In this document: positions 1 through 64,000 of the stretch, in pieces
How positions within the stretch are numbered: position 1 is the first letter of the stretch
Layout of the letters: each line of letters opens with the position of its first letter
DNA from: Alphaproteobacteria bacterium
Lineage (GTDB): Bacteria; Pseudomonadota; Alphaproteobacteria; SP197
Reading direction: 5' to 3'
DNA: 64,000 nt
Assembly (NCBI GenBank): GCA_964291265.2
Contig: OZ219747.1
Span: 3,712,001-3,776,000, forward strand
Notes under the pieces: model-generated
Databases searched by the model: none
What the model was told of the DNA's origin: nothing
Seen by the model: the letters and a program-made list of their open reading frames with translations, nothing else
Position numbers and translations under genes: made by a program

Positions 1-409
1 CAGGGGAATCGAAGCGGGACGTTCAGCCGTCACGGTCTTCGGGTTCTGCGGAACCTCGATCATGAATGACGAGACGGCACGCACGGCCGAGGATCTCGTG
101 GCCAGCCTTGCACGGTCGCTCGAGGCCATGTGCCAGATTCGCTCGTCCAGGCACGGCAGCGGGGTGCTGCTGGTGATCGCCGGCGAGTTCTGGCGCATGT
201 TCAGGGAATCGGGCTGGGACCGGGCACGGATCGAGGCGGCTCTCCACGACGCAACGACAGGTCCTGACGGAGGGACGCCGATGTTCGAACCCGGCGATCT
301 TCTCCTTGCACGCGCCGGTAGCCATGCCGGACTCTTTTCCACTATCATCCAGGGATGGGGGAGTGGCCCCATGGGGAGCCAGCCCGTCACAAGGGAGGTA
401 GAGCCTTGA
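1..409 (+). CDS. Partial (5'-truncated by window) conserved protein of the family usually encoded next to UGSC selenoproteins
   Basis: Frame of ORF 62..409 stays open back to the window start. C-terminus ...GWGSGPMGSQPVTREV; stop overlaps the TTG start of the next gene. Family assignment from recall. Confidence 0.6.
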   Translation, partial: RGIEAGRSAVTVFGFCGTSIMNDETARTAEDLVASLARSLEAMCQIRSSRHGSGVLLVIAGEFWRMFRESGWDRARIEAALHDATTGPDGGTPMFEPGDLLLARAGSHAGLFSTIIQGWGSGPMGSQPVTREVEP

Positions 410-924
410 CAACGATCCTTCTCGACCCCACGGCGGCCCGTGAGTCATCGGTGCGCCAGCGCGTGGCCGGGCACCGGTCCCTGGCCGGTCTCACCGTCGG
501 CCTGCTCGACATTCGCAAGCGCCAAGGCGACATCGTTCTCGATCACCTCGAGAAGCTTCTCGGCGAACGCGGGATCCGCACCGGCCGATACGCCAAGCCG
601 ACCTTCACCAAGCCGGCGCCGGGTGTCGTGATCGACCGGATCGCCGCCGAGTGCGATGCCGTGGTTGAAGGCCTTGCCGATTGAGGTTCCTGTACGTCGT
701 GCAGTCTGCAGGACATGCTGGATATCGATCGCTTGGGCACACCTGCGGTGGCGCTGATTTCCGAGGAATTCGCGACCGGCGTTGCGTCCTGGAGCGACCT
801 CCATGGCTTCGACCCCGCCGTGGTGTATGTCCGCCATCCGATCCAGCCCCTGAACGAGGCTGAACTGCGTGGCCGCGCCGAAGACATCGTCGACTCAGTC
901 ATTGGCGCACTCACCCGAACATGA
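406..924 (+). CDS. UGSC-family selenoprotein (thioredoxin-like), Sec encoded by TGA 682-684
   Basis: TTG start after AGGGAGG RBS. ORFs 355..684 and 715..924 share a frame and join as EGLAD-U-GSCTSC-SLQDMLDI, the UGSC motif. Confidence 0.88.
685..716 (+). promoter_or_regulatory. Candidate bacterial SECIS hairpin
   Basis: Immediately 3' of the UGA, TCCTGTA pairs with TGCAGGA (7 bp including one G-U) around a short interior. Confidence 0.5.
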
Positions 925-943
925 CCGGTCAGACGGACCGCTG

Positions 944-1687
944 GTGACCTTCCACGGGGTGCGGTCCGCTCCCCAGGACGGACCGGCGAGATGTGTTTTC
1001 GGCGGTCACTCGGCGTGTATCGCCATCGCGGCCGGCGACACGTGGCTGATTCTCGATGCCGGCTCCGGCATGCGGACATGCGGACTGTCACTGCTTGGCA
1101 GGGATCCCCTGGAGGGACACGTCTTCTTCAGCCGGCCTACCGTGGTACGCACCATCGGCATTCCCTTCTTCGCTCCGGCCTTTTCTGCCAACAACCGCTT
1201 CACCCTCTACAGCACCGGCGGAGTCATCAGGTCGGAACTCCGGCGGCTGATGTCCGATCCCGTGTTCCCCGTCTCTCCCGATGTCTTCAACGCCACCGTC
1301 ACCTTTCATGACCTCGAACCAGGCGCCCCCGTTGCGCTCGCGTCGGGCATTGCGGTCACCACCCTGGTCCTCGGCGGTTTGATGCCGGGAACGGCCTACC
1401 GTTTCGACGGCGACGACTGGTCCCTCGCTTGGGCAGCCGGCATCACGCACCATGACGACGGACACGCGCTCCGCGACTTCGCGTCCGGCGTCGGTGTGCT
1501 GATCGTGGGCGGTGCGCCGGAAGCCATCTCTCCCCTCGTGCAGGAAGCGCCTGCCACCAGACTGATGATCACGGATCATCCACCGGGTCTGGGAGATGAC
1601 GACCTCGCCCGCCGCGAAGCGGCGCTTCAACGCCGGGTTCCCAAAGCCCGATTCGCCCGACAGGGCGAGACTCTGCGCCTCGGTTAG
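944..1687 (+). CDS. MBL-fold metallo-hydrolase homologue with degenerate metal site
   Basis: VTFHGVRS, GGHSAC, LILDAGSG, IGIPFFAP and P-x-FPV motifs. The HxHxDH position reads SRPTVVR. Start uncertain (GTG 944). Confidence 0.65.
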   Translation: MTFHGVRSAPQDGPARCVFGGHSACIAIAAGDTWLILDAGSGMRTCGLSLLGRDPLEGHVFFSRPTVVRTIGIPFFAPAFSANNRFTLYSTGGVIRSELRRLMSDPVFPVSPDVFNATVTFHDLEPGAPVALASGIAVTTLVLGGLMPGTAYRFDGDDWSLAWAAGITHHDDGHALRDFASGVGVLIVGGAPEAISPLVQEAPATRLMITDHPPGLGDDDLARREAALQRRVPKARFARQGETLRLG

Positions 1688-1986
1688 CCCTTGTTCGACA
1701 TGTCTCCCCGCTTGCCGGGGTGATGTCGCGAATCTGATGCCGCGAGCCTGCCGGGGCCGTCACTGGCTTGTCGACGGCTGCATGGAGCGGCGGGATACTC
1801 CGGGATGACGCGGATCTCGACACTCGTGTCAGGGCCTTGTTGTCGGTCTCCCCATGCGTTCAATCGGGCCCTTCAAGCCCTTTCACGATCGAATGCGATG
1901 AATCGCCCGTGGCGCCGATCAGCGTCGAAGCGACGCGCCGGACAACGGACGACTTCCCGGACCTCCAAGGATGCCCGATGACCGGA

Positions 1987-2874
1987 CTAGCGATGGAGCC
2001 GGCCATGGGGGAGGCTGGCCCGGATATCCGGGATGCCGGTCAAAAAGACCGCCTCATGCCGATAGCCCGTGTACGCGCAGAAGATGTACTCGTTCCAGTG
2101 GTTGGGGTCAGGGCCGTACTTCATCAGATAACCGTGCAAATCGTCCGTCCGGGGCGTCTTCCTCGCCGTCATCCGCGCAAGCTCGCGCTCCAGATAGTCG
2201 ATGAAGGCGCTTTCGGGCCAGCCCTGGATGACATAGGGCGAGGTGAACACGATATGCCGTGGGCACAACTCGTGGGGCGGTGGGAGCACGCGCACGAACC
2301 AGATCTCGCCCTCGCGGCCGACATGGCCAGAGGCCACCATGCAGGAGACGGTCTCCCGCGTGCCGACCTCGCGCAACAGGACTCCGTCGCCATCGCTGCC
2401 GCAATGGACGTAGAAACCCATCCTCGACTGCTGCATCCGCTCGACGACATCGATCAGCCAGGAAGGGAAACCGATCTCGGGAGTGACCCGCAGGAAGCAG
2501 GTCCCTATGGTCTCCCGGCTGCTTCCGAACTGCACGTCGAACATCGTCCACATCGTGAAATAGCTGCCCGACAACGGGCTCATCGGCGGCCCGGACGGTA
2601 TGTATTCCTCCTCGGCGGCGGCGACGATCCTGACGAAGCCCCTCGCCTCTCTCATCTCGCAAATGAACTCCGTGATGCGCGAGGCGATGTTCTGCGCCCA
2701 CACGTAGATGGCGTGGCACGGGTCAAGGTCCGCGAACCTGGCCGGCATCGGCCCCCCCCTGCCGAAAATCTCGAAAACCATGTCCCTGTCCTCCCGCCAG
2801 GCCGCCAGATCGACGACCTTCGATTCGCGGGCGGAGAGAAGCTTCCTTGCAATCTTGTCGGCAACGGAACCCAT
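1987..2874 (-). CDS. Conserved hypothetical protein (paralog 1)
   Basis: 295-aa ORF, highly similar to 3940..4848 (PSGPPMSPL, EIWFVRVLPPP, HWNEY motifs). Confidence 0.75.
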   Translation of the reverse strand: MGSVADKIARKLLSARESKVVDLAAWREDRDMVFEIFGRGGPMPARFADLDPCHAIYVWAQNIASRITEFICEMREARGFVRIVAAAEEEYIPSGPPMSPLSGSYFTMWTMFDVQFGSSRETIGTCFLRVTPEIGFPSWLIDVVERMQQSRMGFYVHCGSDGDGVLLREVGTRETVSCMVASGHVGREGEIWFVRVLPPPHELCPRHIVFTSPYVIQGWPESAFIDYLERELARMTARKTPRTDDLHGYLMKYGPDPNHWNEYIFCAYTGYRHEAVFLTGIPDIRASLPHGRLHR

Positions 2875-2982
2875 GATGTGCTTTCGGCGTCACTGCTCAC
2901 CATTTATTAAGGTCTGCTTGGTAGTCGTGCAACTGTGTCGGCGGCCTTTCCGGCGAGGGCCATGGGGATGGCGACGAGAGGG

Positions 2983-3163
2983 CCGAAGTTCCAGCGTCGA
3001 TCAAGCGCAAGTGCCTGACATGAATGACATGCGATGGAGCTCGGAGGCGTCTGACTGGGCACACTACGGCTTCACGCCCAGGAGCTTGAGTGCTCTTCTC
3101 TGAAGCGGCTGAGGGCCGCGTGGTGACCTGGAAGGGTTTGGCGCCCGCAAGGCGGGACGCCAC
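2983..3163 (-). mobile_element. IS1634-family right-end remnant
   Basis: Terminal CCGAAGTTCC matches the IS1634 ends at 45254/47203. Encodes RLAGAKPFQVTTRP like the IS1634 transposase C-terminus. Confidence 0.75.
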
Positions 3164-3880
3164 GGGTGTGAGTTCAGTATGTCTGTATGAAAGTCAGTTT
3201 CATTGTTTCATCTCATGCGGCCAGCGCCGGGGTGTGATGTGGGTTGATGTTGTCGCTGGCTGGTGCGTCGTCTGCCCCGATCATGGCTGTTCACGCGCTC
3301 ACGAAGCGGCCGGATTTGATGAGGGCGCGGAAGGTGAGAACAGCTTGTCCGCCGACGATGCGCCAGCGCATGCCGGAGCGCTTCATACGCTGTGTGACGA
3401 GGGTCTTGTTGGCTGCCTCGACCAGTCCCGAGCCGATGGCGATCCCCTGTTGCTTCAGTGCGTGGTAGCGCATGCGGTGGCGATGCTTGCGGAAGAAGGC
3501 CAGTTCCCTGTCGATGTCGGCTCGGCCCGCCGGCTTGGCGGTGTCGCGAAGGTGGCGCAGCGCCCGGATCACCCTGTCAATGCCGCAGGGGTCGTGACGC
3601 AGGATCTCGCGGTACTTCTCGAACCAGTGGGGCGCCGCTGCATGGTCGGCCGCCACGCGCAGATGTTCGCAGGCATGCCAGAAGTCGATCACCTCGGTTT
3701 CGGGTTCAAGACCAGAGAGGAAGGTCCGGTTGTCGGCGGCGGCGATGGCGCTGATCCTGATCTCTCAGACGCCTGCGCCTGATATGCGCAACCTCGCTTG
3801 CCAGCTGCGCCTTCAGCGTGCACTTGCCGTGCTCGGGCACGCGGCCGAGACAGACGGTCTTCAGGCGCTCACCCTCGGCG
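3164..3880 (-). pseudogene. ISKra4/ISLre2-like transposase 3' fragment
   Basis: IDFWHACEHL and GSGLVEAANKTLVTQRMKRSGMRW motifs. Near-identical to 34580-35300; end begins GGGTGTGAG. Confidence 0.8.
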
Positions 3881-3939
3881 TCGCGACGCGCCGGACAACG
3901 GACGACTTCCCGGGACTCCAAAGATGCCCGATGACCGGG

Positions 3940-4848
3940 CTAGCGATGGCGCGAGGCATGGGGGAGGCTGGCCCGGATATCCGGGATGCCGGTCAGAAAG
4001 ATCACCTCACTGCGATGACCCGTGTATGCGCAGAAGACGTACTCGTTCCAGTGGTTGGGGTCCGGGCCGTACTTCATCAGATGACCGCGCAAATCGTCGG
4101 TCTGGGGCGTCTTCCCCGCCGTCATCCGCGCAAGCTCGCGCTCCAGATAGTCGATGAAGGCGCTTTCGGGCCAGCCCTGGATGACATAGGGCGTGTTGAA
4201 CACGACATGCCGTGGGCACAACTCGTGGGGCGGTGGGAGCACCCGCACGAACCAGATCTCCCCCTCGCGCCCGGCATAGCCGAACGGCACCATGCAGGAG
4301 ATGGTCTCACGCGTACCGACCTCGCGCAACAGGGCTCCGTCACCCTCGTTGCCGCAATGGACGTAGAAGCCCATCCTCGATCGCTGCATCCGCCCAAAGG
4401 CTTCGATCAGCCAGGGCGCATAATCGAACTCGGGAGCGATCCTCAGGATGCAGCTCCCCATGGTCTCCCGGCTGCTTCCGAACCGCAGGTCGAAGGTCGA
4501 CCACATCGAGAAATAGCTGACCGTCAACGGGCTCATCGGCGGCCCGGACGGCATGTATTCCTCAGTGGCGGCGGTGACGACCTTGGCGAACCCCCTCACC
4601 TCGCTCATCTCGAAAATGACATCCGTCATGAGCGAGGCGAGGTTCTGCGGCCACGCGTACAGGGCGAAGCACGGGTCAACGTGGGCGAACCTGTCGGGGA
4701 CCAGAACCCCGTCGCCGACTGCTTCTTCGAGCGCCAGTTCCCTGCCCTCCCGCCAGGCCGCCAGATCGACGACCTTCGACCCGCGGAAGTGGAGCAGCTT
4801 TCTTGCGATCTTGTCGGCAACGGAACCCATGATGTACTCCGGCATCAC
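3940..4848 (-). CDS. Conserved hypothetical protein (paralog 2)
   Basis: 302-aa ORF paralogous to 1987..2874, with shared flanking DNA. Confidence 0.75.
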   Translation of the reverse strand: MMPEYIMGSVADKIARKLLHFRGSKVVDLAAWREGRELALEEAVGDGVLVPDRFAHVDPCFALYAWPQNLASLMTDVIFEMSEVRGFAKVVTAATEEYMPSGPPMSPLTVSYFSMWSTFDLRFGSSRETMGSCILRIAPEFDYAPWLIEAFGRMQRSRMGFYVHCGNEGDGALLREVGTRETISCMVPFGYAGREGEIWFVRVLPPPHELCPRHVVFNTPYVIQGWPESAFIDYLERELARMTAGKTPQTDDLRGHLMKYGPDPNHWNEYVFCAYTGHRSEVIFLTGIPDIRASLPHASRHR

Positions 4849-5050
4849 TGCTCACCACCTATTAGGGTCTGATTGGTTGTCGTGCAACTTGATCATGTCG
4901 GCGGCCTTTCCGGCGAGGGCCATGGGGATGGCAACGACAGGGTTGTCGCAGAGCCGGCCATGGCGATCAGGCAGCTTGAGGATGTCAACAGTTGATCAAA
5001 TAGACAATTATTCGATATCCAATAGGGAAAATCGGATTGGAACAGGGGTC

Positions 5051-5611
5051 ATGCGTGCCGTCGAAGCTGTCAAGACGCTGGCCGAATGGGATCGGCGCGG
5101 ACGGATCGTGTTTACGCTCGCTGACCTGCGGAAGCTGTTCCCACACCGGTCGGACAAGACGCTCTCCGAGAGCCTGCGTCGGCTCGTGCAGGGCGGCCTG
5201 CTGGAACGGGCGGCGAACGGGGTTTTCGTCAACGCTCTGTCGAGCCGCAGTCGCGCCGACCTTCTTGAGGAGGTGGCGCGTGCGATCCGCAGCGGCGAGT
5301 ACAACTATCTCAGCCTCGAATGCGCACTGTCCGAATGGGGCGTCATCTCACAGGTTCCCCAAGCCTACCTGACGGTCATGACCACTGGACGCAAGGGAGT
5401 ATTCGAGACGCCGTACGGGATGATCGAGTTCACGCACACGCAGCGCCGCGCCGCGGACATCGTGAACAACACGCTCCGCAGGGACCGGCCGTTGCGGCTT
5501 GCCACGGCGCCCGCGGCCCTGCGCGATCTTCGGCGTGTAGGACGCAATCTTCATCTCGTCGATCTCGAGGAGATGCAGGAGTATCTCGCCCGGCGCGAAG
5601 AGACGGCATGA
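5051..5611 (+). CDS. abiEi: Type IV TA antitoxin, AbiEi family
   Basis: N-terminal wHTH, YLSLECALSEWGVISQVP...VMTT motif. ATGA-coupled to the downstream toxin. Confidence 0.8.
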   Translation: MRAVEAVKTLAEWDRRGRIVFTLADLRKLFPHRSDKTLSESLRRLVQGGLLERAANGVFVNALSSRSRADLLEEVARAIRSGEYNYLSLECALSEWGVISQVPQAYLTVMTTGRKGVFETPYGMIEFTHTQRRAADIVNNTLRRDRPLRLATAPAALRDLRRVGRNLHLVDLEEMQEYLARREETA

Positions 5612-6574
5612 GCGTCAGACACGCTTTCCAGGAACTGGCCGAGATTGCGCTTCGCGATCCGGCGCTCGCCGGGATGCGCGTCATCGTCGAGAAGGAACTT
5701 CTGCACTACGAGTTGCTGAGCGTCCTCGACCGCGGCGGCTGGCTCAACGGACTCGCGTTTCAGGGCGGAACAGCCCTCCGGCTCTGCCATGGCGCACCCC
5801 GGCTGAGCGAGGACCTGGACTTCTCAGGCGGCCGGGAGTTCACCACCGAGCGGATGGATGGCTCACCTGGCTGCATTCCTGAAGGAGCTTGCCGGCGTCG
5901 GCTTCGGGGTCGAAGTGAAGCTGCCAAGAAACGTTATCGCCGGCCGTGCTTGCGGAGGTGTCGGTGTGTCCACATGGCGCATCGATGTTGAGACGGAGCC
6001 CGGCCGGCGCGGCCATCCGAAGCAGAAGATCAAGCTCGATGTCGACAACGCACCGACCTACACGGGCGCGTGGCGGGAGATAGCCCAGAACTATGGCGTG
6101 TTGCGCGATTTTCAGATGCTCGTCTACGTCCAGAGCCGGGAAGAGATCCTCGCAAACACGCTTGTAGCGTTCCCGGCATCGGTGGCAACGCGGAACCGGC
6201 CACGCTATCGGGACGTCTGGGACATGCGCTGGATGGTGGGCAATGGAACGGCGATTCGCGCCGATCTCGTGCACGCCAAGATGGTGGATCGTCGTGCCGA
6301 CCGAGCCTGGATGGGGCTTGCGGCGGCCAAGGCCGGCGGCATCGCCCGATCCGCCGACTTCACTGCGGAGATGCGGCGTTTCCTTCTGCCGGACACGGCG
6401 AAGTCCACGCTCGATGACGCGCGCTACATGGACTTCCTGGCCCGTGAGACCCGCCGCCTGATCGAGGATGCCGACATGTGCCTGACAGCGGCGGAGCCGT
6501 CCGTGAACGAAGGGAACATCAGCCAAGCGGACCCTCTCGAGTTCGCCAGGGAGGATGATGATCCAGGTCCGTGA
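5608..6574 (+). pseudogene. abiEii: AbiEii/AbiGii nucleotidyltransferase toxin, frameshifted
   Basis: EKELLHY, FQGGTALRL, RLSEDLDF motifs. Frame changes at CGGATGGATGGCT (~5851-5863); C-terminal half has RYRDVWD. Confidence 0.8.
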
Positions 6575-7085
6575 TTCGGATACGAACGGCGCATCTTCCG
6601 CGAGAGTTACGAGTTGTTCGCCGCCGGTCAGACCGGAAGCGGGTTCGCATCGATGGCGGGTGGCTGAGACCATGTTCCGCTGATCCTCCCATGATGACGA
6701 CACGCCCGTCCGCCGCTCAGGCCCCGGGTCGGCCGCCGAGCCAGCGCAACGCAGTGTTCCCGCCCGTTGGCGGTTGTGGCAAGGCCGAGTACGGGACCTC
6801 TGAAGCGTACGGAACCGGGGTGCGCAGGCTCTCCACGCCATGGCCGGCAGCGCCCCTGAACTTGGTGTGTCGTCTGTTCCTCATGGGAGTGACGGGAACG
6901 GCCGAGGCGCTGAAATGGGCACACAGGACAATGCCGTGCTTCTTGCGTGGTTTTGTCGAGAACGCCTGCTCGTGTCCTCCGCAGGCATGCGAAGGGCACG
7001 GCAGCCGACGACAGTCGGCTCGACACCGTCACGTGCCGCGAGATGATCGGGCAACCCCGTAAGGGTCGACGTGATGAGGGCGGTG

Positions 7086-8129
7086 TCAGCGACCCGCCAC
7101 GGCGGCGTGGAGAGCTTCGAGCTCGCAGGCCGCATCGTCCCAGGACCTGTCCCGCTGCAGGCCGGCCGCGTCCTTCGAACGGCCGCGGTAGACGAGTTCC
7201 TCCTTGAGGCAGAGGATGGCGCAGTTGGCAAAGGCGGCGTCATCGGGCACCAGGAAACCCGACCTGCTGTCCTTGATGCGCTCCACGGCGGCTCCCTGCT
7301 TGAAGGCCACGCCCGGACAACCGGCCGACTGGGATTCGGCGAGCGTCGCCACGTAGGCCTCGCGCAACGAGCCGGGATGAAGGTGGACCCGGGCATGACG
7401 AAACTCCCGTGCCATGTCGGCATCCGGGAGTGGCCGCCGGACCAGCACTCGGGCGTCGCCAAGACCCTCGATACGTCGCCACAGCGATGCCAGGTCACCC
7501 TCCACCACCCTGCCAGAGGCTGCCCTGGCGAGCAGCCCGGAAAAGACATGCAGCTCCGCTTCATCCACCATGGGATGGATCTTGTCGACCCAGAGATCCA
7601 GGAGCCAGGCAAGGCCGCCGCGCGGATGCATCGTCGTGACAGCCCTTGGCGGCCAGTATCCCTGAGGGGGCTCGGGCGCAAGGTAGGCCGGAGCAATGCC
7701 CGGTCGCACGACCGCGACCATTTCTTCACCACCACTCCATGACGACACGTGGTGATCCCCCATGAAGACGAGGCGATCGATCCGGCAGGAATGGACCCTG
7801 GAAACCAGCGCCGCGACTCCGCTGTCGTCCAGCTGGTCGGCCACCCAGAGCATCCGGCACCGTCCGGACGGGACCCTTTCCAGCAGCCGCGCGTACCTCA
7901 GCGCCACGACGAGATCGGCGTCGGGTGCCTCCCCGTCATCGATGTTCTGCCAGAACACGCCCCGAACGGTACGGGCGCCATGGCAACGGTTCATCACCGT
8001 CACCTCGTGATCGCGGCTGGCCAGGGCCTCGGCGAGAAAGACCAGGCCCTTCTGCACACCACCCATGGGGTCGTTGCGCGGCGTGTAACCGTCAAAGGCG
8101 AAGGAATCGTCGAGAAGGAGGATCTTCAT
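7086..8129 (-). CDS. Glycosyltransferase (GT-B, family 4-like)
   Basis: MKILLLDDS...MGG...ALASRDHEVTV; E-x7-E motif EAYVATLAE. Confidence 0.8.
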   Translation of the reverse strand: MKILLLDDSFAFDGYTPRNDPMGGVQKGLVFLAEALASRDHEVTVMNRCHGARTVRGVFWQNIDDGEAPDADLVVALRYARLLERVPSGRCRMLWVADQLDDSGVAALVSRVHSCRIDRLVFMGDHHVSSWSGGEEMVAVVRPGIAPAYLAPEPPQGYWPPRAVTTMHPRGGLAWLLDLWVDKIHPMVDEAELHVFSGLLARAASGRVVEGDLASLWRRIEGLGDARVLVRRPLPDADMAREFRHARVHLHPGSLREAYVATLAESQSAGCPGVAFKQGAAVERIKDSRSGFLVPDDAAFANCAILCLKEELVYRGRSKDAAGLQRDRSWDDAACELEALHAAVAGR

Positions 8130-8278
8130 CGGCCACCAGGGGAGAACGGGCAGGACATGGAACCGCCCGCAACCGGTTGGGATCCTCCCCGGGAATCCAC
8201 CCACGGCCCCTGGGGGACTTGCCGCGAGGCTGCGTCATCGCCATCCTTGTCCCGTTTCAGGATGGGGAGGTTGCCGGG

Positions 8279-9187
8279 ATGATGGAGACATCGCGTGTCG
8301 CGCTCGAGGGGCGTGGCGTTCTCGCCATCGACGGCCCGGACGCGCGCACCTTCCTCCAGGGGATCATCACCAACGATATCGGCCAGGTGGACCGGGCGCG
8401 GGCGATCTATGCCGCCCTGCTGACACCCCAGGGCAAGTTTCTCTTCGACTTCTTCGTTGCCGAGGATGACGACGGCGGCCTCCTCCTCGACACGAGACGG
8501 GACCGCATTGACGCGCTTCTCGAGCGCCTCGACTTCTACCGGCTGCGGGCCAAGGTGCACGTCCGCGATGTTTCGGAAGACTGGGATGTGAGCGCCCTCA
8601 TCGGTGACAAGGCGGCCAGCATCGCCCGCCTCGTTCCCTGCCCGGGCAATGCACGTCTGGCAGACGGCTCCATCATCATGATCGATCCCAGGCTGGCGGC
8701 GCTTGGCGTACGCGTCATTCATCCCGTCGACAGGCCGGTGTTCGCGGAAGTCGTCGGCAGATCGCAGGACGCCTACGAATCGCAACGCCTTGACCTTTCG
8801 GTCGGTGAGGCCACCCTGGACATACTCATCGGAAAGTCCTTTGCCCTCGAGAGCAACTTCGATCATCTCAATGCCATTGATTTCACCAAGGGCTGCTATG
8901 TCGGGCAGGAACTGACGGCGCGCACCCGGTACCGCGGGACCGTGAGAAAGCGCCTCTACCGGGTCAGCGCGACCAACGGTGGAAACCTGCCGGAACCGGG
9001 AACCCTGATCACCGCGGGCAAGACCGAGATCGGCGAGATGCGAAGCAGTCGGGGCGCCACCGGCATCGCCCTTGTCCGCATGGACCGGCTCGAGGATGTC
9101 GGTGACGGGGAGATTCGCGCCGGCACGACAGTCCTCAACGCCGAACAACCTGGGTGGTTTCCGCAAGAATCGGTTTCCGCCGACTGA
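8279..9187 (+). CDS. ygfZ: Folate-binding Fe-S repair protein YgfZ
   Basis: GPDARTFLQGIITND and the KGCYVGQE signature. Confidence 0.93.
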   Translation: MMETSRVALEGRGVLAIDGPDARTFLQGIITNDIGQVDRARAIYAALLTPQGKFLFDFFVAEDDDGGLLLDTRRDRIDALLERLDFYRLRAKVHVRDVSEDWDVSALIGDKAASIARLVPCPGNARLADGSIIMIDPRLAALGVRVIHPVDRPVFAEVVGRSQDAYESQRLDLSVGEATLDILIGKSFALESNFDHLNAIDFTKGCYVGQELTARTRYRGTVRKRLYRVSATNGGNLPEPGTLITAGKTEIGEMRSSRGATGIALVRMDRLEDVGDGEIRAGTTVLNAEQPGWFPQESVSAD

Positions 9188-9258
9188 TCCGCAACCCCGG
9201 ATCGCGTGCTCTGGTCGGGCCATCGCGCCAGGTCCACGAAGTCCGTGTTGGCGGTCTG

Positions 9259-9963
9259 TCACGCCGGATCGATGCGTTCCAGAAGGTCAACGACATCCTT
9301 CATGTGCTGAACCGAGTACGTTCCCTCGATGCCGTTGACCCCCTGAGGCGCCCACTTGTCGCCATGGCGTGCCACCCGGCAACTCGTCCAGCCACGAACG
9401 TTGGCCGGTTGAATGTCATGGAATCGGCTGTGAGCGACGTGAAGCAGGTCATCCTCACCGAGCCCTCGCCGCGCGAGGTCGGCAAGAAGGGTATCGAAGT
9501 GACGCGGACCGGGCTTGTAGCCCTTGACGTCATCAGCGGTGATGAGAATGTCGAACTCCCGCTCGAGCCGTGCCGCGCTGCCGGCAAAGAGATCACGGTC
9601 GACGTTGGAGACCACGCACAGGATCCGCCCCTCGCGCGCCAGAGCCTCGAGAGAGCGCGCTGAGTCTTCGAAGGCCGGCCAGGCACCCACGCTCTCCGCA
9701 AATCGGGCGCAGGACCCTTCGTCGGTTGGAATGCCGCAGGATTCGGAGAGACGCGCGAGGGAGCGGGAGAGAACGCTGCGATAGGAAAGGAACGTCTCGT
9801 GTCCTTGTTCGACGATCTGCGCATCGAACAACCGACTGACGAGCTCCTCTTCCGGAACATCAAGACCATTCAGCCGGGCCCAGGCGCCCAGCCATTCCGC
9901 GATTCCGCGCTCCCAGTCGATCAGCGTGCCGTAGCAATCGAAGGACAGTGCCTGGTACTTCAT
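9259..9963 (-). CDS. HAD-family hydrolase (haloacid dehalogenase-like)
   Basis: FDCYGTLIDWE, SNVD, YKP, HVAHS-FHDI motifs. Start overlaps the ppdK stop. Confidence 0.88.
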   Translation of the reverse strand: MKYQALSFDCYGTLIDWERGIAEWLGAWARLNGLDVPEEELVSRLFDAQIVEQGHETFLSYRSVLSRSLARLSESCGIPTDEGSCARFAESVGAWPAFEDSARSLEALAREGRILCVVSNVDRDLFAGSAARLEREFDILITADDVKGYKPGPRHFDTLLADLARRGLGEDDLLHVAHSRFHDIQPANVRGWTSCRVARHGDKWAPQGVNGIEGTYSVQHMKDVVDLLERIDPA

Positions 9964-12620
9964 GGTGAGTCCTGCTCCAGTATGGCCGCCTGGGCCGCTG
10001 CCAGGCGGGCGATGGGAATCCGGTAGGGAGAACACGACACGTAGTCGAGACCCGTCCGATGAAAGAAGGCGATCGAGGCGGGGTCACCACCGTGCTCGCC
10101 ACAGATGCCCAGTCCGAGGTCACTGCGTGTGCGCCTTCCCCTGGCGCTGGCCAGTGCCACGAATTCCCCGACACCCTCGGTATCGAGAGTGACGAAAGGA
10201 TCCTCGGCGAGGATGTCTTCCTCAAGGTAGCGTTCGATGAAGCGGCTCGAGTCATCGCGACTGATGCCGAACACGGTCTGCGTCAGGTCATTGGTGCCGA
10301 AACTGAAGAAGTCGGCCGAGCGAGCAATGTCGCCGGCCTGCAGGGCGGCGCGAGGCAACTCGATCATGGTTCCCACCTGGTAGTGCGGACGCTTCCCGGT
10401 CTCTGCCGCGACAGCGGCCGCCACGACGTCGATCGACTGGCGGATGACGGCAAGTTCTTGGCCTGTCGCGACCAGCGGCACCATGACTTCGAGATGCACC
10501 GGCTGACCTTCGGCGTGTTCGGCCATGAGAGCCGCCTCGAGAATGGCGCGGGTCTGCATCTCGTAGATTTCCGGATGGGAGATCCCGAGCCGGCACCCGC
10601 GATGTCCGAGCATGGGGTTGAGTTCCCGCAGCGAAGCGACGCGCAGTCGCACATGCTCGACATCGGTCCCGGTATGGCGTGCCAGTTCCTCCAGTTCCCG
10701 CAGACCGGTCGGCAGGAACTCGTGCAATGGCGGATCGAGAAGGCGCACCGTCACGGGAAGGCCTGCCATCGTGCGGAACAATTCGACAAGGTCCGCCCGC
10801 TGCATGGGAAGGATCCTCTCGAGGGGGCGGCGCCGGCCCTCGACGTCCTCCGCCATGATCATCTCGCGCATGGCGATGATGCGCCCGTCCTCGAAGAACA
10901 TGTGCTCCGTCCGGCAGAGACCGATACCGTCGGCGCCGAACTCCCGCGCCCTTGCGGCGTCGGCCGGTGTCTCGGCATTGGCCCTCACACCCAGGGTCCT
11001 TGCCTCGTCGGCCCACTCCATGAAGATCTCGAACTCCCCTGACTGCTCCGGCTGCCGGGTCGGTATCTCGCCGGCAATCACCTCACCGGTGGACCCGTCG
11101 ATGGTGATGATGTCGCCCCTCCTGATCGTCACGCTGCCGGCCACCAGAAGATCATTCGCGGGGTCGACCCGGATTTCCCCGGCTCCGGTCACGCAGGGAC
11201 GTCCCATGCCCCGAGCCACCAGTGCGGCGTGGGAAGTCTGGCCACCATGGCGGGTCAGGATGCCGCGGGCAGCGTGCATGCCGTGGATATCCTCCGGACT
11301 GGTTTCGGGACGAATCAGGATGACGGCCCTGCCCTCGGCTCCGAGCCCCTGGGCGTCATCGGCGTGGAAGACCGCCATGCCCGAGGCGGCTCCGGGCGAA
11401 CCGGGCAGACCACGGGCGATCACCCGACGCGGAGCGCGAGGATCAGGAACCGGGTGAAGCAGACGATCGAGGTCACGGGGATCGATCCTCATCAGCGCTT
11501 CCCGGCGTGTGATGAGCCCTTCCGTGGCCATGTCGACAGCGATCTTCAGCCCCGCCTGGACACTGCGCTTGGCGTTGCGTGTCTGGAGCATGAAGAGACG
11601 GTGGCGCTCGATGGTGAACTCGACATCCTGCATCTCGCGAAAGTGCTGCTCCAGGCGATCCATCACGGCTACCAGTTCGCCCCAGGCGTCCGGCATCCTC
11701 TCCTCAAGCGACGTGCCGTCGCCTGCAGATGCGATCGGCCAGGGTGTACGCAAGCCGGCCACGACATCCTCGCCCTGGGCATTGACGAGATACTCTCCGA
11801 ACAGTGATCGCACACCGGTGTCGGGATGGCGCGTGAACGCGACACCGGTGGCACAATCCTCGCCCATGTTGCCGAAGACCATCGCCTGAACGTTGACAGC
11901 CGTTCCGGGGGTGTCGGGAATACCGTGAATTCTCCGGTAATCGATTGCCCGCCGGTTGTTCCACGACCGGAACACGGCACGCACGGCGCCCCACAGCTGC
12001 TCGAAGGGATCCTCGGGGAACGGCTCATCAAGACGTGACTGCGCATGATGGCGGAACCGCGCGACGACCTCCCTCAGGGAAGCGGCAGTGAGGCCCGAGT
12101 CCTCGCTGATTCCCTCCTCACCCTTGACCTCATCCAGAATGTCCTCGAAATCTCCGTGATCGAGACCCAGAACGACTCCGCAGTACATCTGGATGAACCG
12201 GCGGTAGCTGTCCCAGGCGAAGCGGTCACTGCCGCTGGCCCTTGCGAGGCCCTCCACGGTGGTGTCGTTGAGCCCGAGATTGAGAACCGTGTCCATCATG
12301 CCGGGCATCGAGGCCGGTGCACCCGAGCGCACGGACACCAGCAGGGGATCGCATGCACTGCCAAAGCCCCGCCCCATCTGCTCCTCGATATCCTGAAGCG
12401 CCTCCCTCGCCTGCCGGGCGACATTCCCGGAAAGATCGAGGGCGCCATCGGCGAGAAATGCCGCACAGGCCTCGGTGGTGATCGTGAAACCGGGCGGCAC
12501 GGGGAGCCCGAGAGCCGCCATTTCCGCGAGACTGGCACCCTTGCCGCCGAGCAGGGTGCGCATCGAGGCCGCGCCTTCGGCTCCTCGAGGACCGAAGGAG
12601 TAGACCCAGGACACGGTCAT
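9960..12620 (-). CDS. ppdK: Pyruvate, phosphate dikinase
   Basis: LLGGKGA, SVRSGA, GGQTSHAA phospho-His motif, GLCRTEHMF, FSFGTNDLTQ. Confidence 0.98.
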   Translation of the reverse strand: MTVSWVYSFGPRGAEGAASMRTLLGGKGASLAEMAALGLPVPPGFTITTEACAAFLADGALDLSGNVARQAREALQDIEEQMGRGFGSACDPLLVSVRSGAPASMPGMMDTVLNLGLNDTTVEGLARASGSDRFAWDSYRRFIQMYCGVVLGLDHGDFEDILDEVKGEEGISEDSGLTAASLREVVARFRHHAQSRLDEPFPEDPFEQLWGAVRAVFRSWNNRRAIDYRRIHGIPDTPGTAVNVQAMVFGNMGEDCATGVAFTRHPDTGVRSLFGEYLVNAQGEDVVAGLRTPWPIASAGDGTSLEERMPDAWGELVAVMDRLEQHFREMQDVEFTIERHRLFMLQTRNAKRSVQAGLKIAVDMATEGLITRREALMRIDPRDLDRLLHPVPDPRAPRRVIARGLPGSPGAASGMAVFHADDAQGLGAEGRAVILIRPETSPEDIHGMHAARGILTRHGGQTSHAALVARGMGRPCVTGAGEIRVDPANDLLVAGSVTIRRGDIITIDGSTGEVIAGEIPTRQPEQSGEFEIFMEWADEARTLGVRANAETPADAARAREFGADGIGLCRTEHMFFEDGRIIAMREMIMAEDVEGRRRPLERILPMQRADLVELFRTMAGLPVTVRLLDPPLHEFLPTGLRELEELARHTGTDVEHVRLRVASLRELNPMLGHRGCRLGISHPEIYEMQTRAILEAALMAEHAEGQPVHLEVMVPLVATGQELAVIRQSIDVVAAAVAAETGKRPHYQVGTMIELPRAALQAGDIARSADFFSFGTNDLTQTVFGISRDDSSRFIERYLEEDILAEDPFVTLDTEGVGEFVALASARGRRTRSDLGLGICGEHGGDPASIAFFHRTGLDYVSCSPYRIPIARLAAAQAAILEQDSP

Positions 12621-14669
12621 TCAGCTCCCGATCCTTGAAAAATCTGCAACACGATCCATGGATGCACGGATGTGCCCAAGCAGATTGAGACGGTTCTCCC
12701 GCAGGGAGGAGTCATCGGTGTTGACGGTGACCGAATCGAAAAAGTCACCCAGGGGTGGCCTCAGTGATGCGAGTGCCGCCATCGCACCGGCAAAGTCCTC
12801 GGCAGCGAGGGTATCGGCCATGGCCGCATCCGCCGTCTCAAGAGCCGCCGCGACCGCCCGCTCGGCCTCCTCCGCCAGCAGTTTCCTGCTGATGTCTCCG
12901 GTGAAGATGCACCCGTCCTTCGCCTCCTCGATACGCAGGATGTTAGCAGTGCGCCGATAGGCCTCGAGAAGGTCGCCGCCGTCGGGCGATGCAAGGAATG
13001 AGTCGAGGGCCTCGATTCGCCGCACGAGGCGCACGAGGTCGCTGTCCCGGGTGCCGGAGAACACCGCATCGATCAGGTGATGTCCCAGCTGGCGTTCACG
13101 CAGGTGAACCTTCAGGCGATCGGCCACAAACTCAAGGACTTCGCCGGAGACATCGCGCCCGTAGCCTTTCCCCGCTGCCTGCAGGGCCTGCAGAAGATCG
13201 ATGCGCAGCCCGTTTTCGAGGATGAGGCGCACGACACCGAGCGCAGCACGGCGCAGGGCAAGGGGATCGCGCGAGCCGGACGGTCTCTCGCCGATGCCGA
13301 AGAAACCGGCAAGCGTGTCGAGTCTCTCGGCCATGGCCACGGCCACGCTGACCGGTGCCGAAGGACAGGGATCGGAGGGTCCGGCTGGCCGATAGTGTTC
13401 CGAGATGGCAAGCGCGATTTCGCTGGGCTCCCCGGCTGCACGGGCGAGATGACCTCCCATGATCCCCTGCAGTTCGGGAAACTCTCCCACGGTATCGCTG
13501 ACCAGGTCCGCCTTGGCGAGCCATGCTGCCCGGCCTGCCTGTTCAGGGTCGCACCCGGGAATCGCCGGGGCCAGCCATCTGGCCAGGGACCTGAGGCGGT
13601 GGGCCCGTTCCTCGAGAGTGCCCAGCCGAGCGTGAAACACCACGGTGGCAAGGCTGCTGATCCGGCTCTCGAGACTCACCCGAAGGTCGCGGTCCCAGAA
13701 ATGCCGGCCGTCGGCCAGGCGGGCCGCCAGAACCCTCTCGTTTCCGGTCCTGATCGACCGGCCGCCGTCGCGGCCCTGCAGGTTGGCGACAAACAGGAAT
13801 CCCGGCGCCAGGTCGCCGGAAGGCGTACGCAGGGGCATGTACCGCTGGTGGCGAACCATCTCCGTGGTCAGCAGATCCTCCGGGACCTCCATGTATTCTT
13901 CATCGAAGACGCCGGCCATGACCACCGGCCACTCGACCAGACCGGCGAGTTCGTCCATGAGACCCGCCGGTGCGTCGGTCACGAGGCCGAGATGGTCGGC
14001 GACGGCCCGGGCCCCTTCCTCGACGAGCCGCCGCCGCTCGTCGTGATCCGGAACGACACAGGCATCACGCAGCTTGGCACAGTAGTCGACGTAGTTGCAG
14101 ACCTCGAAGGGTGCGGGATGAAGGAATCGATGTCCCCGGGTCATGGCACCCGACTCGCAACCAGCGAAGCGGAAGGGCACGACGTCCCCGTCAAGGAGGG
14201 CGAGAATTGAGACCACGGGGCGGACCCAGCGTGTCTCGCCGTCAGCCCAGCGCATGGATTTCGGCCACCCAAGGGCGGTCATCGCCTCGGGGACGACCCG
14301 CGTCAGCACCCCTGCCGTCGTCTGCCCTCCCTTGCGTGAGACCGCAAACCAGAACTCGCCCTTCGAGGTTGTCCGGCGAACAAGGTCCTTGGTCCCGACC
14401 CCAGCCGACCGGGCGAAGCCCTCGACCGCCCGGGTCGGGGCGCCGATCCGCGGACCCTTGCGTTCCGTCTCGAATGACGGCTGACACTCCGGCAACCCTT
14501 CGAGATGGACGACCATGCGCCGCGGCGATACATGGACGCGCCTCGACGAGGCCTTGATGTCCTCCTCGGCAAGACGCTGCTCCAGGAGGTTGCCGAAGCG
14601 CTCCACCGCGCCCCGCTGCATCGACGCGGGAATTTCCTCGGAGAGGATTTCGAGAAGAAAGTCTGCCAC
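12621..14669 (-). CDS. glyS: Glycine-tRNA ligase beta subunit
   Basis: FLLEILSEEIPA, WPKSMRW, EFPELQG, GSRDPLALRR. Confidence 0.97.
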   Translation of the reverse strand: MADFLLEILSEEIPASMQRGAVERFGNLLEQRLAEEDIKASSRRVHVSPRRMVVHLEGLPECQPSFETERKGPRIGAPTRAVEGFARSAGVGTKDLVRRTTSKGEFWFAVSRKGGQTTAGVLTRVVPEAMTALGWPKSMRWADGETRWVRPVVSILALLDGDVVPFRFAGCESGAMTRGHRFLHPAPFEVCNYVDYCAKLRDACVVPDHDERRRLVEEGARAVADHLGLVTDAPAGLMDELAGLVEWPVVMAGVFDEEYMEVPEDLLTTEMVRHQRYMPLRTPSGDLAPGFLFVANLQGRDGGRSIRTGNERVLAARLADGRHFWDRDLRVSLESRISSLATVVFHARLGTLEERAHRLRSLARWLAPAIPGCDPEQAGRAAWLAKADLVSDTVGEFPELQGIMGGHLARAAGEPSEIALAISEHYRPAGPSDPCPSAPVSVAVAMAERLDTLAGFFGIGERPSGSRDPLALRRAALGVVRLILENGLRIDLLQALQAAGKGYGRDVSGEVLEFVADRLKVHLRERQLGHHLIDAVFSGTRDSDLVRLVRRIEALDSFLASPDGGDLLEAYRRTANILRIEEAKDGCIFTGDISRKLLAEEAERAVAAALETADAAMADTLAAEDFAGAMAALASLRPPLGDFFDSVTVNTDDSSLRENRLNLLGHIRASMDRVADFSRIGS

Positions 14670-14672
14670 GGT

Positions 14673-15545
14673 TCAGGAAGGCTCCGGATTCCCGAGCCAT
14701 GCCGCCGCACAGGCTCTCGCAAGACCGCGTACACGGCCGATGAAGGCGGCGCGTTCGGTGACGCTGATGACGCCCCGGGCATCGAGCATGTTGAAGGTGT
14801 GGCTGGCGTGGATGCACTGATCGTAGGCCGGAAGGGCCACTCCCGCCTCGACAAGACGCATGCAGGAGGACTCGGCATCGTCGAAGTGCCGGCGCAGCAT
14901 GGCCGCGTCCGCCATCTCGAAATTGTAACGGGACTGTTCCCTCTCGGATCTCAGGTGAACGTCACCATAGGTGACGCCATCGCCGTTCCAGTCGATGTCA
15001 CGGAAGTGATCGACTCCCTGGAGATACATCGCCAGGCGCTCGAGGCCGTAGGTGAGTTCTCCAGGAACTGGTCGGCAATCAAGGCCACCGACCTGCTGGA
15101 AGTAGGTGAACTGGGTGATTTCCATGCCATCGCACCAGACCTCCCAGCCAAGGCCCCAGGCGCCGAGGGTCGGGCTCTCCCAGTCGTCCTCCACGAAGCG
15201 GATGTCGTGGTCGAGAAAGTCAATGCCGATCGCCTCAAGGCTGCCCAGGTAGAGATCCTGGAAATCCGCCGGAGAAGGTTTCATCAGCACCTGGAACTGA
15301 TAGTGCTGCTGCAGGCGATTGGGATTGTCACCGAACCGCCCGTCGGCAGGACGCCTCGACGGCTGGACATAGGCCGCCTTCCAGGGTTGCGGTCCGAGAC
15401 TCCTCAGCGTCGTAGCCCAGTGAAAGGTCCCGGCACCCATCTCCATGTCATAGGGCTGCAGGATGACGCAGCCCTTGCCTGCCCAGTAGTTCTGGAGTTC
15501 GAGAATCAGGTTCTGAAACGGCAGACCACGGCCTGTCGTGCCCAT
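14673..15545 (-). CDS. glyQ: Glycine-tRNA ligase alpha subunit
   Basis: [39 protein letters not shown]. Confidence 0.98.
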
Positions 15546-15583
15546 TGCTGGTCAAACTCCCCGGAGAATGAGATGGAGGAAAC

Positions 15584-15853
15584 CTATGAAGCGGATGTGC
15601 GGCGGTCAAGCGGCCAGGGGCAGTCACTGCGGCCGCAGTGGCCGCCCACCGCCACCCAGTTGCGGCACGCCGGACAGGACTGCATCTCAACCTCACCGGC
15701 CGACCGCGGACCGAACCCGAACCATTTTCTTCTCCTGCGCCCCGTGCGCTCGCGTTCCTTCTGCTGGCGTTCGAGGTTGCGGACGAAACGGAAGCCGAGC
15801 CAGAGGACCGCGAGAATGACGGCAAAGACCGCAAGTTTCTGGAACGAGAACAT
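15584..15853 (-). CDS. Small membrane-anchored hypothetical protein with C-terminal Cys cluster
   Basis: N-terminal TM segment; CPAC...C..C at the C-terminus. Confidence 0.55.
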   Translation of the reverse strand: MFSFQKLAVFAVILAVLWLGFRFVRNLERQQKERERTGRRRRKWFGFGPRSAGEVEMQSCPACRNWVAVGGHCGRSDCPWPLDRRTSAS

Positions 15854-15963
15854 GGACGTGATTGTAGGGCGTCAGGTCAGCCCGGCAAGGTCGATCTCCA
15901 GGTGGACTCGATCGGGCCCGGGGGTATAGGGTCCGCCTTCGGATACCAGCGCCGGAGACGATC

Positions 15964-17136
15964 ATGAACGATGGTGCCAGCATCTATGCCATGTCGCATG
16001 ACACGGTGAGGATCAGCACGAAGCGGTTTGCCTTGTCTCCGTGGAGTCCTGCCTATCTCACTGACGACATCCTCATGGGAGTCTACAGCCGTCGGTTCTA
16101 CGCTCTCGGCGCGACCAATGATCCGGTCGACGACTATTGGCACCTGAGAAGAGGAGTGGCCCTGTTTGATGTACCGGAACACCCCATCGAGATAGCCGGT
16201 CCGGACGCACGGGCCCTCTTCTCGAAGGTGTTCTGCCGTGACGTCTCGAAGCTGCGTGAGGGTCGCGCCACCTACGCCATCGCCTGCAACCATGAGGGCG
16301 GCATCCTGATGGATGGCATTCTCATGAAACTGGGCGAGGATCGTTTCTGGTACGTTCTCGCCGATGGCGAGTTCCTTCCCTGGCTCGAGGCCCACGCCGG
16401 TGGTCTTGATGTTGCCATCACCGATCCCGACTCCTGGGTGTTGCAGATACAGGGACCGAAAGCGCTCGATGTCATGCCGGCCATTCTGGACACCATGCCG
16501 GAGGCCCCCTTCACGTACTTCTCCGTGCACCGGACGACAATAGACCGTCATCCCTTCCTCGTTTCCCGCACCGGCTGGACAGGAGAACTGGGATTTGAAC
16601 TCTATCCCCTGTCCCGGGACTTCGACGGAGCGAAGCTCTTCAACCTGATTCTCGAAAGGGGTACTCCCTGCGGCCTGGTGTTCGCCAGCCTGGAGAGCAT
16701 GGGCGTGAGGCGCATGGAGGCAGCCATCATGGATAACGGAACCGACATAGACTCATCGATGACGCCCTTCGATGCCGGATTGGGCCGCTTCGTGGACCTT
16801 GACAGCGAGGCCGATTTCATCGGCAGGGCCGCGCTGCAAGCGGCGCCCCGCGAGCCACGCTTCTTCGGCATGGTGGCATCCGGCATCACGCCCATCGCCG
16901 GATCACGTGTCCGCCACGAAGACAGGCAGGTCGGCACGGTGACGGCGGGCGCCTGGTCTCCCTACCTGGAATCAGGCATCGCCTTCGTGCGCTTCAGGAA
17001 GGCCGAAGACTGGGTGGGGCGCACTGTCACGGTCGATACGCCTGATGGGGCCCGTGCCGGAGCGACGATCGTGGCATTGCCCTTCTACGACCAGGAGAAG
17101 AGGATTCCCCGCGGGCTCGCCGACGATATCCCCTGA
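15964..17136 (+). CDS. Aminomethyltransferase (GcvT/DmdA-like)
   Basis: LFDVP, GPDA, IQGPKA, SRTGWTGELGFE, FIGRAAL, G-VT-G-WSPYL motifs. Confidence 0.85.
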   Translation: MNDGASIYAMSHDTVRISTKRFALSPWSPAYLTDDILMGVYSRRFYALGATNDPVDDYWHLRRGVALFDVPEHPIEIAGPDARALFSKVFCRDVSKLREGRATYAIACNHEGGILMDGILMKLGEDRFWYVLADGEFLPWLEAHAGGLDVAITDPDSWVLQIQGPKALDVMPAILDTMPEAPFTYFSVHRTTIDRHPFLVSRTGWTGELGFELYPLSRDFDGAKLFNLILERGTPCGLVFASLESMGVRRMEAAIMDNGTDIDSSMTPFDAGLGRFVDLDSEADFIGRAALQAAPREPRFFGMVASGITPIAGSRVRHEDRQVGTVTAGAWSPYLESGIAFVRFRKAEDWVGRTVTVDTPDGARAGATIVALPFYDQEKRIPRGLADDIP

Positions 17137-17185
17137 CCTCACAGCACCTCAAGGCCGGTGCCCGACGATCGCAGGCAGCCGCACC

Positions 17186-19819
17186 TCAGCCAGCGATGAC
17201 CTCTTCGATACTCCGCAGAGCCTCCGCCGCCCTGGAGGCGTCGGGACCTCCGCCCTGCGCCATGTCCGGCCGGCCGCCGCCACCCTTTCCGCCCAGCACC
17301 TCGACCCCGGCCCTGACCAGATCGATGGCATTGAAACGTTCAGTCAGATCATCGGTGACGCCCGCGACGATGGCGGCCTTGCCGTTGTCGGTCGCCACCA
17401 GGATGACGATACCGGTGCCGACCTGCTGCTTGATCCCGTCTGCCATGCTCCTGAGTTCTCTGCCCGGCACACCCTCAAGGGTGCGTCCGACCACGGTCAC
17501 ACCGGCAATCTCGCGCACTTCCGGAAGCGCCGGTCGTGTCTCTCCGGCGGCGGCCGCCTTCCGGCGCAGGGCAGCAACGTCCCTTTCCAGGGTCCGACGG
17601 TCGGCCACGAGCTGGCGGACACGTTCCTCGACGTCCGCCGGGGTTGTCTTCAACTGTTGCGCCAGGCGGCGCAGGCGCCGGTCCTGCTCACCGAGGTAGT
17701 CAAGCGCCGACCTGCCCGTGAGCGCCTCGATGCGGCGCACTCCGGATGCCACGGCACTCTCGGAGACGATCCTGAAGACGCCGATATCACCGGTGCGCAC
17801 GACATGGGTGCCGCCGCACAGTTCCGTCGACCAGCCCCCCTCGCCCATGGAAACGACCCTCACCTCGTCACCGTAGCGTTCGCCAAAGAGTGCCAGGGCG
17901 CCGGCGCGCGTGGCTTCGTCGGGAGTCATCAGCCGGGTGGTGACCTCGCCATTCGCCCGGACCATGCGATTCACCTCGCCCTCGACCGCCCTCAGCGAGT
18001 CCTCGCCAAGCGCCGACGGATGGCTGATGTCGAAGCGCAGCCTGTCGGGGGCAACGAGCGAACCCTTCTGGGTGACATGATCGCCGAGGTGGCGTCTCAG
18101 GGCCTCGTGCAGCAGGTGGGTTGCCGAGTGGGAGGCACGCAACCGGCCGCGCCGGTCACCGTCAATGGTGAGAGTCACATGATCGCCTGGCGACAGGCGT
18201 CCTTCATCGATGTGCGCCAGGTGGAGATGCATGTCGCCAATGCGCTTTTGGGTGTCCGTGATGGTGGCGCTGACCCCAGGCCCCGCAAGGCAACCCTGAT
18301 CGCCGATCTGTCCTCCCGATTCGGCGTAGAAGGGCGACTGATTCAGCACGATGCCGACGTCATCGCCGGGACCGGCGCTGCCGACCTCGGTACTGCCGGC
18401 AACGAGAGCGACGACCTCCGCCTCGGCGGACTCGGTGGTGTAGCCGAGAAACTCCGTGGCGCCGCACCGTTCGAAGAGGGCGTACCAGAAGGGCCCGTCC
18501 GCCGTATCGCCGGTCCCTTCCCAGGCCTCTCGGGCCTTCGCCCGCTGCTCCGCCATCGCGTCATCGAAACCCTGGCGATCGACCGTACGGCCCTCGCGGC
18601 GCAGGGCGTCCTCGGTGAGATCAAGGGGGAAACCAAAGGTGTCATGGAGTCGGAAGGCGATTTCTCCCGGGAGCGGCACGCCGCCTGGAAGCTTCGCGGT
18701 CTCGTCAGCGAGCAGCCGCGTTCCCCTCTCCAGCATGGTCCGGAAGCGCTCTTCCTCGTGGCGCAGCGTCTCGGCAACCAGCGCCTGAGCGCGGACGAGT
18801 TCCGGAAACGCCTGACCCATTTCCGCCACCAGAACGGGCACCAGACGATGCATGACGGGATCCCGCGCGCCCAGGATGTGCACGTGGCGCATGGCGCGGC
18901 GCATGATCCGGCGCAGGACGTAGCCACGTCCCTCGTTGGAAGGAAGCACACCATCGGCCATGAGGAACGACGAGGCCCGCAGGTGATCGGCGATGACATT
19001 GAACGAGGGTCGCGTTTCCCTTGCGGCAGACACGCCGACACAGTCCTCGCAGGCAGTGATCAGGGCAGTGAAGAGATCAGTGTCGAAATTGCTCTTCACA
19101 CCCTGCAGGATGGCCGCCATGCGCTCGAGACCCATGCCGGTGTCGACCGAGGGCTTCGGCAGATCGATTCGCTCGTCGGCGCTCACCTGCTCGTACTGCA
19201 TGAACACCAGGTTCCAGAATTCGAGAAAGCGGTCACCATCCCCGTCCGCACTGCCGGGCGGCCCACCCTCGAGCTCGGGGCCCTGATCAATGAAGATCTC
19301 CGAACAGGGACCGCAGGGTCCGATATCGCCCATCGACCAGAAGTTGTCCGATGTCGAAATGCGAATGATCCTGTCGTCACCAAGCCCCGCGACACGCCGC
19401 CACAGGGAGGCGGCCTCCTCGTCTGAGGAATGCACCGTGATGAGAAGGCGGTCGGGGGGAAGTCCGAAGACCCCGGTCACGAGGTTCCAGGCGAGTTCGA
19501 TCGCGTGTTCCTTGAAGTAGTCCCCGAACGAGAAGTTGCCCAGCATCTCGAAGAACGTGTGATGACGGGCCGTGAAACCGACAACGTCAAGGTCGTTGTG
19601 CTTGCCACCGGCGCGCAGGCACTTCTGCGCCGTGGTGGCGCGGCTGTAGGGTCGCTTCTCGACTCCGGTGAAGAGGTTCTTGAACTGCACCATGCCGGCA
19701 GTGGTGAAGAGCAGCGTCGGGTCGTTGTGCGGCACGAGCGGGCTCGACCGCACGGCGACATGATCGTGTTCCGTGAAGAATTCGAGGAACGTGGAACGGA
19801 CCTCGCTGACGCTGGTCAT
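17186..19819 (-). CDS. alaS: Alanine-tRNA ligase
   Basis: [52 protein letters not shown]. Confidence 0.98.
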
Positions 19820-19851
19820 CACCTGCCTGCCGTCGTCTTCGGCGCCGGTTC

Positions 19852-20931
19852 TTAGGACGCGCCGCCCGACACGTCACGCCCTGTGGCAGGCGAGTCCTCG
19901 TCGACAAGTCCCGCCTTCGCCCGCACCCCGTGCTCGATGGCGCCGGCAATGTCGGGATTGTCGCGCAGGAACATCTTGGCGTTCTCGCGTCCCTGTCCGA
20001 TACGCTGGTCGTTGTAGGAATACCACGATCCGGACTTTTCGATGATCCCCGCGCCGACGCCGAGATCGATGATTTCGCCGGACCGGGACACGCCTTCACC
20101 ATACATGATGTCGAACTCGACGGTCCTGAAGGGGGGCGCCATCTTGTTCTTGACCACCTTGACCCGCGTCTGGTTGCCGACCACCTGGTCGCGGTCCTTG
20201 ATCTGGCCGATGCGGCGGATGTCGAGACGCACGGTGGCATAGAACTTGAGGGCGTTGCCGCCGGTGGTTGTTTCGGGGCTGCCGAACATGACGCCGATCT
20301 TCATGCGGATCTGGTTGATGAAGATCACAAGGCAGCGGGACCGGGAGATCGTGGACGTCAGCTTGCGCAGGGCCTGGCTCATCAGGCGCGCCTGGAGCCC
20401 GACATGGGTATCGCCCATTTCCCCTTCGAGTTCGGCCCTTGGAACAAGGGCGGCCACCGAGTCGATAACCAGCACGTCGACTGCGCCCGAGCGCACGAGT
20501 GTGTCGGCGATCTCGAGGGCCTGTTCTCCTGCGTCGGGCTGCGAAATCAGGAGGTCGTCGGTGTTGACCCCGAGCTTGCGCGCATAGGCCGGATCAAGGG
20601 CGTGTTCGGCATCGATGAAGGTCGCGATTCCGCCGGCCTTCTGGGCCTCGGCGGCGGCGTGCAGGGCAAGCGTCGTCTTCCCGGAACTCTCCGGTCCGTA
20701 GATCTCGACAATCCGTCCCCGCGGCAGCCCGCCGATACCCAGGGCAATGTCAAGGCCGACGGACCCTGTCGAAATCACCTCCGTCTCGACGGACTGGCCG
20801 TCCTGCCCGAGACGCATGATCGAACCCTTGCCAAAGGCCTTGTCGATCTGGCTGACCGCTGCCTCGAGCGCCCTGTTCCTCTCCATACCGGTTCCTTCCA
20901 CCACCTGAAGTTGTGGGCCATTTCTCATCAT
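19852..20931 (-). CDS. recA: Recombinase RecA
   Basis: [38 protein letters not shown]. Confidence 0.99.
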
Positions 20932-20988
20932 CGTTCACTCCCGGTTTGCCGTTGTCCACGGCACCATCATGGCACCTTGATCGGGAAT

Positions 20989-21029
20989 GTACGCCATTTG
21001 TTCGCTCAAAGCAAGAACATTATGCGAAC
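20989..21029. promoter_or_regulatory. Alphaproteobacterial LexA (SOS) boxes upstream of recA
   Basis: GAAC-ATTATGC-GAAC (21015-21029) is a perfect GAAC-N7-GAAC; GTAC-GCCATTT-GTTC (20989-21003) is a degenerate second box. Confidence 0.85.
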
Positions 21030-21045
21030 AACCGGTGATCCTCTC

Positions 21046-21504
21046 TCAATCGTCCCGGTGAACACGCTCACGCCGTTCATGGCGCTCCTGTGCCTCAAGA
21101 CTGAAGGTGGCGATGGGACGGGCCTCGAGGCGCCTGAGACCGATTGGCTCACCCGTCTCTTCACAATACCCGTAGGTACCCTGTTCGATGCGCCTCAAGG
21201 CTTCGTCAATCTTGGAAATCAGCTTGCGTTCCCTGTCGCGCGTACGCAGTTCGAACGCCCGGTCGACCTCCGCCGTGGCGCGGTCGGCAACGTCCGACTG
21301 GGCTACCGTGTCTTCCTGGAGATGGCGTATCGTTTCCGAGGAGTCGTGGAGGAGCTTGGCTCGCCACGACACCAGCTTGCGACGGAAGTACTCGCGCTGT
21401 CTCGCATTCATGAACTGTTCGGTGTCCCCGGGTTTGTAGCCCTTGGGCAGCTTGATGGCTTTCGCCGGAGATCCGTTCTTGCGTTTCACAGAATTCAGCC
21501 CCAA
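21046..21504 (-). CDS. dksA: RNA polymerase-binding protein DksA
   Basis: DxxDxA motif (DVADRA), ELRTRDRERKLISKI, YGYCEETGEPIG. Confidence 0.96.
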   Translation of the reverse strand: MGLNSVKRKNGSPAKAIKLPKGYKPGDTEQFMNARQREYFRRKLVSWRAKLLHDSSETIRHLQEDTVAQSDVADRATAEVDRAFELRTRDRERKLISKIDEALRRIEQGTYGYCEETGEPIGLRRLEARPIATFSLEAQERHERRERVHRDD

Positions 21505-21653
21505 CGAGCGTGTTCAGATTGGCGGCGCCTGTATAGTTTGACACCTCACTCCAGTGCAAGCGTGAACGCCGCCGGAACCAGGGCCTGCCACCGGCGGCCG
21601 GTCCGCGAAAGAGGTGCATGTTGCACCATGCGCGCGGGCGACCAGGGGGCGTA

Positions 21654-22460
21654 TCAGGCGACCTCGGGATAGCCGCAGTCCCGTGCCATGGCGACAAAGG
21701 CATCGATCCGTTCGTAGGCCTCGCGCGGCAGGACAGCGAACCCCTTCAAGCGGAGGCGTCGCCGCACGTCGTCGTGGCGCGGGTCCGATGCGGCCGCCAA
21801 CAGGCCTTCGCGCAAAGCTCTCACCTCATCGTCACCACGGTGCAGAGAGGTGACGTAGGGAAGGGCCGGCGCGCTGCGGGTGGTGGCGAGAACCCGGATG
21901 CCATCCGTGGCATGGGGCATGGTGTCCTGCATGAGGGCAAGGGAAACGCAGTCGACGGAGCACACGTCGGCGGCGCCTTGCATGACCATCGCCACGGAGT
22001 CGCGATGACTCCCCGAAACACGGACATCGCCAAAAAAGGTCCCCGCGGAGGCAAGAGGAGCCATGGTGGCTCGCAGGGCATTGTAGCCCGAATGGGAATC
22101 GGCCCCGTTGACCGCCACCCGCAGACCCCGCAGATCCTCCAGTTCGGCCACGGGAGATTCGTGACGCACCAGGATCAGGCTGCAGTAGTCGCTTCCCCGG
22201 CAACAGGGCGCGTCATGCCGGGGGGTTGCCAGGAGCCGCAAGTGACCGGCAAACGCGTTCACCAGGGGCCAGCCGCAGGTCTGGGAGAGGAGGAGATCGC
22301 GGGACGCCCAGTGGTCATGGCGATCAGTCCTGTCAAGACGATCCGGTACATCGTCAAGACCCCGTTCCCGAAACGCCTGGGCCAGCGCTTGCCACCACGC
22401 ATCGTTGGCGTCCCGCAGCGGTTCAAGGTCGTACATGGGAAGGCTGGCAAGCCCCATCAT
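21654..22460 (-). CDS. PhnD/SsuA-like substrate-binding domain protein
   Basis: SLPMYD, LSQTCGWP, N..DSHSG, GSHRDS, ADVCSVDC motifs. Confidence 0.8.
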   Translation of the reverse strand: MMGLASLPMYDLEPLRDANDAWWQALAQAFRERGLDDVPDRLDRTDRHDHWASRDLLLSQTCGWPLVNAFAGHLRLLATPRHDAPCCRGSDYCSLILVRHESPVAELEDLRGLRVAVNGADSHSGYNALRATMAPLASAGTFFGDVRVSGSHRDSVAMVMQGAADVCSVDCVSLALMQDTMPHATDGIRVLATTRSAPALPYVTSLHRGDDEVRALREGLLAAASDPRHDDVRRRLRLKGFAVLPREAYERIDAFVAMARDCGYPEVA

Positions 22461-22882
22461 CCTGCTCCGGATGCCATCTGGCTCATGGATCCGGGACACT
22501 CTTCGAGACCATCGGTGATGGCGTACCACGAAGGGCGGTCGGCCGTGAAGATGTGCCGTTCAAGCTTCAGGTCCTGCGGATCATCCAGTGCTCCGGCAGC
22601 CACGGCAACGTACCCTGCTGCGGCCGGCTTCCAGAAGAGACTCGACCCGCACCTCATGCAGAAACCCCGTCTTGCCATGGGTGACGAGTCGTACCAGGAA
22701 AGCAGCCCGGTATCGCTGATGGCGAGACTCTCCCGGGAACATGCGCTGTAGGCGGCGACGTTGCCGTGAAATCTCCGACACTGACCACAGTGACAGGCAA
22801 TGATCTGCCGCATGCTTGCGTTGACCACGAAGCGCACGCCACCACACAGACACCCACCGGCAAACCGCTGTTCCTCGGCCAT
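22457..22882 (-). CDS. GFA family (CENP-V-like) protein
   Basis: GGCLCGGVRF, CHCGQCRR, RGFCMRCGSSLFW. Confidence 0.9.
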   Translation of the reverse strand: MAEEQRFAGGCLCGGVRFVVNASMRQIIACHCGQCRRFHGNVAAYSACSRESLAISDTGLLSWYDSSPMARRGFCMRCGSSLFWKPAAAGYVAVAAGALDDPQDLKLERHIFTADRPSWYAITDGLEECPGSMSQMASGAG

Positions 22883-23047
22883 TGACCGCATTCCCCACGT
22901 GATCGTCCGGACCGACCGTAACCCCTCCTTGCCGCGGAACAAGGGGGCAGGGTCGCCGCCAGGTGCCCGATGTGCTATGCGAAGGTTGCCACTCCTGCCC
23001 TGCTCCTCCTCGATGACCTCCCTTCCCGCGGTCGATGACACTGACCC

Positions 23048-23932
23048 TTGACGCAGCGCATCGATCTTTCCGTAATCGGACCGGTACTTTTCGTTTTCCT
23101 GTGGAGCACCGGGTTCATTGCCGCCAGGGCGGGGCTCGAGGAAGCGGGACCGGCCACCTTCCTGTTCCTGAGATTCTTCCTGGTCTCGGTTCTGATGCTC
23201 TGCCTCCTCCCGGTGCTGCGACCGGCCTGGCCGGCAAGCCCCGGGGCGTGGGTCCATCTGGCTACCCTGGGCATCATGATGCAGGTCGTCTACTTCGGTG
23301 GCGCCTGGATGGCGATGTCGACCGGTGTCGGTGCCGGCACCGCTGCCCTCGTCCTCTCCCTGCAGCCCGTTCTCACCGCACTGCTTGCCGGACCCGTGCT
23401 TGGCGAACGCCTTCAGCACCGTCAGTGGCTCGGCCTTGGTCTCGGGGTTGCCGGCGTCCTCATGGTCGTCGACCACAAGCTCGCTCTGGGACTGGGCAGT
23501 GTCGCCGGAATGATCTATTGTCTGGGATCGCTGCTGGGCATCACGACGGGTACTCTCTACCAGAAACGGTTCTGTCCGGCGCTGGATGTCTCTTCGGGCC
23601 TTCTTGTCCAGTTCATCACCGCGACCGTCATCTTCCTGCCACTGGCATCCCTGGAGGGCTGGCGAGTGACATGGAGCCAGCAGTTCGTCGCCGCACTGAT
23701 GTGGGTCGCCGTTCTGCTGTCCCTCGTGTCGGTCATGCTTCTCACTCTCATGATCAGGCGTCACGAGGCCTCGCGCATCACGAGTCTCTTTTTCCTCGTG
23801 CCACCCGTCACCGCTCTCATCGCGTGGCTGGTACTCGGCGAAACCATGAACATGGTGGCCCTCGCTGGCATGTCGCTCGCCGTTGCCGGCGTCGCTCTGG
23901 TGGTCAGCGGCGGCCCCAGGACTCGGGCATGA
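23048..23932 (+). CDS. DMT/EamA family transporter
   Basis: About 10 TM segments; LWSTGFIAAR, LQPVLTA, LFFLVPPVTA. Confidence 0.9.
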   Translation: MTQRIDLSVIGPVLFVFLWSTGFIAARAGLEEAGPATFLFLRFFLVSVLMLCLLPVLRPAWPASPGAWVHLATLGIMMQVVYFGGAWMAMSTGVGAGTAALVLSLQPVLTALLAGPVLGERLQHRQWLGLGLGVAGVLMVVDHKLALGLGSVAGMIYCLGSLLGITTGTLYQKRFCPALDVSSGLLVQFITATVIFLPLASLEGWRVTWSQQFVAALMWVAVLLSLVSVMLLTLMIRRHEASRITSLFFLVPPVTALIAWLVLGETMNMVALAGMSLAVAGVALVVSGGPRTRA

Positions 23933-24954
23933 CGACAACCCGGCTCCGCGAATGCGCCCTGACCTTGACGATCGCCGCATGTGGCGGCGTTCTCTGCGGC
24001 GCCTCAGGCGTCCCGGCTGGATGGCTGGCCGGGCCCATGATCGCCGTTGCCGCGGCTGCTGTCCTTCGCGTTCCCGTGACCATGCCGGCGCCGCTGCGCG
24101 ACGGTGCCTTTGCCGTTCTCGGCACCATGATCGGCACCACGGTGGATCGGCGCACACTCGAAGCAATGCCGGAATGGCCGGTGTCTGTCGTCGGGCTCGT
24201 CATCGGTATCGCGATCATGCTCGCCGTCATACCCGCCTGGCTTCATCGCCTGCACGGCATCGACCACAAGACCGCAAGGATGTGCGCCATGCCCGGCGCC
24301 ATGAGTTTCGTCATCCTTCATGCCATCGAGACCGGCGCCGACAGCCGGCGTGTCGCCATTCTTCAGATCCTGCGTCTGTCCACCATGCTTCTGGTGGTGC
24401 CGGGACTCTTTGCGATCATCCATGACAGCGGACCGCTGCGGGCATCAGGCGATGCTCCTTTCCTTTCGTGGCCGCTGGCCCTTGGCCTTGTCGCCGCCGG
24501 GTACGCCGTGTTTCCGCTGGCGCGCAGACTGCGGTTCCCGGCACCGGCATTCTTCGCCCCGATGTGCCTGTCGGCCGGCCTGTCGCTGACCGGCTGGTTC
24601 GATCACGGATCCCTGCCCCTCGAACTCATGCTCCCGGCACTGGTTGTCAGCGGTGCGGCGATCGGCTCACGTTTCCGTGACACATCGCCACGCTACCTGC
24701 TCGAAAGCGTCAGAGCCGGGCTGGGGAGCGTGATTCTCGCCCTGGCCATCACGGGAACGCTGGCCTGGGCGGTTGCTCGCATCACGTCGTTTCCCTTCCT
24801 GCAGGTGCTGCTCGCCTACGCTCCGGGCGGTGTCGAGATGATGACGGTCCTCGCCCTTTCCCTGGGCCTCGACCCGGCCTTCGTCGCCGGCCACCAACTC
24901 ATGCGATTCCTCGCCGTCTGCCTCATCCTCCCCTTCCTCGTGACACGGTCCTGA
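23929..24954 (+). CDS. AbrB family membrane protein
   Basis: PAGWLAGPM, MPGAMS and APGGVEMM duplicated-domain motifs. Confidence 0.85.
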   Translation: MTTTRLRECALTLTIAACGGVLCGASGVPAGWLAGPMIAVAAAAVLRVPVTMPAPLRDGAFAVLGTMIGTTVDRRTLEAMPEWPVSVVGLVIGIAIMLAVIPAWLHRLHGIDHKTARMCAMPGAMSFVILHAIETGADSRRVAILQILRLSTMLLVVPGLFAIIHDSGPLRASGDAPFLSWPLALGLVAAGYAVFPLARRLRFPAPAFFAPMCLSAGLSLTGWFDHGSLPLELMLPALVVSGAAIGSRFRDTSPRYLLESVRAGLGSVILALAITGTLAWAVARITSFPFLQVLLAYAPGGVEMMTVLALSLGLDPAFVAGHQLMRFLAVCLILPFLVTRS

Positions 24955-25271
24955 CAGCGCCGATGGCGCAGCGACCGGTCAAGGACAATCCCATGCACAA
25001 GGCTTCAGCCTGCCGCGTCAGGGGGCGGTGCGGTTTCCGGAAGCTCCCGTGAGCAACACCCGGATGCGACCGGTTCCCGGACGGACATGCAGGGAAACCG
25101 GTCTGCCCGGTCCGCCTGCCCGAATCGGGGCGAGCGCACCTGGCATCCGCCTCCATGATGCCGTTGCCTCGGATCGTGCCGGCAAACCCGATGTTGAATT
25201 TGCCCTCCATGGTCGACACACTGAACGAAGGGAATGCACATGGGAAATCCCGGTTGAAGGGGGGAGATATC

Positions 25272-26312
25272 ATGCCGAAGTTGACAAGCCTGAAGACAGC
25301 GGCCGCAGTCGCGGCACTGGCGGTGGTCACCGGCTTGGCCGGGGAGGCCGCGGCCGAGGGCGAACTCGTGATCGCCACCTTCGGCGGCTCGTTCGCCGAG
25401 GACACCAAGGCCTGCCATGTCGAGGCCTTCGAGAAGGCGACCGGCGCCAAGGGCATCATCACGCTTGGCAGTTCCGTCGACACTGCGGCCAAGATCCGTG
25501 CCACGGCGGGCAGTCCGGATATCGACGTCGCCTACATGGACATTTCGATCGCCAAGCAGATCAAGAACGAGGGGCTGCTGGAGACGGTCGATTTCGCGAA
25601 CCTCACCAACTACGGTGCCGTCGCCAACCAGGCCTTCGATACCGACGGGCAGTACGTCAACTTCATGACGGCGGCGACCGTGATCGCCTACAATCCGAAC
25701 GAAATCGCGACCCCGCCCGATTCCTGGAAGGATCTCTTCGATCCTGAGTATGCCGGCCGGGTGGCGCTTGGCGACATCACCGGCACCTCGGGCATGCACT
25801 TCCTGATCGCCGTCAACAGGCTGAAGGGCGGCGACTTCGAGAGTCAGGATGCAGGCTTCGCCGCAATCGCGGAGATGATGCCGGGTGTCGTGATGCTCTA
25901 CACCCAGGCCGACCAGCTCGTACAGCTCTTCGAGCGCGGCGAGATCGTGATCGCGCCCTGGTACCCGGACCGGATCGGTTCGGCTGCCGACAAGGGCGTG
26001 CCCGTCGCGGTCGCCTATCCCAGGGAAGGCGCCGTCGGGATCCAGCCGACCGTCTCGGTGCCGAAGGGCTCGCAGAACACGGATCTCGCGATGGCCTACA
26101 TCGACATTCTGCTCTCGGCCGAGGGCCAGAAGTGCTTTGCCGAGAAGAAGTACGCCGGACCGGTGAACACCAGAGTCGAGCTCAGCGACAAGGTCAAGGC
26201 GATCGTTCCCTTCGGCGCCAGCTACGACAGTCTCTGGTATCCGGACAGCGACGAGATCGCACGGCTGCGTCCCGGCTGGACCGAGCGCTGGCAAAGAGAG
26301 ATTGCCAACTGA
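25272..26312 (+). CDS. ABC transporter substrate-binding protein (PotD/PotF-like)
   Basis: Signal peptide after a GGGGAG RBS; PDSWKDLFDP, YPREG motifs. Confidence 0.88.
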   Translation: MPKLTSLKTAAAVAALAVVTGLAGEAAAEGELVIATFGGSFAEDTKACHVEAFEKATGAKGIITLGSSVDTAAKIRATAGSPDIDVAYMDISIAKQIKNEGLLETVDFANLTNYGAVANQAFDTDGQYVNFMTAATVIAYNPNEIATPPDSWKDLFDPEYAGRVALGDITGTSGMHFLIAVNRLKGGDFESQDAGFAAIAEMMPGVVMLYTQADQLVQLFERGEIVIAPWYPDRIGSAADKGVPVAVAYPREGAVGIQPTVSVPKGSQNTDLAMAYIDILLSAEGQKCFAEKKYAGPVNTRVELSDKVKAIVPFGASYDSLWYPDSDEIARLRPGWTERWQREIAN

Positions 26313-26363
26313 GAATCGGTCCTGCAGGTGGCGGCCCGACCGCCGCCTGCTGCCGGTGCCGCC

Positions 26364-27425
26364 ATGGCGACGCTGGAGATCAGTGGCCTGACCAAGCGCT
26401 TCGGCTCCGTCGTTGCGGTTGATGCCTTCGCGCTCGAGATCGAGCCGGGCATGCTGGTCTCGCTGCTTGGCCCCTCGGGTTGCGGCAAGAGCACGATCCT
26501 GAGGGTGATTGCGGGTTTGCTGGAACCCGATGCCGGCACCATCCGCATCGGCGGAGAGGACATCACCTGGCGCCCGCCGCACAGGCGCAACATCGGGCTC
26601 GTGTTCCAGTCCTACGCGCTTTTCCCGCATATGAGCGTTTTCGAGAACGTGGCCTTCGGTCTGCGTCGGCGGCGGGTCGGCGAAGCGGCAATCCGCCGCC
26701 GCGTCGGCGAGGCGCTGGCGCTGGTGCGGCTCTCCGGACTCGAGCGGCGGTTGCCGAACGAGCTTTCGGGTGGTCAGCAGCAGCGCGTGGCGTTGGCTCG
26801 GGCGATTGCGCCGCAACCTGCACTCCTGCTCCTCGACGAGCCGCTCTCGAACCTCGACGCCAAGCTCCGCCACACCATGCGCCTGGAGCTGCGCCGGCTG
26901 CAGCAGGAGCTCGGCGTCACCACCGTCTTCGTCACCCATGATCAGGAGGAGGCGCTGACGATGTCGGACCGGATCTGCGTCCTCGCCGAAGGCGTGCTCC
27001 AGCAGGTCGGCACACCGCGCCAGATCTACGATGCGCCCGGCAACGCGTTTGTTGCCGAGTTCTTCGGCCGGTCGAACGGCTTCGACGGCCGGGTCACTGC
27101 GACGGGCGTGCCGACCACCGTCGCGCTCTCGGAAAACGTCGAGCTGGCCACCAGCCACCTCCCGGCGGATCTTGCCCCCGGCGACCCGGTGCGCGTGACG
27201 ATCCGCCAGGAGAACGTCGCCATCTCCGCGGCCGGAGGACTGACGGGCACCATGGAGCTTGTCTCCTTCGCCGGTTCGACGGCCCAGTTCCTGGTGCGGC
27301 TGCCAGACGGGATCGAGTTGAATGCCGAGATCCGGATCGGCCGCGGCGAGACGCTGCCTGAGGCCGGTCGTCCTGTCCGGCTGACGATCGCTCCGGAAGA
27401 TGTCATCGTGATGCCGAATTCATGA
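26364..27425 (+). CDS. ABC transporter ATP-binding protein (PotA-like)
   Basis: GPSGCGKS, LSGGQQQR, LLLDEP, TOBE-like C-terminus. Confidence 0.93.
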   Translation: MATLEISGLTKRFGSVVAVDAFALEIEPGMLVSLLGPSGCGKSTILRVIAGLLEPDAGTIRIGGEDITWRPPHRRNIGLVFQSYALFPHMSVFENVAFGLRRRRVGEAAIRRRVGEALALVRLSGLERRLPNELSGGQQQRVALARAIAPQPALLLLDEPLSNLDAKLRHTMRLELRRLQQELGVTTVFVTHDQEEALTMSDRICVLAEGVLQQVGTPRQIYDAPGNAFVAEFFGRSNGFDGRVTATGVPTTVALSENVELATSHLPADLAPGDPVRVTIRQENVAISAAGGLTGTMELVSFAGSTAQFLVRLPDGIELNAEIRIGRGETLPEAGRPVRLTIAPEDVIVMPNS

Positions 27426-28288
27426 AACGCGGCGCCACGGCCTGGCTCGACCGCTCGGGCACCGGGCTCCTGTCCCCGGCACTTGTGGTGCTCCTGGCGA
27501 TCTTCGCGGCGCCACTCCTGTTTCTCGTGCCGACGAGCCTGCATCCCTACGTTCCCGGCAGGGGGATCGGCGCAGAATGGACGCTCGCCAACTACGCTGA
27601 CATCCTCGGCGATAGCTTCTATCTCGCGATCATCGGCCGAACGCTTGCGCTCGGCCTGATTGTGGTCCTGACGACGCTCCTGATTGGCTATCCGCTGGCC
27701 TACTATCTTGCCCGGACGAGAACATGGGCGCGGCCCTGGCTGATCATTCTGGTGGTCTTCCCGCTCCTTCTGAACCTCGTCGTGCGTTCCTTCGGCTGGA
27801 TCGTGCTCCTGGCCAATCGCGGACTGATCAACGACTGGCTGCGCGCAGCCGAGATCATCGACAAGCCGATCAAGCTCATGTTCGGCTTTTCGGGGCTGCT
27901 GATCGGGCTCAGCCACATCTTTCTGCCCTTCATGGTGCTGGTGCTGATCGGCGCCATCCAGAACATTCCACGTGATACCGAGGACGCCGCCCGCACTCTC
28001 GGCGCATCCAGCCACGAGGTGTTCCTGAAGGTCACGCTGCCGCTCAGCTTGCCCGGCATCCTCTCCGGCGCGATCCTCGTCTTCGTCCTGACGATCAGCG
28101 CCCTTGTGACGCCACGACTCCTCGGCGGGCCGACCTACAAGGTGATGTCGACACTGATCTTCGACGAGTTCCTGCAGGTCCTGAACTGGCCCCGAGGAGC
28201 GGCGATGGCCTTCATCCTGACGGCGATCGTGCTGGCGCTGGTCTGGCTTTCGGCCCTTCTGGCCCGGAAGCTGGCGATAGTGAGATGA
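27422..28288 (+). CDS. ABC transporter permease (PotB-like)
   Basis: GYPLAY, EAA-like motif EDAARTLGA. Confidence 0.9.
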   Translation: MKRGATAWLDRSGTGLLSPALVVLLAIFAAPLLFLVPTSLHPYVPGRGIGAEWTLANYADILGDSFYLAIIGRTLALGLIVVLTTLLIGYPLAYYLARTRTWARPWLIILVVFPLLLNLVVRSFGWIVLLANRGLINDWLRAAEIIDKPIKLMFGFSGLLIGLSHIFLPFMVLVLIGAIQNIPRDTEDAARTLGASSHEVFLKVTLPLSLPGILSGAILVFVLTISALVTPRLLGGPTYKVMSTLIFDEFLQVLNWPRGAAMAFILTAIVLALVWLSALLARKLAIVR

Positions 28289-29103
28289 ACGCGCGCCCTC
28301 CCCTCGGCCACCGGCTCTCAGGGGCCGTCTCCGGCGCGGCGCTGCCGCTCTATGCGGCGCTGGCGCTCATCTTCCTGCAACTGCCCGTGATCATCGTCGT
28401 CCTTGCCTCGTTCACCACCAAGTCCTACCTGACTGTGCCGCCGGTCGGCTTCACGCTCGACTGGTACTGGCGCGTCCTCGGCGACGAATCCTACATCGAC
28501 GCGATCCTCTACAGCCTGGCGCTGGCGCTGGCAGCGACGGCGTTCTCGCTCGTCTTCGGCACTGCGGCAGCCTATGCGCTCATTCGGCGCAAGGTGCCCG
28601 GGAGCGACGCGGTCGCCGCCGTTCTGATGGCGCCGCTGGTCTTCCCGGCCGTTGTCGTCGCCGTGGCGCTCCTGCAGTACTACACGCTGACGGGCGTACG
28701 CGGATCGTTTGCAGCGATCGCTGCGGCCCATGTGCTGATCACGCTGCCCTATGTGGTTCGAAGCGTGCTGGCGAGCCTCGCCGGCACCGACCCGGCGCTG
28801 GAGGAGGCGGCTCGCACCCTCGGCGCCGATGCCTGGACCGCCTTCGCCAAGGCGACGCTGCCCTTGATCAAGCCGGGGCTGGTGGCCGGCGGCATCTTCT
28901 CCTTCATTGTCTCCTTCGACAACGTGCCCGTCTCGATCTTCCTCGTCAGCGTGCGCAAGACAACGCTTCCGGTGAAGATCTTCACCGCCGTCGAGCATGG
29001 CATCGATCCCGGCATCGCGGCAGTCTCGACATTGCTGATCATCGTCACCGGCCTCTGCCTCGTTGTCGCCGAGCGCTGGGTCGGATTCCACCGCTTCGCC
29101 TGA
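28285..29103 (+). CDS. ABC transporter permease (PotC-like)
   Basis: GFTLDWY, EEAARTLGA, SFDNV, TLPV. Confidence 0.9.
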   Translation: MNARPPLGHRLSGAVSGAALPLYAALALIFLQLPVIIVVLASFTTKSYLTVPPVGFTLDWYWRVLGDESYIDAILYSLALALAATAFSLVFGTAAAYALIRRKVPGSDAVAAVLMAPLVFPAVVVAVALLQYYTLTGVRGSFAAIAAAHVLITLPYVVRSVLASLAGTDPALEEAARTLGADAWTAFAKATLPLIKPGLVAGGIFSFIVSFDNVPVSIFLVSVRKTTLPVKIFTAVEHGIDPGIAAVSTLLIIVTGLCLVVAERWVGFHRFA

Positions 29104-29122
29104 CCAGAGAAGGAGAGCACCC

Positions 29123-29950
29123 ATGCCCCTCGCCCCGAACGGCTTTCCCGTCATGCTGACCTTCGATCTGGACGCCGAGACCATGTGGACCGCTCGCGAC
29201 CCCGACAACGCTCAGCGACCCATCGTGATGTCCCAGGGAGCCTATGGCTGGAAGGTTGGCACCAGGCGCATTCTCGACCTCCTTGACCGCCATGCCATCA
29301 GGTCGACCTTCTTCGTGCCGGGCCTCGTGATCGAGCAGCGCTGGGCGCTCTGCGAGGAGATCCTGGAGCGGGGCCACGAAATCGCTCACCACAGCTGGTC
29401 GCACGCCTGGATCATCAATCTCACGGCCGAGGAGGAACGCGAGGAGATGGAGCGCGGCATCGAGATCATCGAGCGGCTGACCGGCCGAGCCCCCGCTGGC
29501 TGGCGCTCGCCTGCCGCCGAGTTCAGCCCGATCACCATGGATCTGCTCCTGGAGAAGGGCTTTCGCTACTCCTCGAACTTCTTCGACGATGATTCGCCCT
29601 ACCTGCACGTTGTCGGTGGCCGGCGAACCGATCTGGTCGAATTCCCGTTCGCCTGGGTGCTCGACGACGCGCCGTTCTTCCAGTACTCGATCACGCTTCC
29701 GGGGCGGACAATGCAGACACCCTCTGCGGTGGCGGAGGCCTGGTGCGCCGAATACGACACGCTCCATCACGAGGATCGAGCCTTCACACTGGCGATGCAC
29801 CCCCAGATCATCGGCCGCGGCTCTCGGCTCGTGGCGCTCGAACGGCTGATCGAGCATGCGTTGGGCAAGGGCGGGGCCTGGTTCGCCCGCTGCGACGAAG
29901 CGGCCGAGGCGATCCGGCCGGCGCTTGAGGCGACCGGGGGCGGGACATGA
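29123..29950 (+). CDS. Polysaccharide deacetylase (CE4, PuuE-like)
   Basis: TFDLDAE, TFFVPG, HEIAHHSWSH, GWRSP, MHPQIIGR. Confidence 0.88.
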   Translation: MPLAPNGFPVMLTFDLDAETMWTARDPDNAQRPIVMSQGAYGWKVGTRRILDLLDRHAIRSTFFVPGLVIEQRWALCEEILERGHEIAHHSWSHAWIINLTAEEEREEMERGIEIIERLTGRAPAGWRSPAAEFSPITMDLLLEKGFRYSSNFFDDDSPYLHVVGGRRTDLVEFPFAWVLDDAPFFQYSITLPGRTMQTPSAVAEAWCAEYDTLHHEDRAFTLAMHPQIIGRGSRLVALERLIEHALGKGGAWFARCDEAAEAIRPALEATGGGT

Positions 29951-30711
29951 GGCTCGCGGACCGACGCATCCTTGTGACGGGGGCCGCCTCCGGAATCGGC
30001 CGGGCAACGGCCGCGCTCTTCCGGGCCGAGGGCGCGGCGGTAGCGATGCTCGATCAGAACGGCACGATGCTGGAGCAGGCCGCACGGGAGGTCGCCGCCA
30101 GCGCGGGGCCGGCCGTGCACGCGCTTGTCGCGAATGTCGCGGACGAGAATCAGGTGGCAGAGGCCGTCGGCAGGGGCGCCGCGGCGCTCGGCGGGCTCGA
30201 TGGCCTTGTGGGCGCTGCCGGAATCGACCTGCTCCGGCCGTTCTCGGAGATGAAGGCGGAGGACTGGCGCGCGGTACTCGACGTCAATCTGACCGGCGCG
30301 TTCCTTGTCACCCACGCTGCTCTGGCGCACCTGTACGAAGCCGGACGGGGAACGGTCGTGCAAATCGCGTCCGGCGCGGCGCTGCGGCCGCTTGAGGCAC
30401 GCACGGCTTACTGCGCGTCAAAGGCCGGGCTCGTGATGTTCGCCAAGGCGCTTGCCGTCGATCTCGCGGCGACCAACATCCGCGTCAACGCAATCTGCCC
30501 CGGCATCATCGACACACCGCTCTTGCGCCAGTCTTTCGAGGCCGCCGCGGATCCGGATGCCGAGCTCGAGCGCATTCTCGACCGCTATCTGATCCGCCGG
30601 GCCGGCAAGGCCCAGGACATTGCCCATGCCGCGCTCTTCCTCAGCTCTGTCGAATCGGCTCATGTCACTGGTACGGCACTCGCCGTTGACGGCGGCCGGA
30701 CATTTCACTGA
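29947..30711 (+). CDS. SDR family oxidoreductase
   Basis: TGAASGIG, YCASK, NAICPG. Confidence 0.92.
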   Translation: MRLADRRILVTGAASGIGRATAALFRAEGAAVAMLDQNGTMLEQAAREVAASAGPAVHALVANVADENQVAEAVGRGAAALGGLDGLVGAAGIDLLRPFSEMKAEDWRAVLDVNLTGAFLVTHAALAHLYEAGRGTVVQIASGAALRPLEARTAYCASKAGLVMFAKALAVDLAATNIRVNAICPGIIDTPLLRQSFEAAADPDAELERILDRYLIRRAGKAQDIAHAALFLSSVESAHVTGTALAVDGGRTFH

Positions 30712-30723
30712 GAAGATCCCGCG

Positions 30724-31479
30724 ATGTCCCCCTTCACGATCGACGGCGTGGCGCTTGTTACCGGTGCCGCCAACGGTATCGGCCGAGCGAGTGCGCTGGC
30801 ACTGGCCGAGGCCGGCGCGGACCTTGTTGTCCTCGACATTGATGCCGGCCTGCTTGGCGAGTTGGCCGACGAGATCCGCTCCATGGGCCGGCGGGTTCTC
30901 GATCTGGCGCTCGACTGCACCGATGCTGCCGCCATGGCCCGCGCCGTCGAGACGACCGGGACCTTCGGTCCGGTCGAGGTGCTCTTCAACAATGTCGGCC
31001 AGAGCGCCCGGGAGCGGGCCGGCCCGTTCATCGACTCCAGCGAGGAAACCTGGCGCTTCGTCGTCGAGATCTCGCTGATGACAACCCTGCGAACCAGCCG
31101 CCTTGTCGCACCCGCCATGGTCGCGCGCGGCCGCGGCAGCATCATCAACATGTCGACGGAGTCGGCCTTCTTCGGGGACACCGGGCTCGCCGACTATGCC
31201 GCAGCGAAGATGGGCGTCATCGGCTTCACCCGCTCGATTGCCCGCGAACTCGCACCGAACGGCATCAGGGTCAACGCCGTCGCCCCCGGAGCGATCCGGA
31301 CCCGTGCACACGACCGCTTGCCCCGCGAGGTGATCGACCGGATCCGGGGCAGTGTGCCCCTTGGCTTCGTTGGCGTGCCCGAGGATGTCGCGAGCGTCGT
31401 CGTCTTTCTCGCCAGCGGCGCCAGCCGATACGTCACCGGCCAGACCCTGCTGATCGATGGCGGGCGCTGGATGATCTGA
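30724..31479 (+). CDS. SDR family oxidoreductase
   Basis: TGAANGIG, YAAAK, NAVAPG. Confidence 0.92.
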   Translation: MSPFTIDGVALVTGAANGIGRASALALAEAGADLVVLDIDAGLLGELADEIRSMGRRVLDLALDCTDAAAMARAVETTGTFGPVEVLFNNVGQSARERAGPFIDSSEETWRFVVEISLMTTLRTSRLVAPAMVARGRGSIINMSTESAFFGDTGLADYAAAKMGVIGFTRSIARELAPNGIRVNAVAPGAIRTRAHDRLPREVIDRIRGSVPLGFVGVPEDVASVVVFLASGASRYVTGQTLLIDGGRWMI

Positions 31480-31583
31480 CAGTCGCGCCATCAGCTCCCC
31501 ATGTTGCGCACTCCTGCAGTCTCCGCTCCCCTTCGTTCAAGACAACCCGCAGGCCCATTCTCACAGAGACACCGAGGAGCTCG

Positions 31584-33017
31584 ATGACCGACCTGAACGA
31601 CCTTTCCGCTGCCGAGATTGTTCGGCGCGTCCGCGTCCGCGAGGTCAAGGCCGCCGAGGTGGTCGAGGCCGCGCTCGCCCGGATCGCGGCGACCGAGCCG
31701 ACGGCGAACGCCTTCATCCATGTCGATTCAGCCGGAGCGCGGGCGGCCGCCGCAGAGATCGACAGGCGGGTTGCGGCCGGCGAGGACCCGGGATCGCTCG
31801 CCGGCGTGCCGGTCTCGGTCAAGGATCTCGTTCATGTCGAGGGCATGCCGACGACGTTCGGCTCGCGCGCCTTCCAAGGCACGGCAGCGCCCGGCGACGC
31901 GATCCCGGTCGCGCGGCTGCGCGACGCCGGCGCCGTGCTGGTCGGCAAGACGACGACACCCGAATTCGGCCACAAGGCGATCACGGCAAGTCCGCTCTTT
32001 GGCGAGACGCGGAACCCCTGGAACCGGGCTTTCACCAGTGGCGGCTCGAGCGGCGGCGCCGCCGCCTCGATAGCCTGGCGCCAGGTGCCGCTGGCCGTCG
32101 GCACCGACGGCGGCGGTTCCGTCCGGATCCCGGCCAGCGCTTGCGGGATCTTCGGGCTGAAGGCGACTCTGGGGCGAATCCCCCACGCCCATGCTCCGGA
32201 TCTTTTTGCCAACAACGCCTGCATCGGCCCGATGGCGGGTACGCTCGATGATCTCCGGTTGATGTACGGGGTGATGGCCGGAGAGACGCCCGAGGATCCC
32301 TGGTCGCAGGTGCTTGCGGACCCCGCGCCGGCGCCCGGACGCCCTCGGATCGGCTGGGCACTGAAGATCGGCAACCCGGTCGTCGAGCCGGATGTCGCCG
32401 CCGCCACCGAAGTCGCCGTTGCGGCGCTGGCCGGCGTCGGCATGGATCCCGAACCCGTCGAGATTGACCTTGCATCGTCGGAGCCACAGTTCCGGGTCAT
32501 GCTCGAGACCGCGCTGGCCGCGCGCGCCGGCAAGCTGATCGAGAGCCAGCCGGAGCTCTTCGACCCGACCTTCGTGACCACCGTCCGGAACGGCCTCACC
32601 CGAACCGGCGCGGAGGTGCAGGCTGCCGCCGCCGACCGCTCCGCTCTCTACCGCCGGGTCGAACGCCTGTTCGAGGGGATCGACTATCTCCTCACGCCCA
32701 CGCTTGCCGCCACCTCGGTGCCGGCAGAGACGGACACCCACGCGGACATCATCATCGCCAACACGAACGCGGGCCGGATCCGGGCAGGCTGGTACCCCTA
32801 CACCTTCCCTTTCAACCTGACCGGCCACCCGGCTCTCAGCCTGCCCACGGGCCGGGACGGGAACGGCCTGCCGACGGGACTGCAGATCGTCGGACGCTGG
32901 TACGACGAGGCGGGCATCCTCGCATTGGCCCAGTCCCTCGCGTCGCTGATCGATGTCGGGGGCCGCAGGCCCGCGCCGGAACGCAAGACCCATTCCTCGG
33001 CAGGAGTCGGTCAGTGA
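31584..33017 (+). CDS. Amidase (amidase-signature family)
   Basis: VSVKD, GGSSGG, GTDGGGSVRIPA. Confidence 0.93.
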   Translation: MTDLNDLSAAEIVRRVRVREVKAAEVVEAALARIAATEPTANAFIHVDSAGARAAAAEIDRRVAAGEDPGSLAGVPVSVKDLVHVEGMPTTFGSRAFQGTAAPGDAIPVARLRDAGAVLVGKTTTPEFGHKAITASPLFGETRNPWNRAFTSGGSSGGAAASIAWRQVPLAVGTDGGGSVRIPASACGIFGLKATLGRIPHAHAPDLFANNACIGPMAGTLDDLRLMYGVMAGETPEDPWSQVLADPAPAPGRPRIGWALKIGNPVVEPDVAAATEVAVAALAGVGMDPEPVEIDLASSEPQFRVMLETALAARAGKLIESQPELFDPTFVTTVRNGLTRTGAEVQAAAADRSALYRRVERLFEGIDYLLTPTLAATSVPAETDTHADIIIANTNAGRIRAGWYPYTFPFNLTGHPALSLPTGRDGNGLPTGLQIVGRWYDEAGILALAQSLASLIDVGGRRPAPERKTHSSAGVGQ

Positions 33018-33289
33018 CCGCAAGGAGGGGTCCTGGTCCCCTGCGTCTGCGCGTGATCTCGTGTGACACGCGCGGTCGCTCTGCGTGCTGTTGAACGGTT
33101 TCTTCGGTCGCAGGATTGTCCCACGCTACGGCTGATCGACACTGTCGCAGTGGACCGTGCCGGCCCCTGAATTCCCTTGTCTCCAGGTGCGATTGACAGA
33201 GTTGCTGCCAGTGGCCACTCATGACCATCATGAGATCGGTCGGAATCAAGGCGCTGAACAGCCGGCTGAGCGAACATGTGCATCAACAT

Positions 33290-33489
33290 CCGGTGAGACG
33301 GTGCTGATGACAGACCGCGACCGGGTGGTCGCGGAACTCGGCCCGCCGAGGGAGACCCGGAGCCCGGTTCTCGCCGGCGCCTTCCTGGCCGACCTGGTGC
33401 GCAAGGGCTGGATGACGCCGCCGTCGGCCCCTGTCATGCCGCTGGCTGAAATCCTCGAGGGGCTGGACGCCGACAGAAGCGAGCGGTGA
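33290..33489 (+). pseudogene. Phd/YefM-type antitoxin fragment
   Basis: GETVLMTDRDRVVAELGP resembles Phd antitoxins but lacks a credible N-terminus; overlaps the PIN start. Confidence 0.55.
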
Positions 33490-33660
33490 TCCACCTCGAC
33501 AACTCCGTGATACTCGCACATCTCGCTGGCGAAGACCGGCGTCCTCCCGCATCGCTGTGGCGCGAGACACTGGCGTCGAGCCGACTTATGGAAGTCGAGA
33601 CATGGAATAGGCTGCGTACGCACGGGCCTGCCGACACGCGTTGCGCTCCCTTCCGGCTAT
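33486..33660 (+). pseudogene. PIN/VapC toxin N-terminal fragment
   Basis: MIHLDNSVILAHL...SSRLMEVE; similarity is lost after about 50 aa. Confidence 0.55.
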
Positions 33661-33782
33661 GTGCCGTTGTTGGACTCGGCAATGGCCAAAGGATGACCGG
33701 CGAGGGTCAACAACAGCTTCCTCCGGATGCAACCCTTGCATGCCCGTTGACCGAAATGCCCCACTGTGTCATACAATAAAGA

Positions 33783-34121
33783 ATGCACACAATCGCCGAG
33801 ACCCCGACCTTTAGCCGGCAGGCGGACCGGCTGTTCCGCGAGGACGAGCGGCAGGCGCGGATCGACCATCTGGCCGAACATCCCTTGGCGGGCGACGAAA
33901 TTCCGGGGACGGGAGGCGTCCGGAAGCTGCACTTCGCCGCCTCGGGACAGGGCAAGCAAGGTGGTGCGCGGGTTGTCTATTTCTATGGTGGCGACGCCAT
34001 GCCGATCTATGCGCTTCTCGCCTATGCAAAGGACGGGAAGACCGACTTGAGCCCATCCGAACGCCACGCCGTAGCCAGCATCGTCGCCGCAATCAAGCGC
34101 ACCGAAAGGGCAAGCCGATGA
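33783..34121 (+). CDS. RelE/HigB-family toxin
   Basis: GDEIPGTGGVRKL, GKQGGARVVYF, LLAYAK. Confidence 0.88.
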   Translation: MHTIAETPTFSRQADRLFREDERQARIDHLAEHPLAGDEIPGTGGVRKLHFAASGQGKQGGARVVYFYGGDAMPIYALLAYAKDGKTDLSPSERHAVASIVAAIKRTERASR

Positions 34122-34399
34122 ACACATTCGGCGACAACCTGATCCAGTCCCTCAACGAGGCCCTTGCTCACGCCACCGGCAAAGGCCCCGCCGTCGTGCA
34201 TGCGCCCGTGACGCCGCGCGAGGTTCGCCGGCAGGCCAAGCTGACCCAGGCGCAGATGGCGCCCCTGGTGGGCATGAGCGTATCCGGATACCGGAAGTGG
34301 GAGCAGAGCACGCGCCGGTTCAACGGCCCGGCGGCGGCACTGCTGCGCGTGATCCAGAAAGAACCGGAGGCCGTCAGGCGGGCGCTGTTGTCCGGCTGA
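34118..34399 (+). CDS. XRE HTH antitoxin (HigA-like)
   Basis: LTQAQMA..GMSVSGYRKWEQ; ATGA-coupled to the toxin. Confidence 0.88.
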   Translation: MNTFGDNLIQSLNEALAHATGKGPAVVHAPVTPREVRRQAKLTQAQMAPLVGMSVSGYRKWEQSTRRFNGPAAALLRVIQKEPEAVRRALLSG

Positions 34400-34579
34400 A
34401 AGAGGCGTCATCGGCAACCCTGGCAGGCTGCGGAAAGTCCTGTGACTTCATCCGACACTCCCCGACCAAGTGTCCGTGTATCCGGAGACGCTCCGCACAT
34501 CGTCGTCCAACCAGAGGCCAGACCCCGGCAATACCACTGCCATTCTGGCGAGTGACTTGGAATCTCCGATTGATCAGAC

Positions 34580-35915
34580 GGGTGTGAGTTTCGTATGTCT
34601 GCTTGAAAATCAGTTCCATTGTTTCATCTCATGCGGCCAGCGCCGGGGTGTGATGTGGGCTGATGTTGTCGTTGGCTGGTGCGTTGTCGCCCTCGATCAT
34701 GGCGGTCCACGCGCTTTCGAAGCGGCCGGATTTGATGAGGGCGCGGAAGGTGAGAACGGCTTGTCCGCCGACGATGCGCCAGCGCATGCCGGAGCGCTTC
34801 ATGCGCTGTGTGACGAGGGTCTTGTTGGCTGCCTCGACAAGTCCCGAGCCGATGGCGATCCCCTGTTGCTTCAGTGCGTGGTAGCGCATGCGGTGGCGAT
34901 GCTTGCGGAAGAAGGCCAGTTCCCTGTCGATGTCGGCTCGGCCCGCCGGCTTGGCGGTGTCGCGAAGGTGGCGCAGCGCCCGGATCACCCTGTCGATGCC
35001 GCGGGGGTCGTGACGCAGGATCTCGCGGTACTTCTCGAACCAGTGGGGCGCCGCTGCATGATCGGCCGCCACGCGCAGATGCTCGCAGGCATGCCAGAAG
35101 TCGATCACCTCGGTTTCGGGTTCAAGACCAGAGAGGAAGGTCCAGTTGTCGGCGGCGGCGGCGGCGATGGCGCTGATCCTGATCTCGGGACGCTTGCGCC
35201 TGATATGCGCGACCTCGCTTGCCAGCTGCGCCTTCAGCGTGCACTTGCCGCGCTCGGGCATGCGGCCGAGATAGACGGTCTTCAGGCGCTCACCGTCGGC
35301 GTCGTGGAAGGAGACTGTGCCACAGGCCGCCTCGCGCCAGCAGGCCTCGCTACGGCCGTCCTCGCCGGCCCGCAGCGCCACCATGACGCCGTCGAGCGAG
35401 ACCGAGGCGGTGACCGCGTCCTGCGGGATGTCCTCGGCTTCCCGGATGCCATCCAGGGCCTGCGGGCCGAGACGTTCCCAACGCTCCTGCATGGTCAGGC
35501 TCAAGCGCTGCAAGGTGCTCACAGACGGCGTCACGGCGCCGAGCTTGTCGAAGAACGCCTCCGCTTCCCGCGCCGTGCAGTGGACCATCATCATCAGCCC
35601 AAGCTGAGCCGCCGGCCGTGTCAGGTCGTCGTCGACGAGGCCCAGGCTTTCGTCCACCGGCATCAGCGACCGGCGGTGTCCGCCGGTGCGGTAGCGCGCA
35701 CGCCGAAAGGTCACCGGGCCGAGCGAGGTCATGATCGTCTTCGGCGTCGGCGCCACACGGAACCAGTTCTGCCCGTCCCGCTCGATCCGGGGCGCACCGT
35801 CGTCCCGGGCCTCGGCACAGGCACCCAGGATCTCGCAGCCAAGCGCGTGCACGCTCTCAAGCACCCGCCGCTCCGTTTCGTCGAAGGCCTCGGCAGAGCA
35901 CTCTGAACCGAGCTG
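34580..35915 (-). mobile_element. ISKra4/ISLre2-like transposase, 5'-truncated
   Basis: SLDGVMV, WREAACG, IDFWHACEHL, GSGLVEAANK; right end GGGTGTGAG at 34580. Confidence 0.85.
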
Positions 35916-36373
35916 CCGATGGAAGGTCCGGCGCTGCACGCTCAGGATGAAGCCGAGCGACTCGACATGCGCGGACGGGTCCGCCAGCGGGAAGGCAACG
36001 GTCTCGCGCTCGTCCAGATCATGAAGGTCGAAGGTCCGGAAGTCGCTCACCAGGATGAAGCGCGGGCGCTCGCGGTCCGGCAGCGCGTCGAAATACTCCC
36101 CGGCCTGTTCGTACGCTCTCCGGAGATCGCGCCCGGCGCTCTTCTGCTCGACGATGAGCACGCCCGGCCAGAACAGGTCGATGAAGCCCGAACGGTCGTC
36201 GAGCTTCGCGACATGCGCCTCGTAGCGGGCGACGTTACGCCGCCGCACGCCGAACACACGTCGAAGAAGGCGTTGTAGAAGCTCTGAGTCTCGCCCTTCT
36301 CGTAGGCCGCGTCCTTCCAGTCCTCGGCGAAGGCGGCGGCGCGGGCGCGGACCTCGTTCCAGGACGGGCGCAT
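35916..36373 (-). pseudogene. MmeI-like (type IIL) restriction-modification enzyme, N-terminal fragment
   Basis: SWNEVRARAAAFAEDW, YEKGETQSFY, GFIDLFWPGVLIVEQKS, ILVSDF. Frameshift at a GTGTGT run near 36255. Confidence 0.8.
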
Positions 36374-36420
36374 CAGTCAGACTCGGGCAGACCCGACCGC
36401 ACCGACGGCGGAAGCCTCGA

Positions 36421-36735
36421 TCATGCGTGCAACGCACCCGCACTCCGTCCGGCGGCAACCCGGTCCCGGCGCGCCTGTGCAAGCTCGTAGCTCGCCTGCA
36501 TCCGCATCCAGTGTTCGGCGGTTCCCCAGCCGATATCCTCCAGCGCCAGCGCCATGTTGGCCGACACCCCCGCCTTGCCGTTCAGCAGGCGCGACAGCGT
36601 TCCGCGCTCGCAACGGAGCCGAGCCGCCGTACCGGTCACGTTCCAGCCCACATCGTCCATGCTCTCGCGGATCAGTTCGCCCAGGTGCGGCGGGTTCCGC
36701 ATCGGACCGACGCGCTCATTTTCAATGTCGTTCAT
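36421..36735 (-). CDS. higA: HigA antitoxin (addiction module antidote)
   Basis: PPHLGELIRE, LSRLLNGKAGVSANMAL, WMRMQASY. Confidence 0.9.
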   Translation of the reverse strand: MNDIENERVGPMRNPPHLGELIRESMDDVGWNVTGTAARLRCERGTLSRLLNGKAGVSANMALALEDIGWGTAEHWMRMQASYELAQARRDRVAAGRSAGALHA

Positions 36736-36753
36736 GGTCAGCACCCCATTCGG

Positions 36754-37026
36754 TCAGTGATAGTCGATCAGGTCCACGTCCACGGCCTCGCCGTCCTCGA
36801 AGCGGAACACCACGCGCCAGTTGTCCGAGACGCGAATGCTCCACTGGCCCGCACGATCGCCCTTCAGGGGATGCAGCCGAAAGCCCGGCGCGTCGGCGCT
36901 GCCCGGATGCGTTGCCTCTTGCAGCCGAAACAGTATGCGCTTCAGTCGTGGCGCGAGAGCGGCGGGCACCCGTGCGGGATTGTCCCGCTCGTGCAGCGCC
37001 CGCAGTCCCTTGTGCCTGATCTTCAT
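36754..37026 (-). CDS. higB: HigB toxin (plasmid maintenance killer type)
   Basis: HKGLRAL, LHPLKGDRAGQWSIRVSDNWRVVFRF, DYH terminus. Confidence 0.92.
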   Translation of the reverse strand: MKIRHKGLRALHERDNPARVPAALAPRLKRILFRLQEATHPGSADAPGFRLHPLKGDRAGQWSIRVSDNWRVVFRFEDGEAVDVDLIDYH

Positions 37027-37587
37027 GGTTCACCGTAGCGCGCCACGCCACACGCCGCAAGCATCCGCCGCGTCGTCGCGTTCAGCGGTAATGCTGCGGA
37101 GCGGTAGCGGGAGCGTCCGGGCCCGCACCGCCGCCGACGGCGCAGACCGGGCGAATGACGCTACCGATGAACGGGACTTCGCGCATTGCATCGTTCCCTC
37201 GTGCTTCCTATAGTGCCGCTTGAAAGCCGCGCGGCGGTTCGCAGGACTGTCTTCGCAAGTGCGCGGCGGGCGCTGTCACTCAAGCGCCGCTCGGGCTGAA
37301 TGCCGATGGCACAACGGCTCGCAGCGCCCGACGGATAGAGCGGTCAGGCAGCACGATTGGAACGCACTTCGGCGCGGTGGTTGTCACACCCGACGCATCC
37401 TTGATGCAGGGAGCGAGGCCCGGCCGGCCTGCATCGGTCGGCAGTTTTCCGTTGCGTGACAGACGGTTGGGCCTGGCCCGGCCTGTGGCCGCGGTTTCGC
37501 GCGCGGGTCGCGTTGTCCGTTCAGGAGCGCCGTTCCGTTCCCCCGGGACGGACGGCGCCCGAGGGAACAGACAACGGAGACACGCCC

Positions 37588-38724
37588 ATGCGCATCCATG
37601 CCCCCGTCAACGAGCGGACGGTCCGCCGCACCTTCAGGGAGAAGAAACCCGGACGATACGGTCTGACCGTCATCGACAGGGACCTGCCCGCCTTCGGCTT
37701 CACCATTGCCGGGAACGGGACGAAGACCTTCTTCGTCCGGACCTCACGCCAGTTCGGCGCGCCCAGGGTGATCCTCGGCACGACCGACGACATGACCGCC
37801 GCCGAGGCGAGGGAGAAGGCCATTGCCGCCATCGCCGAAGCCGGAGCCGACCGCGAGACCGGGCCGCTGTTCGCCGACTTCGCGGCCGACTTCATGCGCC
37901 GTCAGGGGCGGCGCTGGAAACCCTCCACGAGGAAGGCCAACGCCCATCTGATCGAGCGCCGCCTCGTGCCCTTCTTCGGCGCGATGCCCGTCGCCGGGAT
38001 CGACCGCGCCGATGTGCGGCGCTGGTTCGATTCCCTCAGCGGAACCCCCGGCAGCGCCAACCGGACCCTGCCGGTGCTCTCGGTGATGATGCGGCAGGCG
38101 GAGCTATGGGACCTTCGCCCGCAGGGTTCCAACCCCTGCCGCAACATGCGGCGCTACAGGACGGCGCCGCGCGAGCGGTTCCTGTCCCTGGACGAGTTGA
38201 AGCGCCTCGGCTTCGTTCTCGACCATGCCGAGGACCGGCAGGCCGCCGCCGCCATCCGCCTGCTGCTGTTCACCGGCGCCCGGTCGTCCGAGATCGCCGG
38301 CCTGCAATGGGACTGGATACGGGACACCCGCGCGGTGTTGCCGGACTCCAAGACCGGACCGAAGGCGCTCCAGCTTCCCCCGCCCGCGCGGGCCGTCCTG
38401 AATGGCCTGCCGCGCGAGGGACGCTTCGTCTTCCCGAACGGGAAGGGCGACGGCCCGATGACCGGCCTCGGCCTGCGCTGGCAGAAGCTGCGCGGTCTCG
38501 CCGGGCTGGACGATGTGCGCATCCACGACTGCCGGCATACCTTCGCCTCCCATGCCGTGATGAGCGGCCTCGACCTCTACACCGTCGGCCGCCTGCTCGG
38601 CCATGCCGATACCGCCTCCACCGAACGCTACGCCCATCTCGCCGACGAGCATGTCCGCGAGGCGGCCGGGCGCATCTCCGGCATCGTCCACGAGGCCATG
38701 ACCGGGAAGGAGAGCGGGCGATGA
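37588..38724 (+). CDS. Tyrosine recombinase/integrase 1 (arm-binding N-terminus)
   Basis: TGARSSE, DSKTG, IHDCRHTF, LGH, TERYAH: full R-K-H-R-H-Y set. Confidence 0.9.
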   Translation: MRIHAPVNERTVRRTFREKKPGRYGLTVIDRDLPAFGFTIAGNGTKTFFVRTSRQFGAPRVILGTTDDMTAAEAREKAIAAIAEAGADRETGPLFADFAADFMRRQGRRWKPSTRKANAHLIERRLVPFFGAMPVAGIDRADVRRWFDSLSGTPGSANRTLPVLSVMMRQAELWDLRPQGSNPCRNMRRYRTAPRERFLSLDELKRLGFVLDHAEDRQAAAAIRLLLFTGARSSEIAGLQWDWIRDTRAVLPDSKTGPKALQLPPPARAVLNGLPREGRFVFPNGKGDGPMTGLGLRWQKLRGLAGLDDVRIHDCRHTFASHAVMSGLDLYTVGRLLGHADTASTERYAHLADEHVREAAGRISGIVHEAMTGKESGR

Positions 38725-40022
38725 GCGGCGGCAGGCATCGTGTCCGGCTCACCGTGAAGGCCGTCGCCGCCGCCAAGCCGGCGGAACGGGAATACACCCT
38801 GTGGGACAATCTGCTGGCGCATTTCGGGGTCAGGGTGCAGCCCTCCGGCGTCAGGTCCTGGATCGTCCAGACCCGCGTCCGGGGACGCATGCGCAAGATC
38901 ACCCTCGGGCGCTTCCCCGAACTGCCTCTCGACGCGGCCCGCCGGGAAGGCGCGGCCGTGCTCGCCCGCCTGTGGGGCGGCGAAGACGTGACGCCGCCGC
39001 GCAAGGAGAAGGCGCCGCTGTTCCGGGACTTCGCCGCCCGCTACCGCTCGCGGCGGAAACACCGCTGGAAGCCGTCCTCGCTCAAGACCTTCGATAGCTA
39101 CATGAAGAACCGCCTGATGCCGCATTTCGGCAGGCTCCGGCTCGACGCCATCGACCATGCGCGGGTCTCGGCGTGGTTCGACGCCGCCAGCGCGGACAGG
39201 CCCGGCGCCGCCAACCGCGCCTTCGAGATCCTCCGCGCCATGCTCGGGACGGCCCGGCAGTGGGGCGACATCGGCGAGCATGTCCCCGATGCCTGCGCCA
39301 ACATCGTGAAGAACCCCCGCAAGCCTGTCGCGCGTTACCTCAGCCGCGAAGAGCTGGAGCGTCTCGGCGCGGTGCTGGATCGGCACCGGGAGCAGCACCC
39401 CTGGCCGGTGGCGGCCATCCGGCTGTTGACGCTCACCGGGGCGCGGCTCTCCGAAGTCATCAACCTCAGGTGGGACGAGATCGGAGAGCTGGGCGGAGAC
39501 GGCGCGAGCGCGCGCATCGAAGACTCCAAGACCGGCCCGCGCACCATCTGGCTCGGACCCGAAGCGGCAAGGCTGGTCGAGGCGCTGCCGCGACCGGATG
39601 GCCGGGAGCGGGTGTTCCCCGAGACCCTCACATCGGCAAGGCTTTACACCTTCTGGTGCGGTATCCGCGACGAGGCGGGGCTTCCGGGCCTTCGTATCCA
39701 CGACTGCCGCCATACCTGGGCCTCGCAGGGCGTCATGAACGGCGTCGGGCTCACCACCGTCGGACGGCTGCTCGGACACCGCAAGCGGGAGACCACCGCG
39801 ATCTACGCCCATCTCGACGATGGCGCGCTGCGCGACGCCGCCGCGCAGGCCGCCGCCGTCATCGCGCGAGCGATGGGGTACAAGGCGGAACCGCCTCCGC
39901 TGCCGGACGAGGCGGCGCACGGCGATGCATCGGCCGACATACCTGCGCCGTCCAGGCCCGGTGCGTCGGCATCACCGGAGGGAGGGCGATCCTCCCTCCG
40001 GGGCAGGACCGGGGATCCGTAG
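38721..40022 (+). CDS. Tyrosine recombinase/integrase 2
   Basis: LWD...FGVRVQPSGVRSW arm domain; TGARLSE, DSKTG, IHDCRHTW, LGH, TAIYAH. ATGA overlap with integrase 1. Confidence 0.9.
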   Translation: MSGGRHRVRLTVKAVAAAKPAEREYTLWDNLLAHFGVRVQPSGVRSWIVQTRVRGRMRKITLGRFPELPLDAARREGAAVLARLWGGEDVTPPRKEKAPLFRDFAARYRSRRKHRWKPSSLKTFDSYMKNRLMPHFGRLRLDAIDHARVSAWFDAASADRPGAANRAFEILRAMLGTARQWGDIGEHVPDACANIVKNPRKPVARYLSREELERLGAVLDRHREQHPWPVAAIRLLTLTGARLSEVINLRWDEIGELGGDGASARIEDSKTGPRTIWLGPEAARLVEALPRPDGRERVFPETLTSARLYTFWCGIRDEAGLPGLRIHDCRHTWASQGVMNGVGLTTVGRLLGHRKRETTAIYAHLDDGALRDAAAQAAAVIARAMGYKAEPPPLPDEAAHGDASADIPAPSRPGASASPEGGRSSLRGRTGDP

Positions 40023-40404
40023 CGATCGGATGCAAGCATCCGCCGTAGACCGCAGGGTATCGGGATCTGAGCTTGTGGCGGGCGTGGAGCCGATCGGGGA
40101 CCCTCAGGCGGGGTCTTTGCCGTGAAAATGGTTGGGGATCGGGCGCACAAAAACCCCTCCCCGCCAAAGCACTGCTCCCGAGGCGTCCGATACTCGCCAT
40201 CTGCGGCGCCCGTCTTGCGGAGCGTGACCGGTAGGCAACCCCGTACAAGCCCGAAGTCCCGCCCGCTCCGCCAGCCGTGCGCGTCATGTAATACCACCGG
40301 TCGTTGATCGGAACCGATAGCAGAGTCTCCCTCCTTAGCTCGACCCCTGAGCCGGCGCCTCGTACCGCAGGGGGTAACCTCCGCCGGGAGAGGCTCATCG
40401 GTTC

Positions 40405-40654
40405 TTATTTGTCGCCGCTGGTATAACGGATGGCGTTCAGAACCTCGCGAAGGTCTATGCCCAGCTTGCGGCCCCGCGGCGCCGGCCTCGGCAACAACGG
40501 CTCTATCCGAACCCATTCCTCATCGGTCAGATCGCTCGGATAACGCTTCGTCTTCCGCTTGATTACCGCCAGCCGGCCTCGCGTCCCTCGTGTCCACATG
40601 AAAAGCCTGAATCACCTCTTGAATATCAACACAAGCCTATTCTCAAACGATCTC
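40405..40654 (-). pseudogene. IS5-family transposase 5' fragment with probable left end
   Basis: YPSDLTDEEWVRIEPLLP...REVLNAIRY, then truncated. Confidence 0.75.
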
Positions 40655-41926
40655 TGACTTGGAGAGGGTGCCTTGCCCGCCGTGAGTGCCTCCACGTCCC
40701 AGCGGCAAGTTCGGCTCGATCAAACACCGATACCTATCGGGATGTTGCTCGCATTCTTCCCGTACCCGGTTGAGCCATGTTTCATACCAGCACCATGTTT
40801 TCCCGACCGCGACAGCACCGTAGCCCTTTGCGGGGTTCTTTCCACCGAGCCTCTTCCATAGCTTCGTATGACTATGCATCGTGAACCGGCACCAGCCCTC
40901 GGCCTTCATTTGGTTCACGATCTCCCCCGGTAGGTATTTCTTCTTCTCGACCTCTTTCAGTGCAATGTTGAATTTCTCCGAAATTTCCGATTCGGGCGGC
41001 ACGATCTCAACCGCCAGGTCGGCGCTCGACGCTCGGTTGGCTGTCCTATTCACCATAAATACGCGGAAGGCATAGCGCGGGTCAGCCTGTTGCTCAGGTG
41101 TCATATCGCGCTCGAAATCGCCCATCATGGTCTCGACATTTGGTGGCAGCCCACTAGCCCTTTTCAGGATGGAACGCTGATCTGGGCTGAAGGTCACGAA
41201 TTGCAGGGCAATCGGCAGACGGCGTTCGAGCGCATACTGCGCTCCGAACAAGACCTTGATGACATCGTTGAAGTTGATGCAGCAGGCTTGGAGCTTCGCG
41301 CTGACGGCATCGTCGATGCGATTAGTCGAGCGATGCTCGATCTCGTGGCGTAATTCCAGCAGAAACGTCAGATTATCCTTGGTTCCTTGTTCGATTGGGC
41401 AGCGTACGTGTTTCAGGCATTGCCCCAACTCCCAGAATTTCTCGGCTCCACTGGGAGTTTTGATAACGACCTTCTGGCCGTTCTGGTTTTTTGTGTGGCG
41501 GTAATCGATCCCCTCGCGCTTGAACCATGCATGCAACAAGTACGTCCAAGCGATGATCGCGGTAACGATGAACAATTCGGTGCGGAACGTCAGACTACCG
41601 CTGTTGAAGGTGTGAACCGCCGCGATCATAGCTTCGCGCGCCTTGATGAGCAGTTCATCGCCACGCAAGGAAAGGCCAGTCTCCGCGTCAACTTCCGGCC
41701 AAGACGCGAGAAAGCCGTCCAAGTCGTCGGTGGCGGCAGCCTTGATGGCGACATGCTTCTTGCCGGTACGAATTTCGGCGATAGCCCTGTGATTGATCGA
41801 ACGGGTCGGGCGAGTGAAATAGGCAAGAATATCCTGATCGTTAGGCCAGCGACCATCGGAGATCATCGCCTTGATAAGCGCGATTTCCCATCGTTCGAGC
41901 TTGTTTCCCCGCCTGCGTACCGTCAT
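40643..41926 (-). CDS. DUF3644-domain protein
   Basis: LLIKAREAMIAAVHTFN, FIVTAIIAWTYLLHA, LRHEIEH (HEPN-like RxxxxH). Visibly lower GC than flanks. Confidence 0.72.
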   Translation of the reverse strand: MTVRRRGNKLERWEIALIKAMISDGRWPNDQDILAYFTRPTRSINHRAIAEIRTGKKHVAIKAAATDDLDGFLASWPEVDAETGLSLRGDELLIKAREAMIAAVHTFNSGSLTFRTELFIVTAIIAWTYLLHAWFKREGIDYRHTKNQNGQKVVIKTPSGAEKFWELGQCLKHVRCPIEQGTKDNLTFLLELRHEIEHRSTNRIDDAVSAKLQACCINFNDVIKVLFGAQYALERRLPIALQFVTFSPDQRSILKRASGLPPNVETMMGDFERDMTPEQQADPRYAFRVFMVNRTANRASSADLAVEIVPPESEISEKFNIALKEVEKKKYLPGEIVNQMKAEGWCRFTMHSHTKLWKRLGGKNPAKGYGAVAVGKTWCWYETWLNRVREECEQHPDRYRCLIEPNLPLGRGGTHGGQGTLSKSEIV

Positions 41927-42039
41927 CCACCTACCTCACCGGGCCGTGATTTGCGTCTCCCGCCATCGTCATCCCTTAACCACAACCATATCGCAGAGGC
42001 CATGGTGCATTAGGCCCTCGTGGCTCTCAATGCCTAGCC

Positions 42040-44455
42040 CTGCCGAGTAATGACAATTACGACGTGACGTCAAGGGTCTGAATGTGTTGCAAGGGTTGCC
42101 GCTGTCCGGCCCGGAAGCCGACTTGATGGCCAAGAACGGCGCTGGTCAGGCGGGTCGCGCCGTGCCACATGATCTGGTGTCCGGGCTCGGGATCATGCTT
42201 GCGATCCTGGTACCCGCCGAGATGGGCCACCAGGCGGACGGCATCCCCGAGGCGGTCGGGCGGCGTCATGCGCTTCTCGGCGGCGTAGTCGCGCAGGAAG
42301 CTCAGCTCCTGATCGGTGAACATCAGCTCGGGCTCACAGTCGGGAACCTGCCGTCCGAGCAGTGTCATGACCATGATGCGCCAGGCGATGACGGCGTTGA
42401 TGGCGATGGCCCGCTGCAGTCGTTCTGCGGTCCGGAACAGCAGGAACTCGGTGCGACAGCCTGACTTGAGGACGCGGAAGAAGTCTTCGACCTTCCACCT
42501 CTGGAGGTAGAAGCCAACCATCCTGGCGGCGTCCTCGGCGCTGCGCACCTTGAGCGTGGTGAGCAGGAACCACTGCACCGGGTTCTCGCCCTCGGGAGGA
42601 TCGGTTTCGATGATGTGGACACCGGAAAGGGCGAGCGGCGCCCGGCCTTCGAGGGTGGAGGGCAAGGTCACGCGGCGGAACCGCAGTGCGCACTGAGCCA
42701 CGCGTTTGCGTCGGGCCGCACGCGCCTTCGTTCGGCTCGCCTTCGGACGCTCGCTCAGGCCGTCGACCTCGACGGTGACGCCGCCGTCGGGTGGGCCTGC
42801 GCTCAAGGTTGCAAACAGCTTTGCGCGCCCCTTGCCGAGAACCCGGTCATGTCGGGCTCGGACCAGAAGCCCGACCCGTGGGTTGAGACGTTGATGATCG
42901 AACAGCTCGAAGAAGTCCGCTTCCCGATCACAGACCGAGATCACGCGCGTCGTGCTTGCGATGTCGCGAACCGCTTCGTCGATGTCCTTGAAGCCTTCCA
43001 TCCAGCGTCGGCTCTTCAACCGCTCCTCGGCCGCCGGGGAGCGCTGCTTCACCGCATCGAACCCCAGACGCAGAACCCCGAGCGGCAACCCCGTCTCGCT
43101 CACCGCCAGCGTCGCATGCAGGTGCAGACCCCGGGCCGACGAGGAAGTCTGGTTCTTGCCGATGACCTGAAGACCTTCGCATCCCGGCCGCCGGGAGAAA
43201 TTGAGGTCGCTCCCGTCCTGGATCGCCAGCACGGTCGTTTGACCCTGGATGCGCCGGATCGTGCGCTCCCGATGCGGAGCAAGAATGTTCGCCACCGTCA
43301 CCGCACTCTCCACCGGCTTCTCGATCAGGCGGTAGAAAGCACTGATCGCCGTGTTGTCGGCATCCGTGCTCGCGTGAATCTTGGAACCGGGACAGGAAGC
43401 CAGAAGAGCCGCACTCTTCACCAGGCGTGCCGACAGTCGCTTGTCACCCAAGGGAGCCCCTCCGAATTCGTTCACCGCCCACACCGCAGCATCCAGACCG
43501 TCTCCGGGTCCCAGCGACCCGGAAGGGTCGACCGGACCCACCCCCAGCTTGCGTCGCCAGCGCCGATCCAGACCGCGCATCCAGACCGTCTTGACGGTCT
43601 TGGCAGCGCGATGGTGACGATCCTGACGACCCCGACCCTTCGTCCGCCCCGCACACACGAAGTTCGCAGCCCGCAGGCAGGTCCCGGCATAGCCCTCGTC
43701 CGCATAGGTTTCCACCACCAGGGGACGGAACCCATACCGGGCCTCGAAATCCCTCGGTAGGCGCCGGAGAAGTCGCCCCAGAACATGGCTCGCCAGGTGC
43801 CGGCACCGCACCCGAAGCAGAAACCGGCTCAGACAGACCACCCGCTGGAGATGATCCCGCCGCTGGGACGGCGTCCATGCCATCCAGCGATCGCGGGCCT
43901 CGCCCGTCAACGCCGCCGCCGAGATCCCGACCGCACCCAGGATCCCGTGCTCCGACGTCACAAGATAGCGCACCTGACAGCCGGCAAACGTCGTCATGCC
44001 ATGAGGATGCTCGCGCGCCATCAACGTGTTCCATACCGTTCGCTCCGAAACCTCGGTCACCACCGACAACCGCACCTGCGCAATCCCGGACAGACGGGAC
44101 GGCACCCCGACCGGCAGCGGCACTTCTCCGTCAAGAAGACGCGGAGAGTTGTCCACGGCAGCAGCCTGCGGTGCCGGAAGCCGGATCTCCGGATACGACA
44201 ATGCCAACGTGGTCAGGGCCTTCAGACAACTCGACAGTTGCCAACGCCCGGCCGCGTCCCGGAACGAAAACTCTTCGCATACCCGGCGGCTCGCAGCCCG
44301 ACGGCCAGAGTGCTGCTCCCGCGACAGGATGGCAGCAACGCGAACCCGGGCCCCGTCCTCGCGTAGAGTGTGGAGAATGCTGGATCGTGCCATCATGGCG
44401 GCAAGCTAGCGCAGACCGAGCGGCACGTCCAGACCTAATTTTCATGACATGGCAG
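42040..44455 (-). mobile_element. IS4-family element with DUF4338-fused transposase
   Basis: IRs CTGCCGAGTAATGACAATTA / CTGCCATGTCATGAAAATTA; 8-bp TSD GCCTAGCC at 42032-42039 and 44456-44463. Confidence 0.88.
42057..44396 (-). CDS. DUF4338 (DruA-like) + IS4/Tn5-type transposase
   Basis: RDRWMAW, LSRFL, VETY, GTCLRAANF; then IQDGSDL, CDREAD, YLQRWKVEDFFRVLKSG. Confidence 0.88.
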   Translation of the reverse strand: MMARSSILHTLREDGARVRVAAILSREQHSGRRAASRRVCEEFSFRDAAGRWQLSSCLKALTTLALSYPEIRLPAPQAAAVDNSPRLLDGEVPLPVGVPSRLSGIAQVRLSVVTEVSERTVWNTLMAREHPHGMTTFAGCQVRYLVTSEHGILGAVGISAAALTGEARDRWMAWTPSQRRDHLQRVVCLSRFLLRVRCRHLASHVLGRLLRRLPRDFEARYGFRPLVVETYADEGYAGTCLRAANFVCAGRTKGRGRQDRHHRAAKTVKTVWMRGLDRRWRRKLGVGPVDPSGSLGPGDGLDAAVWAVNEFGGAPLGDKRLSARLVKSAALLASCPGSKIHASTDADNTAISAFYRLIEKPVESAVTVANILAPHRERTIRRIQGQTTVLAIQDGSDLNFSRRPGCEGLQVIGKNQTSSSARGLHLHATLAVSETGLPLGVLRLGFDAVKQRSPAAEERLKSRRWMEGFKDIDEAVRDIASTTRVISVCDREADFFELFDHQRLNPRVGLLVRARHDRVLGKGRAKLFATLSAGPPDGGVTVEVDGLSERPKASRTKARAARRKRVAQCALRFRRVTLPSTLEGRAPLALSGVHIIETDPPEGENPVQWFLLTTLKVRSAEDAARMVGFYLQRWKVEDFFRVLKSGCRTEFLLFRTAERLQRAIAINAVIAWRIMVMTLLGRQVPDCEPELMFTDQELSFLRDYAAEKRMTPPDRLGDAVRLVAHLGGYQDRKHDPEPGHQIMWHGATRLTSAVLGHQVGFRAGQRQPLQHIQTLDVTS

Positions 44456-45253
44456 GCCTAGCCTGCCCCTGTTGACTGGTCCAGCGTGAATGTTAGCGCA
44501 TTGAGGGTTTCTCCGCCAGGCTGGGGTCCGGGGGAGCGTAGCGGAGCCGGGCGGCCAGCCTGGCGTGACGATCGTCTCGGGTGCCGACGACTGGTATCCC
44601 AAGCAGCCATGTGGTCGTATGGCGTTGTAGCGGCGTCGCATGCTTCAATTAGGATCCGGGCCTCGTTCAGGCTGTAGAAGATCTCCCCGTCGAGGAGCTC
44701 GTCGCAGAGCCGGGCGTTGAAGCTTGCAGCCGTTCTCCCAGGGTGAGCCCGGATTCGGTGAAGGCGGTGCGGGCGCCGAGTGCAGCGATCCACCGCCTGA
44801 CGGCCTTGGCGACGAACTCCGGTCCGTTGTCGGAGCGGATGTGGCCAAGGACGCGGCGCAGGATGAACAGATCGGTCAGCACGTCGATGACGTCGATCGA
44901 GGGGAGCTTGCGCCGAACCCGGATCGCCAGGCTCTCACGGGTGAACTCGTCCAGGACGTTGGGCATGCGCAAGGCCCGGCCATCATATGTCCGGTGATGG
45001 ACGAAGTCACAGGACCGGACGTGGTCCGCCCGCGCGCAGCCGGATACAGGCTATTGTCGGCGATACACTCGAATACCTTCGTGGGTCCGCTCGCGCGCAG
45101 CCGGATACAGGAGCCGTCGTTCAGCCACGGACGGCCCCGCTTCTGTTGTCTGCCGCGCACCTTTAGCCCGAAGTTCCAGCACCGTTCAGACGTATCATCA
45201 TGAATGTATTGACGTTTGATGGAATCGAGTGTGGCGCTACTGGGAACGCTAGA

Positions 45254-47203
45254 CCGAAGTTCCGGACGATTTCAGCGGCAGAGTCACGATAACCGGTTGA
45301 TTGTGTTGGCAAAATAGCGCGATGACGGCGCGAGAATGTTCCCATGTGGCGGCGAAGTTTTCCCTTGACACGGTGGGCTTACGCCCCCATATACGTTGCC
45401 ATGTACGTAGACATCGTCCCCAACCGTAACTCACCCCCCGCCGTCCTCCTGCGAGAGGGATGGCGCGAGAACGGCAAGGTCAAGAAGCGCACCATCGCCA
45501 ATCTCTCCTCCTGGCCCATGGAAAAGGTCGAGACCCTGCGGCGGTTCTTGAAGAACGAACCCCTCGTCGGTCGTGACGACGCCTTCGACATCGTCCGCTC
45601 CCTACCCCATGGGCATGTCGCCGCGGTGCTGGGAACCCTGAAGAAGCTGGGACTGGACAGGCTGATCGACCCGAAGCCCTCGCCTGAGCGCGATCAGGTC
45701 CTGGCCATGATCGTGGCACGCATCCTCGAGCCCGCCTCGAAGCTGGCCACGGCCAGGGGGCTGGCCGAGGCCACGGCGGTCAGCACCCTGGGCGAGGTCC
45801 TCGATGCGGAGATGGACGAGGACGCCCTCTACGGCGCCATGGACTGGCTCCTGGAGCGTCAGGAGAGGATCGAGCGGTCCCTGGCGAAGCGGCGCCTCGA
45901 AGAGGGCTGCCTGGTGCTCTATGACCTGACCTCGGTATGGATGGAGGGGAGAGCGTGTCCCCTGGCAAGGAGGGGTCATTCCCGGGATGGCAAGAAGGGC
46001 AAGCTGCAGATCGAGTTCGGCCTTCTGTGCGATCGGGACGGCTGTCCAGTGTCGGTGGAAGTGTTCCCCGGCAACACGGCGGACCCCGGGACGGTTGCCT
46101 CACAGATCACCACGCTGCAGGAGCGCTTCTCCCTGGCGAAGGTGGTGCTGGTGGGAGACCGGGGGATGCTGACCGAGGCGCGCATACGCGAGGAGGTGAA
46201 GCCTGCGGGCCTGGACTGGATCAGCGCCTTGAGGGGACCGGCCATCCGCGCCCTTGTGGAGGCCGGCGACGTCGAGATGTCGCTCTTCGACGAGAGGGAC
46301 CTGGTGGAGATCACCAGCGATGCGTATCCCGGCGAACGCCTCATGGTCTGCCGCAACCCCCTGCTGGCCGAGGACCGGGCCCGCAAGCGCCAGGAACTGC
46401 TCGAGGCCACCGAGGCCCTGCTTGAACCGATCGCCGCAGCGACACGGCGCGACAAGCGCCGTCTCAAGGGTGCCGACAAGATCGGGGAGCGGGTCGGCAA
46501 GGTCATCGGTAAATACAAGATGGCGAAGCACTTCACGTGGTCCATCGACGACGAGGGTGTCTTCACCTATGGGCGCGATGAGGCTGCCATCGCCGCCGAG
46601 GCCAGGCTCGACGGCCTCTACGTGATCCGCACCAGCCTGCCGCAGAGCGAGCTCGACGGTCCCGGCACAGTGCGCGCCTACAAGCGGTTGAGTTCGGTGG
46701 AACGGGCCTTCCGCAGCCTGAAGACCGTGGATCTGAAGGTCCGTCCCGTCTGCCACCGCACCGAACCCCGGGTCCGCGCCCATGTCTTCCTGTGCATGCT
46801 CGCCTACTACGTGGAATGGCACATGCGCCAGAAACTGAAGCCCATGCTGTTCGACGACGAGGATGCCGAAGGCGCCGAGGCCCGGCGGCCGTCCGTCGTG
46901 GCGCCGGCAGAAGTCTCGGCGAGCGCCCGGGCCAAGGCGGCAACGAAGAGGACGCCCGGGGGTGATCCGGTGCACAGTTTCCGCACCCTCCTCGATGATC
47001 TCGCGACCATCACCCGCAACACCGTGGCGCCCCGCCTTGCGGGCGCCAAACCCTTCCAGGTCACCACGCGGCCCACGCCGCTCCGGAAAAAGGCCCTGGA
47101 CTACCTCGGCATACGCCTGCAGCGTTCCCAGTAGCGACACACCCGATTTTTTCAAACGTCAATACATTCATAACGATACGTCTGATCGGTTCTGGAACTT
47201 CGG
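45254..47203 (+). mobile_element. Complete IS1634-family element
   Basis: IRs CCGAAGTTCC; 6-bp TSD GCTAGA at 45248-45253 and 47204-47209. Confidence 0.92.
45401..47134 (+). CDS. IS1634-family transposase
   Basis: LYDLTS, VGDRGM, YKRLSSVERAFRSLK, RVRAHVFLCML. Confidence 0.93.
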   Translation: MYVDIVPNRNSPPAVLLREGWRENGKVKKRTIANLSSWPMEKVETLRRFLKNEPLVGRDDAFDIVRSLPHGHVAAVLGTLKKLGLDRLIDPKPSPERDQVLAMIVARILEPASKLATARGLAEATAVSTLGEVLDAEMDEDALYGAMDWLLERQERIERSLAKRRLEEGCLVLYDLTSVWMEGRACPLARRGHSRDGKKGKLQIEFGLLCDRDGCPVSVEVFPGNTADPGTVASQITTLQERFSLAKVVLVGDRGMLTEARIREEVKPAGLDWISALRGPAIRALVEAGDVEMSLFDERDLVEITSDAYPGERLMVCRNPLLAEDRARKRQELLEATEALLEPIAAATRRDKRRLKGADKIGERVGKVIGKYKMAKHFTWSIDDEGVFTYGRDEAAIAAEARLDGLYVIRTSLPQSELDGPGTVRAYKRLSSVERAFRSLKTVDLKVRPVCHRTEPRVRAHVFLCMLAYYVEWHMRQKLKPMLFDDEDAEGAEARRPSVVAPAEVSASARAKAATKRTPGGDPVHSFRTLLDDLATITRNTVAPRLAGAKPFQVTTRPTPLRKKALDYLGIRLQRSQ

Positions 47204-47863
47204 GCTAGAGGCGCACGCCGAGGTGGTTCAGGGCCCTTTTTATGGAGCGGCGTGGGCCGCGTGGTGACCTGGAAGGGCCGCAGGGTTTCGACGTTCTCCA
47301 TGGGCCAGGAGGAGAGACTGGTGGCGGGGGGCTCATGCGGTTGGGGACGATGTCCAAGTACATGGGGGCAAAAGCCGCCTGTGTCAACAGGGTGTTTCAC
47401 CGTTACATGGGAACTTCTGCATGTTGTCTCTGTACGCTTTTACCAGTAAGATCAACTAGTTGATGTGGTTATAGCGCTGAAATCGTCCGGAACTTCGGTT
47501 TAGCCCCTCGCGCCGCCACAGGCGCTCGACCCGTTTGTCGTTGGCCTGCCAGCCGGCATCGCGAAGCAAGGTCGCGATCCGTCGATAGCCGTAACGGCCA
47601 TACTGGCGGGCCAACTCGATCATGGCGCCGACCGGCGGTCCTCGTCGCCACGACCGCACGGGATGCGGTGCCGGGTCGAGCGGTGCTGCCCAAATACCTG
47701 GCAGGCCCGGCGCTCCGAGACCCCGAGCCGATCGCAGACATGGTCGATGCACTGGCGGCGGCGCGAGGGGGCCTGGAAGTATCCCCGCGCGTTCGCGCAT
47801 TCACTCGAACCAATGGCGTGCATGCGCTCACCCTTGAGGATCTGCTTGTCCAGCGTCAGGTGC

Positions 47864-47980
47864 GAGGGCATATTCCCCGCTCAGTTCAAGATCAGCACCA
47901 ACGGTGCGAGATGGCGCGAATCCGACGTCAACCGCCGGGTTGCCGATCCGATCAGGTGGAAGCCGAAAGGCGAAACCGAT
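47864..47980 (+). pseudogene. AlpA-like regulator C-terminal fragment
   Basis: EGIFPAQFKISTNGARWRESDV resembles the AlpA C-terminus; interrupted by IS66. Confidence 0.5.
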
Positions 47981-49035
47981 GTAAGCGTTCGGCCGTTCGG
48001 TGATGGCTGATTTTGGTTGGTTTGGGTCTTGCTGACTATCGTCTGAGAAAGAGCTGGTAAACTCGTTTGGTCTCGATTATGGTCGAGGCCATGAAGACTT
48101 TTGCCGAGACGCGCGGAGCGACACAGCAGCTGACGGGAGGTGGTGACGGCCTATGTCGGGCGTCAGTGGCCTTGTCATGCGAGGCGCCTGACTGGCGTGC
48201 GCTCTATGAGGCGGAGCGGGTTCGTGCGGATGCGGCGGAAGCGCGTATGCGTGACCTGCGCCGTGCGAAGAATTCTGCCCGTGCCCGTGCGGGCACATTC
48301 AAGTTTCATCTCGACCGCACTCGTGATCAGCTCAAGGAGGCTCGCCGGGAGGTGAAGCGTGGACAGGTCCGAGCGGAGGCGCTGGAGCAGGAAAGGGACG
48401 CTCTGAAGCTCAAGAACGCTGAACAGGCGAGCGAGCTGAGGAATCTCCGCGGGACGCGTGCCAAGCACGCGACGGCGCGCTTCGGGTCGAAGAGCGAGAA
48501 ACGGAAGAAGAAGGAAGGCACCGGGAACAAGCGGGGTCAGCAACCCGGCAAGAGCGGCCACGGGCGCACTCCGCGTCCGAAGCTCAAGGAGAAGCACGAA
48601 CGCCATGATCCACCGGCATCGCAGCGCACGTGCCCGTGTTGCGGCGAGCCCTATGTGGCCAACGGCAGCCACGAGACCTCGATCATGGAGGTCCATGTCA
48701 AGGCTCATATCCGGCGGATTGAACGTGGGCGTTGGCGCCGTGGTTGTCAGTGTTCGTCGGCGCCTGCGGAGATCATCGCGCCGCCACCTTTGCGCTTGCT
48801 TGCGAATACCCCCTTCGGCATCAGTGTCTGGGAATGCGTGCTCTATGAGCGCTTCGCCTGCTTGCGTCCCCTGCGCCGGGTCTCGCGATGGCTGGAAGAC
48901 CAGGGACTGCCGATGGCGCCGGGAACGATCGCTGGCGGCATGAAGAAGATGACGCCGATGTTCGCGCCTCTCGCTCAGGCCATCCTCGATCATCAGAACC
49001 GGCTGACGGTGCGCCACGGCGACGAGACCAGCTGG

Positions 49036-50954
49036 GTCGCGGTAGGGATGCGCATTGCTGCGCACCCCCCGCACAGATCCGGACATGGACGTTAATCCAT
49101 CCGGCTCCTACCTCGGGTGCTTGACGGTAAACCGCTGGTCCGGCCATGGGTGGCGGATGGAGACGCGCGGCCAAAGAAGCTCGGTCATGCGCTCCAATCG
49201 CTTCCAGTCAAAGCAGTGGCGCTGGGAGCGGCGGCGGATCGCTCGCAGCCATAGGCGTTGCAGCCTTTGGCGGAACGTGCGCAGCCATCGGGTCGACCCC
49301 GGAACGGCGAAGTAGTTGGACCAGCCATTGACAACTCGCCCAAGCCACATGCCGACCTCCCATATGTCGTGATGCCGTCGATTGCGAAGCACCTCCTCGA
49401 TGCGCGCCAGGGTCCTTGCGACCCGTTTTGCGACCGGCTTGCGACCAAGCCTGAAGCGTCCTCTCCGGGTCTCCGTGCAGAAGTGCGTGAAGCCCAGGAA
49501 GTCGAACGTCTCCGGCCTGCCCGCCCCGCGAGATCGCCGGTTCGCCTTGGCAAACCGTCCAAACTCAACGAGACGGGTCTTGTCCGGGTGAAGGGTGAGA
49601 CCAAAGCGGTCCAGCCTCTCCCGAACGTCGCGAAGGTATGTCTCCGCATCCCGCTTATGCTGGAACCCGACCACAATATCGTCCGCGTAGCGGACAATGA
49701 TCGCTTTACCGTTCGGAACCTTCGGACGCCATGCCTTGTGAAACCACAGATCGAGCACGTAGTGCAGAAACACGTTCGCCAGGCAGGGGCTGACAATGGC
49801 GCCCTGAGGCGTGCCCGCACCGGTGTCGCTCCATGATCCGTCGGTCATGACGCCAGCGTTCAGCCACTTGCGGATCAGACGGATCACCCGCCTGTCGCCA
49901 ATGCGATGCTCCAGGAACTTGATCAACCAATCCCTCGGGATTGTGTCGAAGTACCCCTGAATGTCCGCGTCGACTATCCAGTTGACCTTGCGCCGCTCGA
50001 TCCCGAACGCCAGGGCGTCGAGAGCGTCATGCGCCCCTCGGCCCGGTCGGAACCCGTAGCTGAAGCCAAGGAACTCCACCTCATAAATCGGTGTCAGGAT
50101 CACATCCACAACCGCCTTCTGGACGATCTTGTCCTCCAGTGCGGCAATCCCGAGCGGTCGTGTCCCGCCGTCCGGCTTGGGTATCTCAACCCGCCGAACC
50201 GGCGGCGCCCGGTACGCTCCCCCACGATGCAGGCGCGAGTGCAGATCAAGCAAGCGCTCGTCCAGACCCTCGCCATACGCCGCCCACGTCACGCCGTCGA
50301 CACCTGCCGAGGCTTCCTTCTTCAAACCGAAGTAGGCCGCCCGGAGCGCGTCCGGCGTAATGTGATGGAAGAGTGCAGTGAGACGCTCCTTCGGGTTCCT
50401 CTCTGCAGCTTCCCGTATCCGGTCCGCCGCCTGTGGCACACTTGCCCGACACTGCGTTCGGTGCGTGCTTTGGCGTCCCGGATTCCCCTTGGTTGAGGCC
50501 CTTTCCTCCAGCGACTCCGCAGAAGCTGACGCTCCCTTGTTCGCCGCCTTCACCGGTCTTACGGCCCCATCCGACTTCTTCAAACCGTTCCTCATAGGCT
50601 TCGGCTTTCTCCTTTCCCTACACGGTCCCGCCACGACAGGCGGGATAGTTCGAAGACCTCCCAGGGTCCCAACAGAAGGCGTGCGGACGTGCATGGGTTC
50701 TCCGACACCGCGGGGCTCGCCGACATCTCACCAAATCGATGCCTGCGATGTTGCCTTCGACCGATGCGAAAGCCTCGGCACCCCGAACAACGGACTTTTC
50801 GGTGCTCATTAGCCCTGCCCATCCGTACCGCTACCGACGCTTCGCCTGCCCCCTCGCGGGAACCGACGCACGGCTCGCGGAGAAACGTGGTTTGGTTACT
50901 CCTTCGTTTCAGGGGACTTTCACCCCCTACCTTCCGCCAGTTCGCCTGGCACAC
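49036..50954 (-). mobile_element. Group II intron (IIB-like, RT-encoding), 1919 nt
   Basis: 5' GUGUGCC, 3' ...CCGCGAC; DV GAGCCGGAUG...CAUGUCCGGAUC. EBS1 CGCAUC (50763-50768) pairs with exon GAUGCG; EBS2 AGUCC (50792-50796) pairs with GGACU. Confidence 0.93.
49108..50595 (-). CDS. ltrA: Group II intron reverse transcriptase/maturase (no endonuclease domain)
   Basis: AGVDG, IPKPDGGTRPLGI, SYGFRPGR, DADIQGYFD, GTPQG, RYADD, FDFLGF; ends after the maturase X domain. Confidence 0.95.
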   Translation of the reverse strand: MRNGLKKSDGAVRPVKAANKGASASAESLEERASTKGNPGRQSTHRTQCRASVPQAADRIREAAERNPKERLTALFHHITPDALRAAYFGLKKEASAGVDGVTWAAYGEGLDERLLDLHSRLHRGGAYRAPPVRRVEIPKPDGGTRPLGIAALEDKIVQKAVVDVILTPIYEVEFLGFSYGFRPGRGAHDALDALAFGIERRKVNWIVDADIQGYFDTIPRDWLIKFLEHRIGDRRVIRLIRKWLNAGVMTDGSWSDTGAGTPQGAIVSPCLANVFLHYVLDLWFHKAWRPKVPNGKAIIVRYADDIVVGFQHKRDAETYLRDVRERLDRFGLTLHPDKTRLVEFGRFAKANRRSRGAGRPETFDFLGFTHFCTETRRGRFRLGRKPVAKRVARTLARIEEVLRNRRHHDIWEVGMWLGRVVNGWSNYFAVPGSTRWLRTFRQRLQRLWLRAIRRRSQRHCFDWKRLERMTELLWPRVSIRHPWPDQRFTVKHPR

Positions 50955-51778
50955 CGCATCCAGTCCCTCAAGGCCTCGGGGCGCTCGCAGAAGGCCTGGC
51001 TGTGGACCGCGGTCAGCGCCGACTCCGTCTTCTTCCTTATCGACCCGTCACGCAGCACCCGGGTGGCCATGGTGCTGTTCGCCTCCACCGAAGGCACCGT
51101 CTTCCTTGTCTGCGATCGCTACGCGGTCTACAGGAAACTGGAGCGTGAGCTTGATGGCAAGGTGATCCTCTGCCTTTGCTGGGCGCACTCCAGGCGCGAT
51201 GTGATCGAGGCTGCGGCAGGCCAAGAGGGGCTGGAAGAGTGGTGCGACAAGTGGCTCGACAGGATCGCGCTGATCTACACACTGAATGGGCAACGGCTGA
51301 AGCACTACGATCCCGCACGCAAGCGTCAGTCAGCGAGGTTCAATGCCCTGCAGAAGGACCTTCGTGCGGCTGTCGAGGCGCTGTTCAGGCAGGCTCAGGA
51401 GGAACTCGACGCCTTGCCCGAGGGTGCACGCGAAGCGAAGCCCTTGCGTTCCCTGATCCGTCACCGCGAGGGACTGTGCGTCTTTGTCGACCATCCCCAG
51501 GTGCCCATGGACAACAACTTTGCCGAGAGAACCCTCCGGGGTGCGGTGACCGCGAGAAAGCTGAGCTTCGGCTCCGACAGCGAGGAAGGCGCCGCCTTCA
51601 CCGCCATCATGTACTCGGTCATCGGCACCCTTGCCATGAACAACATCAATGTTCGGCGCTGGCTTCATGAGTGGCTTGAGGCCTGCGCGCAGAACGGCGG
51701 CAAGCCGCCGGATGACCTCGACCCGTGGCTGCCATGGTCGATGACCCCGGAGCGTCGAAGGGACCTCATGGAACCGGG

Positions 51779-52126
51779 GTGATCGAGTGCCGTTACGACG
51801 GCCGTGACTTCACCGCGCACGAGATGGAGCTGTTGCGCTCCCTGATCACCCAGCACCCCACCCGTGCGGCCATCGCCCGCGCCTTCTGCCGCAAGACCGG
51901 CTGGTACAAGCCCGACGGCGGCCTCAAGAACATGATGGCGAGTGTCACCTTCCTGGCCATGCACCGCGCTACACAGGCGCCGTCTACAAGGCGTCGGGTT
52001 GGATCCATGTCGGCACCACCAAGGGGCGCGGACGCTACGATACGCACAGGAAACTCGACAAACCAAAAAAAGGACATCTGGCTGAGGCCTCTCCGCAAAG
52101 ACTGGAAACTCATCCTCAACCGGTGA
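51779..52126 (+). pseudogene. DUF4338-family passenger gene with internal deletion
   Basis: N-terminus RYDGRDFT...R.AIAR.FC...W...DGGLKNM and C-terminus KDIWLRPL are retained; the central domain is absent. Confidence 0.6.
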
Positions 52127-52532
52127 ATATCACCAACAATCACTGCGCGACCGAACGCTTACAAACCGATTGAGCGTGGAAGGCTGATGTTGTAGGTGAT
52201 GTAGGTGACGGTCCCGCGCGTGACCTTGCCGATGACGGTAGCTTGGAGAAAACCCCTCGCTCCCGGCGTGCCACAAGACCGCCCACGGCACCGGAGCAGC
52301 TTGGGCGCTGTGGCCATTTCCCGACGGGCTACCCAAGCACGATCTCACCAACTGGACCGCCATTGATGACTGGCCCGATCCCGTGCCGTTTGCGGAGGCC
52401 GAGATCGATGGTGTTCGAGCGATGGTTTGGCGACCTGTTCGATGAACTGTTCGACTCGGATTTCTGAGTGTCTCTGTGCCGGGGCCGGAGTCAGGCTTGC
52501 AAATGGTACCACAAATTGATACTGGACACTCC

Positions 52533-52787
52533 ATGAGAAAGCGCCATAGAGCCACGCTGGAACTGATCTTTGTCCGCCCGGTCAGCGGCTCAATCCGCTG
52601 GACCGACATCGAGGCGCTGTTTGCCGCTCTCGGGGCAGAAATCAGCGAACGGGAAGGTTCGCGAATAGGCGTGTTCCTGTTTGGCGAAGTGCGCGTCTTT
52701 CACCGTCCGCATCCGTCACCGGATACGGACAAGGGCGCGGTTGCCAGTATTCGCAAGTGGCTGGAAGAACACGGAGTGAAGCCATGA
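52533..52787 (+). CDS. hicA: HicA toxin
   Basis: IRWTDIEALF..LG..I.EREGSR, FHRPHP. Confidence 0.9.
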   Translation: MRKRHRATLELIFVRPVSGSIRWTDIEALFAALGAEISEREGSRIGVFLFGEVRVFHRPHPSPDTDKGAVASIRKWLEEHGVKP

Positions 52788-53134
52788 TCAATGTGATCGA
52801 GATCGATGGGGAGAAGGCGGTCGTTACCTTTGACTCGGACATTCAGATGCTGCGCGGCGAGTTTATCGGGCTGAATGGCGGGGCCGACTTCTATGCCGAG
52901 AGTGTCCACGATCTGATCGAGGAAGGCCGGAAATCGCTGGCGGTCTATCTGGAGATGTGTCGGGAAAAGGGCATCGAACCGGGCCGGAAATTTTCCGGGA
53001 AGTTCAATGTCCGCCTCGATCCTTCCGATCATGCCGCAGCAGTCATTGCAGCCGCCGCAGCGGGCAAGAGCCTGAATGAATGGGTCGTCGGGGCGATCAG
53101 GGAAGCCGCCGAGAGTGGCAACCAGGCGGCTTGA
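52784..53134 (+). CDS. hicB: HicB antitoxin
   Basis: ADFYAESV..L, YLEMC, FSGKFNVRL, GKSLNEWV. Confidence 0.9.
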   Translation: MINVIEIDGEKAVVTFDSDIQMLRGEFIGLNGGADFYAESVHDLIEEGRKSLAVYLEMCREKGIEPGRKFSGKFNVRLDPSDHAAAVIAAAAAGKSLNEWVVGAIREAAESGNQAA

Positions 53135-53192
53135 TCTTGAGCCTATGACCGGATCGTTTCGGTATCGACATATGTTCGAGAAGGAGACCGGG

Positions 53193-53417
53193 CATGAACG
53201 CTTACCCTGCTTCCACCATCACTCGGCACGCTGCCCCTTAGCTGTGCGTCTCGACGGCGCGTCAGGCCCAGTATGAGGCCTCCATTCCCGACCAGAAGCG
53301 ACAAGGCGAAGCCTATTGCGAGGCGCGAGGCCTGCAACTGGTCGAGGCCTTCATCGAACCCGGTGCGTCGGCGACCAATGATCGCCGTCCCGATCCAGCG
53401 TATGATCGAGGTGAAAA
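53193..53417 (+). pseudogene. Large serine recombinase N-terminal fragment
   Basis: VSTARQAQYEASIPDQKRQGEAYC...FIEPGASATNDRRP; frameshifted and cut by an IS. Confidence 0.7.
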
Positions 53418-54010
53418 GGGCGTGAGTCTGGCATGGCGATGTTGTGATCGCTCGGCTGATCCCGTTTATGCGGCGCGCTTGGGGGCGTAGCCGGGACAGT
53501 TGTTGTCGTTGGCCGGGGTATCGGCCTTGCCCATGAGGGCATTCCATGCGCGGTCGAAGCGTCCGGATTTGATGAGGGCGCGTACGGTGAGGACGGCCTG
53601 GCCGCCGTGGATGCGCCATCGCATGCCGGAGCGCTTCATTCAACCGTGTGACGAGTATTTTGTTGGCGGCCTCGACGACGCCCGAGCCGATGGCGACGCC
53701 GCGGTCGCTGAGGTGGCGGTATCGCATGCGCTTGCGGTGCTTGCGGAAGAAGGCGAGTTCGCGCTCGACGGCGTTGCGCGCGGCGCGGTTGCTGCCTGCC
53801 TTGTCGCGCAGATAGCGCAGCGCCCTTATGACCCTGGCGCTGCCATGCGGATCGTGTCGCAGGGTATGGCGACAAGTCTCGAACCAGTTGGGATCGACGG
53901 CATGGTCGGAGGCTGTGCGGAGATGCTCGCAGGCATGCCGGAAGTCGACGGCTTGCGCTTCGGGCGAGAGGCTCTCCAGGAAGGTCCGGTTGTCGGGGGC
54001 GCCGTCGGCT
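53418..54010 (-). pseudogene. ISKra4/ISLre2-like transposase remnant
   Basis: MRYRHL...IGSGVVEAANKILV; end GGGCGTGAG; frameshifts. Confidence 0.72.
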
Positions 54011-54232
54011 GTACCTGTCGCTCGGGCGGCGCATCATGTGAAGCGGAGCCATCTGTACCCCGTGACGCGGTATCATATTGATCTGTTGGGCAGCGTCGGC
54101 GACGCTGGAATGGTGGCACCGCGATCTACGGGATCCTTCCCCGCCCGAACCGTGTCGGCCAAGTATGCAGTGGTATTCGTAGAGCCGAGGCGGCAAACTG
54201 TATCCGCGTTGGCAGCCAGGGATTCAGACTAT

Positions 54233-55590
<1,358 letters not shown>

Positions 55591-57210
55591 CAGGGCTTTT
55601 CTTTTGTCGTCCCGGCGCTCGGCGCACGCAGGCTGATCTTTGGGGTGGACATCCCGTTTTCGCTGTGGCAGTGTGCCGGCATGACGATGCTTGCGACCCC
55701 GGATTCCCCTATCGACCTTCGCGAGGTGACGGTGCGCCCGACCCGTGGCGCACGTGAGCACCGGCTCTGGGATCGTCTGGTCAAGGAGCATCACTACCTG
55801 CGGTTTCACGGCATCATCGGCAAGGGCCTGCGCCATGTCGCCCTGCACGGCGAGACCTGGGTGGCGCTGGTCGGCTGGCAGCCGGGCTCGTTCAAGCTTG
55901 CTGCACGCGACCGCTGGATCGGCTGGACTGCGGAGCAGCAGTTCCGCCGCCTGCATCTGATCGCGAACAATTCCCGGTTCGTCATTCTTGGCCCGAGAGG
56001 GGTGCCGAACCTGGCGTCCCGCGTGCTCGGCCTGAGCCTTCGGCGGCTGTCCGCCGACATTGAGGCTGCGCACGGATACCCAGTGTTCCTCGCGGAGACG
56101 TTCGTCGACATCAAGCGCTTCGCCGGAACCTGCTATCGCGCGGCGAACTGGCGCTCGCTGGGATTGACGCGCGGCTTCGGTCGCAAGCCCGGCGGCGCCG
56201 CACGCTTCCGTCACCACGGCCAGCCCAAGGAGATCTTCATGTACGAACTGACCGACGATGCCGCCGAGGCGCTGAGCCGGGACGCGATCCCGGAGAGCTG
56301 GAACGCGGAGCAGCACGACCAAGCCGGACCGATGGCCGCGTCCGGGCTGCGCAGTCTGTTCGCCTGCCTGGGCGAGGTGCCCGAGTGCCGCAAGCCCCGG
56401 GGCAAGCGCTATCCGCTGAGAACCATTCTCGCGATCGCCGTCGCAGCCCGGCTCGCCGGCTACCGCGGCGTGAGCGCATTCGCTCAGTTCGCCGCCCTGC
56501 TCACCCAGGAACAGCTGGCGGCGGTGGGTGCGTTCTACAGCCCGTCGAAGAAGCGCTACACGGCGCCCACGTCCACAACCTTCCACAGCATCCTCGCCAA
56601 CCTGCCGCCCGAGACCCTGGACCACGCCATCGGCCTGTGGACGGCCCAGCAGGCCGGTGCAGACACACCGCTCGCCATGGACGGCAAGGACATCCGCGGC
56701 GCCTCCAGGCAGACCAAAAACGGGCGGCGGATGATGGTCGCAGCGGTCGAGCACGGAACCGGCATGGTCCTCGGCCAGGTCGAGGTCGACGCGAAGAGCA
56801 ACGAGATCCCCGCCGTGCGGGACCTCGCCAGCAGCATCGACGTCACGGGCCGCATCGTCACCCTGGACGCGATGCACGCTCAGCACGAGACCGCGCAACG
56901 GCTTCTCGAGCGCCGCGCCGACTATGTCATCACGGCGATCAAGGATAACCAGGAGACCATGCTCGACGACCTCAAGGCCATCGACTTCAAGGGCGCGGCT
57001 TCGTTCGAGACACTCGACAAGGGGCACGGACGCATCGAGCGCCGCCGCTGTGCCGTGGTCGACATCTCCGGCGCCGAGTGGGACGGCTACGCCGCTCTCC
57101 ACGGTCACCACCAAGCCATCCGCATCGAGCGCGAACGCGAGATCTGCAAGACCAAAGAACGCAGTGTCGAGACCACCTGGTGCCTCACCTCGCTCGCTCC
57201 CGAACGCGCC

Positions 57211-58986
57211 GTCGGGTAGGCCACTGGCGCGCGTATCCGTAGGCAGAGGCTTTGTCCGTCACCGCTCTTTCGATTGCGGGCGGGGTCGCAGTTCTCCCAT
57301 AGACCACGTTTCCAGCAGTCGGGTAGGCCGCTGGCGCGCGCATCCGTAGGCAGAGGCTTTGTCCGGCACCGCTCTTTCGATTGCGGGCGGGGTCGCAGAA
57401 CTACCATAGACCACGTTTCCAGCAGCCTCCCTAAAATTCCGTACGTCCGGTTTTCCCGGGTACGGCTTCAAGCATCAGGCACCCACTTGGAGTTCGGTGC
57501 GGAGCCTTCCGCCGAACACGCCATGGTCAAGGCTGACCCGACCATACCCACGGCATCTCCGAGCGTTTGCTCCGTCCTTCGACCTTGCAGTCTGTCGGTC
57601 GGTGCCGGTCTCTGAGTACCGACTTGACCTGCCGCATAAGCCACCTGAGCCCTGAGGTCCTCGCTCAGGACGGGTTGTGTTGTCCCGCCCGTCAACGCTT
57701 ACTCGACCTCATCCGCCAGTCAGGAGGACTCCGCGTCCTTTCCCAGTCCTGGTTATAGACGCGGTCCTTGACATTCAAGGGTCACTTCATCCTGTCTGTC
57801 CTCCTCACCTTCCGGCCTTTCACTGCTGTACTGTCCCGGATTGCCGTCGTCTCTACCACGGGGAACCCGATGCGTGCTCCCCAGTTCTTCCGCATCGACT
57901 CTGGCCACCAAGCTGGGGGCAGGCCCTTGGCGTTCCCAACACCCCACAAGTCAGCTTCATGTGGGAAATTTCATTTTCGAGGCTTCGTACAATCGTTCGC
58001 TTTCGCTACGGCCCTCCGGTTCGCTCGCCGCCCTGGCTGACCAGACCAACTGGACACTGCGTTCCAGCCAGCCCACAGCGGCTTCTACATCCCAGCTCGC
58101 TGGCCCAGGGTCACCCCTGTACCAGTGGGATATGCTACGGCGCCAAACTGGGAATTGCGCCGGCGGGACTTTCACCCGCAAGTACAGCAGCTAGACTCGC
58201 TGCACGCCCCCCTAAAATTCCGTACGTCCGGTTTTCCCGGGTACGGCTTCAAGCATCAGGCACCCACTTGGAGTTCGGTGCGGAGCCTTCCGCCGGACAC
58301 GCCATGGTCAAGGCTGACCCAACCATACCCACGGCATCTCCGAGCGTTTGCTCCGTCCTTCGACCTTGCAGTCTGTCGGTCGGTGCCGGTCTCTGAGTAC
58401 CGACTTGACCTGCCGCATAGGCCACCTGAGCCCTGAGGTCCTCGCTCGGGACGGGTTGTGTTGTCCCGCCCGTCAACGCTTACTCGACCTCATCCGCCAG
58501 TCAGGAGGACTCCGCGTCCTTTCCCAATCCTGGTTATAGACGCGGTCCTTGACATTCAAGGGTCACTTCATCCTGTCTGTCCTCCTCACCTTCCGGCCTT
58601 TCACTGCTGTACTGTCCCGGATTGCCGCCGTCTGTACCCCGGGGAACCCGATGCGTGCTCATCAGTTCTTCCGCATCGACTCTGGCCATCGGGCCGGATC
58701 CACGCCCTTGGCATTCCCGACCACCCCACAAATCAGCTTCGTGTGGGAGCATCATTTCGTGGCTTCATCCAATCGTTCGCTTTCGCTACGGCCCTCCGGT
58801 TTGCTCGCCGCCCTGGCTGACCGAACCGGCTGGGCACTGTGTCCCAGCCAGCCCACAACGGCTTTCTACGTCCCAGCTCGCTGGTCCAAGGTCGCCCCTG
58901 AACCAGTGGGATATGCTACGGCGCCAAACTGACAATTGCGCCGGCGGGACTTTCACCCGTAAGTACAGCAGCTAGACTCGCTGCAC
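57211..58986 (-). mobile_element. ORF-less group II intron A, copy 1 (888 nt: 58986-58206 + 57317-57211), split by intron B
   Basis: 5' GUGCAG; DV AAGCCGUACCCGGGAAAACCGGACGUACGGAAUU; extended DVI ending CCUACCCGAC. EBS1 GGAUCCG, EBS2 GAUGCU. Confidence 0.88.
57318..58205 (-). mobile_element. ORF-less group II intron B, copy 1 (888 nt), nested at the DV-DVI junction of A
   Basis: Complete GUGCAG...DV...CCUACCCGAC unit. EBS1 GCCCCC and EBS2 GAAAUU pair with the flanking intron A sequence. Confidence 0.88.
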
Positions 58987-60762
58987 GTCGGGTAGGCCAC
59001 TGGCGCGCGCATCCGTAGGCAGAGGCTTTGTCCGTCACCGCTCTTTCGATTGCGGGCGGGGTCGCAGTTCTCCCATAGACCACGTTTCCAGCAGTCGGGT
59101 AGGCCGCTGGCGCGCGCATCCGTAGGCAGAGGCTTTGTCCGGCACCGCTCTTTCGATTGCGGGCGGGGTCGCAGAACTACCATAGACCACGTTTCCAGCA
59201 GCCTCCCTAAAATTCCGTACGTCCGGTTTTCCCGGGTACGGCTTCAAGCATCAGGCACCCACTTGGAGTTCGGTGCGGAGCCTTCCGCCGAACACGCCAT
59301 GGTCAAGGCTGACCCGACCATACCCACGGCATCTCCGAGCGTTTGCTCCGTCCTTCGACCTTGCAGTCTGTCGGTCGGTGCCGGTCTCTGAGTACCGACT
59401 TGACCTGCCGCATAAGCCACCTGAGCCCTGAGGTCCTCGCTCAGGACGGGTTGTGTTGTCCCGCCCGTCAACGCTTACTCGACCTCATCCGCCAGTCAGG
59501 AGGACTCCGCGTCCTTTCCCAGTCCTGGTTATAGACGCGGTCCTTGACATTCAAGGGTCACTTCATCCTGTCTGTCCTCCTCACCTTCCGGCCTTTCACT
59601 GCTGTACTGTCCCGGATTGCCGTCGTCTCTACCACGGGGAACCCGATGCGTGCTCCCCAGTTCTTCCGCATCGACTCTGGCCACCAAGCTGGGGGCAGGC
59701 CCTTGGCGTTCCCAACACCCCACAAGTCAGCTTCATGTGGGAAATTTCATTTTCGAGGCTTCGTACAATCGTTCGCTTTCGCTACGGCCCTCCGGTTCGC
59801 TCGCCGCCCTGGCTGACCAGACCAACTGGACACTGCGTTCCAGCCAGCCCACAGCGGCTTCTACATCCCAGCTCGCTGGCCCAGGGTCACCCCTGTACCA
59901 GTGGGATATGCTACGGCGCCAAACTGGGAATTGCGCCGGCGGGACTTTCACCCGCAAGTACAGCAGCTAGACTCGCTGCACGCCCCCCTAAAATTCCGTA
60001 CGTCCGGTTTTCCCGGGTACGGCTTCAAGCATCAGGCACCCACTTGGAGTTCGGTGCGGAGCCTTCCGCCGGACACGCCATGGTCAAGGCTGACCCAACC
60101 ATACCCACGGCATCTCCGAGCGTTTGCTCCGTCCTTCGACCTTGCAGTCTGTCGGTCGGTGCCGGTCTCTGAGTACCGACTTGACCTGCCGCATAGGCCA
60201 CCTGAGCCCTGAGGTCCTCGCTCGGGACGGGTTGTGTTGTCCCGCCCGTCAACGCTTACTCGACCTCATCCGCCAGTCAGGAGGACTCCGCGTCCTTTCC
60301 CAATCCTGGTTATAGACGCGGTCCTTGACATTCAAGGGTCACTTCATCCTGTCTGTCCTCCTCACCTTCCGGCCTTTCACTGCTGTACTGTCCCGGATTG
60401 CCGCCGTCTGTACCCCGGGGAACCCGATGCGTGCTCATCAGTTCTTCCGCATCGACTCTGGCCATCGGGCCGGATCCACGCCCTTGGCATTCCCGACCAC
60501 CCCACAAATCAGCTTCGTGTGGGAGCATCATTTCGTGGCTTCATCCAATCGTTCGCTTTCGCTACGGCCCTCCGGTTTGCTCGCCGCCCTGGCTGACCGA
60601 ACCGGTTGGGCACTGCGTCCCAGCCAGCCCACAACGGCTTTCTACGCCCCAGCTCGCTGGTCCAAGGTCGCCCCTGAACCAGTGGGATATGCTACGGCGC
60701 CAAACTGACAATTGCGCCGGCGGGACTTTCACCCGCAAGTACAGCAGCTAGACTCGCTGCAC
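58987..60762 (-). mobile_element. ORF-less group II intron A, copy 2 (60762-59982 + 59093-58987), split by intron B
   Basis: 1776-bp tandem repeat of 57211-58986 with a few transitions; abuts the transposase 5' exon. Confidence 0.88.
59094..59981 (-). mobile_element. ORF-less group II intron B, copy 2
   Basis: Appears identical to 57318-58205 and uses the same insertion site. Confidence 0.88.
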
Positions 60763-61123
60763 GGACCCGAGATGCTTCTGGCCCTCGTGCGCGACCACTG
60801 GGTCATCGAAAATCGACTCCACTACGTACGCGACTTCACCTACGACGAGGACCGCTGCAGGGTCCATGTGCGCCATCTGCCACGCAACCTCTCCTGCCTG
60901 ACAAACGCCGCCATCGCCATCGTGCGCTGCGGCGGACATTTCGACTATATGCCCGAAGCCAACCGGCACTACGCCGCCCGCGCCCAGGACGCGCTCGACG
61001 CTATCCTCATCCCGCCCGGCGGATGAACCTTCGCTCCTGACCCCGCGCCACAAGCCGGGAACGCGCCGCCTGACGGCGCAACAGGACAGCTCTGTTCGCA
61101 CACTCGAAAAAACGTGCCTAGTA

Positions 61124-63552
61124 CTGCCCTTTAGTCATAAATCGTGCTGGACAAGATGATTCGGATGGTGCACCCTGCCCTGCATGGAAGCACACATTCC
61201 GATCAAACGTGTCCTTGAGGACCAGCTCGATCGCCTGCAGTCGATCGTCACCGAGAGCGGCGATAGTAGTCAAAACCGCCTGGCGCTGGAAGTGTGCCGG
61301 CACTTCGGCCTGCGGGACGCACGGGGACGCGAGCGGGTATCGAGCTGTGTCGTGGCCCTGAAGCAGCTGGCATCGCAGGGCAGGATCGAGGGCTTGCCGG
61401 AGCCCTCCGGTCAGCGGCGTCGGGCAACGCCCCGCCGGCTCGGCGAGGCGGTGGAGAAGCCGCGTGATGTGCCGGCGAGCGTGGCGGCGATCCAGGGTCT
61501 GCGGATCCTGCTGGTGCGCACGGATGCCGAACGGGCGCTCTGGAACGAACTGATGGCGCGGGAGCACTTTCTCGGCGCTCCCATTCTGGCCGGTCATCAG
61601 CTGCGCTATCTGGTGGATTCCGCTCACGGCTGTCTCGGCGGTTTCGGCTTTGCCGCAGCGGCGCTGAAGGTGGCGGATCGGGATGCCTGGATCGGCTGGG
61701 ATGCCGACCGGCGTCGTGCGGAGCGACACCGGGTGCTGTCGATGAGCCGGTTTCTGATCCGGGTGCCGGTTGCGAACCTTGCGTCGAAGACGCTGTCGAT
61801 GTGCCTGTCTCGCCTGGGCGCCGATGTTGCGCAGCGCTACGGGTTCCTGCCATGGCTGGTCGAGACCTATGTCGACCCGACGCGCGACGGTGCGAGCCTG
61901 CGGGCGGCGAACTGGCAGCTCGTGGGGTTCACCCGGGGCCGAGGCCGTCAGGACCGCGCGCGCGAGATGGCCGAGAGCGTCAAGGCCGTGTACATGTACG
62001 TTCTGGACCGGGACTGGCGGCACAAGCTGGGGGTGGCGGAGCCGATGCCGGCCCTGTCCCCGGGGGAGGGTCTGGACGCCTCGGCGTGGGCGCACCACGA
62101 GTTCGGGGGAGCGCCGATCGGCGACCGGCGTCTGAGTGCGCGCCTGGTGGAGATTGCACGAAGACAGGGAGAGAGTCCGATGTCGTCCTACAGCGGTCTG
62201 GCGCGCCCGGATCCTGCCGGTGTCCGGGCCTATTATCGGTTCCTGGATCAGCCGGAGACGTCGGCGGTGACCCCGGCGAACATCCTGGCGCCGCACCGTC
62301 AACGAACGGTGCAGCGGATGTGCGGCCAGCGGGTGGCGTTGTGCATTCAGGACGGGACGGACCTGAACTTCGCGACCCGTCCGGGCTGCGACGGTCTGGG
62401 CATCATCGGCACGAACCAGACGGCCTCGCAGACCCTGGGCCTGCACCTGCACGCCAGCTACGTTGTCAGCGGCGAAGGCCTGCCGCTGGGGGTGGCGCGT
62501 CTTGCCTTCGACGCTCCTCCCCGCCCCCGGGCAAAGACCGGTTCGGGCGAGGATGTCGAGATGTCCCGGCGCAAGTCGCAGCGCTGGCTCGACGGTCTCG
62601 ACGACATCGCGGACCTCGCGGCCCGGACGACCGGGGTGAAGGTCGTGTGCGTGATGGACCGGGAAGCGGACTTCTTCGAACTGTTCGACCGGTGCCGGCA
62701 GCATCGCCGTCTGTCGATGCTGGTGCGGGCTCGACATGACCGGGTTCTCAAGCGCGGGGCTGCGAAGCTGTTCACCCGACTACGTACGTCTGCCTGCCGC
62801 GGCACCATGCAGATCGACATACCCCGCCTGACGGCCCGGCCGAAGTCCTCGGGGCGCAAGAAGCAGCCCGGCCGCACTGCCCGGCGGAACGCGGTGCTGG
62901 AGTTGCGCTGGTTGTCGACCACGCTGCCGGCGACCGCTGGCTGCCCCGATGCCGCGCCCGTGGCCGTGACCGCGCTGCATCTCCTCGAGACGGCCCCGCC
63001 GGCCGGGGAAGCTCCGGTGGAATGGTTCCTGTTGACCGACCTTCCTGTGGACCACGCCGAAGCGGCCCAGGAGATCGTCGGCTGGTACGCGCTGCGCTGG
63101 CGGATCGAATGCTGGTTCCGGGTGCTGAAGTCCGGCTGCCGGGTGGAGCACCTGGCGACGCGCAAGGCCTGCCGCCTGGAACGGCAGATCACCATCCACG
63201 CCGTGATCGCCTGGCGTCTTGCCCTGATGACCCTGCTCGGGCGGGATGTGCCGACGATGAAGCCCGACTGCCTGTTCTCGGACCTGGAACTCCGCTTCCT
63301 CGGCGACTATGCCCGGCGATACCGGCTGGACCCGCCCGACACGCTGGGGGCGGCGGTGAAGCTGGTGGCGATCCTCGGCGGGTATCTGGACCGCAAGCAT
63401 GATCCGGCGCCGGGCAACCAGACGATGTGGCATGGCTATCCGCGACTGGCCACCGCTGCCCTGGCCTATGAATGCCTGCTCGAGGCCCTCGATCTGGATC
63501 CGACGTCGGAAGGACACGATCACGTCCTGCACGATTTGTGACTAATAGGTAG
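61124..63552 (+). mobile_element. IS4-family element with DUF4338-fused transposase
   Basis: IRs CTGCCCTTTAGTCATAAATCGTGC / CTACCTATTAGTCACAAATCGTGC; 8-bp TSD GCCTAGTA at 61116-61123 and 63553-63560. Confidence 0.88.
61184..63541 (+). CDS. DUF4338 (DruA-like) + IS4/Tn5-type transposase
   Basis: RDAWIGW, MSRFLI, VETYVD, RAANW; IQDGTDL, MDREAD, YALRWRIECWFRVLKSG. Paralog of 42057..44396. Confidence 0.88.
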   Translation: MEAHIPIKRVLEDQLDRLQSIVTESGDSSQNRLALEVCRHFGLRDARGRERVSSCVVALKQLASQGRIEGLPEPSGQRRRATPRRLGEAVEKPRDVPASVAAIQGLRILLVRTDAERALWNELMAREHFLGAPILAGHQLRYLVDSAHGCLGGFGFAAAALKVADRDAWIGWDADRRRAERHRVLSMSRFLIRVPVANLASKTLSMCLSRLGADVAQRYGFLPWLVETYVDPTRDGASLRAANWQLVGFTRGRGRQDRAREMAESVKAVYMYVLDRDWRHKLGVAEPMPALSPGEGLDASAWAHHEFGGAPIGDRRLSARLVEIARRQGESPMSSYSGLARPDPAGVRAYYRFLDQPETSAVTPANILAPHRQRTVQRMCGQRVALCIQDGTDLNFATRPGCDGLGIIGTNQTASQTLGLHLHASYVVSGEGLPLGVARLAFDAPPRPRAKTGSGEDVEMSRRKSQRWLDGLDDIADLAARTTGVKVVCVMDREADFFELFDRCRQHRRLSMLVRARHDRVLKRGAAKLFTRLRTSACRGTMQIDIPRLTARPKSSGRKKQPGRTARRNAVLELRWLSTTLPATAGCPDAAPVAVTALHLLETAPPAGEAPVEWFLLTDLPVDHAEAAQEIVGWYALRWRIECWFRVLKSGCRVEHLATRKACRLERQITIHAVIAWRLALMTLLGRDVPTMKPDCLFSDLELRFLGDYARRYRLDPPDTLGAAVKLVAILGGYLDRKHDPAPGNQTMWHGYPRLATAALAYECLLEALDLDPTSEGHDHVLHDL

Positions 63553-63677
63553 GCCTAGTAAGCCCTGATGCACCAGCAGTGCCCACTGAAACCAGCCCAC
63601 AGTGAACCCGGGCGCCTCAACCATGCCGGTCCCTGTCACATCAACAATCCACAGGACTGAAAAAAGAATGGTCCTGA

Positions 63678-64000
63678 CTGATGCGGGAGAGGTACGAGAT
63701 CGTGAGCGCGATGTTCCATGGTTTCGACTTCCGCAAGGACCTTGTCGGCTCGCCGCACTGGCCGGCGCCATCGAGTGGGTCCTCGCCATGCAGCAACGCG
63801 AGTCGGCCCGGGAAGCGACCGAGGACGGCAAGAAACACGCCCATCGCCGCTTCAACGACGCCGTGCTGGCGCTCTCCAGGGCCTTCGCGCTTGCGGCCGC
63901 CAGCGACGAAGCCCGGGAAATCCGCGACGAGGTGGGTTTCTTCCAGACCGTCCGTGCGGCGCTCGCCAAGACTGCGCCCGGCGCCGGCAAGTCTTCCGCG
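63678..64000 (+). pseudogene. hsdR: Type I RM HsdR C-terminal (DUF3387-like) fragment
   Basis: ERYEIVSAMFHGFDF, AGAIEWVL, LSRAFALAAASDEAREIRDEVGFFQTVRAAL. 5' part missing; frame change near 63755. Confidence 0.75.

Follow-up and report, generated by a model that had tools for sequence, protein, structure and literature searches.

Introduction

Twintrons, ORF-less group II introns and tandem homing are each already known. HYERs, which are ORF-less IIC introns, stand with C.te.I1 and the circularly permuted (CP) introns among the ORF-less lineages, some of them without a related IEP nearby. C.te.I1 is described as a single resident intron (PMC4424553), and CP introns as having permuted domains and being thought immobile (PMC8637638). 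According to the same account of C.te.I1, IEPs normally co-evolve with their ribozyme class, and known ORF-less bacterial introns almost always depend on related IEPs (PMC4424553).

Sibling homing has been described for TeI3/TeI4 of Thermosynechococcus elongatus by Mohr, Ghanem and Lambowitz in 2010 (PMC2882425). In that account, ORF-less introns varied through their EBS home into siblings and are mobilised in trans; inner copies are identical, outer copies have diverged, and the inner EBS matches the outer site. The outer intron there encodes an IEP, the landing site is the ORF start in domain IV (DIV), and the driver IEPs are closely related. For Methanosarcina acetivorans (Dai and Zimmerly 2003, as related in PMC4424553 and PMC2882425), introns, ORF-less ones among them, are reported to have homed repeatedly and site-specifically into other introns and so built nested arrays, the target being related intron ORFs, to go by the title, with RT-encoding relatives in the genome. 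In Escherichia coli, tandem homing of EcKTE56.groEL is reported to place a second copy at the exon|intron junction, EBS3 pairing there with the first G of the intron already present; this experimental case concerns a IIB1 intron that encodes its own RT and pairs by a U-G wobble (PMC12584367).

Here we describe an array of four ORF-less introns in a 64,000-nucleotide window (contig OZ219747.1, positions 3,712,001 to 3,776,000) of an alphaproteobacterial genome. It shares with TeI3/TeI4 the identical inner copies, diverged outer copies and matching inner EBS; in contrast, neither partner has an ORF, the landing site lies at the DV-DVI junction and a related IEP was not found in the genome. Unlike in M. 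acetivorans, homing is aimed at the catalytic tail of a sibling that itself lacks an ORF. The tandem junction has the form ...CCGAC|GTGC... as in EcKTE56.groEL, whereas the array is natural and ORF-less and has a C-G pair. In contrast to these ORF-less RNAs, the array family combines the normal order of domains with EBS2 and a clear multi-copy spread.

Array structure

The insert in the ISAs1-type transposase gene consists of 3552 nt (2 x 1776; 57211-60762, minus strand) and is ordered on that strand as A1[B1]-A2[B2], four 888-nt introns in two nested pairs (Table 1). The sequence-only reading had described this insert as two tandem twintrons made of ORF-less 888-nt group II introns with 5' GUGCAG, an AGC-triad DV and a DVI ending in AC. 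Dissection of the sequence gave the same lengths, the sequence and folded model the same motifs, and the boundaries and RF02003 matches bore out the intron identity. On their sense strand, A and B have no open frame longer than 77 codons. No RT homology was found in A or B. The four introns share the termini 5' GTGCAG and 3' CTACCCGAC; B1 and B2 are identical in sequence, A1 and A2 have 5 differences, and A and B have 57 (94% identical). The 5' boundary was set independently by comparison with empty sites. Each element has its own boundaries and the normal DI -> DVI order, not the circularly permuted order DV-DVI-DI-DII-DIII. The earlier placement of B just after DV was correct as to the DV-DVI tail and needs correction in detail, as B lies 7 nt inside the DVI 5' strand of A and not between domains.

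Removal of the insert in silico gave an uninterrupted 635-aa transposase; 4 near-full-length copies at other places in the genome match it at 95-99% identity. The insertion point between two transposase codons, noted previously, is real; it is incidental, since the introns are antisense to the transposase, and on the same ground this position was rejected as a sign of functional splicing of the transposase mRNA. No sigma-70 promoter was found upstream of the array in 60700-64000. A benefit to the host is not evident, and one IS copy is inactivated.

Table 1. Features of the intron array and its surroundings, in window coordinates
Feature	Position	Strand	Remarks
RT-encoding group II intron, RF02005 type, 528-aa RT/maturase	49037..50955	-	unrelated to A/B; one of 16 copies; RT at 49108-50694
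Host ISAs1-type transposase, N-terminal 548 codons (DruA-like + DDE_Tnp_1_assoc + DDE_Tnp_1)	55567..57210	+	introns antisense
Intron A2, remainder of DVI	57211..57317	-	107 nt
Intron B2, complete	57318..58205	-	888 nt
Intron A2, 5' part	58206..58986	-	781 nt; whole-intron differences from A1 = 5
Intron A1, remainder of DVI	58987..59093	-	107 nt; predicted branch A at -7
Intron B1, complete	59094..59981	-	888 nt; identical to all 6 genome B copies
EBS1 of B1 (GCCCCC)	59691..59696	-	6/6 with GGGGGC at start of A's DVI
EBS2 of B1 (GAAAUU)	59743..59748	-	pairs AAUUUU in 3' strand of A's DV
Intron A1, 5' part (DI-DV + first 7 nt of DVI)	59982..60762	-	781 nt
DV of A1	59988..60028	-	AGC triad with AC bulge; GAAAA pentaloop; an extra AA bulge predicted across from the triad; shared by the four introns
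EBS3 of A1 (C)	60410..60410	-	pairs exon +1 G, equally the resident intron's first G
EBS1 of A1 (GGAUCC)	60472..60477	-	pairs exon IBS1 GGGUCC at 60763-60768
EBS2 of A1 (GAUGCU)	60524..60529	-	pairs exon IBS2 AGCAUC (-14..-9)
Host transposase, C-terminal 87 codons + stop	60763..61026	+	opposite strand bears IBS1/IBS2 for A

Ribozyme fold and class

The group II identity of all four introns was positive with the DI model RF02003 (group-II-D1D4-4), which scored 65-68 bits where its gathering threshold is 49. The DV/DVI fold agreed as well; RF00029 (DV/DVI) was the part of the proposed Rfam check that failed, with zero matches in the array even at E<=1 and likewise zero in 8/8 family loci. In the folded model, DV has the triad and a 2-nt AC bulge 5 bp away. 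Its lower helix is not canonically continuous, the best fold having an extra AA bulge, and this register fits the 5' bases outside the search pattern in 73-75 of 75 DVs. The irregularity is therefore modelled as a predicted extra AA bulge, with a G.A/A.A internal loop as the alternative. Such a bulge would explain why RF00029, which detects RT-bearing RF02003 relatives, fails on the array family. A recent survey depends on RF00029 (PMC8919778). The array could show if DV is still catalytic when it has an extra bulge next to the triad.

The DVI of A and B has a predicted bulged branch A at -7 and the 3' end AC in the folded model. The 5' end is GUGCAG in the array introns, in place of the canonical GUGYG; in 54 family members it is NYGCAG, with the first base free. 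The J2/3 motif GGAUG is conserved. EBS1-IBS1, EBS2-IBS2 and EBS3-IBS3 pairing of the IIB type was found with permutation controls applied. These introns resemble bacterial class E/F (IIE/IIF, g2-g5) in the RF02003-type DI, the 5-nt DV loop, given as a class E/F feature in PMC3753933, and the IIB-like EBS1/2/3; the comparison draws on what PMC3753933 and PMC3552965 describe. The long DVI with a GGAAAC start is like that of RT-bearing RF02003 introns. They differ from class E/F introns in NYGCAG instead of GUGYG, the extra DV AA bulge and the lack of a DIV ORF, which held at all 60 family sites, so that A and B contain no class E/F-type IEP in DIV.

Target recognition

B pairs with A over 6/6 bases of EBS1 and 6/6 of EBS2, and its IBS2 and IBS1 overlap the 3' strand of A's DV and the 5' strand of A's DVI. 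Genome-wide, 7 empty, fully pairing B targets were found, and those with at least 11/12 Watson-Crick pairs numbered 2, including the B-less A; the B target is almost unique to A in this genome. B's own copy of the site is GGAGGC, one mismatch from B's EBS1. Judged from these pairings, B is a retargeted specialist, its EBS1 and EBS2 reprogrammed to the DV-DVI junction of A.

A's EBS1 pairs 6/6 at five of the six A-type sites and over 5/6 bases at C2:3117383, and the +1 G is present at all six. In a variant, A', EBS1, EBS2 and EBS3 have all switched together with the site. Across the family, 33 of the 38 non-redundant members have all six EBS1 bases paired, where 5000 permutations gave a mean of 1.6 and a maximum of 9, EBS2 makes 4.9 Watson-Crick pairs versus 3.4 when permuted (reached in 0/5000), and EBS3 matches in 23/30 (permuted mean 8.5, max 17). 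The proposal of a non-autonomous, recently mobile and array-building family is supported at the sequence level by EBS/IBS pairing at genomic sites and by family covariation, together with the B copies and the arrays of other genomes described below. A compact 888-nt ribozyme, naturally retargeted via EBS1/2/3, could serve as a targetron scaffold.

Proposed assembly of the array

We favour, with a probability of about 0.6, the reading that A1[B1]-A2[B2] was built by four separate retrohoming events with an RT acting in trans, most likely the class E-like one. A2 would have entered the IS by reverse splicing into its antisense strand, and A1 would then have landed ahead of A2, because with EBS3 = C in A and an intron starting with G the filled site would still be a full target. 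Re-homing of A via EBS3 = C, a mechanism already shown in E. coli, fits the tandem. B, an A-like intron with reprogrammed EBS1/EBS2, would later have homed into each A. In B's copy of the site, EBS1 pairing is disrupted by a G-to-A change, and the filled site offers G against EBS3 = G of B, from which the absence of B-in-B insertions and B-B tandems would follow. B likely spreads as a parasite of its sibling A, in effect a putative hyperparasite with a sibling as target, and its RT was probably borrowed from an unrelated intron. As the sequence-only reading proposed, B would be the first to leave the transcript, since the 3' strand of A's DV and the 5' strand of A's DVI lie under its exon-binding sites, and A1 would leave before A2; B docking and an active A would be mutually exclusive. 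The array could show whether the splicing order of a twintron is set by an inner IBS that overlaps the outer catalytic core.

Integration would have used a single-stranded lagging-strand template at the replication fork, without endonuclease. With dnaA at 0.648 Mb, a skew minimum at 0.72 Mb and a maximum at 3.29 Mb, 6/6 B-filled A copies run with the fork and the B-less A runs against it (6 versus 1, Fisher p=0.14, not significant). The class E-like RT intron has the same strand bias (15/16), as does its ORF-less mini-copy (13/15). There are 10 IS copies with an A target, and the window copy, which was hit twice, is the only one clearly favoured in orientation; the IS target at C2:3658597 is an exception, lying against the fork yet occupied, and the empty IS target at 665507 is ambiguous in orientation. 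Of the C2:3117383 repeat there are 5 empty copies, 2 of which have the favoured orientation. The strand bias of filled sites fits that of endonuclease-free retrohoming.

Candidate helper reverse transcriptase

Searches with PF00078, tblastn and a custom HMM found an RF02005-type RT, in 16 copies with a whole RT domain, and one truncated RT of another type. The former, encoded by the intron at 49037..50955, which we take to be class E, is the sole intact RT type in the genome and a candidate helper. A cognate RT for A/B was not found in the genome with PF00078, with 18 RT queries run in tblastn or with a six-frame HMM. The RNA of A/B and that of the candidate helper's intron have a 13-nt DI motif as the sole shared stretch, and a wider similarity of A to the class E-like intron RNA was rejected on this ground. 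This, and the usual co-evolution of IEPs with their ribozyme class (PMC4424553), speaks against the class E-like helper. In a genus survey of 22 genomes, RT introns occurred in 8/8 genomes with family traces versus 2/14 others, a co-occurrence confounded by kinship and by overall mobile-element load. The array could show whether an RT mobilises a ribozyme of another class.

The same anatomy and separate homing could have been served instead by a cognate RF02003-type RT (class F/g-like) that was lost, unassembled or transient, carried on a plasmid or phage, which would leave the class E-like RT without a role. The family's DI matches RF02003, as do the RT-bearing introns of three other genomes (G042, G044 and G045), whose DI is matched by the family HMM at 1e-12 to 1e-22. 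RF02003-type RT introns occur in other host genomes (L140, L158, L164), so a cognate helper may have been lost here, and the reported reliance of known ORF-less introns on related IEPs (PMC4424553) points the same way. The truncated second RT type (C2:1339973-1340563) also favours this account; however, the intron of that RT has no match to RF02003, and relatives of that RT were not found in viral contigs. Plasmids in PLSDB gave zero matches to B. An RF02003-type RT, whole or fragment, was found nowhere in the 2-contig, 100%-complete assembly, and B, with 0 differences over 6 x 888 nt, has spread as recently as the class E-like intron has. We consider a cognate helper rather unlikely.

Copies in the genome and probable separate homing of B

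A search for the further copies that had been anticipated brought the genome total to 7 A and 6 B. The B copies are mutually identical and all lie inside A, and 6/7 A copies hold a B. The A copies differ pairwise by 3-8 nt, a range that includes the A1-A2 difference, and 13 variable sites among A-type hosts stand against 0 among the 6 B copies (two-sided binomial 2.4e-4). Because the B copies are identical while the A copies vary, separate homing of B into each A is supported at the sequence level, and the 1776-nt unit is unlikely to be what moves. The recent activity suggested earlier agrees with the 6 identical B copies, and the building of nested arrays with the array itself and with nested or tandem arrays in other genomes. 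The B-less A is accounted for equally well by an insertion ~14-20 nt downstream of the B site. This 2844-nt A copy at C2:3658598 was also considered as an ORF-bearing parent and rejected, the ORF being a DDE transposase in DVI with a 6-bp duplication, presumably IS1634-like.

Homing of B once or a few times, followed by RecA-type gene conversion between A and A[B], with the tandem formed by DNA duplication or recombination, would also leave B invariant. A, A' and B are nearly identical in their 3' halves and differ in DI, with 35/38 and 46/58 of the differences in the first 400 nt versus 84/177 for the G002 copy, which suggests recombination; moreover, the sole B-less A has its downstream homology interrupted by the IS. 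Against conversion, private A differences persist on either side of the B site, 84-140 nt away (positions 644-691 and 865), A1 and A2 resemble each other no more than other A pairs do, and EBS1/EBS2 of B match the landing site exactly. Conversion also predicts no link to the replication strand, and we regard it as quite improbable.

Movement of the 1776-nt A[B] twintron as a composite, the tandem being two units or a circular-RNA concatemer, would account for B in 6/7 A copies. In unspliced RNA the upper DVI hairpin of A stays contiguous downstream of B, the MFE structure retains 3 basal DVI pairs beside branch A, and the relatives at L056 form a tandem without an EBS3 match to the first intron base. 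A composite should nevertheless show equal divergence of A and B, against the 13 versus 0 variable sites seen, and a concatemer should have A1=A2, against 5 differing sites, which makes this account very improbable. Least credible is an assembly artefact doubling one A[B] unit: although no read or Logan contig spans the whole array, the 5 unit differences are all in A and include alleles common to other loci, tandems are also present in L043 and L056, and one 58-nt Logan contig, under the 31-base bridging rule and from a run that may be the source sample, reads the A1|A2 junction with 26+29 exact bases.

Relatives in other genomes

From sequence comparison, A and B belong to a multi-phylum lineage without an RT in domain IV. 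RT homology between the 5' end and DV was found at 0/60 family sites, and RT-like regex matches in L045 and L049 were unconfirmed by tblastn. The lineage is estimated at ~490 stored stretches in GTDB genomes, with multi-copy spread (37 DV copies in G042, 16 in G043). Neither the lineage nor the DV-DVI landing site was found in the literature searched; the supplements of PMC8919778 and PMC4028801 could list members. In JGI metagenomes the exact +6 nesting pattern had 0 matches, and a looser pattern had 39 loci, comprising 7 real nestings and 32 chance or DVI-internal ones.

A wider reading, which we put forward tentatively, sees an old multi-phylum RT-less lineage that is SINE-like and borrows unrelated RTs, and in which sibling-tail homing evolved repeatedly, with three landing offsets and at least 4 origins of DV-DVI tail specialists. 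It adds a remodelled DV and, possibly, fork-ssDNA reverse splicing with little protein help. If true, an RT-less, RT-borrowing lineage would break the rule of ribozyme-IEP co-evolution, ORF-less bacterial introns would no longer be rare dead ends, and this one-RT genome would be a clean test case.

The inner intron at a Paracoccaceae locus (L030) is sister to the outer one (100/99), and both fall outside the A/A'/B clade (100/99); the same DV-DVI landing site is thus of independent origin there. EBS1 of the inner intron at L030 matches its own site, and self-nesting was observed in L213/L225; given these loci, the self-avoidance seen for B is not general.

Array structure and exon recognition

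The sequence-only reading had described a 3552-bp minus-strand insert of two 1776-nt units, each an 888-nt intron A enclosing an 888-nt sibling B, and the parts recovered agree with it (Table). The array, written A1[B1]-A2[B2] with A1 and A2 as outer and B1 and B2 as inner introns, is real as observed. By unit comparison the two units differ at 5 positions, all within A; B1 and B2 are exactly alike, and A differs from B at 57 positions. Taking the insert out of the transposase leaves an unbroken ORF of 635 aa; the introns are antisense to that ORF, so splicing cannot restore it, and the position between codons is incidental. The host transposase, presumably ISAs1 as first labelled and in agreement with its domain content, has 4 near-full-length copies elsewhere in the genome (95-99% identity), and its empty-site joint occurs in contigs from sequencing runs X1 and X2. 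DruA-transposase fusions are found many further times across the genome.

Table. Features in the window, on contig C2 of the same genome (G000) and at related loci
Feature	Location	Strand	Remarks
RT-encoding RF02005-type intron	window 49037-50955	-	in a transposase, presumably IS66-like; 16 copies genome-wide, mostly identical
Presumed HicA/HicB-like pair	window 52476-53134	+	
Presumed type I restriction-modification methylase	window 53828-55557	+	frameshifted, cut by host IS
Two transposases of different IS families	window 55567-57210; 61184-63541	+	both with N-terminal DruA (PF14236, Druantia) domain
Array: A1(781)-B1(888)-A1(107)-A2(781)-B2(888)-A2(107)	window 57211-60762	-	3552 nt
Host transposase: DruA-like + DDE_Tnp_1_assoc + DDE_Tnp_1			interrupted by array
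742-nt contig, run X4	window 57429-58209		B-type intron with A's G at target position, then B again
Intron ends, runs X3 and X1	window 58984-58987		joined to flanks absent from seven listed G000 sites
Truncated copy	C2:3544651-3544718		A'-type 5' exon joined directly to last 68 nt of intron
Other truncated copies	C2:417017-417092; 3580494-3580660; 3261256-3261485; 710192-710235		
Third intron type, truncated RT	L016:1360-2570 (G000:C2:1339360-1340563)		nested in class E-like intron
DDE element in B-less A	L018:3400-5347 (G000:C2:3659399-3661346)		594 aa, inverted repeats, 6-bp duplication
Same IS end in family fragment	C2:1767668		cuts the fragment
Sense A[B] twintron	G000:C2:3117383		in one repeat of a long repetitive ORF, presumably adhesin-like; five other repeats empty
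Shortened family member	L007:1490-2075 (G010)		degenerate DV without AGC, within start of another intron's RT ORF

Infernal/Rfam, proposed earlier as a check, matched RF02003 above its gathering score in A1, B1, A2 and B2; RF00029 had no match in them at E<=1, and genome-wide (150 of 255 candidates scored) it gave 16 weak matches, all class E-like minis. In all four introns domain V (DV) has the reported AGC triad, an AC bulge and a five-nucleotide loop, GAAAA; facing the triad, the best fold predicts a further AA bulge, and DVI is predicted to carry a bulged A at -7. A DV loop of this length is described as a IIE/IIF trait (PMC3753933). EBS1 (GGAUCC), EBS2 (GAUGCU) and EBS3 (C) of A pair with the transposase site, while B's EBS1 (GCCCCC) pairs with the 5' strand of A's DVI, its EBS2 (GAAAUU) with the 3' strand of A's DV and its EBS3 (G), by wobble, with a U. 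EBS2 at -14..-9 fits 5/7 insertions of A and its variant A'; at C2:486719 and in the sense twintron that register fails, and one shifted by a base fits by eye. Our verdict is that the array introns work like a non-autonomous IIB-type retrohoming intron and are not to be filed under class E or F.

Source of reverse transcriptase

The genome carries 16 intron copies in which the RT domain is whole, all of one type (RF02005, whose features suggest class E), plus fragments of that type and one truncated RT of another; three RT searches were concordant. These searches of the 2-contig genome found no RF02003-type RT intron, the family's own type, and B's expansion is as young as that of the RT intron. 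Given these findings, cross-class help by the RF02005-type RT is favoured (probability roughly 0.6). The main rival is loss of a cognate helper RT from the genome; RF02003-type RT introns are present in other host genomes. Reverse splicing into ssDNA without protein has been demonstrated with a different intron (10.1101/2024.08.31.610620), and for phage LPJP1 it was speculated that an RT helps in trans when RNA identity is 40-50% (PMC12350094); both are different cases from A/B.

An ORF-less mini-derivative of the RT intron (~660 nt, 15 copies, 12 identical) is a second non-autonomous family in the genome. In another genome (G045, L043/L142) a complete RT, 88% identical to the truncated one, has the same nested arrangement and adjoins a family tandem.

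Copies of A and B across the genome

The genome-wide search for further 888-nt copies, also proposed earlier, brought the totals in this genome of 4.83 Mb (2 contigs, 100% complete) to 7 A-like introns and 6 B, the array included. All 6 B lie in an A at one identical base position, and none of the 6 is free, self-nested or in tandem. In one of the hosts, A', EBS1/2/3 differ from those of A and fit the different site that A' occupies; the seventh A, in another copy of the host IS, is without B and carries the DDE element in DVI, ~14-20 nt downstream of where B sits in the other copies. Movement of A[B] as one composite unit is rejected unless B was homogenised, the A-type copies differing by 3-8 nt with 13 variable sites and the B copies having 0.

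Among A, A' and B, 35/38 and 46/58 differences fall in the first 400 nt (DI), leaving very few in the 3' halves; divergence from the G002 copy, by contrast, is even along the intron. This clustering suggests recombination between siblings. Of six truncated family fragments, the 68-nt 3' remnant at an A'-type site would be the expected product of incomplete cDNA synthesis. The X4 contig hints at B-in-B nesting in another sample, though its depth is low and it may be a collapsed repeat, and the X3/X1 ends suggest further insertion sites in related populations.

Tandem formation and strand bias

Since EBS3 of A is C and the intron starts with G, a filled site remains a complete target. PMC12584367 describes tandem homing and shows tandem copies by the EBS3/first-G route for EcKTE56.groEL. 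A1-A2 similarity is not above that of other A pairs, and their divergence would fit two arrivals.

If replication starts at 0.65-0.72 Mb and terminates at 3.29 Mb, as placed here, 6/6 B-filled A copies are oriented with the fork and the B-less A against it, a bias resting on small numbers (6/7, p=0.125). Ten IS copies bear the exact 16-nt target: eight are empty, of which seven run against the fork and one, close to the origin, is ambiguous; one against the fork is occupied by the B-less A, and the sole copy clearly with the fork is the array locus. The RT intron (15/16) and its mini-derivative (13/15) share the bias, and lagging-template preference is known for endonuclease-free introns (PMC8919778, PMC4424553). 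Against the bias, 2/5 empty copies of another, imperfect target are in the favoured orientation.

Order of splicing

B's IBS2 and IBS1 are A 768-773 (DV 3' strand) and A 776-781 (DVI 5' strand), so B docking would compete with A's active fold. B would leave the transcript before A, and B-first splicing is likely from these pairings; A1 would leave before A2, whose true 5' exon would appear only after A1's departure. In Trichodesmium, a twintron has been shown to splice sequentially (PMC4649490). For splicing in vivo, the sense twintron at C2:3117383 is the most promising locus.

The family and recurrent targeting of siblings

GTDB genomes scanned with a DV pattern gave at least 120 loci (~490 stretches estimated; 80 with long flanks) in Acidobacteriota, Planctomycetota, Pseudomonadota, Nitrospirota, Chloroflexota and other phyla. 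Because this pattern leaves little of DV free to vary, any members whose DV differs, ORF-bearing ones included, would escape. Among the matches listed there are 73 distinct DV sites, 60 of them with at least 900 nt upstream, and in none of the 60 does the stretch from the 5' end to DV show RT homology. Twelve sites have RT matches nearby: for 11 these lie downstream, mostly in host introns, and for one (L065, a site without a placed 5' end) the match ends 1.24 kb upstream. With 5' ends placed for 52/63 sites (11 dropped), members are ~750-890 nt long (one 970) and start NYGCAG, the first base being free. Covariation of EBS1, EBS2 and EBS3 with the flanking sequence far exceeds that under permutation, and the short DIV is structured and contains conserved motifs. 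Two genomes hold 37 and 16 copies, and 8/22 congeners hold traces, one full-length (81%).

At a Paracoccaceae locus (L030) the inner intron sits at the same base as B (+6 after DV), with EBS2 GAAAUU. Its inner and outer introns are sisters, apart from A/A'/B, so the sibling-targeting specialist would have two or more origins, barring a shared one hidden by conversion between the partners.

In the twintrons of PMC2882425 the inner copies are ORF-less and identical, like those of the array, and nested arrays are known in Methanosarcina (via PMC4424553). In the article texts covered by the literature search we found neither the DV-DVI landing site, nor a twintron whose two siblings are both ORF-less and lack a cognate intron-encoded protein, nor the family lineage. 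Real nestings make up 7/39 metagenome pattern matches: at +4 (L213, L225, L228), with three levels and self-nesting included, and at +21 (L212, L216, L224, L234). Tandems occur in L043 and L056.

Follow-up and report, generated by a model that had tools for sequence, protein, structure and literature searches.

Sibling ORF-less group II introns carry guides matched to their own insertion sites, one nested in the D5/D6 junction of the other

The 64,000-nt stretch of alphaproteobacterial DNA analyzed here (contig OZ219747.1, positions 3,712,001 to 3,776,000; hereafter the window) contains two sibling ORF-less group II introns, A and B, each 888 nt long and on the minus strand, whose exon-binding sequences (EBS) match their own insertion sites. 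In our reading, B probably retrohomed into each of the dispersed copies of A by means of a borrowed, endonuclease-less reverse transcriptase (RT), and we are fairly confident that the B copies represent separate, guide-directed insertions. The intron boundaries, the covariation of guides with flanks, the nesting, the copy numbers and the orientation are demonstrated by direct observation; splicing and retrohoming activity of the family is suggested by the existence of identical copies.

The minus strand from 60762 to 57211 consists of two head-to-tail A::B twintrons, each composed of A up to the start of domain VI (D6; 781 nt), a complete B (888 nt) and the last 107 nt of A's D6. Boundaries were set exactly by comparison with empty alleles, and seven empty copies of the ISAs1-like transposase target occur at ≥97% identity in the source genome (G000). 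The features of the locus, together with a separate RT-encoding intron in the window, are as follows.

49035–50954, minus strand: separate RT-encoding group II intron (Rfam RF02005); ORF 49108–50694 with RVT_1 and weak GIIM
55681–57210, plus strand: ISAs1-like transposase, 5' part (Pfam DruA, DDE_Tnp_1_assoc and DDE_Tnp_1), interrupted by antisense introns
57211–57317, minus strand: remainder of A2 domain VI; branch A 57217
57318–58205, minus strand: intron B2, complete, identical to B1; EBS2 57966–57972, EBS1 57914–57920, EBS3 57853
57425–57431, minus strand: B2's own D5/D6 junction, GGGAGGC; mismatch to B2 EBS1 at −4
58206–58211 (IBS1) and 58214–58220 (IBS2), minus strand: B's target within A2
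58206–58986, minus strand: intron A2, domains I–V; EBS2 58748–58753, EBS1 58695–58701, EBS3 58634
58987–59093, minus strand: remainder of A1 domain VI; branch A 58993, 3' end CCTACCCGAC
59094–59981, minus strand: intron B1, complete, 888 nt, in the D5/D6 junction of A1; EBS2 59742–59748, EBS1 59690–59696, EBS3 59629, branch A 59100
59982–60762, minus strand: intron A1, domains I–V and first bases of D6; EBS2 60524–60529, EBS1 60471–60477, EBS3 60410, D5 59990–60026
60763–61026, plus strand: ISAs1-like transposase, 3' part; its minus strand is A's target (IBS1 60763–60769, IBS2 60771–60776)

Base 57210 is the IBS3 (G) and pairs with A's EBS3 (C), and deleting 57211–60762 yields a 623-aa stop-to-stop transposase frame. 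Because the "exon" of these introns is transposase antisense sequence, splicing would be unable to restore the transposase mRNA. The first-pass annotation had A pairing with a transposase exon: A's flank does lie in transposase sequence and the pairing holds, but the strand is antisense to the transposase, and the copy that was cited, A2, follows the 3' end of A1; the transposase flank adjoins A1, which carries the same guides. No public contig bridges the tandem; an assembly artefact is unlikely, since A1 and A2 differ at 5 sites. We found no ORF in A or B, no RT remnant in their D4 (~190 nt), and no endonuclease family in the RT intron at 49035–50954. Elsewhere in the window, a gene at 54234–55600, which from its motifs we take to be type I restriction-modification methylase-like, has an in-frame TAG (55250–55252) and is cut by the ISAs1-like element, and a DruA N-terminal domain is present on two different transposases (55681–57210 and 61184–63541).

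All four introns matched Rfam RF02003 (65–68 bits), and the family RNA may be of class E/F. The RmInt1-like candidate helper intron is, from its C-terminal motif, presumably class D; between the A/B RNA and this intron we detected only 9–14 nt matches and domain z-scores of at most 2.3. D1 and D5 of A were closest to an RT-bearing family represented by L119 (z = 5.3 and 13.6). Exon recognition follows subgroup IIB, with EBS1–IBS1, EBS2–IBS2 and EBS3–IBS3 pairings, and the register of EBS2 varies within the family from −8 to −11. The 5' end is GUGCAG, with A as the fifth base, and the 3' end AC, compared with the group II boundary consensus GUGYG...AY. The A-family D6 resembled that of an RT intron whose protein ends in "FPWAKA" (z = 6.2) in a comparison with RT introns. 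An EBS2a–IBS2a pair is given in the available text of PMC8643678 as a feature of RT-bearing subgroups IIB1 and IIB2. The D5 is atypical, and the Rfam D5/D6 model RF00029 did not match the A/B introns at its gathering score; surveys that use this model (PMC8919778, as far as its available text describes) may therefore undercount such introns.

All four EBS motifs proposed in the first pass were recovered on the minus strand where it had placed them. In A, GGAUCCG pairs with CGGGUCC (7 bp, one G–U) and GAUGCU with AGCAUC; in B, GCCCCC pairs with GGGGGC and GAAAUU with AAUUUU. A consensus fold of 18 family members (RNAalifold) resolved six domains, with many changes on both sides of helices and a bulged A located 7 nt before the end. 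EBS1 falls in a hairpin loop of 9 nt, and the pair that closes this loop covaries (C–G in 10, U–A in 6, A–U in 2); EBS2 falls in a linker that is mostly unpaired. Single-sequence minimum free energy (MFE) folds were no better than those of shuffled sequences (z = −1.2 and −1.1), and the MFE fold of B mispairs the EBS1 loop. The divergence between A and B is, as had been proposed, concentrated in domain I, whose 381 nt contain 46 of the 58 differences, the remaining 507 nt containing 12.

To place these introns in a family, we scanned genome and metagenome collections. An exact D5 pattern returned 54 loci in MAGs labelled Paracoccaceae, Binatia, Thalassobaculaceae, Rhodospirillaceae and other Alphaproteobacteria, although it misses variants such as L090, and a looser pattern gave 96 metagenome loci; 13 of these belong to the family, and most of the others represent a different, RT-bearing family. 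Across the 54 genome and 96 metagenome loci no family member contained an RT ORF, and neither the pattern scans nor BLAST over 5 other carrier genomes yielded an ORF-bearing member; the plasmid collection gave no family match, and viral contigs gave 0 matches to the D5 pattern. Two longer members (L049 and L052), considered as RT bearers, proved to hold an IS, and the weak homologues L241 and L242 are decayed remnants without an RT.

From 73 5' ends we obtained 52 distinct members, 51 of them with a definable EBS1 (it is deleted in M41), representing 20 guide types drawn from the source genome and other bacteria. Across these guide types, EBS1 pairing with the intron's own flank averaged 5.53/6, compared with 2.91 ± 0.26 after permutation, and EBS2 pairing 5.29, compared with 3.31 ± 0.20; permuting at the guide-type level, with the tandem copy and the chimera included, none of 20,000 permutations reached either value. 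A blind scan of 385 domain I windows had its maxima at positions 286 and 234 of A, which are the motifs noted in the first pass, and EBS3 was assigned to position 353, which is Watson-Crick paired in 15/20 guide types (about 6 expected). The motifs are true EBS1 and EBS2 sequences, and natural retargeting, the headline of the first-pass annotation, extends to 20 guide types fitted to their own flanks; EBS–flank complementarity is present in other family copies as well. The annotation's suggestion that both guides were reprogrammed together is not supported. EBS1 is shared and EBS2 differs in the pairs M08/M43 and M14/M31, EBS2 is shared and EBS1 differs in M39/M40, EBS2 pairing is 4/6 or lower in 6 of 50 members (tandem copy M50 and chimera M25 excluded), and the domain I positions at which A and B differ are mostly not in the guides. 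This separate variation and the often loose EBS2 favor stepwise change over joint reprogramming. An excess of G over C in 39/45 flanks was set aside, as these flanks include other elements and duplicates.

The target sites are frequently other introns. For 24 of the 50 members with both ends, alignment of the empty site with another group II intron ran through the junction, the reference introns being taken from the same genomes, and 11/20 guide types target other introns (10 by alignment and that of M17 by inspection). Sites lie in D1, D2, D3 and the RT ORF of RmInt1-like introns, in D1 and D3/D4 of an E-like intron, and in D1 and D5/D6 of siblings; the remaining sites are IS elements or ordinary sequence. 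L031 is a second D5/D6 twintron, whose inner intron groups with its own host (support 100/99) and is ~80% identical to B's clade, whereas B groups with A (100/100). The D5/D6 junction was thus reached twice, unless recombination erased a shared history. We also observed a pair of family members, unlike in their guides and separated by 10 nt, in D1 of one RmInt1-like intron (L050:2776–3700), a member apparently inserted in D6 of an E-like intron (L227:2119), and RmInt1-like introns in direct head-to-tail tandem with a family member in D1 of each (L094; L053/L064).

The source genome contains 7 complete A-type introns, 6 of which hold B, always at GGGGGC/UGCUGG in the D5/D6 junction (slash, insertion point); no B was found in this genome outside A-type introns. 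All six B copies are identical, and their hosts are A or a third variant, A'. The one outer A' copy has the guide set CGUGACU, GACGCU and G, which fits the flank of this copy, where a repeat with 43 spanning matches ends. In the seventh A-type intron, F, an IS interrupts D6 21 nt beyond an intact B site, and an IS transposase element lies in D6 of both B-free family copies (C2:3659399–3661346 and 1767668). A 2844-nt copy of A considered as ORF-bearing was rejected, as its D6 holds an IS transposase, presumably of IS1634, and not an RT. The five A::B copies differ at 13 sites in A and at none in B (binomial p = 0.0002), and B therefore arrived after A had dispersed; the same argument from variable outer and identical inner introns was used for separate insertions in Thermosynechococcus (T.) elongatus in the available part of PMC2882425. 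The idea that B is specialised on A stands insofar as B was found here only inside A-type siblings (6/6), but it must be qualified: B also occupies A', and its guides fit the commonest family junction, GGGGGC/C, better than A's junction, the EBS3 of B (G) forming a wobble with A's +1 U and a perfect fit with that commonest junction. Only 6 unoccupied sites in the source genome fit B's three guides with wobble, 2 of which are family junctions. Among other observations, one twintron (C2:3117383–3119158) lies in sense orientation within a long repeat-rich ORF that has 5 empty copies, and two internally deleted family remnants at C2:3544651 and 3580590 keep their ends or flanks in the manner of miniature elements.

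We next consider which RT could have mobilized these introns. The source genome has 18 RVT_1 matches, 17 of them to one RmInt1-like intron and one to a truncated, unrelated RT, so that the only intact RT type is RmInt1-like (window ORF 49108–50694). The broader RmInt1-like RT clade (99/99 in a tree of 29 RTs) was present in 10/10 other carrier genomes checked, with RT sequences retrieved for 60/164 matches overall and 30/132 in one of the searches. Within the genus, the clade occurred in 6/8 carriers and 1/14 non-carriers (Fisher p = 0.002, a value overstated by kinship and mobile-element load), and the 2/8 carriers without it hold family fragments only; mobile-element load, kinship and assembly quality all confound the co-occurrence, and some genomes may be counted in both the carrier and the genus tally. 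For the source genome, a cross-class helper appears to be the simplest reading, judged from the absence of other intact RTs and from this co-occurrence, and we put the proposition that such a helper mobilizes A and B at slightly short of an even chance. Against such a helper, A's D4 had no detectable likeness to that of the candidate (best z = 2.3) and no ORF remnant, and the L119-type RT-bearing family that A most resembles in D1 and D5 is absent from the source genome. The truncated RT at C2:1339955 was rejected as a cognate helper (RNA z = 0.4 against A); its surroundings (C2:1339361–1340575) show a truncated RT intron in D3 of an RmInt1-like fragment that itself lies inside an ISAs1-like remnant. 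The RmInt1-like intron has at least three target-site families in the source genome and ~14 internally deleted copies (96% identical) with a flank motif of their own.

Alternatively, the family may have been mobilized by its own RT-encoding relative, which was recently lost, resides on an unassembled replicon or was missed, in a T. elongatus-like situation. A related helper is nearly always in the genome for the ORF-less bacterial introns covered in the available text of PMC4424553, an RT-bearing family with similar D1 and D5 exists in metagenomes, and the exact D5 pattern used in the collection scans misses variants. Against this, the source genome is 100% complete in 2 contigs and its identical B copies imply recent mobility, and neither the pattern scans nor BLAST over the 5 other carriers disclosed an ORF-bearing member. 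We consider a cognate RT rather unlikely.

The orientation of the copies bears on how B spread. With origin and terminus placed from GC skew alone (722 kb and 3292 kb), 6/6 B-bearing copies run with the replication fork, in the sense expected of a lagging-strand template, and 2/2 B-free family junctions run against it (Fisher p = 0.036, or 0.048 with the tandem counted once). On the other side of the balance, the A intron at F is itself oriented against the fork. RT introns and their derivatives run with the fork in 26/29 cases, and the empty IS targets are in the disfavored orientation in 7/7 cases by global and 5/7 by local skew. A lagging-strand-template bias is described for RmInt1 (PMC8914252, available part), and the pattern fits fork-primed, endonuclease-less homing as portrayed in the available texts of PMC8914252 and PMC8919778. 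The tandem similarly fits re-homing at the exon/A junction, by analogy with another intron for which tandem homing through EBS3 and the G of the first intron is reported in the available part of PMC12584367.

The same copies might instead be explained if B had homed once and then spread among near-identical A repeats by homologous gene conversion. The 3' halves are homogenized (A' and A are 99% identical in D2–D6 and 92% in D1), A's D6 is identical in 5/6 twintrons with no variable site within 90 nt upstream of B, and recombinant chimeras exist in the family (M25 and one contig in run X4). Moreover, the IS in D6 at both B-free junctions removes the downstream homology and would block gene conversion just as well as an unfavorable orientation would hinder homing. 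However, A alleles 90–140 nt upstream of B are still polymorphic among the B-bearing copies, the shared sequence downstream of B is only 107 nt, and conversion would leave both the first insertion and the second, separate L031 case unexplained; we therefore regard it as unlikely. That A::B moves as a composite, using A's guides and a hybrid D6 (B 5' strand, A 3' strand) with B as passenger, is very improbable, for although B's GGGAGGC–UGCUGG could pair with A's distal D6 strand and several DV/VI repeats give C.te.I1 its alternative 3' splice sites (PMC4424553, available part), the 13 variable sites in A are matched by none in B, B is identical even inside the 4%-diverged A', and a B-free A exists (F).

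Returning to repeated retrohoming of B, we propose that guides would drift stepwise, EBS1 and EBS3 first with EBS2 catching up, until they match a conserved multi-copy target, for example an IS or another intron. B would then retrohome into the D5/D6 junction of A copies already dispersed, the borrowed RT most likely being the endonuclease-less, RmInt1-like enzyme of the source genome, with insertion taking place at the replication fork, in the template of the lagging strand. Before the branch helix of the outer A could form, B would have to be spliced out. In the tandem, a second A would have homed at the exon/A junction with the G of the first intron serving as IBS3.

B's own D5/D6 junction has an A at −4, which gives a C·A mismatch with its EBS1 and a predicted duplex of −10.4 kcal/mol, compared with −13.9 kcal/mol for A's junction. 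B::B is absent among the 6 B copies, and L243, an inner intron that targets D1, mismatches its own site at −6. Self-avoidance of B through a single junction mismatch may be noted as a lead only. As a general rule it was rejected, since the inner intron of L031 pairs equally with its own and its host's junction. One contig in run X4 (depth 8.7) carries a B-type body and a G-type junction followed by the 5' end of B, which could reflect self-insertion or recombination.

More broadly, and tentatively, the family may be a satellite ribozyme lineage without an RT-encoding member, run by an RT of another class, with guides evolved repeatedly against conserved motifs of its helper (domains I–III and ORF) and of siblings (D1 and the branch helix), in which sibling-targeting members would limit self-insertion by one mismatch at their own site. 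Intron RNAs and RTs are thought to co-evolve. For ORF-less introns of bacteria, the helpers published so far come from related introns (PMC4424553, available part). If an unrelated RT does run this lineage, the lineage would resemble SINEs as a non-autonomous retroelement and would offer a direct model for a shared splicing factor; if only retargeting and nesting hold, the family adds one more clean example of a process already known. In either case, 20 natural guide sets on a compact 880-nt scaffold should be useful for studying targeting rules and guide evolution.

Nested introns of Methanosarcina acetivorans reportedly arose by homing into the ORFs of related introns. As in our system, group II introns there home repeatedly and site-specifically into other group II introns, a process offset by recombinational deletion; the available portions of PMC4424553 and PMC2882425 mention neither ribozyme-core targets nor 20 guide sets for it. 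The closest precedent in kind is T. elongatus TeI3/TeI4, for which the available part of PMC2882425 describes sibling families split by EBS, mobile ORF-less copies, some of which target an IS, and identical inner ORF-less introns in diverged outer copies, so that the retargeting headline is already known in kind. By the same account, the T. elongatus inner intron interrupts the RT ORF of D4, closely related introns of the same genome supply the helper RT, ORF remnants are visible and a single genome is involved, whereas here the nested site is the D5/D6 branch-helix junction, no such helper was found, both partners are ORF-less without a D4 remnant, and the family spans several bacterial groups. 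The Trichodesmium T.e.I7/T.e.I8 twintron likewise has an inner intron that breaks a host ribozyme domain (D1) and splices first, but it is a single case of distantly related introns, each with its own protein (PMC4649490, available part). RmInt1-like introns share the lagging-strand-template bias and IS targets but encode their own RT (PMC8914252, available part); they match RF02005, unlike A and B, which match RF02003 and have a long D6, and their clade is related to the family only as candidate helper and frequent target. Our literature search, with subscription papers outside its scope, found no publication that dealt with this family, with targeting of the D5/D6 junction or with mobilization across intron classes. 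What is distinctive here is that no member found has an ORF, that 11/20 guide types target introns, and that the D5/D6 junction is targeted twice, in separate clades. The retargeting is real and rigorously supported and its mechanism is known; an all-ORF-less, intron-seeking lineage is unusual.
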